DNA from: Paraspadella gotoi
Taxonomy: Eukaryota; Animalia; Chaetognatha
Assembly (NCBI GenBank): GCA_051294375.1
Contig: JBJCIZ010000239.1
Location: forward strand, 5,594,993-5,658,992
Reading direction: 5' to 3'
DNA length: 64,000 bases
Part shown: in pieces, positions 1 through 64,000 of the stretch
Layout: every line of letters begins with the position of its first letter
How positions within the stretch are numbered: position 1 is the first letter of the stretch
Program-made: the position numbers and the translations under genes
The notes under the pieces: model-generated
Told to the model about the DNA's origin: nothing
The model's input: only the letters and a program-made list of their open reading frames with translations
Databases searched by the model: none

Positions 1-87
1 TATTTATTATTATTATTATTATTATTATTTATTATTATATATTATTATATTATTTATTATTATTATTATAGAATATTATTTTATTAC

Positions 88-145
<58 letters not shown>

Positions 146-161
146 ATTATTATTATTATTA
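1..161. repeat. (ATT)n microsatellite
   Basis: Directly visible; also at 3718-3810, 12500-12610 and 16322-16488. Confidence 0.95.
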
Positions 162-532
162 TGGTTCAGCATTAGGTTAGGGTTAGGGATTAGGGATTAG
201 GGTTATGAGTTTAAAAAATATATTTTAGGCCTTTGCAAAAAGATCTAAAAACTCAAAAGATGGAATCAAGTGGAACCAAATGAAATCGGATCATAAACTC
301 GGGGAGAAATTACCGAAAATGGAATCGAGCTCTCTGATTAGTGAGATTCAGATAGAACAGGCCAATAGGCGGATGAGCTTCCATCGCATTAAAGTTAATA
401 GAAAATTCTGGGATAAACAACCGAAATGGAACAGTCTTGGAAAAGTGAGCCCGAATTTGCATGTGTGCGTAATCTTTCCACGATTTTTATGTTCCTCTTT
501 TTTTTTCATTGATTTCTGGATGGCGGAATAAC

Positions 533-577
<45 letters not shown>

Positions 578-2273
578 AAACAGCATCCTTTATAAACATA
601 TACGACAAGATTAATTGAACCCGTCATGCTGACAAAGCAGGAACGATTATGAAAAAAAAACCCTCATGTCGAAGATAAGTACAACAACGACAAGGCCAGA
701 TAAATGACTTGGGTTTTGTTTGGCTAAAGAGAATTCGGTATTGGTGTCGGAGATCAAAAGGCGTGTCATCTATTTTGTTTATTATATAAAATTGGCACGA
801 AACAATATAAAATTATCCACTCGTAATAAATAAGCTATCTTGCCATGGACTTTGGATAGGCTTTGGTGGCTAAGGCTCTCCCGTCACTTCACAAGATATG
901 GCATAGGAGGTTCCCGCAAGCTTTCAATCAAGAGTCTCACACAGTCTCGTATTTAGATTGGTTATGAAGGAAATTGTTAGTAAATTGTTAATGGTTGGTA
1001 GCAGTAGCGTTTATGATCGGAATCTCATCTACTCGAAAACGAGTCGCTCGCCCTCTTTAACAATTTGGGTTTAATGTAAGTTGTATAATTAAAATTTAGC
1101 AGTTAGAATATGAAATTATGAAATTATCCATATATTCAATAAATAAGCTATCCCTCTTACAAGCGCTAACATATCTGGACACCACATTCAAATATATTTA
1201 AAAATACTTTAAATCAATATAAAATAAACCGTTCAAACCCCCCCCACCCTTATAAATTCAAACTGGCCCGATCGCGTTCCTCATGGCGCCGTTGGAGTTG
1301 GTCGATTCCTCCGGCGCTGTTGTTGCGTTGTTGTGGTTCACGGCGATGTTGTTGGCGTGGCGTTGTTGGCGTTGTTGGCGTGATTGTCATCGTTGCCCTG
1401 ATCAGCGTCGTCCTTCTGGGTATGTCACCATCTCGACGACGAAGATGAGGTAAGGTGAGGATCCGAGTCTCGTGACTCCTTTCTCCTGCTGCGGCGGGCG
1501 GCGGCGGCGGTTGTGGGCGTGGCTTGGGCGGCGTCGACTTGGGAACGAACGGTCATGATTCGGAAGATTCGGGGTTCGATTCCCTCTTTGATCGTCTGAA
1601 GACGAATCGGTTTCTTCAGATGTTTTTTTTTTATCAGTGAAATAGGATTTATTTTCCTCGAAATTTATCTATTTATTTATTTATTTATTTATTTTTCATT
1701 TATGCTTCAAACTTTGAATGCACTTTTTTTTTTTGTTTTTTTTTTTATAAAATTCCTTTTTTTCAGCGATGATTATTTCCCCACGCGAGACTTCAAAATA
1801 TTTTTTTATTTCTTCTCAAAAAATCCAAAGTTTTAAAACGTTTGATGACTAATTTCGTATAATCTATATTTTTATTGTTCGTTCGAGAAAAAAATGGAAA
1901 CTGACTAGAATTTGAATTTACTTCGTTTCGTTTTTGTTTCTAGAGCCTCGTTTTTGAAATGCGTTTTTTGTTTGTTTGTTTACTTTTTCGACCCCCCAAA
2001 AAATAAATCTTTTTTTTTTTCGATTCGTGTTTTTTTTTTTATTTTTCACTTTTTCTTTTTTGTTTTCTTTTTGTTGTTGTTGTTGTAGGGGTGAATTTTT
2101 TTTTTCAATTAAAAAAAAAAAAAGGTTTATTTGGGTTTCGAGGATTTTTTTATTATGAGGGAAGAAGGAAAGGAAACTTGGCTACAAATTGTGACTTTCT
2201 AGAAAAAAAATGCCAAAAAAATGCAAAGTTAATGTAGTCATTGTAGCTTTTTTGTATTGTTTTAGAGAGAGAA

Positions 2274-2290
<17 letters not shown>
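1..2290. repeat. Direct duplicate of 16320-18750 (probably assembly redundancy)
   Basis: Collinear unique sequence (e.g. gatggaatcaagtggaacc at ~259 and ~16586; gcgccgttggagttggtcg at ~1286 and ~17693); differences are mostly 1-nt indels. Confidence 0.9.
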
Positions 2291-2350
<60 letters not shown>

Positions 2351-2367
2351 GAGACAGAGAGAGAGAC

Positions 2368-2400
<33 letters not shown>
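2264..2400. repeat. (GA)n microsatellite at an orientation switch
   Basis: GA tract; left flank matches the 18.6 kb region forward, right flank matches the 13.9 kb region in reverse. Confidence 0.9.
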
Positions 2401-3751
2401 CAAAGACGATCGACAAAGACAACTGAGCGAGATCTCTTCTTTGCTGTTTTTTTCTTTTCAAAATTGCAACTTTTTGTACAACTAATATCCCTTTTTTTTT
2501 ATTCACTGACAATATGCTAAATGAGATTGATGGGAATCGATCTCAATTTCGTCGTAATTTTTCATCTCAGGAATCAGCGACTGAACAGGTAAGAGAACGA
2601 CAACACGGACGTCAACAATCAGAGACGATTCAACGAGGGATCAGTACAGAAATGGTAATTCGATGCACTGGGCGCTTTTTTCCGAGAGCGCCCACTTTTC
2701 TCTTCCTTTATATCCCCCGAATTTAATTTTTAATCCTAAAGTCTAACCTTAATCTTTAACGAATCTATAACCTTTTATGAATCTAACGTTTAACCTATCA
2801 TAATCAATAACACTAATTTAAAACTTTTAATCCAAAACTCTAACTATACCCTTAACTCTAAACTACATTCTAATCCTTAACCTTGAGCTCTAGCCCACAT
2901 CAATAATCTATCCTAAACATAATCCTAAACCTAATTTAAAACCTCTTCATCAAACTTAAAATTTAATTTATTCCAATTAAAAATCAAAAAAATAAAAATT
3001 ACTGACGACGCGCATCTCATTTTTTGACCATTACTATTACCATTACTATTACCGTTAATCTTATTTTTCAGGAGGAGCGAAAACTCCCCCAACGTTCCGA
3101 AGAGAGACTCCCCTCAATGACGACCGAGGGGACGAAACGCAACCTCATTGGACGCTCAAGCGGCCTCGTCGACCAATCAGATCGTTGGGAAGAACGCCGC
3201 TTCAGTCGCCGACTTCGCCGAGATCCGGTGACTTTAAAAATAGATAATTTTTTTTAGCAGAGAATGAATCTCCATTATTTGAATTATTAATCGTAAATAT
3301 CCAAAAAAAAATGGTGCTGGAATTCCACCACACTTAGTGTGGCAAGTGGGTACTGGGTATGCTAGATTTTTTTTGTCGTAACTTTGTATCCGGCGGTAGG
3401 CTTTGTTAGCGGTGGATTAACCGGCCCGTCCACTCTTTCGGCAAGAACCGTTACGAGCTGGGCCTAGAACCCGGGACCATTGCAGTTCGGAGTGTGGATT
3501 AACGAAATGCTCTTTTACGGCGTTGATGGGTGATCAGCCATCATAATAATATATTAATTATATAATATATAATATAATTAATAATATAATTATATAAATA
3601 TATATTTATAAAAATTTCATTAATTTGTTCTCAGGTCAGGATGGAAGCAATCTCACGTCGCCAGAGGCGAGGAGTGTAGGAGCTACCTCGCCTGATCTGG
3701 TAGGACAAAAAAAAAAAATAATAATATAATAATAATAATAATATAATAATA

Positions 3752-3803
<52 letters not shown>

Positions 3804-5139
3804 TAATTTATATATATTAATAATCAATACAGTAATTATTTTGATAAAAATTTCATAATATATTTGCTCAATGATAACGGAACATGAATCGAGCAATAAA
3901 ACTAATTCTATTACCATTTTATTCCCTGTGCTTGCGAAGACGTTGAAGACATAATAATAATCATAGGGAAAGTGATATGATAACAATATTAACATATATT
4001 AAATACATAAAAATTGATATTTAAAAACTAAAATACTCTCGCTCCTTTTTTTTCATTCTCCCGCCTCCCAGTCTTGCGGCACGCACGAAGTCAGGGAAAC
4101 CCGATTCGCCCGGAGGATTTCAAGAAAGAGCATCGCCTCCACCTCGAGCAACGTCTCCGCTTCCGGGCATCGACACGAGCCTCATTCCACGCCGGCAAAG
4201 AAGGTTTTTTCCAGGCTCGATTTAAATACATTTTCGTTTGTTTGTTGTTTGTTCTTTTTTGTGTGTGTGTGTGTGTGTTTTTTAATGTTTGTCGTTTCGC
4301 TACCGTTGTACATCTCGGGGATTTTACTTCTTGAAGCTAAACAATTTTTAGTTATTGACATCGGCGACCTTAATCCAATTTTAGTTGCGTTTATTTTATT
4401 TTAGTTATTTGTTTTCTCATTAAAAAAACAAAAAACAATAAAAAAGAAACATTGTAAAGAAAGATGGTCGGACTCATGATACTATAGATACGTTATATAC
4501 GTTATCATATACGTTTATATTTTCTGGCGACTCCGTGGCGTCTAAAAATATGTCGAATAATTATAAAACTTTAAAATGAATGTTCATTGAAGACAGAAAG
4601 TTCAAAAAGCATAGGAATGGGTTTATTACTCGTTTCATGCAAGAATAGCGAGGAGTTTAAGGGTACTTATTAGGCATAATTAAACAGCTTTAAATACGGT
4701 TTCACAGTTCTTTAGTCACATACGGATGAAATTTTTTCAATGCATATGGTTTATAAAGCTTTTTAGTTACATACGGCTAAGATTGTATTTAGGGTTTTAA
4801 CGGGATTTATCGGAGTTTACGCCGACTTTTTCTCAAGTCCATAAATCAACTTCTTACGAATAAAAATTAATTTTAGTCGTTATAAATAAATATATATATT
4901 TTTTAGATTAAATAGAGAGAGAGATAGAGATAGAGATAGAGAGAGAGAGATAAAATTGATTTTTTTCAAAGCTTTTGTTTTTATTCTGTGGATTTTCGGG
5001 TTTACGCCTGAAGGACCCACGCGGCGAATGTCTCTGTTGAGATACAAAAGAACAGCGAAAATGTTTCATAGAATGAGAACGAAGTTGCGGTGAGACGAAT
5101 AAGGTATTGGAGTTGATGATGATGATGATGATGATTGAT

Positions 5140-5201
<62 letters not shown>

Positions 5202-5384
5202 TTAAAATAATGTTGACCACGACATGTTTAACAATTACTATAAACTTCTTGATTCTTCGATTCTGCATTCGTCATTTCTCGTCGCCTTTAGCCTTCTTAT
5301 TTAATACATATATAAATAGGTATGTATATTTAAAAACATAAATAGTATATAGTATAGTTATGTAGACGTTTTGTTCCTACCCTC
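2400..5384. repeat. Inverted duplicate of 10897-13930
   Basis: ttttgttcctaccc before the gap at 5385 is the reverse complement of gggtaggaacaaaa at ~10900; collinear in reverse throughout. Confidence 0.9.
2571..5103 (+). CDS. Internal exons of an orphan Ser/Thr/Pro-rich protein (inverted copy): 2571-2588, 3072-3227, 3635-3699, 4072-4203, ~5010-5103
   Basis: GC-rich islands bounded by pyrimidine-AG acceptors and GT donors (ctcag|gaatcagcgactgaacag|gtaag; tttcag|gag...ccg|gtgac; ctcag|gtc...ctg|gtagg; ccag|tct...aag|gttt). Consensus across copies reads ESATEQ, ...QAASSTNQILERIAVQSPTSPRS, GQDGSNLTSPEARSVGATSP. Indel errors break the frames; no family recognised. Confidence 0.55.
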
Positions 5385-5419
5385 NNNNNNNNNNNNNNNN
5401 NNNNNNNNNAAAGAGAAGA

Positions 5420-6613
5420 AGATCGTAAAAGAGCCATTTAGCTAAATCACAACTCGCGACACTCAGCATGTCGGGTTTACGCCCAGCTCGCTACGGTTCT
5501 TGCGAAAGAGTGACGGGCCGTCTAATCCACCGCCTAGCCCAAAGCCTACCGCCCGGGCGTACAACAGTCTATGGACACAACAAACATCTGCCCCATACAC
5601 CCAGTACACACTTGGTCCAGCTTCAGGGTGTTGCGTGGATTCCACACCAATTTTTTATTTGGATATTTTGCGATTAATAATTAAAAATAATGAGATTCAT
5701 TCTCTGCTAAAAAAATTATCTATTTTTAAAGTCACCGGATCTCGGCGAAGTCGGCGACTGAACGGCGATTCTCTCCAGGATCTGATTGGTCGACGAGGCC
5801 GCTTGAGCGTCAAATGAGGTTGCGTTTTCGTCCCTCGTCGTCAATTGAGGGGAGTCCTTCTTCGGACGTTGGGGGAGTTTCCTGCCTCCTGAGTAACGGG
5901 AATGAAGATGGTAAATAGTAATGGTAATTAGTAATGGTCAAAAAATGAGATGCGCGTCGTCAGTAATGACAATAATTTAACAATTTCATTTTTTTTTAAT
6001 TGAATAAATTAAATTTTAAGTTTGATGAGGAGGTTTTAAATTAGGTTTAGGATATTATTAGAGGATATATTATTGATTGTGGGCTTGAGCCTAAGGTTAA
6101 GGAATTAGAATGTAGTTTTAGAGTTAGGAGGTTATAGTTTAGAGTTTTTTTTTAAAGGTTTTTAAATAGGTTAGATTATGTTAGGGTTAAACTTAGATTA
6201 ATAAATGGTTATAGATTCGTTAAAGATTAAAGTTTAGACTTTTAGGATTAAAAATTAAATTCGGGGATAAAAGGAAGAGAAAATTGGGCGCTCTCGGAAA
6301 AAAGCGCCCAGTGCATCGAATTACCATTTCTGTACTGATTCCCGTTGAATCGTCTCTTGATGTTGACGTCCGTGTTGTCGTTCTCTTCCTGTTCAGTCGC
6401 TGATCCTGAGAGTGAAAATTTACGACGAAATTGAGATCGATTCCATCAATCTCATTTGCATATTGTCGTATTGACATGAACTGTCATGAATAAAAAAAAG
6501 GGATATTAGTTGCACAAAAAGTTGCAATTTTGGAAAAGAAAAAAAACAGCAAAGAAGAGATTCGCTCAGTTGTCTTTGTCGATGTCATTGTCTCTCTCTC
6601 TTTCTCTCTATCT

Positions 6614-6649
<36 letters not shown>

Positions 6650-6696
6650 CTTCTCTCTCTTCTCTTCTCTCTCTCTCTCTCTCTTCTCTCTTCTCT

Positions 6697-6736
<40 letters not shown>

Positions 6737-6814
6737 GTCTTTCTCTCTCGGTCTCTCTCTCTCTCGTCTCTCTCTTTCTCTGCTCTCTCTCTCTCTCTCT
6801 CTTATCTCTCTCTC

Positions 6815-6879
<65 letters not shown>

Positions 6880-8420
6880 TCTCCTCTTCTTCTCGTCTCT
6901 CTCTTCTCTTTCTCTTGCTCGGAAAAGAAAAAAATATATTTTTCTATTTTCGCCATTTGTTTTTCAACCTAATTTCTTAATTCACATCTTTCGCTAACGG
7001 TTGTTAAAGCATTAAAATTTCCCTTTCGGGACACATGATTAAAAAAATGACTGTTTTTCGTTGTGCTTGTATCAATTAACAAAACGTTTGCGTCTTGTCC
7101 GTCTTCAGGCCTGCTATAACCGGAAGTTGGGAATTACATTTTTTCATGGTTAAGAACATCGCAGTCGCGAAAGTTTATTGAAGATTCACCACCTTGGATG
7201 ACTCATCTGCATATTGTTAACCCGCTTATGGGAATGGAATATGGCAATTTTTTTCATGCAAATATCCACAGAACTAATTTTTAGATGTTTTACCAATTTT
7301 AAGGTGCTAATATTTTCACAATAACAACGACAACCACAAAAACGACTACGACAATAGGAAATATAAAAAAATGTCGTCGTCTCGTATCCAATAAAATATT
7401 AATTCAAAAAATCTAAAATTTTACCATTCATTTAATAATATGGTGTTATCTTGCCCCTGACTTTCGACCGGCTTTGGCGGGAAATGGCCTCTTATCCCTC
7501 TAGGCTCTAACAAAATAATAACCTCGCAACTGTACACGAAAGGACATCTACTCCCTTTTCACGGTTTCGAAATGTCCACTGATCGACGGAATAAACGTCG
7601 TTGGCTCTTGGATAACTCAAATAATATCAGGTATCTCGCATGCAATCGCGCATGCGAACCTGCGTGCGATTCTGCATGCAATCCTGCGTACGATGGAACC
7701 GAAACCCAAGCCGATGTCTCGCAAGCGACGTCAATTTTGAAAAAAAAAAAAAAAGAAGACAACGTTTGACAGAAAACTTCTCATTCTGACTTTGATTGGT
7801 TCCAGTTGGTTCCATGGTCATTGGATCCCATTGCACGCGATCGATGGAATGAATTGTTTTGTTTATCGACATGAAACAATGTGCGCTCAAATGAATTAAA
7901 GAAAAGTCGTTTTTATATGCCTAATTTCGATTTGAGGCGATAAAATATAATTGTGGGTTTGAATGCAAAAACGATATTACGGTACTACATATCTAAGCGA
8001 AGTCGTGGACAGACCGAATCGAGAATAGAATCGGAGAATAAGTTTAGGTTAACTGTCATAGGATGGGGAGAGAGAGAGAGAGAAGAAGAGAGCAGAGATT
8101 GAGTAGAGAGAAGAGAGGAGAGAGACGAGAGAGAGAGAGGGAGAGAGAGAGAGAGAGAAGAGAGCAGAGTTACGAAAATTGGCGCCCTATTCTTTTTAAA
8201 ANNNNNNNNNNNNNNNNNNNNNNNNNTTGGGCCCTATTTTTTAAGAACGCCCTAATTCATGTTAAATTTTTTGGGTATAAAATTAGGATAGAGGTTAAAG
8301 TTTTGGGATTAGGTTAAGGATTAAGTTAATAATTAAGGTTAGGGATTTGGTTAGTGATCAGGGTTAGTTTAAAGGTGTCGGTTATAAATTAAAGATTATT
8401 ATTACATAAATAATAATAAT
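5420..8420. repeat. Direct duplicate of 12790-15620
   Basis: Collinear, including the long (CT)n tract (6590-6915 vs 13936-14312); noisiest next to the 25-N gap at 5385-5409. Confidence 0.9.
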
Positions 8421-9231
8421 TATTATTATTATTTATTATTATTATTATTATTATTATGGATGGGCGCGGGCTCGCCAGTTCTCCGCCAACTGGCCAAAGA
8501 AAGATCCGCCCCCGCCCATCACCCCCCCTACCCCCGAAAACCTTCGTAAGTTTTCCTAACTCCGATCGGCAGCTGACCCTTGAATTTCCTCGATCCGGGG
8601 TCTCTTCGCCCGCTCGGGGTATTTTTTTTTTCTTTTGTTTTTTCAGACACAGCTTAAGCAAACGGTTCGGCGTTTTTTTTTTTTACGTTTTTTTGCTTTT
8701 TTTTTTTTCGCGTTCCCAGGCTCTAGTCTTTTTACGTCGGTTTTTTGCCGTTTTTATCGCCGCACCGGTTTCTTACGTTTTTCTGTTTTTTTATCTCCCA
8801 TTTTTCGGCAAGTTTTTTACGTTTTTTTTTTTTTTTTTCGTTTTTTTTATTTTTTGTTTTTTTTTTCGCTTTTTTGTTTTTTTTGTTTTTTTTTTTTTTT
8901 TCTTTTTTCCGTTTTTTTTTCTTTTGTGTTTTTTTCTTTTTTTTTTTTGGTTTTGGTGTTTTTTTGAGCGATGGGGGTTTTTTTTTTTTTTTTTATCGCT
9001 CTTAATATTATTATTCAAAACACATGGTGATTTTTTTTTATCGATCAAAAACACCAACGAGAGGATCAATTTGAACGAAGAGTCAAGACGGACAAACAGA
9101 AGACAAGAGACAGAGAGACGCAAGAGAAAACGGTAATTTTTGCGGCGACTTTAAAGCAGCCTGAACGCACGGTCCGCACTCGGCCTCGTCTCAATGGCTG
9201 AGCACGGCAAATCAGCTGGCGCTTCTCCGCT

Positions 9232-9375
9232 CTTAGTTGCGCAGTTGTCTTTAGTTGTCGACAGTTGCTCTTAGTTGACTTAGTTGTTGACAGTTTTCTC
9301 TAGTTGCTCTTAGTTGTTGAAGTTTTCTTAGTTGCTTAGTTGTCGACAGTTGCTTTAGTTGCTCTTAGTTGTCGA
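9232..9375. repeat. Degenerate minisatellite (cttagttg / tcgacagttgct units)
   Basis: ttagttg recurs about ten times. Confidence 0.8.
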
Positions 9376-9387
9376 ATCTCTTTGTCT

Positions 9388-9527
9388 CTAAGTGTTGGCA
9401 TCTTGTTGTTGACCGGTGTTACCCTGCCATCTATTTGCCCATAACATTCCCTTTCTCCACCACACATATTTGACTTGCTCCCCTCGGGAATTCGATGCAA
9501 CCGTCTCGTCGAACTTCCCAAGCAAAC
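9388..9527 (-). CDS. Probable terminal exon (G)LLGKFDETVASNSRGEQVKYVWWRKGMLWANRWQGNTGQQQDANT*
   Basis: Minus-strand acceptor tttccag| at 9528-9530, open phase-1 frame to TAG at 9388-9390; lies downstream of the minus-strand exons at 11177-13750. Confidence 0.45.
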
Positions 9528-10074
9528 CTGGAAACGATGCGAGAGAGGATCGGATAAGATATGGCAGAAGATGTTGAAGATCGATGATTGCGTAGTGAGA
9601 GGCTGTATTTAAATGATGTTGAGAGATGATAGATTCACAGGATATAAATGATGTTGAATGATCAATGATTAATCATGATGATATTGGACGATTTACGAGA
9701 CATGATGTTGAAATGATGTAAAGAACACGACGAGAGATGGCGGAAGGGAAGGAGGAAGGAGGAGGAGGAGAGGAGGAGGAAGAGAAGCAGATTTAAAGTC
9801 GTCGTCGTGTGTCATCTTCTTTCTCTTCTGGAACACGTCCTTATGATTTCTTGTCGCGGGTCAGTCAATGACCCCCTCTCTCTCTCCTCGCTCTCTCATC
9901 TCTCTCTCTCCTCTCTCTCTGTCTTCTCCTCTCTCGTCACACAAAAGCTACCAGAACTGCAGCGTGTGAATCACCGCCTTGTCATACAATTAAGTCTCCA
10001 ATTTGTCGCTTTAAAATGTGACGACGTCGTAAAAAAGTTGTAAAACTAAACGTGTCGTGAAACTGGGGGTTTTT

Positions 10075-10386
10075 AGCTTCTTTGTTAAAAGCGCCCGTTA
10101 TCTTTCAAATAAATCCATATAATTCCTACTTTAACCTTCAAATCAAACCTTAATTTATTACCAAATTTAATGCCCTATTTCTAACTCTATCCTAAACCAA
10201 ACTTAATCCTTAAACCTAACTCTAATCCTCAGGCTTCTTACCCCAAATTTAAGATCTTAACCTATATCCCTTACTCTAATCTTAACTTTTAACCTAATCT
10301 TTAACCTAACCTTTAAACATTCTAGCCTAAAATATAATTTAATCCGAATAGAAGATAAAAAGGGGCGTTCTGAGAAAATAAGGCCG
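10075..10386. mobile_element. MITE-like element with ~21-bp imperfect TIRs around degenerate (CCCTAA)n
   Basis: Left gcttctttgttaaaagcgccc, right gggcgttctgagaaaataaggc; interior rich in taacct/taatcct. Confidence 0.65.
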
Positions 10387-11129
10387 ATTTTTTTTCTCTT
10401 CAATATTTCCTTTTTTTTTGCTGTCGTAGTAAAAATAATCGTTTAAAATTTATGATTTGTCTAGAAATGAAAGAAAGGAGATGAGATGTTTAGGGTTCAG
10501 GAAATGGTTAACTCTTATCGTTATGGGGATTATTATTATAGAATTTGCGATTTGAATGGAAAAGAAAAGAAAAAAAAGTAAAAAAAGAAAAAATCAGGGC
10601 CGACTTATTCAATGAATGGATAATTTAACATTGTCGTTCAAGATTCCATAGCGAAAGATGTGATGAGGAAAAGAGTAAAATCGAGTCGAAGATGATAATG
10701 AGATATGATCATGGAATGAGATGGAAGAAATGGAAGAAGATTGAAAAAGAAATTGAAAGACAATTGGAAAAGAATTGGAAAGAGATTAAAAAAAAGTGGA
10801 CAAAGAACTGGAAAGAGATATGGAAGAGTTGCCCAAATGACGGCAGAGCAGGGGTATCCTATTCAATTCCAGTGAAAGTAAGCTAAGAAGGAAACGAGGG
10901 GGTAGGAACAAAACGTTACATAATATACTATATACTATTTAGTGTTTTAAATATACATACCTATTAATATAGTATGATTAAATAAGAAAGGCTAAAGGAC
11001 GAGAAATGACGAATGCAGAATGAGAAATCAGAAAAGTTTTAATAGTAATGTAACACTAGTGTGTCAACATATTAACATATCATTATATCATCATCATCAT
11101 CTCATCATATCATCATCATCATCAATCAT

Positions 11130-11166
<37 letters not shown>

Positions 11167-11176
11167 CTCCAATACC

Positions 11177-13750
11177 TTATTCGTCCTCATCCGAAACTTC
11201 GTCTCATTCTATGAAACATTTCGCTGTTCTTTTGTATCTCAACCAGAGACATTCGCCGCGTGGTCCTCTACAGCGTAAACCCCAAAATCCAACAGATAAA
11301 AACAAAAGCTTTTGAAAAAAATCATTTTATCTCTTTCTCTCTATCTCTATCTCTCATCTCCTCTCTATTTTAATCTAAAAAATATATATATTTATTATAA
11401 TCGACTAAAATTATTTTTATTCGGTAAGTAAGTTGATTTATGGACTGAGAAAAAGTCGCGTAAACTCCGATAAATCCGTATCGAAACCCTAAAACAATAG
11501 TAAGCCGTATGTACTAAAAAAAGCTGTTAAACCATATGCATTTGAAAAATTTCATCCGTTAGTGACTTAAGAACTGTGAAACCTGTATTTAAAAAGCTGT
11601 TAATTTATGCCTAATAAGTACCCTTAAATCTCCCTCGCTATTCTTGCATAACGAAAAACCCTATGCTTGAACTTTTCTCAGACTTTACGTAATGCTTGAC
11701 CCACCGAGCGTCGTAACATTCTACTATAGCTATTTTTTTGAACTTTCTGTCTCAGGAAATTTGACGTTTTATAATTATTGAAACATATTTTTAGACGCCA
11801 CCGAGTCGCCAGAATATAACGTATATATACAGTATATAACGTATTAACTATCATGAGTCACATCTTTCTTTACAATGTTTTTTTTAATTGTTTTTTTGTT
11901 TGGTTTTTAAATGAAAAACAAAAACATTAAATAAATAAACGCAATAACTTTGATTAAGGTCGCCGATGTCAATAGACATAAAAATGTTTAGCTTCAAGAA
12001 GTAAATCCCGAGATGTAACACGGTAGAGAAACGAAAACATTAAAAAAACACACGCCACACAACAAAAAAAACAAACAACAACAAACGAAATGTATTTAAA
12101 TCGAGCCTGAAAAAAACTTCTTGCTCGGCGTGGTATGAGGCCGTGTCGATGCCCGGAAGCGGAGACTTGTGAGTGTGAGCGATGCTCTTTTCTTGAAATC
12201 CTCCGGGCGAAGTCGGGTTTCCCTGACTCGTGCTGCCGCAGACGGAGGCGGGAAATGAAAAAAAAAGGAGCGAGAAGTATTTAGTTTAAAATAGTCAATT
12301 TATGTATTTAATATATGTTATATTTTTATCATTACTAGCACTATTCCTATGATGTAATATTTCTGTCACGTCTTCGCAAGCACAGGGAATAAAATGGTAA
12401 TAAGAATTAGTTTTTATTGCTCGATTCATGTTCGTTATCATTGAGCAAATTATTTTTATTGTTAAATTATTATTAATAATATAAATTATGAGTTATTTGA
12501 TTATTATCATTATATATAATTATTATTTATTATTATTATTATTATTATTATTTTATTATTATTATTATTATCTATTATATTATATTATATTATTATATTA
12601 TTATTTATTTGTCCTACCAATCCAGGCGAGGTAGCTCCTACACTCCTCGCCTCTGGCGACGTGAATTGCTTCCATCCTGACCTAAGAACAAATTAATAAA
12701 TTTTATAAATATATATTTATATATTATACTTATAATTAATTATATTATTATATATATATTTATTTATGATGGCTGATCACCCATCAACGCCGTAAAAGAG
12801 CATTCGTAAATCCACCTTCGCAACTCTGAATGGTCCCGGGTCTAGCCAGCTCGGAACGGTTCTTGCCGAAAGAGTGACGGGCCGTTAATCACCGCTAACA
12901 AAGCCTACCGCCGGTTACAAAGTTATGGACAAAAAAAAATTAGCATACCCAGTACCACTTGCCCACACTAGTGTGGGTGGAATTCCACACCATCTATTTT
13001 TTTGGATATTTTTGCGATTAATAATTAAAAATAATGGAGATTCATTCTCTGCTAAAAAAAATTATCTATTTTTAAAGTCACACGGACTCGGCGAAGTCGG
13101 GCGACTGAACGGCGATTCTCTCCCCAGTGATCTGATTGGTCGACGAGGCCGCTGAGCGCTCCATGAGGTTGCGTTTCGTCCCTCGTCGTCATTGAGGGGA
13201 GTCTCTCTTCGGACGTTGGGGAGTTTCTCCTCCTGAGTAACGGGAATAGTAATGGTAATAGTAATGGTATAGTAATTGGTCAAAAATGAAGATGCGCGTC
13301 GTCAGTATATGACAATGAATTTAACAATGTCATTTTTTTGATTTTTAAATCGGAATAAAATTAAATTGTTAAGTTTGATGAGGAGTTTTAAATTAGGTTA
13401 GGATTATGATTAGGGATTAGATTATTGATTGTGGGCTTGAAGCCTAAGGTTGGAAATAGAATGTAGTTTAGAGTATAGGTATAGTTTAGAGTTTTTTTAA
13501 GGTTTTAAACTAGCGGTTGGGATTATGCCAGGGTAAACATTAGATTAAAAAATGGTTATAGATTCGTTAAGAGTATAAAAGTTAGACTTTTAGGATTAAA
13601 AATTAAATTCGGGGATAAAAAGGAAGAGAAATTGGGCGCTCTCGGAAAAAGCGCCAGTGCATCGAATTACCATTTCTGTACTGATTCCCGTTGAATGTTC
13701 TGATGTTGACGTCCGTGTTGTCGTTCTCTTCTGTTCAGTCGCTGATCCTG
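11177..13750 (-). CDS. Same orphan-gene exons in the probable native orientation (~13731-13748, 13081-13233, 12617-12682, 12117-12242, 11177-11270)
   Basis: Reverse complement of the exons at 2571-5103, with error-degraded splice sites. Confidence 0.5.
12775..12990 (+). mobile_element. Divergent member of the twister-like SINE family (also 3310-3540 - and 5420-5650 +)
   Basis: gccgaaagagtgacgggccgttaatcaccgc and aagttatggac...ttagc resemble gcggcaagagtgaggaaggccttaaacctcc and aagttacggat...ttagc of the 34.3/41.7 kb copies. Confidence 0.45.
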
Positions 13751-14171
13751 AGATGAAAAATTTACGACCGAAAATGAGATCGATTCCATCAATCTCATTT
13801 GGCTATTGTCGTATTGACATGAACTGTGTCATGAATAAAAAAAAGGGATATAGTTGCAACAAAAGTTGCAATTTTGGAAAAAGAAAAAAAACAGCAAAGA
13901 AAGAATCGCTCAGTTGTCTTTGCGAGTCATTTGGTCTCTTCTCTTTCTCTCTCTATCTGCTCTCTCTCTCTCTCTCTCTCTTCTCTCTCAAATCTCTCTC
14001 TCTCTCTTCTCTCTCTGTTCTCTCTCTCTCTTCTCTCTCTCCTCTCTCTCCCCTCTCATCTCTCTCTCCTCTTTTCTCTCTCTCTCCTTCTCTCCTTCTC
14101 TCTCTCTCTCTTTCTCTCTCTCCTTCGTCTCTGGGGCTCTCTTTTCTCTCTCTCTCTCTCCCTCTTCTCTC

Positions 14172-14202
<31 letters not shown>

Positions 14203-14281
14203 TCTTTTCTCTCTCTCTCTCTTCTCTCTCTCTCTCTTCTCTCTCTCTCTTCTCTCTCTCTCTTTCTCTCGCTCTCTCTCT

Positions 14282-14313
<32 letters not shown>

Positions 14314-15387
14314 GAAAAGAAAAAATATTTTTCTATTTTCGCCATTTGTTTTCAACCTATCTTAATTCACATCTCGCTACGGTTAAACATTAAAATTTCC
14401 TATTTTTTCGGGACAAATGATTAAAAAAAAATGACTGTTTTACGTTTCTTGTAACAATTTAACAAAAACTGCTCTTGTCCGTCTCAGCCGCTTAGACGAA
14501 GTTGGGATTCATTTTTTCAGGTTAAGAATCGCAGCGCGAATTTTCTTTATTTGAAGATTCACCACTATCTCATCGCCAATTGTTAACCCTTTGGATGGAA
14601 TATGGCAATTTTTTTCATGCATAATATCCCTCAGAACTAAATTTTAGATGTTTTACCAATTTAAGGTGGCAAATTATTTCAAAATAACAACGACACAACA
14701 AAAACGACTACGACAATATGAAAATAGAAAAAAATGTCGTCGTCTCGTATCCAATAAAATATTAATCAAAAATTCATTTAATAATATAATAGTGTTATCT
14801 TGCCCTGACTTTGGACACTGACAATTGACCGGCTTTGGCGGAAATGGCTCATATCCCTCTTAACAAAATAATAACATAGCAACTGCACACGCGAAAGGAC
14901 ATCTACGCCCTTTTCACGTATCTTCGCATGAATTCGCGCATGCGTAACCTGCGTGCGATTCTGCATGCAATCCTGCGTACGGATGGAACTGAAACCCAAC
15001 CGATGTCTCGCAAGCGACGTCAATTTTAGAAAAAAAAAAAAAAAAAGAGAAGACAACGTTTGACAGAAAACTTCTCATCTGACTTTGATTGGTTCCAGTT
15101 GGTTCCATGGTCATTGGATCCCATTGCACGCGATCGATGGAATGAATTGTTTTTGTTTATCGACATGAACAATGTGCAGTTCAAATGAATTTAAAAGAAA
15201 AGTCGTTTTTAATATGCTAATTTCGATTTGAGCGATAAAATATAATTGGGGTTGGAATCAAAACGATATTTACGGTACTACATATCTAAGCGAAGTCGTG
15301 GACAGACGATCGAAATAAATCGAGATTATGTTTTTATGTCATAGGATGGGGGAAGAGAGAAGAGAGAGAGAGAGAGAGAGAAGAGAG

Positions 15388-15442
<55 letters not shown>

Positions 15443-16084
15443 CGAAATTGGGCCCTATTTTTTAAGACGCCCTAATTCATGTTAAATTTTTTGGGTATAA
15501 AATTAGAGATAAGAGGTTAAAGTTTTGGATTGGTTTAAGGATTAAGTTAATAATTAAGGGTTAGGGATATAAAATTAAGGTGTCGGTTATAATAAAGATT
15601 ATTATACATAAAAATTAATAAATTATGTTACGAAATGACTATCTTTATTCACGAAGAAATCCAGCTTCTCCACTTTTCCCGATGCTCTTTTGTGTCTTTT
15701 TTAACTGACGCAAGAATGCCAGCTTTTCAGCGATTACAGAGACATCTTTTGGTTTAGACTTTTGTTATATATATACTTAAGTACAGATTCCGCTGGCAAT
15801 TCTGATTGTTCATCGGATTTTAATGATTTTAATTACAATTTATCGATATGAACAATAGATCTGTCATTCTTGCACTTTTCAGTTCTCTGTGAAAATCTCG
15901 GATCTTTAGTTTTAGAAAACTATTTGTAATTGCTGGATTGGTAGGACTTTCCTGTGAGAGAAGCAACTTATGTTACTATTTTGGCTTCAACGAAACAATG
16001 TAAAAAGATTCTTATAACTTTATAATATATTTGCTGAGTTTGTATTAAATGTTTTGTTATTCTTGCCAGGACTTTCTAAACTTC

Positions 16085-16260
16085 CTTCTTCACCTTACTT
16101 CACTTTACTTCACCTTCAACTTCACTTCACTTCACTTTACTTCTTCAACTATTCCTGGGCTTCGCCTTCGGCCGAGACTTTGTCGTCCTCTGCTATTGAG
16201 CTTCATAGACCGGCGCCATCGTCTCTCTGCGCCCATTACGCCACAAATACCAACCTTATT
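16085..16260 (-). mobile_element. RTE-like non-LTR retrotransposon 3' end
   Basis: Minus strand reads ...RRWRRSMKLNSRGRQ..., resembling the RTE C-terminal DRxxWR motif, followed by a small hairpin and an (AAGTG)n-type tandem tail. Confidence 0.5.
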
Positions 16261-16334
16261 TGGCGAGAGTTAGCCGGAAAGTTAGCAAGTCAATGAAACC
16301 ACTCATCCGAATTAGTCAAACAATTATTTTATTA

Positions 16335-16368
<34 letters not shown>

Positions 16369-16379
16369 TATTATTATTA

Positions 16380-16477
<98 letters not shown>

Positions 16478-16875
16478 ATTATTATTATGATTCAAGCATT
16501 AGGTTAGGGTTAGGGATTAGGGATTTAGGGTTATGAGTTTAAAAATATATTTAGGCCTTTGCAAAAGATCTAAAAAACTCAAAAGATGGAATCAAGTGGA
16601 ACCGAATGAAATCGGATCATAAACTCGGGGAGAAATTACCGAAAATGGAATCGGAGCTCTCTGATTAGTTGAGATTCAGATAGAACAGGCCAATAGGCGG
16701 ATAGGCTTATCCGCATTAAAGTTAATAGAAAATTCTGGGATAAACAAACCGAAATGGAACAGTCTTGGAAAAGTGAGCCCGAATTTGCATATGTGCGTAA
16801 ACTTTCCCACGACTTTTTTATGTTCCTCTTTTTTTTCATTGAATTTCTGGATGGCGGAATACGACGACGACACAC

Positions 16876-16913
<38 letters not shown>

Positions 16914-17669
16914 ACGACGACGACGACGACGACGACGCGAAAACAGCATCCCTTTATAAACATATACGACAAGATTAATTTGAAACCCGTCATTGGCCTG
17001 ACAAAGGCAGGAACGATTATGAAAAAAAAAAACCCTCATGTCCGAAGATAAGTACAACAACGAAGGCCAATAAATGACTTGGGTTTTGTTGGCTAAAGAG
17101 AATTCGGTATTGGTGTCGAGATCAAAAGGCGTGTCTCTATTTGTTTTATTGTATAAAATTGGCAAGAAACAATATAAAATTATCCACTCGTAATAAATAA
17201 GCTATCTTGCCCCTGACTTTGGACAGCGTTTGGTGGCTTATGGCCTCCGTCACTCTCACAAGATAATGACATAGGAGGTTCCCCGCACTTTCATCAAGAG
17301 TCTCACAAGAGCTCGTAATTTTAGATTGGTTATGAAGGAAATTTTGTTAGTAAATTGTTAATGGTTGGTAGCAGTAGCGTTTATGATCGGAATTCTCATC
17401 TACTTCGAAAACGAGTCGCTGCGCCTCTTTTACAATATGTGGNNNNNNNNNNNNNNNNNNNNNNNNNGTTTAATGTAAGTTTATAATTAAAATTTAGCAG
17501 TTATGAAATAGGTACGACCAATATGAAATTATCCATATATTCAATAAATAAGTTATCCCTCTTACAAGCGCTAACATATCTGGACACCATATTCAAATAT
17601 ATTTAAAAATACTTAAAATCAATATAAATAAACCGTTCCAAACCCCCCCCCACCCTTATAAATTCAAAC

Positions 17670-18030
17670 CTGGCCCGATCGCGTTCCTCATGGCGCCGTT
17701 GGAGTTGGTCGATTCCTCGGCGCTGTTGTTGGCGTTGTTGTGGTTCACGGCGATGTTGTTGGCGTTGGCGTTGTTGGCGTTGTTGGCGTGATTGTCATCG
17801 TTGCCCTGATCAGCGTCGTCCTTCTGCGGGTATGTCACCATCTCGACGACGAAGATGAGGTAAGGTGAGGATCCGAGTCTCGTGACTCCTTTCTCCTGCT
17901 GCGGCGGCGGCGGCGGCGGTTGTGGGCGTGGCTTGGGCGGCGTCGACTTGGGAACGAACGGTCATGATTCGGAAAGATTCGGGGTTCGATTCCCTCTTTG
18001 ATCGTCTGAAGACGAATCGGTTCTTCAAAC
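17670..18030 (-). CDS. Asn/Ala/Pro-rich coding exon (duplicate at ~1263-1620)
   Basis: Open frame PFVPKSTPPKPRPQPPPPPPQQEKGVTRLGSSPYLIFVVEMVTYPQKDDADQGNDDNHANNANN...RNAIGP ending at ccag|gtttg; aac/gcc codon periodicity; 5' boundary uncertain. Confidence 0.5.
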
Positions 18031-21000
18031 TGTTTTTTTTTTTTCAGTGAAATAGGATTTATTTTCCTCGAAATTATTTATTTATTTATTATTTTTCTTT
18101 ATGCTTCAAACTTTTGAATCACTTTTGTATTTTTTTTTTTTTTTTATATTAATTATCCTTTTTTTCAGGATGATTATTTCCCCACGCGAGACTTCAAAAT
18201 AAATTTTTTATTTTCTTCTCAAAAAGTCAGAAAAGTTTATAAACGTTTGATGACTAATTCGTTATATATAAGCTACTATTTTTATGTTGTTTGGTTCGAG
18301 AAAAAAATGGGAACTGACTAGAATTTGGAATTTTTTTCTGTTTCGTTTTTTGTTTCTCGGAGCCTCGTTTTCGAAATGCGTTTTTTGTTTGTTTGTTTAC
18401 TTTTTTTTCGACCCCCCCAAAAAATAAATCTTTTTTTTTTTTTTTCGATTCGTGTTTTTTTTTTTTTATTTTTCACTTTTTTTTCTTTTTTGTTTTCTTT
18501 TTGTTTGTTGTTGTTGTAGGGCTGTCGAATTTTTTTTTCTTTAAAAAAAAAAGGTTTATTGTGGTTTCGAGGCGATTTTTATTATTGAGGGAAGAAAGGA
18601 AAGGAAATTGGCTACAAATTGTGACTTTCTATAAAAAAGGAGTCCAAAAAAATGCAAAATTTATGTAGGCATGTAGCTTTTTTGTATTGTTTTGAGAAAG
18701 GAAAGGACGAAGAAGAGAGAAAGAGACGGAGAGAGATATCCTCTTGTTNNNNNNNNNNNNNNNNNNNNNNNNNTTTCAGCGATGATTATTTCCCCACGCG
18801 AGACTTCAAAATAAATTTTTATTTTCTTCTCAAAAAGTCCAAAAGTTTATAAAACGTTTGATGACTAATTCGTATAATCTATATTTTTATTGTTTGTTCG
18901 AGAAAAAAATGGAACTGACTAGAATTTGAATTTCTTTCGTTTCGTTTTTGTTTCTCGGANNNNNNNNNNNNNNNNNNNNNNNNNNNNNNNNNNNNNNNNN
19001 NNNNNNNNNNNNNNNNNNNNNNNNNNNNNNNNNNNNNNNNNNNNNNNNNNNNNNNNNNNNNNNNNNNNNNNNNNNNNNNNNNNNNNNNNNNNNNNNNNNN
19101 NNNNNNNNNNNNNNNNNNNNNNNNNNNNNNNNNNNNNNNNNNNNNNNNNNNNNNNNNNNNNNNNNNNNNNNAAAAAAAAGGTTTATTTGGGTTTCGAGGA
19201 TTTTTTTTATTATGAGGGAAGAAGGAAAGGAAACTTGGCTACAAATTGTGACTTTCTNNNNNNNNNNNNNNNNNNNNNNNNNNNNNNNNNNNNNNNNNNN
19301 NNNNNNNNNNNNNNNNNNNNNNNNNNNNNNNNNNNNNNNNNNNNNNNNNNNNNNNNNNNNNNNNNNNNNNNNNNNNNNNNNNNNNNNNNNNNNNNNNNNN
19401 NNNNNNNNNNNNNNNNNNNNNNNNNNNNNNNNNNNNNNNNNNNNNNNNNNNNNNNNNNNNNNNNNNNNNNNNNNNGAGAGAGAGAGACAGAGAGACAGAG
19501 AGATGCAATTTTTAAATGAAATTTTAAATTTTTTTACTAACAATTTTGTCTACAAAATGAATTAATCGAGCTAAAGACAGAATTTCACACGCGTTCGTAA
19601 ACCTTCAAAAATATGAATAAAGTAGATATTGTTTTGGTCGTAATTGTCAAGAGAATTGGTTTTTTTGTTTTTATACGCCCACTTTACAGATGGGAATCGT
19701 TAAAGTAAAACGAAAAGAGACGATAATTATTTTTTATTGTATGTTTTACGTGTTTATAAACAAAACTCCGACGACGTGAACTATGATGATAAGCGATAGA
19801 AAAATTGTTTTTCTGTTTATAGAATTGAAAAAAAAATTAACAACAAACAAACATAGTACTGATATCTTTTTTTTTTTAAATAAACATCGCGAAAAGTACA
19901 ATACAGAAGTACAATAAAAAAACATAAAACAAAACAAAAAAATGATCTGAAAAATGGAAAATTTTTTTTCTTCCCGTTTTTAGTCGCGACTCTCAGTTCC
20001 ATCAAGTCACTAATGTGTCGTCGTCGTCGTCGTCGTCGCGGCTTCGATAACCGTCGTCGTCCGTCGTTCTGTTATGGTGTGTGTTCTTGTCTGTCCGGCC
20101 AGCGGGAGCCGCTCCGCTGCTCGTCCACGGCAGCTGCTCTCTACGGGCTGCGTCCCGCCCGCTGGGCCAGTCTTTTGGTCGCTCGTATGCAGGACGCAGA
20201 GAAACATGGGGCCCCCCAAACTCGACTCCGACTCAGCTGCACGCGCTCTGTCACGATATAATACCGACAACAATGCGCCACCTCTCTCGACCGGATCGGT
20301 CAGTTGAAGAAGTAGGATTCCTTCGAAATTGACAGAATTAGACCACCACATAATAGCTGGAGACATGAGCCAACTACATTACTCTGTTTCGTGCTGTTAT
20401 ACTTATTTACAAAAGTAATTCAATAAAAGCTCAAGGTTAAAAAATTATAAATTTGGCAGTTTGCCTTAGGATTTTGAATCTCTTGAATTAAATTAAATCA
20501 CATTCTCGGCCATGTGTCGGTTCTTTAACTACAAATACAATCGCCCCTATAAAAAGAAATAACAATAACACAATACTTTAACAACACGGAAGATATCTGT
20601 TTCTCAATTTAACGATCAATTCTTCGTCGCTCTGGAACAGCTGTGGAATTGAGATCCGACCAGACGCGACAAGACCGACCGACCAAGAGATTCCGTCTAC
20701 CGAAGCGGATTTTCGATTCTGAGCCTAAAAAATAAGCATTTGTTGATTTTTTAAAATATTTTTGTTGGAGATAACTTGTAACTTGCGAATACAACGTTAT
20801 CGTCGATTGAAGTAATTTTATTAACTTACAAACATCGTTCAAATCCAGAATATGAAATTGGTACTACATAGCAAATAAGATATCCATTCAAAATTTCAAT
20901 GAATGAGCTATCTTGTCTCCTTTAGAAATATGGGCATTGGCAAAGAGTACATGAAAACTACAAGATTACTTCTTTTACGATATTTTTAAGAATAAAATTT

Positions 21001-21322
21001 TTAAAACATCTGAAGAGCATAGTTATAATTTCATTTAAAGAAAAAAAAAACATTTTATATATTTTAAGAATCTAACAATTATATCTTGATTTGGTTAACA
21101 ATAAATATCCAACAGAAAGGAAAAAGCATATTCACTGTCATATTATCAGAGCTCATCCTCCTCCTCCTCCTCCTCCTCCTCCTCCTCCTCCTCATTTCTC
21201 AGAAATGGAAAAAAAAAAACGAAAAGAAGAGCAACATAATTTTTCCCTCTTTCGGCGTGGGATTAGTTGAACTCAACAAAAACCTGACCTCATCAAAAAA
21301 TATGGAGGCGTCGTCGTCGTCA

Positions 21323-21363
<41 letters not shown>

Positions 21364-22779
21364 CTCATTTGGTCTTGTCTTATTTGAAGTTACTAATTTT
21401 CTAATCAGTTTATTGCCAAACAAAAATAAAAAGAGGAATTAGTTACTTTTTGGAAGATTAGCAAACTTTAACTTTGAAAAATAAAATGGCCAAAAAAAAA
21501 GTCAAACTGTCAGAAATAAAATAATTTAAAAAAAAATGATACGAAGTTGTTAAGACCAATATAAAAATTATCCATTCATTTAATAAATAAGTTATATTGC
21601 CCCTAACTTTGGGACAGACTTTGGGGGTTTAAGGCCTCCATCACTCTCACAAGAAAATGGAGATACGAACGAAGGAACGAAGGAACGAACGAAAGAAAGA
21701 ACGAAGGAACGAACGAACGNNNNNNNNNNNNNNNNNNNNNNNNNNNNNNNNNNNNNNNNNNNNNNNNNNNNNNNNNNNNNNNNNNNNNNNNNNNNNNNNN
21801 NNNNNNNNNNNNNNNNNNNNNNNNNNNNNNNNNNNNNNNNNNNNNNNNNNNNNNNNNNNNNNNNNNNNNNNNNNNNNNNNNNNNNNNNNNNNNNNNNNNN
21901 NNNNNNNNNNNNNNNNNNNNNNNNNNNNNNNNNNNNNNNNNNNNNNNNNNNNNNNNNNNNNNNNNNNNNNNNNNNNNNNNNNNNNNNNNNNNNNNNNNNN
22001 NNGGGGGGGCCGAGGGAGGGAAGACATCTTTTGCTCGCAGAAACAAGGCTAAGAAAAAAAAAAGGCTGCGGTGAAGAAGCAGCGGCAGGACGACGGCGTC
22101 CTGACGCTGCGGAGGAACGACATCGAAGTCTTTCTCTCTCTCTCTCTCTNNNNNNNNNNNNNNNNNNNNNNNNNNNNNNNNNNNNNNNNNNNNNNNNNNN
22201 NNNNNNNNNNNNNNNNNNNNNNNNNNNNNNNNNNNNNNNNNNNNNNNNNNNNNNNNNNNNNNNNNNNNNNNNNNNNNNNNNNNNNNNNNNNNNNNNNNNN
22301 NNNNNNNNNNNTCTCCCCGCGCGTGCTGATCGTCCGCGCTCTCCGCCCTGTCGATGCAGCGGCGGCAGCGAGAACGTTGGGGGCTGCGGCGGCGGAGACT
22401 GCTGCGGTGGAGAGCGGAGGCTGCTGACGGAAACTGCCGCTGCGGCTGCTGCGGTGGCGTTTTTATCAAAAAGATACATTCGTCAATCATCCCTTACCAT
22501 TTTCCTAATTTAAAATAAATATAAATAAAAATTAAAAAAAAGAACAATTTAACATAAAAATATAACGTTCTCGTATTTTTAAATTATAAAAATTAGTAAT
22601 AGATAATAATTTGATTTCTCTCTCCCTCGTATTTTTCTGTGACAAAAAAAAAATCCAAATGAATAAGAAAAGAGAAGAAAGAAAACGGGGCTCGCATTTC
22701 CAAGAAATCAAATTAGGATCTAATTTTAACGAATCCTTTCATTCATTTCCCCTTTTTTTTCTTTTTGGCGAACGTGGCA

Positions 22780-22950
22780 TCTTTTTCTGCGCGCAGCCGC
22801 CGCCGCCGCCGCCGCCGCGTCCTTCCGGCCACACCTCAGTCCTCCCGCAATTTTATACAGCCGTGCAGATAGGGCAGCATTTGAGTCCCGGCAGCTGCAA
22901 TGGGTGGGCGGCCTACGCCCCGGCCTATTTCTTCCTTTATGCCTATGTAT
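22780..22950 (-). promoter_or_regulatory. Candidate TATA-containing GC-rich promoter
   Basis: Minus strand has ctgTATAAAAttgcggg at ~22850, preceded by a CAGCTG E-box and CACCC/GC boxes and followed by a (GCG)n leader. Confidence 0.35.
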
Positions 22951-24724
22951 GAATTTTCGAAATGTTTTCTTTCCGATGATTTTTTGAAAGAGAGAATTTC
23001 GTAGGATGCGTGAGTTGAGGAATTTGGCGCTATGTTCCGAGGAACGACCCATTTCGTATGTCCGTAACTCTAATATTATTGCTTCAATTCTTTGAGCTTT
23101 TAATCTCTAACCTTAATCCTAAATTGCTAATTCTTATTTTTAGTTGGCGCCGCAGTAATTTGTGGGAAACACTCACATTTCAAAAGTGGGATTTATGAAA
23201 TAATTTTGTCAATTTTGAATTAGTTATATGAACGTCAATAGTATCAAGTTTTTATGTTTTTAGGATAAACTTGTATACTTTTATTGAAAAATCTTGGCTT
23301 ATAAAAAACAAACTAAACTTTGGAAGATTTTCTAACAATTAACTAAATATTTTTTTTAAAAATATCATCATAAATAACTTTAGAAAATTATGCTGATAAA
23401 TAAAACTAGACAAAGGATATCTCGTTTAGTATCAAGGAAAAGTTAACTACTAACTCGTAAAACATTTTTTAAATTGCATCTAATTTAGTATCTCGCAAAA
23501 AAGTTGAATTCATTTTTAACTATAAAAACTAACTGGTGTTCAAAATGTCCCATACTAATAAGCAATTGAATTAAAATTTAGTATTGAAACTCTTTCAAAG
23601 ACGTGCTAAAAAATTTGGTGTCAAAGCCAGTACTGTAGTACCGTACTGTATTACGGTACCGAACGAGAAGGAAAAAAAAAGAATTATACCACTAAATGTA
23701 TTTAAAATATGTTTTGGTTTAAATTAACATGATGATGTAAACGAAAATGAAAATACGAAAAGGAGAAATAAATGGGAAAATTAATTCTCAAAAAAAAAAA
23801 AAAATAATAATTTGCATAATGTAGTGATCGCGTCAGAAGTAGTTTTTATTCAACATTTCATCAAATTGTTTTTTTTAGCGACCGACCGACCGATGGAAAA
23901 TTGACAAAATGATCAGGACGGAAGTCTGGCGAAAGAGTCGTTCCATTTGGAACCGACCCTCGGATCCATGTTTTGAACAGATCTAGTTATAGCTTTAAAA
24001 GCTTAAAATAACTTGAAATTATACGCCAAAAAGCTATATTCAATTTAATATGGTAGAGAGAGACTAAAGAGAAGGAGATAGAGAGATAGAAAGAGAGAAT
24101 AGAAAGAAAAAAGAGGGAACTTCTCGATCTTAGGAAATTGTAAAAAAAGTTTGACATTTTAAATCAATAAAAGAAAAGAACGATGAACGACTTACCTGTA
24201 AAGTGACGCATTAATTTAAAATTTAAAACATTTAATTTATTCTGATTTTAATCAAAAAAACCGATTTAAGTCGACAAAGAAGATAAGGCCAAAATCTTTA
24301 GATGGAAAGAAGTCTAGTTTCTACTCCACTAAGTACTTTTTAGATGCTATCTAATTAGTGATATTTTATAATTACTGTTGTTATGGTTTTATTTGGGCAT
24401 GAAAAAAAGAAGGCGGCCTTAGTTTAAATTTTAAAATTGAAGAAAAAACTCGAGAGCCATTTGTCTGAAAAAAAAGATTAAACTGTCCCGCACTCTGGTG
24501 AGACACACGGCGAAAGTAGCCGTTTTTAAAACTTTAGGCAAACAAAAAGCCAAGTTATCGATTGGATTGGAAAGTGAAAAAAAAAAAAAAAGAAAAAAAG
24601 CACAGATGATAATAGTAAAAATTTATTTTAAAGTACATTTTTGAAATAAGTAATAAATTCTAAATTTTTTTTAAAAGCGAAAAAAAAAAACCAACTAATA
24701 ATAAAAAGAAATCCAAGTTAACGA

Positions 24725-25364
24725 AATCGGACATTCCTACCTTGCATGCTCTCGTTTGGGCGGGGTACTAAGCAAAGGCTTTTCAGAGTTCGGGACTGAA
24801 TCAAGCCACACAGCGGAACGAGCCCACACACAGCAAACAAAATGAGATTAAAAAAAAAAACGTACGTTTGTTTGTTATGATATTTTTTTTTTTTTAGAAA
24901 AATCACTTTGAGTTCAGTTTTGTAAGTTGGAAAATGTCCAAAACAAGAATTGATACCGAATTATATTAATACTATAGAATATAAATATATACTTAAATTA
25001 AAGTTTATATTTATTTATTGATATATTTTTATTTATTTTTAATTTTTAATCATTCATGATTCATAATTTATAATTATAATCACTTTTGTTAAAAAACATT
25101 TTTTAAAGCGTTTTTGCGTTCAACTAATGTTTAAATTTTACAGTCAATAAAAATTTACTTTCTTCATGTTTATGGATATTTTAATAATCCTATAATATAT
25201 GAAGAAAAGTAAGTGTATTTTAAGGCAATTTGTATTTTAACAAATAATTTAAGTGTTTAACGTTTAAGAAATATTGTTCTGAATAAAAAATTACAATTTT
25301 TAATGCAAAAAAAATATTAATAAAAAATCTAGTAGTAAATAATCAAATAAAAATCAATAAATAT
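24725..25364. repeat. Segment present three times (also 29495-30098 and 32137-32745)
   Basis: cattcctacc...gggcggggtactaagcaaaggc...gagttcgggactgaat in all three; copies 2 and 3 stay collinear to 30830/33500. Confidence 0.9.
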
Positions 25365-25758
25365 TGAAGATGCCGATTACAAAAACTAATTTTCCTTCGT
25401 CGGGCTCCTGTATCATTGCCCTTGTTATTATCATAGTACTCTAATTCTTTAGTTTTACCTCTCGCGAATGGCGAAAGTGCCATTTGTTTTTGTAGATATT
25501 GCTTATGCCCATACGCCGTTTGGGTCTGGGCATTGTATTTTCTGTCCAAAACATGCCTTTTCTGTTCCGGCAATGTCTTTACCTTTATTTTGTAATGTTT
25601 TTTGCGGCATGCCTTCTGCTCTGGGATGCCTTTTTCATGAATATAAAAACGATGTTTTTTGAGAGAATTAGAACATTCGAGTTTGAATGAAGATACTTAC
25701 GCGTTTTTCTCTTCTCAGATAGAAAATTATCAGCATCTTCGAGGATAGGGCCGCCTCA
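25365..25758 (+). mobile_element. Putative 5' LTR of the Gypsy element
   Basis: Starts TG exactly where host similarity stops, ends CA two nt before the PBS, internal atataaaa at ~25641; no 3' LTR visible to confirm. Confidence 0.55.
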
Positions 25759-28700
25759 TTTGGTGAGCCCAGACTAGGCGAACAATTTTCGCCCTTCATT
25801 ATGCCGCGCAATAGCCTTTTTTAACGGGGCTGTTTTCAAAAAGATGGTCCAGAGGTTTTTGCAGACTCTTTTTGAATAGCCATGCAATAAAAATTTGTTA
25901 AAGATCGTCCGAGCGGATTTTCCTCGCTCTTCTCTTCTCCTCGCCGACCTCTGTTGTTCTTCCATGTCGGTTTGAGGCTTCTTCTATTTCGTCCGCTGGC
26001 CGTGTCGGTCGGCTGCCCGACTCTGGATCAATGATGCGCGCGCTTTGTGGTTCGTAACCGAGCTGACGCCCAGTTCGCCAACTAAAGCTGTCACCTGCGA
26101 GACGAGAGCCTGCTCGGACAAATTACTTCCACGCGGGTCAGGTCAGGCCGTTGGGTGAAGACGTCCTCCAAGAAAATTCGTGGATTTTTTCATTGACGAA
26201 CGCTGAGAAGCTTGATGAAGATCCTATACGAGCGCTCCTCAAGGTGCGCGCCTACTACGCGGCTTTTCTCACTGGATGGGCCCATGAGCGCGCCGGCTAA
26301 GAATCCTCTCAAGGACGCAGTGCTCCGGGTGAACGCCGCGGATTTGACTTCGGTTACGTGAACATGCGCCGCTCTGGCCGGAAGGCCTCTGCGGATCGAT
26401 GATATGTTCTCCGAGCCATCAACTGCTTAACTGCCCTTATACCGGCCTCAAGGCCAGCCGTCGTGGTGCAGCTGTCAAGATCCCTGGATGGTCCTATGGA
26501 ACTGGCCAAAGGCATGCAGTAAAAGTACTTTGATATAGTCGAAACGCAACACACCCTTCGTTTCCAGCTGCGTTGCCCCGCATGGTGCTGGCATGATTCC
26601 AACCAACTCCTAGTGTGCATGGGTGGCCATGGTGATAGCAAAGTTTGATGCTGCTGACTCTGGTCGGTCGGCGTCAATCAGCCTCGCCATCCTTGCTGCT
26701 GGTTCCAATCAGAGATTTGGAAGACAAATGCCGTTAACATGCGGCACCTCTCCATGCACTTTCCGGACCGCTGCTATATAAACGTCAAGACTTGCCAGGT
26801 TGGCAAGAAGAAACGATGGGGAAAATGTGCGGCGCCGGTGTCGCCAAGTGAGCTTGGGCGGGCCGGCGTCTCTCCATTGCTGTCCAAGTTGGGATCGTCG
26901 ATTCGGGTCTCGAGTTCCTTGTTGACTGCTGGCGCCGAGGTCCCAGTCTCCTCGCCGGCAATCAACGTTGGGACAAGCGGCAAACCGATAGCAAAGTCAA
27001 CGCCGCTCCAGCGCCGCCTAATGGCTCTTTCAATCATGAGGCCTATGGCACAAGGACGATGACGTCAACTCCGCGTTTTTCATCAGAAAGATTCTGGGTC
27101 GGTTCCGTTTCATCATCGCAATGTGACATCGGCCTAATTCTTGGCGCTGATGTTCCTGCGTCGCGATCCACATTGTACGTAGACATTGCCTGTGTGCCGC
27201 AAGCTGTTGGAGCCGACTCATCTGAATTGGGATCGCGTTTGGCTTCCTCCGTCGCCCATTAGATGGAGTACGTGGCATCAAAGCTGGCGGTCCAACAAGC
27301 ATCTTCGATGCCTCTCACTCGAAGTATCGTCACCGTAGGCTTGAACAACATCCAAACTTTGTTTTCCTGCAAAACATCCAAGGCATGGTAGTTTTTAATC
27401 ACATTCTCCCTACTGTAATTGGCGCATCCTTGTCTTTGCAGAGCTCGTCGCCTGTCGCGCCGAGAAAAGCTGGCGGCAGTCAAAAGGGAGTTTTCGAGGT
27501 AGTCTTTTCAACGCCTTGGCATTGTGCGAATCCGTCTCCAGCCCATGGGCGTCGCCGCTCCATGTTGTCGACGAAACCATGATGGTGGGCTTATCGGCGC
27601 CTGCGGTGACTACTCGCCGGCTGCAATGCACTAACAAAGGATGTCGCTATCCAGTTAAAGGCATCTCCACGACTTTTTCTCGCGCGACCGTCGCGGGGAT
27701 GTCGGTCTTTCAGCAAGGATCGAGCCATGCGTCAAGGGCTATCATCAGGTGCCTGTCGCTGATGAGGGAGATGTTCCAAAGACGGCGCATACATAACTGC
27801 CCGTTTGGGTCAATTTGAATATCTTGAGGTATGCCGTTTTGGTCTCAAAAACGCTGCCCGAGTGCTTTCCGAAAGGCTAATTGGACTCAGTTTGGCCGTG
27901 TGCGCTTCCACAAGGGTGTTTTGTCTACCTTTGATGACATCCTCTGTTTGTCGCCGTGCCAAGGATCAGCAGGCAAGCACCTGTGAATAGATCTTGCAAG
28001 ACTCTTTGAACCGGCTGTGGAGGAACATGGTACTCATTCTGAAACGAGAGAAGTGCGTTCTTGGCTGCCGCTTCTCTTGACTTTCTTGGCCACAAGGGTT
28101 GACTGCGTCTGGCGTCATCTCCAGCTGCCCGCGACAAGGTGGCGGTCATTCCGTGCCTTCCGTGCAAGCGCCTATGTGACGATGCTAAGGAAAACTCCAA
28201 CGTTTCGCTGGGCATGGTCAATTTTCTTGCCGGCGATTTTCTTGCCAGCATGCTGCATTGACCGATGGCGCCAACTTTTTTGGTGCCCTCGAAAGTGAAA
28301 ACTCTCAGCAAAAAGTTGTTGAAAATGGACGTCAGATACGCATCAAGGATGCATTTAGAAGAAAACGCAAGATAGCTCTCGAGCATGCTGCTTCTATGCT
28401 TGGTCCATCCGTTTTCTGGCGCCGTGACGGCGCTGACCGGTTGACGGCTTTACTGATGTCAGCGATCCGGAGGGAGTTTTTTGGAAACATCTTGTCGCAT
28501 GGGATCTGCTGTCGGCCACTTGCCTTTTTCTCGAAGCCTCTACGGGACAATGAAGAAGAAGTACTCTCCATTTTGACCGGGAGTTGGGCTGGCAGCATCA
28601 CCTTTGCCTATCCGCCAGCTTCCGATACTTCCTGGAGGGGCGCCCGCTTCACGCTCTTTACGGACGCACGTCAGTCTTGTTCCTTCTCTGCACAAGAGAA

Positions 28701-29422
28701 CGGATTCGCCAAAACCTAGCCAGGCTGAGGCCAACCAGTCTGGCTGCTATCTCTGAAATTCAACCATGATGTTCGCGACATGTCTCTGGGAAAAAGATAC
28801 ATTTGTTGCCGTGATACCGATCTCTCCAGGGTGGTCATCCTGACGGCCGTTGGATTGCTGTCAGCGGCGACGGCAATCTCACTTTGCCACCTCGCGTCAA
28901 GACCAAGAAGGGTCAAGACATCCGTCCGTTTGCGGGCATCATCGACGACTTCTGCTCCGATTCAGATGGCGCATTTCTTGATGGCACGCCAAGTATTGTG
29001 GACTATCTCCACCGGCGTTGCACGGCCAGTGGTTGCGCACGAAACTGGCGGCCAGCAATCGTGCTTTTGATGGCGATCCAACAGTCTGTTCTCATTCCGG
29101 GCGTTCAAAGCAAGCCGTAAAGCACTTGTTTTGAAGAGCATTTTGTTGGCCCGTGCGGCAAGGAACGCCGCCAGCTGGCAACGTTGCCTGCATCAACCTG
29201 CCCAACCGGGCCAAGGTGCGACTCAATGCCTCGGCACTCTGGAGTTTCTAAGCCGCCACAAGGAGATTTCAAACATGTCCATGTGTCGACCTCGTTTGGG
29301 CCACTTCCAGCCTCAAGAGGTTAACAACACCCCACCTCTCTCAACAGCGTTGTCGACCGCATTCAGTCGGTGGCACAGTAGGGCAGTCCTGATGCTCAGA
29401 CATCTCAAGCAGCAAACGGTCG
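25365..29422 (+). mobile_element. Ty3/Gypsy LTR retrotransposon, CsRN1-like clade, frameshifted and cut off by a gap
   Basis: PBS tggtgagcccagac at 25761 (close to tRNA-Trp type TGGTGACCCCGAC); CHCC-like Gag knuckle CY..RFGKK..KCAAPC ~26772-26842; protease FLVD.GAEV ~26915; RT SPWASPLHVV, RPCGDYRRL, YHQVP, FGLKNA, YLDDIL, LDFLGH at 27535-28095; RNase H RPLAFFS and YFLEGR at 28510-28665. Motifs were read across frameshifts. Confidence 0.9.
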
Positions 29423-30302
29423 NNNNNNNNNNNNNNNNNNNNNNNNNTTTCCATTTTCTTTTTCCTCCTATAAAAAGAACCGTGCCAAGTTATCGAATCG
29501 CATTCCTACCTTGCAGCTCTCGTTGGGCGGGGTACTAAGCAAAGGCTTTTTCAGAGTTCGGGACTGAATCAAGCCACACAGCGGAACGAGCCACACACAG
29601 CCAAACAAAATGAGATAAAAAAAAACGTACGTTTGTTTGTTATGAATTTTTTTTTTTTTTTTTTTTAGAAAATCACTTGAGTTCAGGTTTGTAAGTTGGA
29701 AAATCGTCCAAACAAGAATGATACCGAATTATACTTAGATATAAATATACTTAAATTAAATTTATTTTATTTATTGATATATTTTTATTTATTTTAAATT
29801 TTTAATCATTCATGATTCATAATTTATAATTTATATCATTTGTTAAAAACATTTTTAACGTTTTTTCGTATCAACTATGTTCAAAATTTTACAGTCAATA
29901 AAAATTTTACTTCTTCATGTTATAGGATATTTTAATATCCTATAATATGAAGAAAGTAAAGTGTATTTTAAGGCAATTTGTATTTTAACAATAATTAAGT
30001 GTTTAACTTAGATATTGTTCTTGATAAAAATTAACAATTTTTATGCAAAAAAAATATTAATAAAGTCTAGTAGTAAATAATCATAAAAAATCATAATATG
30101 AGTATTTAAAATTTTTTTTAAATGTTTCGAAGGTTTTTATCCAGTGACAAATAGTCATGTATCATTCGCGAATGGGCATAAGATACTATTATTTTCTTAA
30201 GTTACACGAATTTAATCACCGAAAAAAATTATTGTTAATTCGTAAACTGGGTATTTGTATTATTACATTATTGTATTATTTTTACATTTTTTGTAGAAGT
30301 CA

Positions 30303-30407
30303 CCTCGTGATGCTTGACTTCCTTGACTTCCAAATGCTGAGGACGGGAAAGCCTTGGTGATCGATGCTCCAACACGTGAGGCGTGCTCGAGTTGACAAAA
30401 ACCGCCA
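30303..30407 (-). CDS. Possible first coding exon MAVFVNSSTPHVLEHRSPRLSRPQHLEVKEVKHHE (noisy duplicate ~32970-33085)
   Basis: aaaATGGCG start context with an open frame to gag|gtgact; could instead be a YY1/E-box regulatory island. Confidence 0.3.
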
Positions 30408-31603
30408 TTTTTAGTTTTAATTGGGAGAGGGGGGGCGTTTGTTTTGGTTGTTGTTGTCGTTGTTGTTGATTTGTAAGAGAAGACTAATTTTGTAAACTTT
30501 TTTTTGTTATTATAATTTATTTTTCCCCATTTTTTTCCCTAAATGTTGATTACGAATTGATTTTTTTTTAACTGTTTTTAATTTCTTTTTCTAACTAAAT
30601 TATTAAAAATAAATTACGTTTGGGTGACGAAATTTAAAAAAAAAACAAACGTTTCCGGGCTTAATTTTTTTTTTTTAATCTCGTGAAAAAGTCTCTCGCT
30701 TTTATTTTTTATGAGTCTCCGTTTCGTTGTTTCGTTTAGTATTGTTTTTGACTTTGTGTTTCGTCTTTTTTTCTCTTATTCGTCGAACGTCTTTTGTTTT
30801 CTTTTGTGTTTTTTTTTTATTATTCGGTTTTGTCGTCGTCGTCATCATCGACGTCTTCATCTTTTAAGACGCGCGTCCGATCGTCCGCATCTTGCATCAT
30901 TATCGTCGTTGTCGCTGTCATCGTCGTCGTTGTCAGTCATGGTCGTTGCTTGTCGTGGCATCATCGTCGATCGCTTGTCATGGAGCGGTCGGTGTCGTCG
31001 TTCGCTAGGGTCTTATAATTATAGGAATCATGATAAATTAAGATAAAACTAACTTAGATATCATTATTTTTCTTTTCAATCTTTTTTAATTTATATTATA
31101 TTTTTTTTTATTTTTTATTGGTCATTATAGGGTCATTAAATCTTTATTGAAAAAATTTTTAACCTATATATAGCCTTCCTAAGGTCTTTTGGGGCTTACC
31201 AGGGATTTTAATCAATCAAATTTTTTATTTACCTGGTTTTAGTACTTGGGTTGCGGTAAAATCAAAGGTAAATGTAAATAGTTAAAAATTGGCTGAAAAT
31301 AAGTGTCCTGAAATTAAATTATGATAAAATACATACAAACTAATGGTATTTAATATGTGCCTTACACTTTAAATCTGCTGAATAAAATATTTGACTTAAA
31401 ATAAGTTATATATGCACTGAGATATGACTTAAATAAATTAAAAATTACATTTTTTTAAAAGATTTTTAGGGCTTTTTTTGTAGTACCTCCAATTAATAAT
31501 TTTTTAATCGTAAAAGAGTTGGCAGATAGGCTCAAAATGAAGGTCACATGCCTATAGTTTCTAGTCCATTATATTTTAAAGAAAATTAATATAAAATCAT
31601 TAA

Positions 31604-31645
<42 letters not shown>
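31604..31645. repeat. Poly-G tract (42 nt)
   Basis: Directly visible. Confidence 0.9.
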
Positions 31646-31646
<1 letters not shown>

Positions 31647-33798
31647 GGTAAATTATTTACAAATTTAATTATATTTTTTTAAATTTTTTTTGGGGATAAT
31701 GTACCTATATTAAGCTTGAAGAAAAAGTTTGATTTAATGAATTAATTGAAAAGAAGACTGAATTTAACTTGATGGTACACCATTTTTTAGATTAAAGTCT
31801 TTTATATTCTCATAATACTCACCAAGTTTCATTACTTTTTTTAAAGAAAAAATATATATTTTTTATATTATTTAAGTCGGAGAAAGTGGGAGTGGTCTTA
31901 AATTAAAGCCTCTCGGTTAACTGATATCCGTATAGTTTGATCTTTTTATTAGTCCAAAAAGTTATCAATTTCCCAAAAATTAACTTACAACTTCAACCGC
32001 ATTTAAAAAAAACTGAGTTTTTTATTTAGAGTAGCTAAGCCTCTTTCCAGACAGCAACTTTCAGGTTTTATCATTCCAGAGATGGTAATAGCTTCCTTTT
32101 CTTTTTCCTCCTATAAAAGAAGTATTTGAGAGAGAGATCGGCATTCCTACCTGCAGTCTCTCGTTGGGCGGGGTACTAAGCAAAGGCTTTTTCAGAGTTC
32201 GGGACTGAATTCACACAGCGGAACGACCCAACAAGCCAAACAAAATAATATATTTTATATTGTATTTGTTTGTTATGAATTTTTTTGTTTTTTTGAGAGA
32301 AATATCACTTGATTAGTTTGTAAGTTTGGGAAAATCCGTCCAACAGAAATGATACCGGAATTATACTTAGATTATAGATAATACTAAATTAAAATGATAT
32401 TTTAGAGTGATATATTTTTATTTATTATTTAAATTTTTAATCATCATGATTCATAATTTATAATTTATAATCATTATGGTTAAAAAAAGCATTCAACACG
32501 GTTTTTTCCGTATCAGAAGAGAAGAGAGGATTTATTTCAGTCTTTGAGTTTTATTTATGTTAGCGGACATACGTTTACCATTCCTATAATTGTAGTAGTA
32601 AAGTGTATTTTAAGGCAATTTGTGATTTTGACATATTAAAAGTGTTAACTATATTGTGTCTTGCATAAATATATAACATTTTATTATGCAAAAAAATATT
32701 GATAACATAAAGTCTAGTAGTAATAATCATAAAAAATTATAATAAGTATTTTAGAGAGATTATTTATTTAAATGTTTCGAAGGTTTTTTGTCCGTAGACA
32801 ATAGGTCTTCATTCGTCAGTCAGTCGCCGAATGGGCATAAAGATTTACTATTATTTTCTTTAAGTTACACGAATTTAATCACGACCAAAAATGTTATTGT
32901 TAATTCGTAAGACTGGTATTTTGTATTATTACATTAATTGTATTATTTTACAATTTTTGTAGCAAGTCACCTCGTGATGCTTGACTTCCCTTGACTTTCC
33001 AAATGCTGAGTGACGGGAAATGCCTGATTGTGATCGATGCTCCACACACGCTGAGTCGCGTGCTCGAGTTGACAAAAACCGCATTTTAGTTTAATTGGGA
33101 GGAGGGGGGGCGTTTGTTTGTTGTTGTTGTAGTTGTTGTTGAATTTGTAAGAAAAGACTAATCTTTTGTTAAACTTTTGTTTTGTTATTTATTAATTTAT
33201 TTTCCCCATTTTTTTCCCTAAATGTTTGATATACGAATTTGATTTTTTTTAAACGTTTTTAATTTCCTTTTTCTAACTAAATTATTCAAAAATAAATTAC
33301 GTTTGCGGTGACCGAAATTAAAAAAAAAACAAAGTTTCCGGGCGTTAATTTTTTTTTACTCGTGAAAAAGTCTCTCGCTTTTATTTAATTTTTCATGAGT
33401 CTCCGTTTCGTTGTTTCGTTTAGTATTGTTTTTGACATGAGTTAGTTTTCTTTCTTATTCGTTCGAAACGTCTTGTTTGTTTCTTTTGTTTTTTTTTTAT
33501 TATTGGGGTCTTGTTGTTTTTATTGTAAAGAACTAGCCGGCAGAGGGTCGAGGAAGAATATATTGATTTTTTCGTCTTTAGCATTGGATTTTTGTGGAAA
33601 GGAGCAAGCCGCATCGGGATTCCTTGAAGGGCGAGGAGCTGGGAGGGAGGAAAGAGTGGGGTGTGGGAGGGTAGTGGGGCCAGAAAATCGGGGGGAAGGA
33701 AGGAGTAAAGAAAGGGAGGCGGAAAAGGGGGAGAGGAGAGCGAAAGGAGGGGAGCGAATGAGTTGAGGAGGTGNNNNNNNNNNNNNNNNNNNNNNNNN

Positions 33799-34025
<227 letters not shown>

Positions 34026-34211
34026 ATTGATCGATCTGTGATTTTTGTTATGTTTGGCGAAAAAATGGCTTCCGTTACTTTACAAAGCAACCGGAAACTG
34101 ACTGACTGTAGTGTATCCTGAATTTAAACAATCCGGCTCGTGAGAAATTATGACGATAGTGAGCACTACAACCCAAAATTAAACAATCTGTCCACCGAGT
34201 GATAGTGTAGT

Positions 34212-34575
34212 AGGGCATTGCTATATGTTCAACCCGCCTATAAGCAATGCTTATTAAGCTTGTACCCTTGAGTCGTTACCCGGTGGCTCATTGAGTAATA
34301 CTATCACATGATGACCATTGGGGACCGGGATCAATCCCCCAGTGGTTCCTAGCCTGCGGCAAGAGTGAGGAAGGCCTTAAACCTCCTTGGAGGCGTGGAG
34401 AAACCATCAAGCCTCGTTCAAAGCCCAGGACCCGTAACATGGTTGCTAGAGCATGATTAAATAAGTTGCGGATGGCACTCTTCTGCCAGCTAAGCGTCTT
34501 ATTCACAAAAGTGCTACGCCTCACGTCGAAGTCCGTCTCACAAGTCAGGTTAACTCACCCGAGAGATTAATTGTG
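34212..34575 (+). mobile_element. SINE-like element, copy A (tRNA-like head + twister-like body)
   Basis: acccggtggctcattgagta...accgggatcaatcccc head and gtgaggaaggccttaaacc...gttcaaagccc body shared with the copies at 41.7, 44.8 and 47.0 kb. Confidence 0.75.
34355..34436 (+). ncRNA. Degenerate P5-type twister ribozyme candidate (copy A)
   Basis: gt-GA-GGA-aggcct-TAA-ac...hairpin...g-T-TCA-AA-GC-C; T1 and T2 each carry one mismatch. Confidence 0.5.
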
Positions 34576-36577
34576 TGACACGTCGAATATTTCGTGCGAC
34601 TTTCTTTTTTTTTTCTTTCTTTATTCCTTCTTTTTCTCTTCTATCTTTTTTCTCTTCTTGCTATTTTCATCCTGTAAACGGCCTGCGACTTTTTTTTTCT
34701 CTGTTTTCTTTCTTTCCTCTCTCTCTCTCTCTCTCCCTCTTTCTCTCTCTCTAGCTTTTTTGTCGATTCACTATTTACTCTTCGTTTTTTCCCCCTTTTT
34801 CTTCTCTTTTATCTTCGTCGACTCTTCAAGCAAAAAAAAAATCTTTCCTTCAAGTTTCTCCTTTTAGATTTTTTTAAAACTTTTTTTAATATAAGTTCTC
34901 TCCTTTATTTCTTTTTCCTTTTTTTCCTTCCTTATTTTTTTTTTCCCAGACGAGGCAATTTGAGGCTCTATTGTAGGAGGCACGAATTATGGAGAAGAGT
35001 TTTTTCTTTCTTCTTTTTTTTTTTAAACTTTGTTTTTTAATTGAAAAAAAAAACGTTCATGATTTCATTATCGTTTTCTTTTATATTTTTTTCCGTCAAA
35101 TATGATTGAAAGTATTGAGTTGTTGACGTTAGTTTTAATTAAAATATCTCCAGTTTGATAATTTTTATTTCGTTTCTGTTTTGGCGCATTATTTTTTTTT
35201 CCGTGGGTGGGGAAGTTACATTCACGTGAAAAAAAATATTTTCACGTATATTTCATTCGCTAATTGAAGTTTGTTTGTTTTTTTTTACATTTATATTTCC
35301 AGGGAGACGAAAAGTTGGNNNNNNNNNNNNNNNNNNNNNNNNNNNNNNNNNNNNNNNNNNNNNNNNNNNNNNNNNNNNNNNNNNNNNNNNNNNNNNNNNN
35401 NNNNNNNNNNNNNNNNNNNNNNNNNNNNNNNNNNNNNNNNNNNNNNNNNNNNNNNNNNNNNNNNNNNNNNNNNNNNNNNNNNNNNNNNNNNNNNNNNNNN
35501 NNNNNNNNNNNNNNNNNNNNNNNNNNNNNNNNNNNNNNNNNNNNNNNNNNNNNNNNNNNNNNNNNNNNNNNNNNNNNNNNNNNNNNNNNNNNNNNNNNNN
35601 NNNNNNNNNNNNNNNNNNNNNNNNNNNNNNNNNNNNNNNNNNNNNNNNNNCTTATCACTTTACAGAACTAAAATACAAAACTTAATTAAGTGTTACAGTT
35701 TTGTTAGAAAAAGTTTCAATTTATAAANNNNNNNNNNGTTTCATTCGCTAATTGAAGTTTGTTTGTTTTTTTTACATTTATATTTCCAGGGAGACGAAAA
35801 GTTGGTCGTGATTGTTTAACAATTGACGAATTACAAAAAGGTTAGACGCATGCTTGTTCCGTTTACGATTACAAACAAAAAGTTTAGTTTACAAAAAGTT
35901 TGTTTTACAAAACATATATGCTTACAAAAATATTGGGAAGGAGTCAAGAGTTTGGAAGAGAGTCGCTGGTATTGAATTTCATAATCTCGATTTTGAAGAT
36001 AATTTTATTTAAAAGTCATAAAACTTATCACTTTACAGAACTAAAATACAAAACTTAATTAAGGTATAGTTATACAAGTGTTACAGTTTTGTTATAAAAA
36101 GTTTCAAGTTATGAAACAAAATCGAGATTTTTAACTCACGTGACAAAAAAAACAACTTTGTGAAAGATTTTCGGTGGAAGGAAACGAAACGTTTCTTTTT
36201 GTTTTGTTGATTTTTTTGTTGTTGTTTTATTTTTCGTTACGAAAAAAAAACGGACTTTTAATTTCGGGGTTTTTATTTTTTAGATATTTTTTTTACATCA
36301 ATTTAGACTTAGTAGTTTTTTTTTAACGGGGATGAAATCTAACTACAGACGCATTGGTTGATTTTGGTTTTTATTTTTTGAGAATCACAGTCATTATGTT
36401 GCGAAGGTCAAGGGGAAGTTCGGATTGGTGCTTTTTTTTAAATTTCTTATTAGTTAAATTGAGAAAAGACAAAATTATGTCTTTGTTTGTACACGATTCT
36501 CTCGTTTTTAATCTGGAAAAAATAAAAAAATGATTAATGAAATTAATATTGATGTGTTTTCTAGGGTACGTTGATAG

Positions 36578-36613
<36 letters not shown>

Positions 36614-37629
36614 NNNNNNNNNNNNNNNNNNNNNNNNNNNNNNNNNNNNNNNNNNNNNNNNNNNNNNNNNNNNNNNNNNNNNNNNNNNNNNNNNNNNNNN
36701 NNNNNNNNNNNNNNNNNNNNNNNNNNNNNTGCCCATAATGCGGAGCCAACGTCATAAAATTGCGACACTTAAAAAGGAGATGAGTATTTTAAAAGAAGTA
36801 ATTACACGAGACAAGATCGAGAGAAAAGGGAAAAAAGAAGTTAAAAAGAAGGAAATTAAGACGACAAAAAGAAAGAAACGTAGAGAAAGAAAGAGAGCAG
36901 ACTGTGACATTTCTGTGCCATTTCTGTGCTAACCCCGGACGAAATACAAAAAGGAAACGTTTTCGCTTCCAAAACATTTTTAAAATGTTTTTAAACCAAA
37001 ATAGAAAAAAAAACTAGGAAATGCCGAGATTCACACGCTGAAAAATATTGTGCTCAGTGGAATAGGAGCCTTAACCCTTAACCCCTGTCCAAAACCAATG
37101 GCAATATAGCCTTTTTACTTAATTAATTTTCATCTTTGTTGTAGCAAGTTTATTTANNNNNNNNNNNNNNNNNNNNNNNNNNNNNNNNNNNNNNNNNNNN
37201 NNNNNNNNNNNNNNNNNNNNNNNNNNNNNNNNNNNNNNNNNNNNNNNNNNNNNNNNNNNNNNNNNNNNNNNNNNNNNNNNNNNNNNNNNNNNNNNNNNNN
37301 NNNNNNNNNNNNNNNNNNNNNNNNNNNNNNNNNNNNNNNNNNNNNNNNNNNNNNNNNNNNNNNNNNNNNNNNNNNNNNNNNNNNNNNNNNNNNNNNNNNN
37401 NNNNNNNNNNNNNNNNNNNNNNNNNNNNNNNNNNNNNNNNNNNNNNNNNNNNNNNNNNNNNNNNNNNNNNNNNNNNNNNNNNNNNNNNNNNNNNNNNNNN
37501 NNNNNNNNNNNNNNTTCTCTTCTCTTCTCTTCTCTTCTCTTCTCTTCTCTTTCTGGTTCTAAAACCTCACACTTCTCACAACTTTTTTCACGTCGTTGGT
37601 AAAATAGTTCACGTGAAAGGGAATCGTAG

Positions 37630-37683
<54 letters not shown>

Positions 37684-38095
37684 TCGCAATCGTCTAAATC
37701 TTCACGACCCTCATTGTCTTTGTGATAGTGATTGTCGACATGATCGTCACCACCCTGATGATTATCACTGTCGCCATTGTCTTCACGTTTGCTCTCATTT
37801 GCGTCATTTTGTCGTCGTAGTCATCCTGGATTTCTCGTCGTCTTTGTCGTCGTCGTCGTCTTTGTCGTTGTCGTCGGCACATCCCTTCACATCCCTTCAC
37901 ATCTTAAGCGGATTAAACTCATTCCTGGTGAAGTAAATGGAATTGTCGATTTCCTCGTGGGTTCAAGATGTTTCCTGACAATGCATGAAAGACTCTCTCT
38001 CTCTCGTTGTCTTTCTCTCTCTCCACCTCCCTTTCATCCTTCCTCCCTTCCTCTCTTTCTCTCTATCTCACTGTCTTTCTCTCTCTGTCTTTTTA

Positions 38096-38127
<32 letters not shown>

Positions 38128-38324
38128 NNNNNNNNNNNNNNNNNNNNNNNNNNNNNNNNNNNNNNNNNNNNNNNNNNNNNNNNNNNNNNNNNNNNNNNNN
38201 NNNNNNNNNNNNNNNNNNNNNNNNNNNNNNNNNNNNNNNNNNNNNNNNNNNNNNNNNNNNNNNNNNNNNNNNNNNNNNNNNNNNNNNNNNNNNNNNNNNN
38301 NNNNNNNNNNNNNNNNNNNNNNNN

Positions 38325-38359
<35 letters not shown>

Positions 38360-41300
38360 TTTCGACAATGATACATTACTACATTACTTCACGGTATTTT
38401 TAACGTTCATTAAGCTTCGCCATAGAATGAAACTTGTATAGGAATGTTTAGCTCTTTTTTCGTAATGTATTGTTTAAAAAGGGCAGAAATAAATTAATTG
38501 CCATATAATTTGGGAATTTTTTTTCTATTTAAATTCTTTCTTTCCTTCCATCTTTTCTTGCTTTCTTTCTGACTTATATTGCCTCTCTTTATTCTCATTT
38601 CTTTGCTAATTAACGCAATCTATCTCTCTCNNNNNNNNNNNNNNNNNNNNNNNNNNNNNNNNNNNNNNNNNNNNNNNNNNNNNNNNNNNNNNNNNNNNNN
38701 NNNNNNNNNNNNNNNNNNNNNNNNNNNNNNNNNNNNNNNNNNNNNNNNNNNNNNNNNNNNNNNNNNNNNNNNNNNNNNNNNNNNNNNNNNNNNNNNNNNN
38801 NNNNNNNNNNNNNTCTCTCCTTTTCCAATCCTTTCATCTCTTTTCATCCCGCTTTGTATGTCGACTTCAAATTTTTTTCTTGTTTTTCAGATGTTTCTTT
38901 AAAATTTCATTCTTCAGCTTCAGTTTTCAACTTTTCTCCATTTTTTTCCCAGTTGTTCCTTTTTCTTTCTTCTGGATATATAAAAGAAAAAAGTGGAAAC
39001 CAAAGGGGAAAAAAAACTCGGGCGATATTTTCCATTAGTATTTAATTTTAAATATTGGGTTAAGGATTAGGGTTAGTGTTTAGGGTTAGGATTTAAGTTT
39101 CAAATATTGGGGTTATGGGATAAGATAAGGATTAAGGTTAGGATTTAGATTAAAGCTAAACATTGTTATTCCTAGCCCTAATGTTACATATTAAATATTT
39201 GATTAAATATTTATTTAAAAATTTATATTGTTTTAAAATTAAATAATAATTAGTGAAGTTGATTAAAAATTAATAAAAGATTAAATTGTTTTGAAATTGA
39301 GTTCATTGATTAACAACAGTAATGAGTCGCTTTGAAATAAGTGCGCCAAAAGTTGAAACAAAGGAGAAAAAAAAGATTTAGTGGATTTACGAATTTGGAA
39401 TTGAGTCTGAGTTACAACCGAAAAAAAAAAAATTTCAATCTTTTTTTTTGTTTTCATATCCGAAAAATCGAAATGCGGATTTTTTTTTTAATTCCCTAAA
39501 AATCAATCGTAGCTTTTGGGACCAAATGAATAAATTGATAAAAAGGGGAAATAGTGATCTGGTGTTATTTATATTAATATTTGATTAATGAAAATTCCAA
39601 GATTGCTTATCTTTTACTATTTTTAAAATAATATCAAAGGCCTGCTTTTTGAAGACAATATTTAAAATTTTAGATACTGATCCAAAAGCTACTTTTATCT
39701 TTTATTTAAAAAAAAAACAAATATTTACATTTTTTTCAAGCGAATAGAAATTTACATATTCTAAAATATAAAAAAAAATTAATAAAATCTTCATTTCTCG
39801 TCTTTTTTAGTTTAAATCCAAATGACTCCTTCCATTTTGAAAAAAAAAAAAAAGACGAAAGAAATTTGCCATCTGATGCCTAAAACAGAAGGGACCAGCC
39901 CGTCTTAGCAAGAGCATATTGCTTGCCAATTATAATTTACTAGTATTACTTGTATTAGTAAAGTAGTAAAGCAGTTCAGCAATTATTTCTGTTCTTCCTT
40001 ATTCGAGCTTGATTGATTTATTGATTGATTGATTGATGGATTGAATTTATTAAATTATTTTATCCCTTAAATTCCCCTTTTCCATTTTTCACTTCTTAAT
40101 TCTTTTAACTATTCCATTTTCTCTTTTCCCCTTTTTCCCTTTNNNNNNNNNNNNNNNNNNNNNNNNNNNNNNNNNNNNNNNNNNNNNNNNNNNNNNNNNN
40201 NNNNNNNNNNNNNNNNNNNNNNNNNNNNNNNNNNNNNNNNNNNNNNNNNNNNNNNNNNNNNNNNNNNNNNNNNNNNNNNNNNNNNNNNNNNNNNNNNNNN
40301 NNNNNNNNNNNNNNNNNNNNNNNNNNNNNNNNNNNNNNNNNNNNNNNNNNTTTCCCCTTTTCCCCCTTCATCCTTTTCCCATTTCCCTCCTTTCCCTTTT
40401 CACCCAATTTCCCCTTTTCCCTCTTCATCCTTTTTCCATTTTCCCCCCCAATTCCCTCTTTTGTCCCAAATCGTGAGGGATTTGTTCTCGGATCCCGAGA
40501 GGAAATTAATTGGGACTTTCACTCGAACTTCGTCGTCGTCGTTCGTCGTTCGTCGTCGTTGTCGTCGTTGGTCGTCGTTCGTCGTCGTCGTTTGTCGTCC
40601 TCGTTCGTCGTCTTTGTAGTTTTTGTTATCGTCGTCGTCGTCGTCGATGTAGTCTTTGTTGGCGTTGTTGTCGTCATTTTTTTCTCTTTTTTTTCGCTTT
40701 TTCCCTCTTGTTTTCTTTCTTCCTGTCTTTCATTTTTTCTTTCTGTCTTTCTTTTTTCTTTCTGTCTTTCTTTTTTTCTTTCTGTCTTTCTTTTTTTCTT
40801 TCTGGCTTTTTTTATTCCTATCTTTCTATTTTTCTTTCTGTCTTTATTTCTCACATTCTTTATTCTTTTTCATTTTCTTGTCTTCTCTTGTCCTGTCATG
40901 CTTTGTCATGCTTTGTCCTGCGTTCCATTCCCCGTAAGAATAATTTTATTTTAACAATTATCTTGTGGTTGTGTTTTAGTATAAATTTAAAAATTTCAAA
41001 TCGCGATTTTCGATCCAAACCCAGAAAGGCAAGGAATTTGAAAATAGATTTTAATAAAGTATTTTTATCGTCGCAATAAAAATTTTTTTTTTAAATTTTA
41101 TTTGGTCTTATTCTGTATTTTACTTAATATCCTATTTATGCCCAATAAAGAGAAGAGAGAGAGAGAGCGAAAGAGAGAGAAAGAGAGAAATCGCTCACGA
41201 CTAAGCCACGACAACTTTTCTTTATATCCTATTTATAAACAATAAGGAGAGANNNNNNNNNNNNNNNNNNNNNNNNNNNNNNNNNNNNNNNNNNNNNNNN

Positions 41301-41676
41301 NNNNNNNNNNNNNNNNNNNNNNNNNNNNNNNNNNNNNNNNNNNNNNNNNNNNNNNNNNNNNNNNNNNNNNNNNNNNNNNNNNNNNNNNNNNNNNNNNNNN
41401 NNNNNNNNNNNNNNNNNNNNNNNNNNNNNNNNNGGGACGACTGCGTCTGACAAGTTTTTTCGATACTAAAAGTTAAGGAGATGACTGAAGACGCAAAATC
41501 CGATTTAAAAATTCAAAAACATTATTTTTTTCTTGGGAGAAAGGTGACGAAAAATATTTAAGCCTCTTACGGAAGCAATATTTTTTGTATTGGCATTTTT
41601 TTTCAACAAACTTTTTTTTTGACACGGCAATACCCTTCGTTGTTTTTTACTTGACTAAGTCGTTTTAATCTATAAT

Positions 41677-42005
41677 CCGTCATGACCCGGTGGCTCATGA
41701 GAACCAGGTACCGGGATCGATGCTTCCTACCCTGCGGAAAGCGTTAGGATGGCCGTAAACCGCCCTGAGAGCCTGGAAAACTTCTCAAACTTGGTTCCAA
41801 GCCCGGGAACAGTTCCATTGCCTGCTGAGGGCGGGAACTGAAGTTACGGATAGTAGTCTTCCAGGCCCGCTTAGCGCCTCATCCAAACCAAATCCAGACA
41901 CATACAGTGAAATAAAAATTATCTCCTGTGGCCAGCAAGACTATTAAAGCTGCCTCACTGCTGTCCGTCCTCAGCCTCGTCTCAATGGCTGAGCAGGGCT
42001 AAATA
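41677..42005 (+). mobile_element. SINE-like element, copy B, with 3' hairpin tail
   Basis: gacccggtggctcat...ggtaccgggatcgatgc head, twister-like body, tail ctcagcc-tcgtctcaat-ggctgag. Confidence 0.75.
41733..41816 (+). ncRNA. P5-type twister ribozyme candidate (copy B), general-base G substituted
   Basis: gt-TA-GGA-tggccg-TAA-ac-c-GC-C, P3 tgagag/ttctca, P4 cttgg/ccggg, canonical loop T-TCC-AA-GC; TCC pairs with GGA (T1) and GC with GC (T2). Confidence 0.6.
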
Positions 42006-42469
42006 CATCTCATTCCATCCCATGCCGTCCCGGGTTCCAATCCCTGAGTATCCCGGTTTTCTAGGCTTAAACTGTGACGGTGCCGGTTTTAAACATGCCA
42101 GTGACAGGAGGGGCGCGTCACTGGAGGGTCCGGCAGCCCCACGCCAGTGGTGAGATACCCCCCGCCCCGGGATATCACAGGCTATCCTCCGTGCCATACT
42201 CCCATCAAATTTGACTCGCTGACTTTTAAGACCATCGATGCTCCCTTTCCCCCAATTCAGCTCCTTTCTCCCCCCCCCCGTACTCCACAACCCCCCCCCC
42301 TCTAAATCCATCCCCACCGTTGTCCAAACATCATGCCGCGCCTTCCAAACTCTCCAGCCCTCGTGGGGCGTTCTCTTCAACTCGCCTCTACATTTTCTTC
42401 TCATCAGTATGTCGACGATGCATCTTATACCGCGTCTTCGTCTCGCTCTTCAACTCGCGTCGATGACGC

Positions 42470-43100
42470 TGCTTTTTTTGTTAAGCGCCCCCCCCCTTAT
42501 TTCTGTACTCTTATATACATGAACCTAACTTTGACCCTATTAATTAACCCAAATCATTAAACCTAATCCCTAACGCTAATCCCTGACCAAAACCTAATCT
42601 TTGACCCTATTTCTAATCTTTTAAATCTTATAAAAAGTATTTATCTTCAAATCCATAACCAAATTACTAACTTAAAACTAATCCTGAACTCTAAACCCTA
42701 ATTTTTTAACCCTAATCTCTTGCCTAACCATAACCCAAATTCCTGACAGTAACCCTAATCCTTAATCCTTAACTCTAATCCCTAACCTCTAACCTCTAAT
42801 ATTTAAACATGAAAAACTTAATCCTTTAATCCTTAGGTTAGGGCGCTTTGGTGAAAGAAACTGGTTTCATTTTCCCTGAACGTCCCATTTCATTTTAAAA
42901 TCATAGTTAAATATTTTGTTAGGGTTAAAAATTAAAAAGAATTAAGGGTTAAGGATTACTTTATGGTTAAAGATTAAGGTTAAGAAATAGAGCGTGGGAT
43001 TATCTTACGAGTTTGGTAACAGATTAAGGTTAAATATTAGAATTAAAACTAAGTATTAAAAATTTAAAAACAGATATGGGTCGCTTTTGGAAAAGAGAGC
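42470..43100. mobile_element. Two adjacent, oppositely oriented telomeric-repeat MITE-like elements (42470-42861 and 42863-43100)
   Basis: gctttttttgttaagcgccc..(ccctaa)..gggcgctttggtgaaagaaac, then ggtttcattttccctgaacgtccc..(ttaagg)..gggtcgcttttggaaaagagagc. Confidence 0.65.
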
Positions 43101-43113
43101 TTAAAAATTCCAG

Positions 43114-43756
43114 GTCGCATTCGTCTTCCTCTTTCTCGGCGAAACTGCAGGAACACTTCCTCTGTTCCCCTTCGCTTGGCGAAACTGGACAGTGAAGACT
43201 CCCAGTCGATGGATCACATTTTTAATCCTCGGTTTCCTCATCAATCTAAACTTCATCATCTGGCGCGCATGCGCGGACGCCATGCCCCTCGGCGTCTTCA
43301 GCGCCATCGCCGGCTGCGGCTTTTTCTTCGCCCCGGCGATCACCGCGGCTCTGCAAAGACGCTGCATCGGCCGCGTGGACGCCCTCGGCGTCGTCGTCGC
43401 CATCGTCGGTCTGCTGCTGGTGACGCATCCTCCGTTTCTTTTCAATCATCCCGTCAACGCCCCCGCGTGGGCCTACGTCTTCGCGATCCTTCAAGCCGCC
43501 ATCTGTCTTTCGTTTCCTTTCTTCTTTGGCGCGACGGCCGACGCTCATTGGTCCAATTTTCTCGTGCTGCGCGTCATTTGCAGCACCCTCGTCGCCGCCG
43601 TCTGCTTCGCCGTCTCTGGCGGCGTCGCCGCGTTCGCTGCGGCGCCCCTGACGCCGCTGGCCGACGTCTTTCTCGTCGGCGTCATCTCAACCATCTACCG
43701 ATTGGCGCAACAAGTCGGTTGCTACGAGTTGGAGGCGTTCGACGCGGGCCTTGCAG
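43114..43756 (+). CDS. EamA/DMT-family (SLC35G-like) membrane transporter, main exon
   Basis: ttccag| acceptor, open 214-codon frame with many TM segments, MPLG...AI and GLLLVTHPPFLF (compare SLC35G RPPFLF), gcag|gtag donor in phase 1. Confidence 0.85.
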
Positions 43757-44085
43757 GTAGAGGGGCGTAGTCTGTCGAATTGTAGATGGCGTTAGTCTGA
43801 ATTTCGAATATGGGAAAAAAAACTCTTCATTGTAAAACTTATATAAATTTTCTTAAGAAAAGAATTATGGCAAATAAAATTTATAAAATTACATTAAAAC
43901 TAGTAATTAGATTTTGAATTTTTATTTATGGAAATGAATTATCAAGATATTGAAAATTTTTTTATTGAAAAAAAAATCTTGTAATTATAATTTTTTTAAA
44001 ACTTTTTTTAATCAGAATTTATTAGTTATTTATTTAATTTATAATATTTTGAATCTTTGATCTCCGCCAACGCCAATTCGCATGA

Positions 44086-44137
<52 letters not shown>

Positions 44138-44140
44138 CAG

Positions 44141-44352
44141 GGACGTTGGGAAATCTCATAAACTCCGGCAACATCGCGTCGACGGCGCTGTTGTCCATGG
44201 CGTTCTTCGGCGAGAGATTGACGCCGTTGGAAGCGGTGGGCGTGGCCGTCATCTTCGTCGCCATCTTTGTCGTGACGATGGCGAAGAGTTTTGAGAAGAG
44301 GAGGAGGAAAGAGGAGGAGGAAGAGGAGGAAAAAGGAGGAGGGGGAGGGTGA
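44141..44352 (+). CDS. EamA/DMT transporter, terminal exon
   Basis: (CT)n-ccag| acceptor, phase-compatible with the previous exon; ALLSMAFFGERLTPLEAVGVAVI matches the EamA C-terminal 'lGErl...lG..li' pattern; stop at 44352. Confidence 0.85.
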
Positions 44353-44785
44353 GGAAGAAGGAGAGGGAGAGAGGAAGGAGAAATCCGCTCTTGAATGAAA
44401 ATGGAGAGAGAATTTCGGAAGAATAAGATATTTTTTTCTCAAAAGTTTAAAAAGAAGATAAACCTGCGAATGTTATTTTATTATTTTATTTTTTTTTTTT
44501 TTATAAAAAAATTACATTTTTTCATTATGTAAATCAGTGAAAGGTCTTTCGACCGAAATACTCAAATTGTTTCGATGTATAAATTATCTCGACCCTTGAT
44601 CCCTTAATCTAAATATTTAACCTACTTATGTTACCTTAACCTATAACTCAATTCTTAACCCTAATCCCTAATCTTAACTTAATCCTTAACCTAAACCATT
44701 AACCTATTTCCCGATCGAAATTTAAAATTTACGTTAAATTCCAAATTTAAGATGAAATAGGGCGTTCTGGGAAAATAAGGCGCTT

Positions 44786-44935
44786 CGGGCATGGAGGCTT
44801 TTCCACGCCCCCTAGGCGGTGTACGGCCGTCCTCACGCTTCCCGAAGGGAAGGCACTGGCTTTACTCAATGAGCCACCCGGTCATAACGGGGATTGATAT
44901 TACCCTGCGGAGTGAACCTGGGCAATGACCGCTTC
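44786..44935 (-). mobile_element. SINE-like element, copy C (internally deleted, truncated at a MITE end)
   Basis: Minus strand reads gaccgggtggctcattgagta...cgggaagcgtgaggacggccgtacaccgcc-taggggg...gcctcca. Confidence 0.7.
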
Positions 44936-46296
44936 ATATATTACGTTATTATACATTATTAGGCAGCCAAATTTAAACGAAGTTAATATATATGCGTTAC
45001 TCAAAAATAATCGCTGCTGTTATCATGCCTGTTTATTATTTTTTTTAACTGTATGTTGATGTTAAGAATTAAATGGTTATATTTTCCTTTACTGTTTAAA
45101 CAACAAGACTGAAAAAAATGTCTCACAGTTCCTGCAATTTTTCGAAAGAGTACTTGCGTTCTTTTTCGTGACGCTGTGTGTACCGCCGCGTGTCAATCTT
45201 CGTGTGACGGTGCGTGTGACGCTACATGTCAAGCTCTGTGTGACGGTGCGTGAGACGTCTCGTCCGCCACGATTTTGACGACGTCATCGTTTTCCTTCAT
45301 TTTTTTCTTACACATTTACAATTTACTTTTTTTTTTCACTTTTTCCTCCTTTTTTTCCTTTTTTTCAGTGGAAGGGGAAAAAAAAGGTTTTTCCCCTTCT
45401 CTTTTTCTTGTTTTTCTTTTCCCTTCCTTTGCTTTTTCCTTATTTTTGTTTTCAACTTACTCCTCTCTTTTTCCTTATGTTTCTTTTCCTATTTCCTCAC
45501 TTCTTTTCCTTATTTTTCTCTTCCCTTCCCCCCTCCCATNNNNNNNNNNNNNNNNNNNNNNNNNNNNNNNNNNNNNNNNNNNNNNNNNNNNNNNNNNNNN
45601 NNNNNNNNNNNNNNNNNNNNNNNNNNNNNNNNNNNNNNNNNNNNNNNNNNNNNNNNNNNNNNNNNNNNNNNNNNNNNNNNNNNNNNNNNNNNNNNNNNNN
45701 NNNNNNNNNNNNNNNNNNNNNNNNNNNNNNNNNNNNNNNNNNNNNNNNNNNNNNNNNNNNNNNNNNNNNNNNAAAGAGAGAGATTTCTCTCTCTCTCTCT
45801 GCTCTCCTCTCTCTTCCTCTCTCTCCTCTCTCTCTCCTCTTCTCATCTCGTCTCAGTCTTCAGTTCTCCAATTCCTCTTCTTCTTGTTTGCCTTCGTTAG
45901 AGGTAATAAAAATGGGAGAGAAAGACGCAAATATGGCGAAAGACGAATTTCCTAGAAGCGACGACGACGACGTCATCGAACAACGACGACGATGATGCCG
46001 ACGACAGCAACGACCATGACGACAACGACGACGATGACAGCGACAATGACGATAATGATGAAGATGAAGACGCCGATGATGATGACAACGACGACGATGA
46101 CGTCTTAAAATATGAAGACGCCGACGACGTCGACAATGGACGACGAAAAACAAAGACCTACACGACGCCGACGACGACGACGACGACGACTACGACGACG
46201 ATAGCAAAAATCGAAGACAGAATTTCTAAAAAGCTTTTAACGAATCCTCGAAAATGCCAATCAAAATCGAGAAGAAGTCGTTGCGATCGCCGTTCC

Positions 46297-46655
46297 GGTC
46301 ATATTTTTGAAAAGGGCCTCGTTTCAACATAAATTCAGAATTGAGTACGGGGTTAGGAGAAGGGTGAGGCTCAGAACTTTGTTGGGAGATTTGGTTGAGG
46401 ATTAGGGTTATGGATTAAGAATTCGGGAAGGGGGTTAGGGTTGAGGATTAAGAATTCGGGAAGGGGATTAGGGTTGAGGATTAAGAATTCGGGAAGGGGA
46501 TTAGGATTAATGATTAAGAATTCGGGAAGGGGATTAAGGATTATGATTTCTCGTACGCTTTCGGGATCTCTTTAACTATTTGGTGAAATAATAAAATTGA
46601 GTTCAGAGAATATAAATTATAAATTAGAAGAATGAGGCGCTTTAGGGAAATAATT
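46297..46655. mobile_element. Telomeric-repeat MITE-like element containing a 33-bp x4 minisatellite (46412-46543)
   Basis: Ends ggtcatatttttgaaaagggcctc / gaggcgctttagggaaataa; unit ggattaagaattcgggaaggggattagggttga. Confidence 0.65.
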
Positions 46656-46987
46656 CAACCGTTCCCATCGTCGTCATCGTCGTCGTTGTCGTCGTCGTCA
46701 TCGTCCTCCTCGGTGAGGAACGGTGAAAATCCCACAGCGAAGACGTGCGGACTGCGTTGTGAATTGTGAATGTAACCCGGTTTCGATGAACCCTCCAGTG
46801 GCCGCGGAAAAACGGGGATATTTTTTTCTTTCTTTCTTTTTCTTTCCAGTTTTGAGTTTTTTTTCATTTTATTTCTTTTTTTCTCTTCAACTCATTTTCT
46901 CCTTTTTCTTTTGTTAAAAACTTTAATTTCTTTACCTTCCACCCGTCTAGGGTCTTCTCTTACTGAGCATAATAATTTTGATTTCCG

Positions 46988-47225
46988 CAGGACATTGCAC
47001 CGAGTTAAACCCTTAAGTAAACCGTCTTTAAGCATAAGTTATTCAGGTGTGACCCCGTGGCTCATTGAGTATAAGCTAACGGCTCATGAACATTAAGTAC
47101 CGGGAACGTCGCCGAATATTGCCTACCCCTCGGGAAGCGTGAGGGCTGCCGTAAACCGCCTTGGGGGGGGCGTGTAAGCCTCGTTCCAAGGTCCCGTTTC
47201 ATTGTTCCCTAGGGGGCGCAAATAA
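46988..47225 (+). mobile_element. SINE-like element, copy D
   Basis: gaccccgtggctcattgagta...ggctcatgaa...gtaccggg...cgggaagcgtgagggctgccgtaaaccgcc...cctcgttccaag. Confidence 0.75.
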
Positions 47226-47777
47226 TACCGAATGTTGTCTTCAGCCACTTTGCGCCTTCTCTACAGATTTTTGCTGCAGATGCACTCTTGAAGTATTATT
47301 TATAAGTATACGATGTTATAAATACAAAAGTAAGAAACGATAAATAAAAGCTAGGTTTTCCTTTTCATTACTAATCTCTTCTTTCCTCTCTTCAATTCAT
47401 TTTAGTTCAGACTTTTGAAGCGACCTCGGTCAATGCCGGTTATGGCGCAAAGAAAAAGTGGACGACAACGACGACGACGTGGACAATGTCAATACGGATT
47501 ACGACAACCGACACGATGACGACGACAAGGACGACGAAGACAACGACGATGTCAATACCGATTATGACAAGCCAGACAACGACGATGACAACGAAGGGGA
47601 CGACTAAGATGGCGATGCCGACGACGACGATGACGACGACGACGGCCACTAAGTCGATGACGATGTCAATAAAGATTTCGACAAGCTAATAGAAAACGAC
47701 AAGCAGGACAAGGACAATCAGGATGTCGATACGGATGGCGACGACGACGACGACGACTAAAACGACGATGTAAAAAG

Positions 47778-48150
47778 GATGGGGTAAAAAAAAAAGAGAC
47801 GACTCATCATTAAAACGACGACAAAAGTTCATTTGCTTCGACTAGGAAACGGTTGTCGTCGTTGTGGTTGTTGTCGTCGTCGTTGTCCTTTTTGTCTTTG
47901 TCGTCGTCGTCGAAGTTGTTGTCGTTGTTAGCGTCGTTGTTGTCGTCGTCGTTATCGTCTTTGTCGTTATTGACAATGTGGGCCTTTTTATTATTTCGTC
48001 GTCGTAGTTTATTTGGAGTGTTTGCTCGATCTTCATTGGTTGCGACGTTGCAACAACGAAATCAGAAGGACGGAATCCGCTGCAGAAACCCCACCATCGT
48101 GTCGAGGGACTTGAATTGGATTGGGTCCAAAGAAGTGAGCCGGAAGAGGC

Positions 48151-48210
<60 letters not shown>

Positions 48211-48515
48211 GAAGAGAGAGAGAAACAAAGAGAGAGGCGTTTCCTTTGTTTCCGATTGAATAATGAAATTCATTGAGCAATCGAGAACAGTTGGTACGAG
48301 AGAGAGAGAACGAGAGCAGAGTAGAAGGCGAGAGAAGAGAGAGAGAGAGGCGATGAGCGAGAGAGCGAGAGAGAGAAGAGAGAGAGAGTAATAGAGAGAG
48401 AGAGCAGAGAGAAAGAACCCAAAAAAGAGGGCGCATAATCACATTGTTCCGATCGAGTCTAAGGATCATGTGACTTAATAAGAAAGTTGAACGGAGAGAA
48501 GAGAGAGAGGGAGAG

Positions 48516-48566
<51 letters not shown>

Positions 48567-51500
48567 GAGAGGAGAGAGAGAAACAAGAGAGAAGGCGTTT
48601 CTTGTTCGATTGATAAAAAATTCATGAATGCAATCGAGAACAGTTGGTACGGAGAGAGAGAGAGAGAGCGAGTAGAGAGAGAGAGAAGAGAGAGAGAAGA
48701 GGAGGATGAGCAGCGGAGGCGAGAGAGAGAGAGGAGAGAGAGAGTGAGAGAAGAGAGGAGAGACGAGGAGAGGAGAGAGGAAAGAAGCGCCTGAGACGAA
48801 AAGGGGCTAATAATCAAGGAACGAAGTCTTAAGGACGTCGACGCTTTGTTTAAAAAATAGAAAGAGTGAGAGAAAATAGATAAGAGAGAGAGAAGAGAGT
48901 AGAGAGAGAGAGAGAAGAGACAGAGACAGCGACGATAAGTTAGCTGGCGAGTGACTGTGCGAGCGAGTGACGGATTAAGCGAGCTGGTGAACAAGTCAGT
49001 CGGTCTGTGAGTAAGTGGCTCCGCGAGTTGAGTTAATCACCGACATAGTGACACGGAACACTTTCACCGACTAGAAATGGGCAAAGAAAATTCCCTTAAT
49101 CATTTGATGGAGGAAAAAAAAAGAAGTTTCGTCCATTTATCACTCAGCAATTTGTCTTCGTTTCGGCTCTATTTTCCGAAAGCGCTCAATTACCGTTCCT
49201 AATACATTGTACTTGATTATAACGCTAATATTTAATTAATTAATTAATCTTTAAACTTGATCTTTTCCCTAACTTCAATCCTTAATTCAAAATCCTTAAT
49301 CCCTTTTATACACTATCTCTTAAGCATGAACCCTAAACCTTCACCCTAATCGTTAACCCTAAACTTTAACCAAAAAAGTTAACCAAATCTTTAACCATTA
49401 CGTAATCTCCAAACCATAATCCTTAACCTATTCTCCAACTTAATCCCTATTCCTCCCATCCCTTAACTTATTCTTTAAACATAATTCCGAATTAAAGCTG
49501 AAACTTTTAATCTCATTAATCTAAATTTTCATGATGTTAATCTATTAAAAGGTTTTTTATATATATTTTCTTCGAGAAAAAGAAAAAAAAAAGCACAATT
49601 AATCTTTGGATATTTAAACAATTAAATTAAATTAAACAAATTTAAACACTTTTCCCCCTGAGAAACAAAAATAAAATAAAAATCAAACCCCAAACAAAAC
49701 AAAAGAGCAAAACGATCGTGAATTTAAAAAAAACGTTCAATTAAATTTCAGGAAAATTAAATGCCCAAAAAGATCGATAATATTTTTCCAGAAAAAAAAT
49801 AATTTGTCAAAGATTTATAATCTTGAGTGCTTCAAGTGAAATGTCGAACGATTTTGCCCGAGTTAAAAAATATTTATTGTAACGATATTGCGATAGAAAA
49901 GATATAATATCGATATTATAAGTTGGTAGTTGTATTAAATGGTTTCCATTTAAGGAAAACTGCACTTGTACTACCCAACAAGTGTATCCTTATGTCAATG
50001 TGTTGCGCCTGCTCATGAGATGTCTATTTGAAAAAGGAGAATTTATTGTATAATTTCAAGGAATTAATTAAACAAAAAGCCTTTTCCAATTCCAAACAAA
50101 TGAGCAGCGATTTTAATTTGAATGCGAAGGTTTTCAATAAAGAAAAGAAAAAAAAATAATCAAAACCGCTCAAAAAAAATCTTTTTATGAACGAAATAAA
50201 ATGTTAAAAAAAGGATTAATAAAGAGAATTAATTAATTATTAATCATCGCGCGGCTTTGATAGTTGGAGCCTGAGAGATACGGAAGAATCCGTAATAAAA
50301 TCGGTAAAAAAAAAATTAATTTTATTCCAGGAAAATTCATTAAAGTTTATTTTTTTGTTTGGTCTCCTTTATTTTCTTTCTTTCTCTCTCTCGCATATTC
50401 AGCATAGTCGGCATAGTCAGCATAAGCTGCAATAACAAAAACTACATAGAAAAAATCATAAGGCACTGCAACCCAAACCTTCAACTTTAGCTTCAGGTGC
50501 AATAGGTTGGCGATCCTTTCCTCACGTTACCGCCTTTTCAAGTCGTTTGTCCGCCTGTTAGACTTTCGCCTGTCTCTTCTTCTTCGCCCGTCAAACCTTC
50601 GCCCTTTTAAAGGTTGGCACCCCGCCAGTCATTCCTCCTCTCGTTTCCACCACCCCCCCCCCTTCGACGCCCCCCTACCGTCGCAGGTGCCACGCGACGC
50701 GTTTTCCTCGGTCAACCGCGCGCGAAGATTAAGAGTCTCCAACGATCGTTCATATAAATCGAGAGCGCTTGGACGAGGCCCAAATATACTAGTATAGTAG
50801 GGCGGAGTGAATTGTTTCAAATTTCTTAAAGAATCAAAATTGGATCCATAAATTATGATAACTTGTACTATAATTTTATATAAAAAAGTTTTTAAATTTA
50901 TTTTATTTTTAATTTATGAGTCGTTATTTATTATGATAATGCTTACAATGAAATAAAACTAACAATTTAAAAATATTTTTTTAAATATTTTTAAAGCAAA
51001 ATTTTTTATTATCTTTTAAAAAAAATGTTTTATATCAACAGGATGTTTTTTGTTTTTCTATTTATATTTTTATAATATATGATAATATTGTTATATATTA
51101 TATAATAATATTTATATAATACAATCCAGTCGCTGACAGGAACCTTAGTCGCTAGCGTGGAGTTATCCACTCTAATAATCTCGCTGCATATTATATATTA
51201 TTCTTTTTACGCCAGAACTTTTCATTTTTAACGTTTAAACGCGGAGTGCCTTTTACAGTAATACATTTTTACTTTGTAATCTTACATTTTTTTAAATACA
51301 GACCGTCAGACAGACATACTGACAGACGGAAAAAAACGTCTTACAAAGTCGCAGGCGCGGTCGTGCCTAAAAATTATGGCGTCGTTGTGAAAATTAATGG
51401 AATCTTTTAATGGGCGGATCGCGGTTCGTGGGCAAGGTGTGGTGAATCAGGTGGTAAACAGTAAACAGTAAGCAGTAACTAAGCAGTAACCAAGCAGTAA

Positions 51501-52782
51501 CGAAAAATATTGCGTCATCGATTAATGTCCAGACAGTAAAGTCATTAACAATGTGGAAGACAAAAACAAAAGAGTTAAACTTAAAAGTTAAAATTAAAAG
51601 TTGAAATTAAACACGATTAATATGAGATGAAATAAAATTCACACGATGAAAAATAATTAAAAATGCCTTCTAGATAAAAATTTCAATGAAACACAAGCTT
51701 AGTTGTTTTAAATTTTAAAATTTTTAAATTTTTCAGTTCCCGAAAAAACTGGGGGTTTTTTTGCCAACGAATAAATACGGCCTTATTTTCGAAAAGTGCC
51801 CGAGTTCAGCTTAAATTCAGCATTAAATTAGGGATTAAATTATGTAGGTCGAGGTATTAAGGAACAGAAATGGGAAGCTTTCAAAAAATAGTACCAAAAA
51901 ATAATCTATAAAAAAAAAACGAAAATGCATCCAAGATAGAAAATAGCGAGCATCTGGTTAATGGGTGTGCGTCGGGAAAAAAATGTGAGGCGATTACCGG
52001 GAGAGACACGAAACGGTAGTCGGTACTGGACGAGAAAAAAAAAACCAGAAAGGTAATTCCATTGTGTCGCGCCGCTGTAACTCTCTTATTAATATTTTCC
52101 CCTATTTTTCTAGTTTTACTATCATCTCTTTTATCATTTCCAAGTGATTATGTTATTACAAATAAGCGCTAGACTCGCACTGGATTAAAATTTTGTTTTT
52201 TATTCTTTATGCCATCGCATATATTTTGTGTCCGGAAAAATAACAAAAGCTTAACCGAGGGAAAGGGTTAAAAACGTAATTGGGACTGACCATTAGACAG
52301 ACCGACCGTAAGGCCGACCGACCGACCGAATAGTGAGTTATTGAGTATCTCCGCAAATAAAAAAACCCGCTGCAAACGAGCGACTGATAATGAAAGAGAG
52401 ATGGGGTAAAAAAAGAGACGACTCATCATTAAAACGACGACAAAAAGTTCAATTTTGCTTTCGACTAGGAAACGGTTGTCGTCGTGGGTGGTTGTTGTCG
52501 TCGTCGTTGTTGCCCTTTTGTCTTTGGTCCGTCGGTCGTCGAAGTTGTGGTCGTTGTTGCGTCGTTGTTTGTCGTCGTCGTTATCGTCTTTGTCGTTATT
52601 GACAATGTTGGGCCTTTTATATTTCGTCGTCGAGTTTTATTTGGAGTGTTTGCTCTCGATCTCATGGTTGAGACGTTGCACATAAACGAAATCAAAGGAC
52701 GGAATCCGCTTGCAGAAACCCCACCATCGTTTTCCGAGGACTTGAATTTGGATTTGGTCCAAAGAAGTGAGCCGGAAGAGGC

Positions 52783-52842
<60 letters not shown>

Positions 52843-52980
52843 GAAGAGAGAGAGAAACAAAGAGAGAGGCGTTTCCTTGTTTCCGATTGATAAAAAATTC
52901 ATTTGATGCAATCGAGAACAGTTGGTACGAAGAGAGAGAGAAGACGAGCGAGCAGAAGGCGAGAGAAGAGAGAGAGAGAG

Positions 52981-53011
<31 letters not shown>

Positions 53012-53139
53012 TTAGAGAGAGAGGCGAGAGAGAGAAACAAAAAGAGAGAGGCGTTTTCCACTTGTTTCCGATTGATTAAAATTCATGATGCTAATCGAGA
53101 ACAGTTGGTAACGGAGAGAGAGAGAGAGAGCGGAGAGAG

Positions 53140-53173
<34 letters not shown>

Positions 53174-56100
53174 GAGAGGAGAGAGAGAGAGAGGAGAGAG
53201 AGAAACCAAGAGAGAAGGCGTTTTCTTGTTCCGATTGATAAAAATTCATGAATGCAAATCGAGAACAGTTGGTACGGAGAGAGAGAGAGAGAGCGAGAGA
53301 GAGCGAGAGAAGAGAGAGAGAAGAGGAGTGAGAGGGAGGAGAGAGAGAGAGAGTGAGAGAGAGAGTGAGAGAAGAGAGGAGAGAGAGAGAGAGGGAGAGA
53401 GGAAAGAAGCGCCTGAGACAAAAGGGGGCTAATAATCAAAGGAACGAAGTCTTAATGGACGTCGACGCTTCCTGTTTAAAAAATAAAGAAAGAGTGAGAG
53501 ATAGATAAGAGAGAGAGAAAGATAGAGAGAGAGAGAGAAGAGACAGAGACAGCGACGATAAGGTTAGCTGGCGAGTGACTGTGGCGAGCGAGTGACGGAT
53601 TAAGCGAGCTGGTGAAACAAGTCAGATCTGTGAAGTAAGTGGCTCCGCGAGTTGAGTTAATCCCGACATAGTGGACACGGAACAACTTTCCACAAGACTA
53701 GAAAATGGCAAAGAAAATTCCTTAATCATTTGATGGACGGAAAAAAAAAGAAGTTTCGTCCATTTATCACTTAGTGCAATTTGTTCTCTCGTTTCGGCTC
53801 TCTATTTTCCTGAAAGCGCTCAATTACCGTTCCTAATACATTGTACTTGAATTATAACCTAATATTTAATTAATTAATTAATCTTTAAACTTGATCTTTC
53901 CCTAACTTCAATCCTTAATTCAAAATCCTTAATCCTTTTATACACATCTCTTTAAGCATGACCGCTAAAACCTTCACCACTAATCGTTAACCCTAAACTT
54001 TAAACCAAAAGTTAACAAATCTTAAAACCATTACGTATCTCCAACCATATCCTTAACACTATTCTCCACTTAATCCCTATTCCTCCCATCCCTTAACTTA
54101 TTCTTTAACATAATTCGCGAATTAGCTGAAACTTTTAAATCTCATTAATCTAAATTTTCATGATGTTAATCTATTAAAAGGTTTTTTATATTATTTTTCT
54201 TCGAGAAAAAGAAAAATAAAAAAGCACAATTAATCTTTGATATTTAAAACAATTAAATTAAATTAAACAAATTTTAAACACTTTCCCCCTGAGAAACAAA
54301 AATAAAATAATCAAACCCAAACAAAAACAAAAGAGCAAAACGATCGTGAATTTTAAAAAAAAAACGTTCAATTAAATTTCAGGAAAATTAGAATGCCCAA
54401 AAAGACTCGATAATTATTTTCCAGAAAAAAAAATAATTTTGTCAAAAGATTTATAATCTTGATGCTTCAAGTGAAATGTCGAACGAATTTTTGCCCGAGT
54501 TAAAAAATATTTATGTAAACGATATTGCGAATAGGAAAAGATATAATATCGATATTATAAGTTGGTAGTTGTATTAATGGTTTCCATTTAAGGAAAATGC
54601 AATGCAGCGTTGTACTACCCAACAAGTGTATCCTTATGTCAATGTGTTTGCGCCTGCTCCTAGAGATGTCTATTTGAAAATGGAGAATTTATTGTATAAT
54701 TCGAAGGAATTAATTAAACAAAAAGCCTTTTCCAATTCCACCAAACAAATGAGCAGCGATTTTAATTTGAAATGCGAAGGTTTTTTCATAAAGAAAAGAA
54801 AAAAAAATAATCAAAAACCGCTCAAAAAATCTTTTTATGAACGAAAATAAAAATGTTTAAAAAAAAGATTAATAAAGAGAATTAAATTAATTATTAATCA
54901 TCGCGCGGCTTTGATAGTTGGAGCTGAGAGATACGGAAGAAAATCCGTAAATAAGATCGGTAAAAAAAAAAAATTAATTTTAATTCCAGGAAAATTCATT
55001 AAAGTTTAATTTTTTTGTTTGGTCTCCTTTATTTTCTTTTCTTTCTCTCGTCTCGCATTATTCCAGCATTAGTCGGCATAGTCCATTAAGGCTGCAATAA
55101 CAAAACACTAGCATAGAAAAAAATCATAAGGCACTGGCAAACCAAAACCTTCAACTTAGCTTCAGGTGCAATAGGTTGGCGATGCCTTTCCTCACGGTTA
55201 ACTATGCCCTTTTCAAGTCGTTTTGTCGTCTCTGTTAGGCTTTCGCACTTGTCTCTTTCTTCTTTTCGCCCGTCCCATCGCCTCTTTTAAAGGTTGGCAC
55301 CTGCTGCGCCGTCATTCTCCTCTTCGTTTCACCCTCCCCCTTCGACGCCCCCCTACCGTCGCAGTTGCCACGCGACGCGTTTTCCTCGGTCAAACCGCGC
55401 GCGAAAGAATTAAGAAGTCTCCAACGATCGTTCATATAAATCTGAGAGCGCTTGGACGAGGCCCAAATAATACTAGTATAGTAGGGCGGAGTGAATTGTT
55501 TCAAATTTCTTAAGAAATCAAAATTGGATCCATAAATTATGATAACTTGTACTATAATTTTATATAAAAAAAAGTTTTTAAATTATTTTTATTTTTAATT
55601 TTATGAGTCGGTTTTTAAATAATGCTTACATGAATAAAACTAACAATTTAAAATTTTTTTTAAATATTTTTAAGCAAATTTTTTATTATCTTTTAAAAAA
55701 AATGTTTTATATCAACGGATGTTTTTTGTTTTTTATTTATATTTTTATAATATATGATAATATTGTTATATATTATATAATAATATTTATATAATACAAT
55801 CCAGTCGCTGACAGGAACTTAGTCGCTAGCGTGAGTATCCACTCTAATAATCTCGCTGCATATTATATATTATTCTTTTTACGCCAGAACTTTTCATTTT
55901 TAACGTTTAAACGCGGAGTGCCTTTTACAGTAATACATTTTTACTTTGTAATCTTACATTTTTTAAATACGATACCGTCAGACAGACATACGACAGACGG
56001 AAAAAAACGTCTTACAAAGTCGCATCGCGGCGTGCTAAAAATTATGCTCGTTGGAAAATTAATGGAATCTTTTAATGGCGGATCGCGGTTCGTGGGCAAG

Positions 56101-57027
56101 GTGTGGTGAATCAGGTGGTAAACAGTTAAACAGTAAGCAGTAACTAAGCAGTAACCAAGCAGTAACGAAAAATATTGGCGTCATCGATAATGTCCAGACA
56201 GTAAAGTCATTAAAATGGGAAGACAAAAACAAAAAGTTAAACTTAAAAGTTAAAATTAAAAGTTGAAATAAACACGATTAATATGAGATTGAAATAAAAA
56301 TTCACACGATGAAAAATAATAAAAATGCGCTTCTAGATAAAAATTTCAATGAACACAGCTTAGTTGTTTTAAATTTTTAAAATTTTTAAATTTTCAGTTC
56401 CCGAAAAAAACTGGGGGTTTTTTGCCAACGAATAATACGGCCTATTTTCGAAAAGTGCCCGAGTTCAGCTTAAATTCAGCATTAAATTAGGGATTAAATT
56501 ATGTAGGTCGAGGTATTAAGGAACAGAAATGGGGAAGCTTTCAAAAAAATAGTACAAAAAAATAATCTATAAAAAAAACGAAAATGCATCCAAGATAGAA
56601 AATAAGCGAGCATCTGGTTAATGGGTGTGCGTCGGGAAAAAATGTGAGGCGATTACCGGAGAGACACGAAACGGTAGTCGGTACTGGACGAGAAAAAAAA
56701 AAACCAGAAAGGTAATTCCATTGTGTCGCGCCGCTGTAACTCTCTTATTAATATTTTCCCCTATTTTCTAGTTTTACTATCATCTTTTATCAATTTCCAA
56801 GTGATTATGTTATTACAAATAAGCGCTAGACTCGCACTGGATTAAAATTTGTTTTTTATTCTTTATGCCATCGCATATATTTTGTGTCCCGGAAAAATAA
56901 CAAAAGCTTAACCTGAGGAAAGGGTTAAAAACGTAATTGGGACTGACCATTAGACAGATCGACCGTAAGGCGACGACCGACCGAATAGTGAGTTATTGAG
57001 TATCTCCGCAAATAAAAAAACCCGCTG
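47778..57027. repeat. ~4.6-kb tandem direct duplication (47778-52372 and 52400-57027)
   Basis: Both units start gatggggtaaaaaaa..gagacgactcatc and end aaaaacccgctg; differences are mostly 1-nt indels. Confidence 0.9.
51300..51372 (+). mobile_element. Helentron/DINE-1-like non-autonomous element end (similar ends at 52295-52365, 60118-60155 and in the duplicate unit)
   Basis: (GACA/GACC)n microsatellite followed by a short tta.a.agtcgc..GC-rich..ctaaaaa terminus. Confidence 0.45.
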
Positions 57028-58249
57028 GTCTTGAACGAGATTGAGAACAATGCGTGGATGGAGGGATAATGCGATGTGGGAAGACAATTGCTGGTTTGGG
57101 GGGGCGGGGGGGAGAATATGCGGCAGTTAGAGAGAAGACAGAGAGAAGAGAGAGAGAAGAGAGAAGAGAGAGAGAGAGAAAAGAGGAGAGGGGGAGGAGA
57201 GAAAGGAAGAGAGAAAGAGAAAGAGAGAGAGGAGAAAGAGANNNNNNNNNNNNNNNNNNNNNNNNNGTCTGAACGAGATGAGAACAACTGCGTGGATGGA
57301 GGGATTAATGCCAAAAATAATCATTGTTGCTTTTCAAGAAGAATTATGAAAATGACATAAATGATTAGGAACAACTACTACAACGAGACTGTGGAAGATA
57401 GGAACTTTATCTGACTGTACATGGTGACGTTATATTTCTTTAGCACCTGGTTAATCCTAATAATCCTCATCAATAGTTTTTTGATTTAATAGAAATCTTA
57501 AATGGATAACAATTGAATGAAACTTGTCAGCCAAAACACCATTCGCTGGGAAAAACAACTTAAAAATTTATATTTATTTGATCCAACACTAATTTTGATA
57601 GAATTTAAGGAGGAAAGATTTTGAATCGTTGATGGTCCATTAAGGTTAATAAATGGAAGCTTTCAGATTTTAATCATTGTCCTGATTGTCCCATAACAGT
57701 TCTGTTTCTGAACTGCTTGTATTGTGGCATCATAGTTGTCATAATCGTCTCTTTTACTACTAAGTATAAAAAAATCTAAAAAATGTGCAATTGCTATTTC
57801 AATAACAAAAAATTAGGAGGTGTCCTTGGTTGGACATGATAGAGCGCCAATCCTCATGGCATATATAGAACAACCCAAACAATATTGCTAAAGCCCCAGT
57901 ATGGACTTGCTTTCCCATGCCGGACGATGCCAGCAACAGAGATAAGGGAGCTTGATTTATTAAAACTGATGATCAGTACAGTGACAAATCAAAACTATTG
58001 AAAGGAATAACCAGGACTGCAAAAGAATATAACCATCACCAAGAAATATGTCAGAAAAGATCCCTATCTCCCACAGTTTGATTGTAGTAGTTGTTCCTGT
58101 ATTATGTCCATTTTCATTTTTCTTTCCTTTTAAAAGCAAATAATTATTATTTTTTGGACAATCTCCTGGAAAAGCGAAAGAGAAACAAGACATTCTTGCT
58201 ACAGGTGACATATATCTTCCTTGTCATTTTTCCTCCTGTCTTATTTTGC

Positions 58250-59700
58250 ATCACCTTTCTTTAACCAATTTTCCCCAACACATAAAATTGTTCTCACAAT
58301 CTCCACAAAGAATAGTCGCCACAAGGTCATTGCGGCGATGTCCTTGCTGTTTGCGGCAAGGCAAATAGTTTCTCTGCCACTTCATCGATGATTCTTTGGC
58401 AAAATCCAGTTTCCTTGTTTTCGCAGACTTCTCTGGAATTGATGCGCCAGACAATACCAGTAAATTCGATTCTTTGAATTGCTTGAAAGTGTTGACGGGG
58501 CAAGTGATTTTTTTTTCTTAACATAATTTTTATTTTAACATAATTCTCTATAGCTCAGAATAAATCACAATAGTCGCCGTGAGTCATCTTTTCCTTTGAG
58601 CAGTGAAAATTCACCAACTTCCTTTTCTCCTTTTTGTCAAGAACAAGTTTTTCGAATGGGGTTTACGGGTTCGCCATTTGACTCCGGCAATCCTTTCCAC
58701 GGGATGTCCTGACGATTCTTCTCTTGTTTACAAGCGACCAGAATTTCAGAAACAGTTTTCAAGATTCTCCATTCTTATTGAAAATGCCAAGGAGTGAGTT
58801 TTTAAAATATCTATTATGACGATTTATGAGAATGATGATGCTGGAACATTATGAAAGCGTTGCGAAACGAAAATGGACTCCAGTCAAATCAATCAATCAA
58901 TTTACCCAACGCCCAACTTTGTTCCTGGGTTTAGAAAGAACGGAGTCTTCATTGCCTGTCACCAGTCCCGCACCTCGCCAACGTTTTAATGAAATTTCGG
59001 CAAACTGATATGTGAACATATGTGAACATCGTGGAAACAAACTGAAAACAACAGAACTGTCGTAGTAATTGCCTCACCAATGTCAGCTTTTGGCGGGAAC
59101 GTATTGTCACAAGCTGATCCAAGCAAAAGACACTTTTCTAAGCACGTTCCGAGGAGCTGGGCAGGGGCGAGCAACGAAGCACCATCATCTTCACGGGGAG
59201 AGAAAATCTCACCCATCTTTCGCATACAAAACACCTCCTTCAAAACCAACTATTTGGGCTGCTTTTGTCAAGGGTTGCCCGCTTCAAATCGGCAGAATTT
59301 TCGACAACCATACTGCATGCAGCCCACAAGTAGGAGGCTGGGCGATTGTAAAGAATGCTTTGGAAGGAGACCGTAGGTTTTTTGATGAGAAACTCAAAAC
59401 AAATCAAAAATTTAAGTTTTAAAGAAGCTCCGACAATTTTGTCAATGAAGTAGAATTTTGAGAATATCTAACTTTTTTTTGTGGGGAATCCAAATTGATA
59501 TTATGTGTATATGCATGAATAAAAAGTTACTATTTTTGGTTGATCACACTTTTCACTATCTGTCTGTAACCTTTATTGCCCTGTTCCAATGTATATAATT
59601 ACTATAATATATGACTGGAACATCTGATTATTGGATCCCTTTCTGCCATGACTCTTCAAAGTAGTTTATTGTAATTTTCTTCGATGAGAAGGTTTTTTTC
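58250..59700 (-). pseudogene. piggyBac (PGBD4-like) transposase remnant, heavily frameshifted
   Basis: Ordered minus-strand motifs read across frameshifts: K.AKYG.K (~59270), NYY.S (~59065), CGT (~58970), NKNGE..K (~58775), QMA..PIRKT (~58660), HLP (~58500), C-terminal C...TILCGDCENNFMC. Confidence 0.7.
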
Positions 59701-62700
59701 TTTTAATTTTTGAGGTTGACACTCAACCCTTGTTAAAAAAGTACAATTTACTTACTAGAAAAAATGTTTAAATATGCTAATTTTTTCTCCTGTTTTAATA
59801 GATTTTATATATATTGTCATCTTCAGTAGGATAAACCTGGCGAACTTAATTTTTTTTGCCCTGAATCATGTGAAGGTATTTTATTCTCAGAGCCCTGTTT
59901 TATGAATTTCAAAGTTTCCAATTTCTTGGGCTCAAATTGTGCCGCCCGTCTGAAATTCGTTCCAAATTTGTTCTGGAAACTGAACTTTGTGATTTAAAAG
60001 TAATTTGTAAATATTTCCCCAAAACTGATACCCTTTACATTGCGCTATTAAACATAAAGAAAAAAAATATTTTTAATTAATTTATTAACGATTCGAAAAT
60101 TCAGTCATTGCAATGAAAAAGTGACTTATAGAGTTGCTCCTGCGCAGTACTAAAAATAGAACATCAGTGAAACAACCAGTAAAATTTTGCCAACTCTTCA
60201 GTAGAATTAAGAGAAAGCTGAGAAAGAAAGAGAGAGGGATAGAAAATGGTAAGAATAAAAAAAAAAGAAAGAAAGGAAAGAAAGATAGAAAGAAAGAGTG
60301 AAAAAGAGAGAAAAAGAAAGAAAGAAATAAAGAAAAAAGGAAAAAAAAATTAAAGAAAATAAAGAAAGAAAATAACAAAGGGAAAAAACCAAAGAGGGAA
60401 AAGAAATAAAGAAGAAAGAATGCACGTGTGACGCCTAGTCCATGCATGGCGAGGGAAAGAAATAAAGAAATAAGAGAGAAGAACAAGAAACAGTTCGTAC
60501 CGCGAACACGGCAGTTGACAAGATCATAGGGGAATCGACACTTTTACTTTTCACCGAAAAAAAAAAACCTAAAAAATTAATAATCACATCAAAAAGTCTT
60601 GCGGATTTGCCTTGCCATTAGAAAAAAAAAAACGAGGGTAAGAGAGAAGAACAAGAAGTAAGTGTTGCGAGGTCAAGGGGAAAGTAAGCTGATACTGGCG
60701 ACGAAAAGGCAATAAGTATAAAAGTTGAGAGCTATTTTGTGAAAGCGATGTCCTCCCACGCTGAACTCATTTTATCACATTATTTATTTATACTTTTTAT
60801 AAAAGATTTTATTAAATATATTTCAATTAAAATGTCAAAGAAATCTGGCATCAAGAGACGTTTACCCATGTTTCACAATAAAGGTCAAGAAAATTTGGAT
60901 TTTCCTCCTCTTTTCAAAATTTTAATTACAAATTTACAAATATAATGTCGGCAAATCTCCAAAATGACTTCTTGTATTATTTCTAGCTTTCTTTAATGTG
61001 ATCTGTCTAATAAAAAATATGGACAGTAGTACAGTTATAAAATATTATCGTTTAAAATTTCAAGTCTCATCTCGCTCAAATTCGGTCAGCGTCGTATATG
61101 TGAACAATAAAAAGGCAATTAAAACTAATTTATAATAAATAACGATAAACTTAATAATCTTCTTCATAATAATCTATTTGTTTCATAACAAAAAAAAAAA
61201 CAAAATTTAAAATTCAGCGGCCCCAAATTCTTCGTCTTTCCTGGAAAACAAAAGGATCATCACATCGGAAAATTTCGCTTCGATCTTCTCGGTCGACGTC
61301 GCGGTCCGGCGTGCGGCGGCCCCCCCCGCCTCCCTTTTCCTATTTTCTCTCGCGTTTCTGTCCTTCACGTTCCCATCCTGTCCGACGTCCGTGGCATATA
61401 CAACGGACCCGGGGCGCCCGCGGCGGAAAAAACCCGGCGGCTCTTCTCGCATCTTCGCTCCGTCAAAAGCCAAACCCGGTAGCTTTACCCGGTTTTTAAA
61501 AGAAACACGACATACATAGGTTTAAGTCTGAGAAAAAAAGAGAAACAGGACTTCTATTCTGTTAATGTCAGTTAATGTTAATAACAATGTCCTCAGTGGT
61601 TACGTCCGGGGTTATTGTGTCTTTGTCACCGCCTCGGCATTCTCCTCCTCCTCTTTCCTTCCTTCTCCTTCTCTCTCTCTCTCAGTGGTGATATGTGAAT
61701 GTGATATCTGTCCTTCAGAGTCATGGTCAATGTTTCATATCCTTTCGTCGACGATACGATATCAACAACGTACAACAACGACACAAAACACAGGATGTAA
61801 AAATGAAGAATTGGGGGGGGGGGCCGATGAGGAGACAGTGGAGTCATACGTAAAACTGTTTGAGGAAAGAGCAAGCATTCTCTAAAAGTCTTTTTTAAAA
61901 ATGTTATCGCCCTTGTTATCTTAGTTAAAGCCACTTAAGGGCATTTATTGTTTGAATGGGTTCACTATTTTTCATAGGTCCTCTCTCTCTCTCTCTCTCT
62001 TTTGTCTTTTTTTAAACTGAGAAGACAGCACTTATACAGTGGAATATTATAACCCCCCCCCAAAAAAAAGATCAAGAATTCTTTGTCAAGAAATGGACTG
62101 AAAAACCGGGGACCGCTTTGGCGCCATTAAAGTTATATAAGTTTCTTATCCGACTTGGAAGTCTCGATATTTAATGGGTACCTTAATAAAATATCAAAGC
62201 ATTTCATAGATATTCATAAAATACATATCAATGAAATATAAACTAATTAATAAAAGAAGCAATAGTAAATGATAATAAACAAATCCACAAAGAATCACTA
62301 AGCGCCATTGAAGCCGTCCACAAACGTTATATTAGAGAAGCAGTCCCGTTTCCAGAGCAGAAATCTGGAATATGACCGCCAAAGAAGGCAGAGAAAGAGA
62401 ACAAACGTCGATATCTCCTATTATTAAAAGAGGCATCTGAGTTGTGTAGATATTCGTCTGGACTTTACATTACTGGCGACTTGTACTTTCATTTTTAAGA
62501 AAAAAAATAACATTTTTAAATGATTAGTTTTTTATATAATCATGTTGTACTATCATACCGTTAATTATCGTACTATTTGTATCCATTACAGATTTCGATT
62601 CCGACGTTGTTTTCCATGAGGAAGTTGCCTTTCCAAAATCGAGTCCATTGCGGGAATAACCTCAATCGCCTTCTTTTTGAAAAAGTTTAAAGGTTAAGCC

Positions 62701-63179
62701 TCTTTTTAGATTGCACTTCGTTGCAATGGTAAACCGAGTTCTGTTTTTTTTTTTTTTTTTTTTTTCTCCCTCGTTTTCAGACGAAAAAATCGACGAGGAG
62801 CCTTGCCAGAAAAGGATCGCCGCGTTTCGAAACCGTTGAAATTCCATTGATGTTTACCAATTGGACGGGCGATTGCCCGACTTTGTGAGCGATTCGGGTT
62901 GAGTTTCAAAACGATTATTAATCAACTTTTTTTAAAAATATTGTTATTTATTGTTTTATTGTCCGCTTATTGTTTCGCAAAAAAAAAAAAAAGCTTATGG
63001 TGTTAGAGATTAGCGGGATAAGAATTATGTATTAAATAAGTTAAGAACTTATTCATGTAAACATTAAGGTAAAATTAAAACAAATTCCGCCCCATCTCTC
63101 GTCCAGAAGATGCTCCGACCAATCTCGCCCCATTCGAGGAGCCTTTCCCCGAAATCGTTCAACTATCTCCATGAAACTT

Positions 63180-63394
63180 TTAATCGAATTGAATGACATC
63201 ATAGGAGTTGTCGTTCGTCGTCGTCGTCTTCTCGCGACCCTCCTCCTCCTCCTCCTGCCTCCGGCATGCCCCCATCGCCGCCGTCTCCTGCGTCGAATGC
63301 TGAAAAACGAACGTGTCCTCCAACGCATAATCGAAAGACTTGGACGAAGGTATCGTCGTTCGTCGACCGAAGTGTGGGTCGCGGGGGGACGGAG
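63180..63394 (-). CDS. Probable terminal exon of a gene extending past the window
   Basis: cgcag| acceptor, open phase-1 frame PSPRDPHFGRRTTIPSSKSFDYALEDTFVFQH...NDNSYDVIQFD*; upstream donor-like sites gtaagt and gtgagt at ~63510 and ~63525. Confidence 0.45.
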
Positions 63395-64000
63395 CTGCGG
63401 CGCAGGTTGGACGTGATGAAATTAATTTGGATTTGGATAATTTTGTGCCTGGTCGTGGTCGGTCCGTTGTATGGCGTCCCCGATTTAGCTGACCCGCGTA
63501 GCGAGAAACTTACCCATCTGAGACTCACCATGGACCAACTGCTTCCAAAAACCCCTCAAGCCCTTACAACCCTACTCTTTGGATGATTTACTCTTAAATA
63601 TATTATACCCTCTCACTTAAAAACAACTTAAAAAATTCTCACCTTAAAACACCGACCCCTTCACGGGTTACACGCCAACCATTCTCAACTGTATCCCACC
63701 TTCAGGTAACCTGTAACGACCACTCCCAACTGCCCAATCCCCCCTGGTGATCCACTGCGAACCCTGAACGGCCCCTCTTCCTCTTCACCCCTAATTAACC
63801 CCTCGCTGTAAACCTATAACCCTTTAATCACCCCCGAAACCACGAAAACAAAATTTGATCTTTGGTTTTTGTAAATACTAAATTAGTCAAGTTATTGAAT
63901 TTCTCTTCTTGCGACGAAATTAGTTGTACGCTTGACAGTCTTTTTAGGTCGGGAATTTCTGCTTACAGCAGATTCCGGCTCTATAATTCACTTTTCGTCG

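Follow-up and report, generated by a model that had tools for sequence, protein, structure and literature searches.

The window, which is the whole 64-kb stretch of DNA analysed here, carries four copies of a dispersed repeat of ~230 nt, designated E1, whose central domain is a descendant of the type-P5 twister ribozyme. The twister ancestry of this domain is very probable, and E1 is filed as a variant outside RF02684, since it has no intramolecular P1, a P2 of 3 bp and a bulge in place of 4 bp, and scores below the thresholds of the family. With its tRNA-like head, followed by a twister domain that recurs at the 3' ends of some published Naiads and by a tail of ~75 nt, it is likely that E1 is a SINE and a derivative of a Naiad, that is, of a Penelope-like element.

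The initial annotation had located four copies in the window, on both strands, and all of them (copies A to D) are present at these positions. It had taken a motif of ~84 nt as the repeat, whereas the alignment and nhmmer extend the repeat to its full length with head and tail; neither the tRNA-like head nor the link to Naiads was part of that annotation. The pairwise identity among the copies is 65-76%. All four are solitary, and the nhmmer profile detects no fifth full copy, tandem array, pLTR or inverted truncated copy in the window. The copies and the parts of copy B are listed below.

34274..34505, + strand: copy A, with full head; G>T in T2, one mismatch each in T1 and P4
41680..41885, + strand: copy B (head, twister domain and tail), delimited by alignment, nhmmer and contig depth
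44785..44889, − strand: copy C, with shortened head; A2>C; ends within P4, without L4
47047..47262, + strand: copy D, with full head; deletions in the 3' strands of P3 and P4; T2 mismatch
41683..41725, + strand: tRNA-like head of copy B, with A-box-like (41691-41701) and B-box-like (41715-41723) segments
41735..41749, + strand: P5 5' strand, P2 5' strand (41741-41744, bulge 41742), general base 41745, conserved A, T1 strand 41747-41749
41749..41756, + strand: palindrome occupying the place of P1, without a hairpin on its own; computed two-molecule duplex of −10.5 to −14.1 kcal/mol
41756..41763, + strand: predicted cut 41756/41757 (position inferred from the twister consensus), A2, 3-nt P2 strand 41759-41761, T2 dinucleotide 41762-41763
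41764..41789, + strand: P3 hairpin; 82% of cells paired, two pairs changed on both sides
41790..41812, + strand: P4, capped by the conserved L4 loop that supplies the partners of T1 and T2 (L4 matches Rfam twister-P1), and P5 3' strand
41813..41885, + strand: tail of ~75 nt, common to copies A, B and D

The core blocks of the domain follow the P5-permuted order and carry the UAA, GA, GC and L4 letters. This order had been proposed before and is borne out, together with the predicted cut sites at 41756/41757 in copy B and at the U/A step 34378/34379 in copy A. Copy B retains 19 of the 20 conserved letters of the twister descriptor used below, and its P4 has 5 bp. Complementarity in T1 and T2 is complete in copy B; one mismatch each is found in copy A and a T2 mismatch in copy D, and copy C is without L4. 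At the general-base position, 41745, copy B has T and copies A, C and D have G. The T is real, because it is also found in the short-read contig of the locus itself; the contig of this locus in run X2 differs in a single letter, at 41780. Copy B has a further mismatch at the closing pair of P3 and another in P5. In the computed structure of the majority core, P3 is strong, P4 reaches only ~0.5, and the GA/T1 strand is trapped in a rival helix with the tail.

The P1 and P2 segments should be considered separately. The P1 segment is a palindrome of 6-8 nt, for which an intramolecular hairpin is not predicted. The palindrome in copy A is perfect but different, in that two transversions have occurred with the symmetry kept. 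The majority of the related contigs have C at 41750 (52, 51, 35 and 6 contigs of four runs), giving a perfect palindrome. P1 is reported to be dispensable in mini-twisters (PMC5408937), so the palindrome need not gate cleavage. P2 consists of three pairs and a bulge in all four copies, with three nucleotides on the 3' strand; the consensus of the initial annotation already shows this short strand, left unflagged there. By comparison, P2 has 4 nt in 55 of 57 structure-filtered P5 twisters from phages and prokaryotes and 3 nt in the other two. A changed P2 length might disrupt the active site, according to the review in PMC5408937. Natural type-P1 twisters are described as tolerating imperfect P1 and P2 (PMC11662667). 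The P2 5' strand of E1 is also able to pair with the T2 dinucleotide, and competition between these pairings inactivated a mutant of the rice twister (PMC5113685).

Each copy had been described as bearing its own lesion. This fails for copy B, whose T is common to >92% of the contig depth at that position, in a sample biased toward B-like copies. The list of lesions was also incomplete, as copy C additionally has A2>C and no L4, and copy B the mismatches in P3 and P5. In twisters the G acts as general base and the A as acid (PMC5408937). Published measurements give a fall in the mean fraction cleaved from 0.76 to 0.34 for G>U at the general base and nearly abolished cleavage for changes at A2 (PMC11662667), and any change at the first T2 G of the rice twister kills activity (PMC5113685). 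By analogy with these mutants, copies A, C and D are likely to be catalytically dead and copy B to be crippled. The chances are judged even that E1 members bearing the G would still cleave. It should be noted that the short-read contig of the B locus differs from the assembly by nine gaps over 41600-41932; the assembly thus has indel errors, and not every single-base lesion listed for copies A, C and D is secure.

Contigs of four public runs, three of them DNA runs and one (X9) guessed to be RNA, were aligned to 41600-42150. In the three DNA runs, the summed depth over the E1 core is 14,222, 34,995 and 2,980 against 46, 169 and 14 in the flank, or 200-310 times the flank, a ratio that does not represent true copy number; hundreds of E1 copies are likely. 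In run X1 the contig depth rises from 46 to 1,054 at 41676-41694 and is back down by ~41885. Across the predicted cut, the depth in this run is 14,222 before and 12,879 after, with no step up. A T>G change at 41745 is not listed at the 8% level, which indicates an abundant subfamily with T in the general-base position; the contig sample favours B-like copies, an expected change at 41770 being likewise unlisted. The consensus of loose ends behind 41781 (agreement 0.71-0.78) shows a canonical L4 closed by a perfect 5-bp P4, and also the 3' strand of P5. The proposal of a P5-permuted twister thus stands as to ancestry and pairings, with P4 and the P5 3' side restored by the related contigs and with compensatory changes in T1, T2 and P2 of Naiads, and does not stand as to a canonical Rfam Twister-P5.

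The match to the twister was compared with chance by means of a descriptor that counts 20 conserved letters plus 13 pairings, in which a 3-nt P2 was allowed only after the match had been inspected, and of 40 block-wise dinucleotide shuffles of the window on both strands. Copy B scores 32 of 33, above the shuffle maxima of 25-28, and copies A (28) and D (26) lie within the shuffle range. Covariation among the four window copies alone does not exceed chance significantly, as 47 of 500 shuffles score at least as high. The covariance-model search proposed in the initial annotation came out negative, with scores near background for every copy. The Rfam twister models give no match at E ≤ 1 over the whole window and none on copy C; the best are twister-P3 on copy A (20.3 bits, E 0.042) and twister-P1 on copy B (13.5 bits, in the L4 part only), and RF02684, with a gathering threshold of 37.6 bits, matches neither copies A, B and C nor the whole window. 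Our own P5 model, trained on 15 phage twisters picked from the 57 structure-filtered ones in favour of those with P3, ranks copy B first of seven matches at 12.2 bits (E 0.33).

No phage match to E1 was found, and the exact E1 motif has no match in the metagenome contigs searched. With looser patterns, 47 loci were obtained in metagenomes and 120 in prokaryotes, and four of them (4/167) pass a loose filter; only one of the 167, L288, looks like a true twister, and a short palindromic P1 occurs in none. The bulged-P2 pattern gave 17 loci in viral contigs, with the pairings in none of them. As a separate observation, L004 (146-211, + strand) and L288 (145-216, + strand) are natural P5 twisters in which the spacing from P2 to T2 is shorter by one nucleotide; L004 scores 47.5 bits despite the missing nucleotide, which is above the Rfam threshold.

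E1 is short, non-coding, dispersed and multi-copy, as is expected of a SINE2 element, and we consider it probable that it is a Pol III SINE. The boxes in the head of copy B have 9 of 11 matches to the A- and B-box consensuses, so that the head is tRNA-like by short motifs, and the B box is also carried by the loose-end consensus upstream of 41726. Compared with copies A and D, ~22 nt between the boxes are deleted in copy B. Neither ARAGORN nor Rfam identifies a tRNA in the E1 head. Target-site duplications are weak, with AT-rich candidates of 8-9 nt for copies A and D and none for copy B. The lack of T4 runs in E1 has no statistical weight (joint P 0.24). By eye, the tail was also compared with an HDV-like ribozyme, a reading rejected because the P1/P3 order is missing.

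The 3' ends of 15 of the 54 Naiad consensuses in the supplement of PMC8557442 were examined by eye, 12 of them over the last 330-420 nt only. Five of the 15 show a P5 fold with palindromes at the place of P1. Three of these, Naiad_Bpla, Naiad_Mphi and the record before Naiad_Bpla (Naiad_Mgal by table order), combine P5, P3, P4 and L4 with a P2 in which a 3-nt strand faces a bulged pyrimidine, and Naiad_Scon and Naiad_Mmer have the same fold with a 4-bp P2. The letters of T1, T2 and the first P2 pair in the five ends differ from those in E1 and still pair, although T1 of three of the five contains one U-U; T2 takes three different pair sets across the five ends and E1. Because the bulged P2 and the palindrome occur both in Naiad ends and in E1, they are marks of a subtype and not of decay. 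Judged from these sequences, the E1 fold and the Naiad fold quite probably belong to the same subtype. That Naiads drive the mobilisation of E1 is possible, at slightly less than an even chance. Motif searches of the same supplement give no direct sequence match between E1 and Naiads, and no RT motif cluster is present in the window.

By eye, the P5 fold is absent from the other 10 of the 15 Naiad ends (oysters, ark and pearl shells, one mussel record and hemichordates). Naiad_CGi, Sglo, Olur, Tgra and Pmar and four hemichordate Naiads have another conserved 3' motif containing a palindrome in the supplement records, which could be a different ribozyme or a processing signal.

A second family, E2, lies 250 nt downstream of E1 copy B.

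41928..42141, + strand: E2, with a leader of ~55 nt, a tRNA-like head whose boxes lie at 41986 and 42033, and a P5 fold resembling the twister
42072-42141, + strand: P5-like fold of E2, predicted cut 42090/42091

A partial second copy is found at 9147-9211. In the E2 fold, the T1 letters differ yet pair, P3 is a perfect 7-bp helix, and the P1 segment is palindromic. Each box has 10 of 11 matches to its consensus. With a relaxed descriptor E2 is the sole match in the window (0.19 expected), and when P3 is required, one match occurs in 600 shuffles; on the strict descriptor it scores 27, which is within the shuffle range, and its L4 has one extra base. The summed depth of E2 reaches 656,146 in run X1 against 46 in the flank; E2 is far more abundant than E1. 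E2 starts ~55 nt ahead of its A box, and the leader therefore precedes the promoter. For joints ending at 42088-42091, near the predicted cut, an indel in a T run is the better explanation.

These features can be accommodated by the following mechanism. RNA polymerase III would start at the tRNA-like head, and the E1 RNA would fold into P2-P5 with both pseudoknots, while formation of P1 would require a second RNA, joined by way of the palindrome. The U/A step would be cleaved with G and A in their usual catalytic roles. Since the cut would part the promoter from the tail, E1 lineages would spread via uncut RNA, and damped forms would be favoured, whether damped through dimer gating or through U replacing the general-base G, the state found in the abundant subfamily of copy B. 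Head sequence is kept in all four copies and the depth does not rise behind the cut, which argues for spread from uncut RNA. The fold may be retained as a handle for a partner enzyme, and E1 would likely spread with the enzymes of a Naiad-type element. We give this account, a tRNA-headed SINE with a body from a Naiad-type 3' end, a fold kept as an enzyme handle and damped self-cutting, an even chance of being right; the covariance scores at background and the purely structural link to Naiads count against it. A bolder version, in which at least two tRNA-headed SINE families are mobilised by Naiads and not by LINEs, each with a working dimer-gated P5 twister, is rather doubtful.

E1 could instead be a neutral relic, a LINE-mobilised tRNA SINE of a dead family whose body once came from a twister-bearing element and has no present role. 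SINE bodies often derive from other retroelements, as described in PMC5786205, and the model scores at background, the non-significant covariation within the window, the T at the general base of an abundant subfamily and the ~75-nt tail behind the fold are all consistent with such a relic. However, neutral decay does not readily account for the different perfect palindrome of copy A, which kept its symmetry through two transversions, for the intact P4, L4 and P5 in the majority letters, or for the same fold in other letters in E2, and we regard the relic as unlikely.

Still less probable is an active retrozyme like the hammerhead SINE of Schistosoma, in which arrays elsewhere in the genome would be transcribed as tandem multimers whose adjacent twisters pair by the palindrome and release monomers or circles, with solitary copies as dead ends: a tandem copy is absent from the window, E1 copies start at the head and not at the cut site, and no rise in depth is seen behind the cut. 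The topology itself might be wrong or due to chance, the domain being of P3 type with an upstream L4-like loop, of P1 type with a downstream GA-GGG as in copy B, or a set of unrelated SINE hairpins, and the best Rfam matches are indeed to twister-P3 and twister-P1 and not to P5. The upstream loop is L4-like only in copy A, where it lies within the likely 3' arm of the tRNA, and the downstream GA-GGG varies across copies and contigs; both readings were rejected on these grounds. The P5 reading, by contrast, uses the conserved downstream L4 and agrees with the Naiad ends, and phage-contig matches in sequence only are without pairing (0/17), in disagreement with chance. A wrong or fortuitous topology is accordingly very improbable.

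E1 resembles the type-P5 twister (RF02684, clan CL00120) in the order P2'-GA-T1'-P1-UAA-P2-GC-P4/L4, in the L4 letters and in the T1/T2 pairing, and differs from it in the palindrome at P1, the long P3, the scores below thresholds and the location in a eukaryotic (apparently animal) repeat. Among Penelope-like elements, Naiads (Craig et al. 2021, PMC8557442) share the P5 fold with palindromes in five of the 15 ends and the bulged P2 in three, but these elements are 3.4-4.4 kb long and coding and have two palindromes, whereas E1 is non-coding and tRNA-headed with one palindrome. They are reported to be without canonical hammerheads (PMC8557442). Palindromic hammerheads acting as dimers are described as typical of Penelope-like elements (PMC4209133). 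The hammerhead SINE-like repeats of Schistosoma, the metazoan retrozymes and the dimer hammerheads of Penelope-like elements (PMC6765202, PMC7229834 and PMC4209133) are similar to E1 in the internal ribozyme with a palindromic closing helix and in being of Pol III type or non-autonomous; as described there, they have a hammerhead and are usually tandem, while E1 has a twister. The T-variant twisters of the Perere-3 RTE of Schistosoma mansoni (PMC8501958) likewise combine an animal retroelement with a twister whose P1 is weak, but this twister is of type P1 at the extreme 5' end and its cut defines the start of the element, whereas the cut in E1 would fall behind the promoter.

The series of head, borrowed body and tail in E1 is known from tRNA SINEs with LINE-derived bodies (PMC5786205), whose bodies come from 5' UTRs of RTE, Ingi or Vingi; no twister or Penelope-like donor is mentioned in the accessible part of that source. 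A literature search that left Roth et al. 2014 and Repbase SINEs outside found no P5 twister in a SINE or Penelope-like element, and the twisters it found in animal retroelements are only the type-P1 heads of Perere-3. The accessible part of bioRxiv 10.64898/2026.07.22.740005 mentions neither twister nor tRNA.

At Naiad 3' ends, a twister in permuted order whose P1 is a palindrome would fill the hammerhead gap of these elements, being, if dimer gating is true, the missing counterpart of the hammerhead, and would show the convergence of two unrelated ribozymes on a dimer design. If a tRNA-headed SINE has been assembled on this module, it would suggest that SINEs have partners of a class other than LINEs. 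According to Kojima, a SINE with a ribozyme behind its head would be truncated at the 5' end, giving headless daughters (PMC5786205). This argument becomes testable, as a ribozyme trailing the promoter would be selected to cut poorly, and an abundant subfamily here bears U. The variant escapes current Rfam models, so that annotation probably falls short for repeats of this kind.

The window as a whole looks like part of a repeat-rich eukaryotic, probably animal, assembly. Pfam gives nothing reliable over 44 ORFs of the window. A hydrophobic frame at 43105-43770 and 44140-44290 (+ strand) resembles a small-molecule transporter (weak PUNUT match, E 0.029), likely with a further exon downstream. 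The segment 26000-30000 is GC-rich (54% and 46%); its frames are broken, Pfam gives no reliable match there, and it may be the remnant of a coding element. Telomere-like TTAGGG variants abound in dispersed repeats at 42500-43050, 44580-44780, 46366-46563 and elsewhere, and one of these repeats lies next to the end of copy C. The window also has a 33-nt tandem array.
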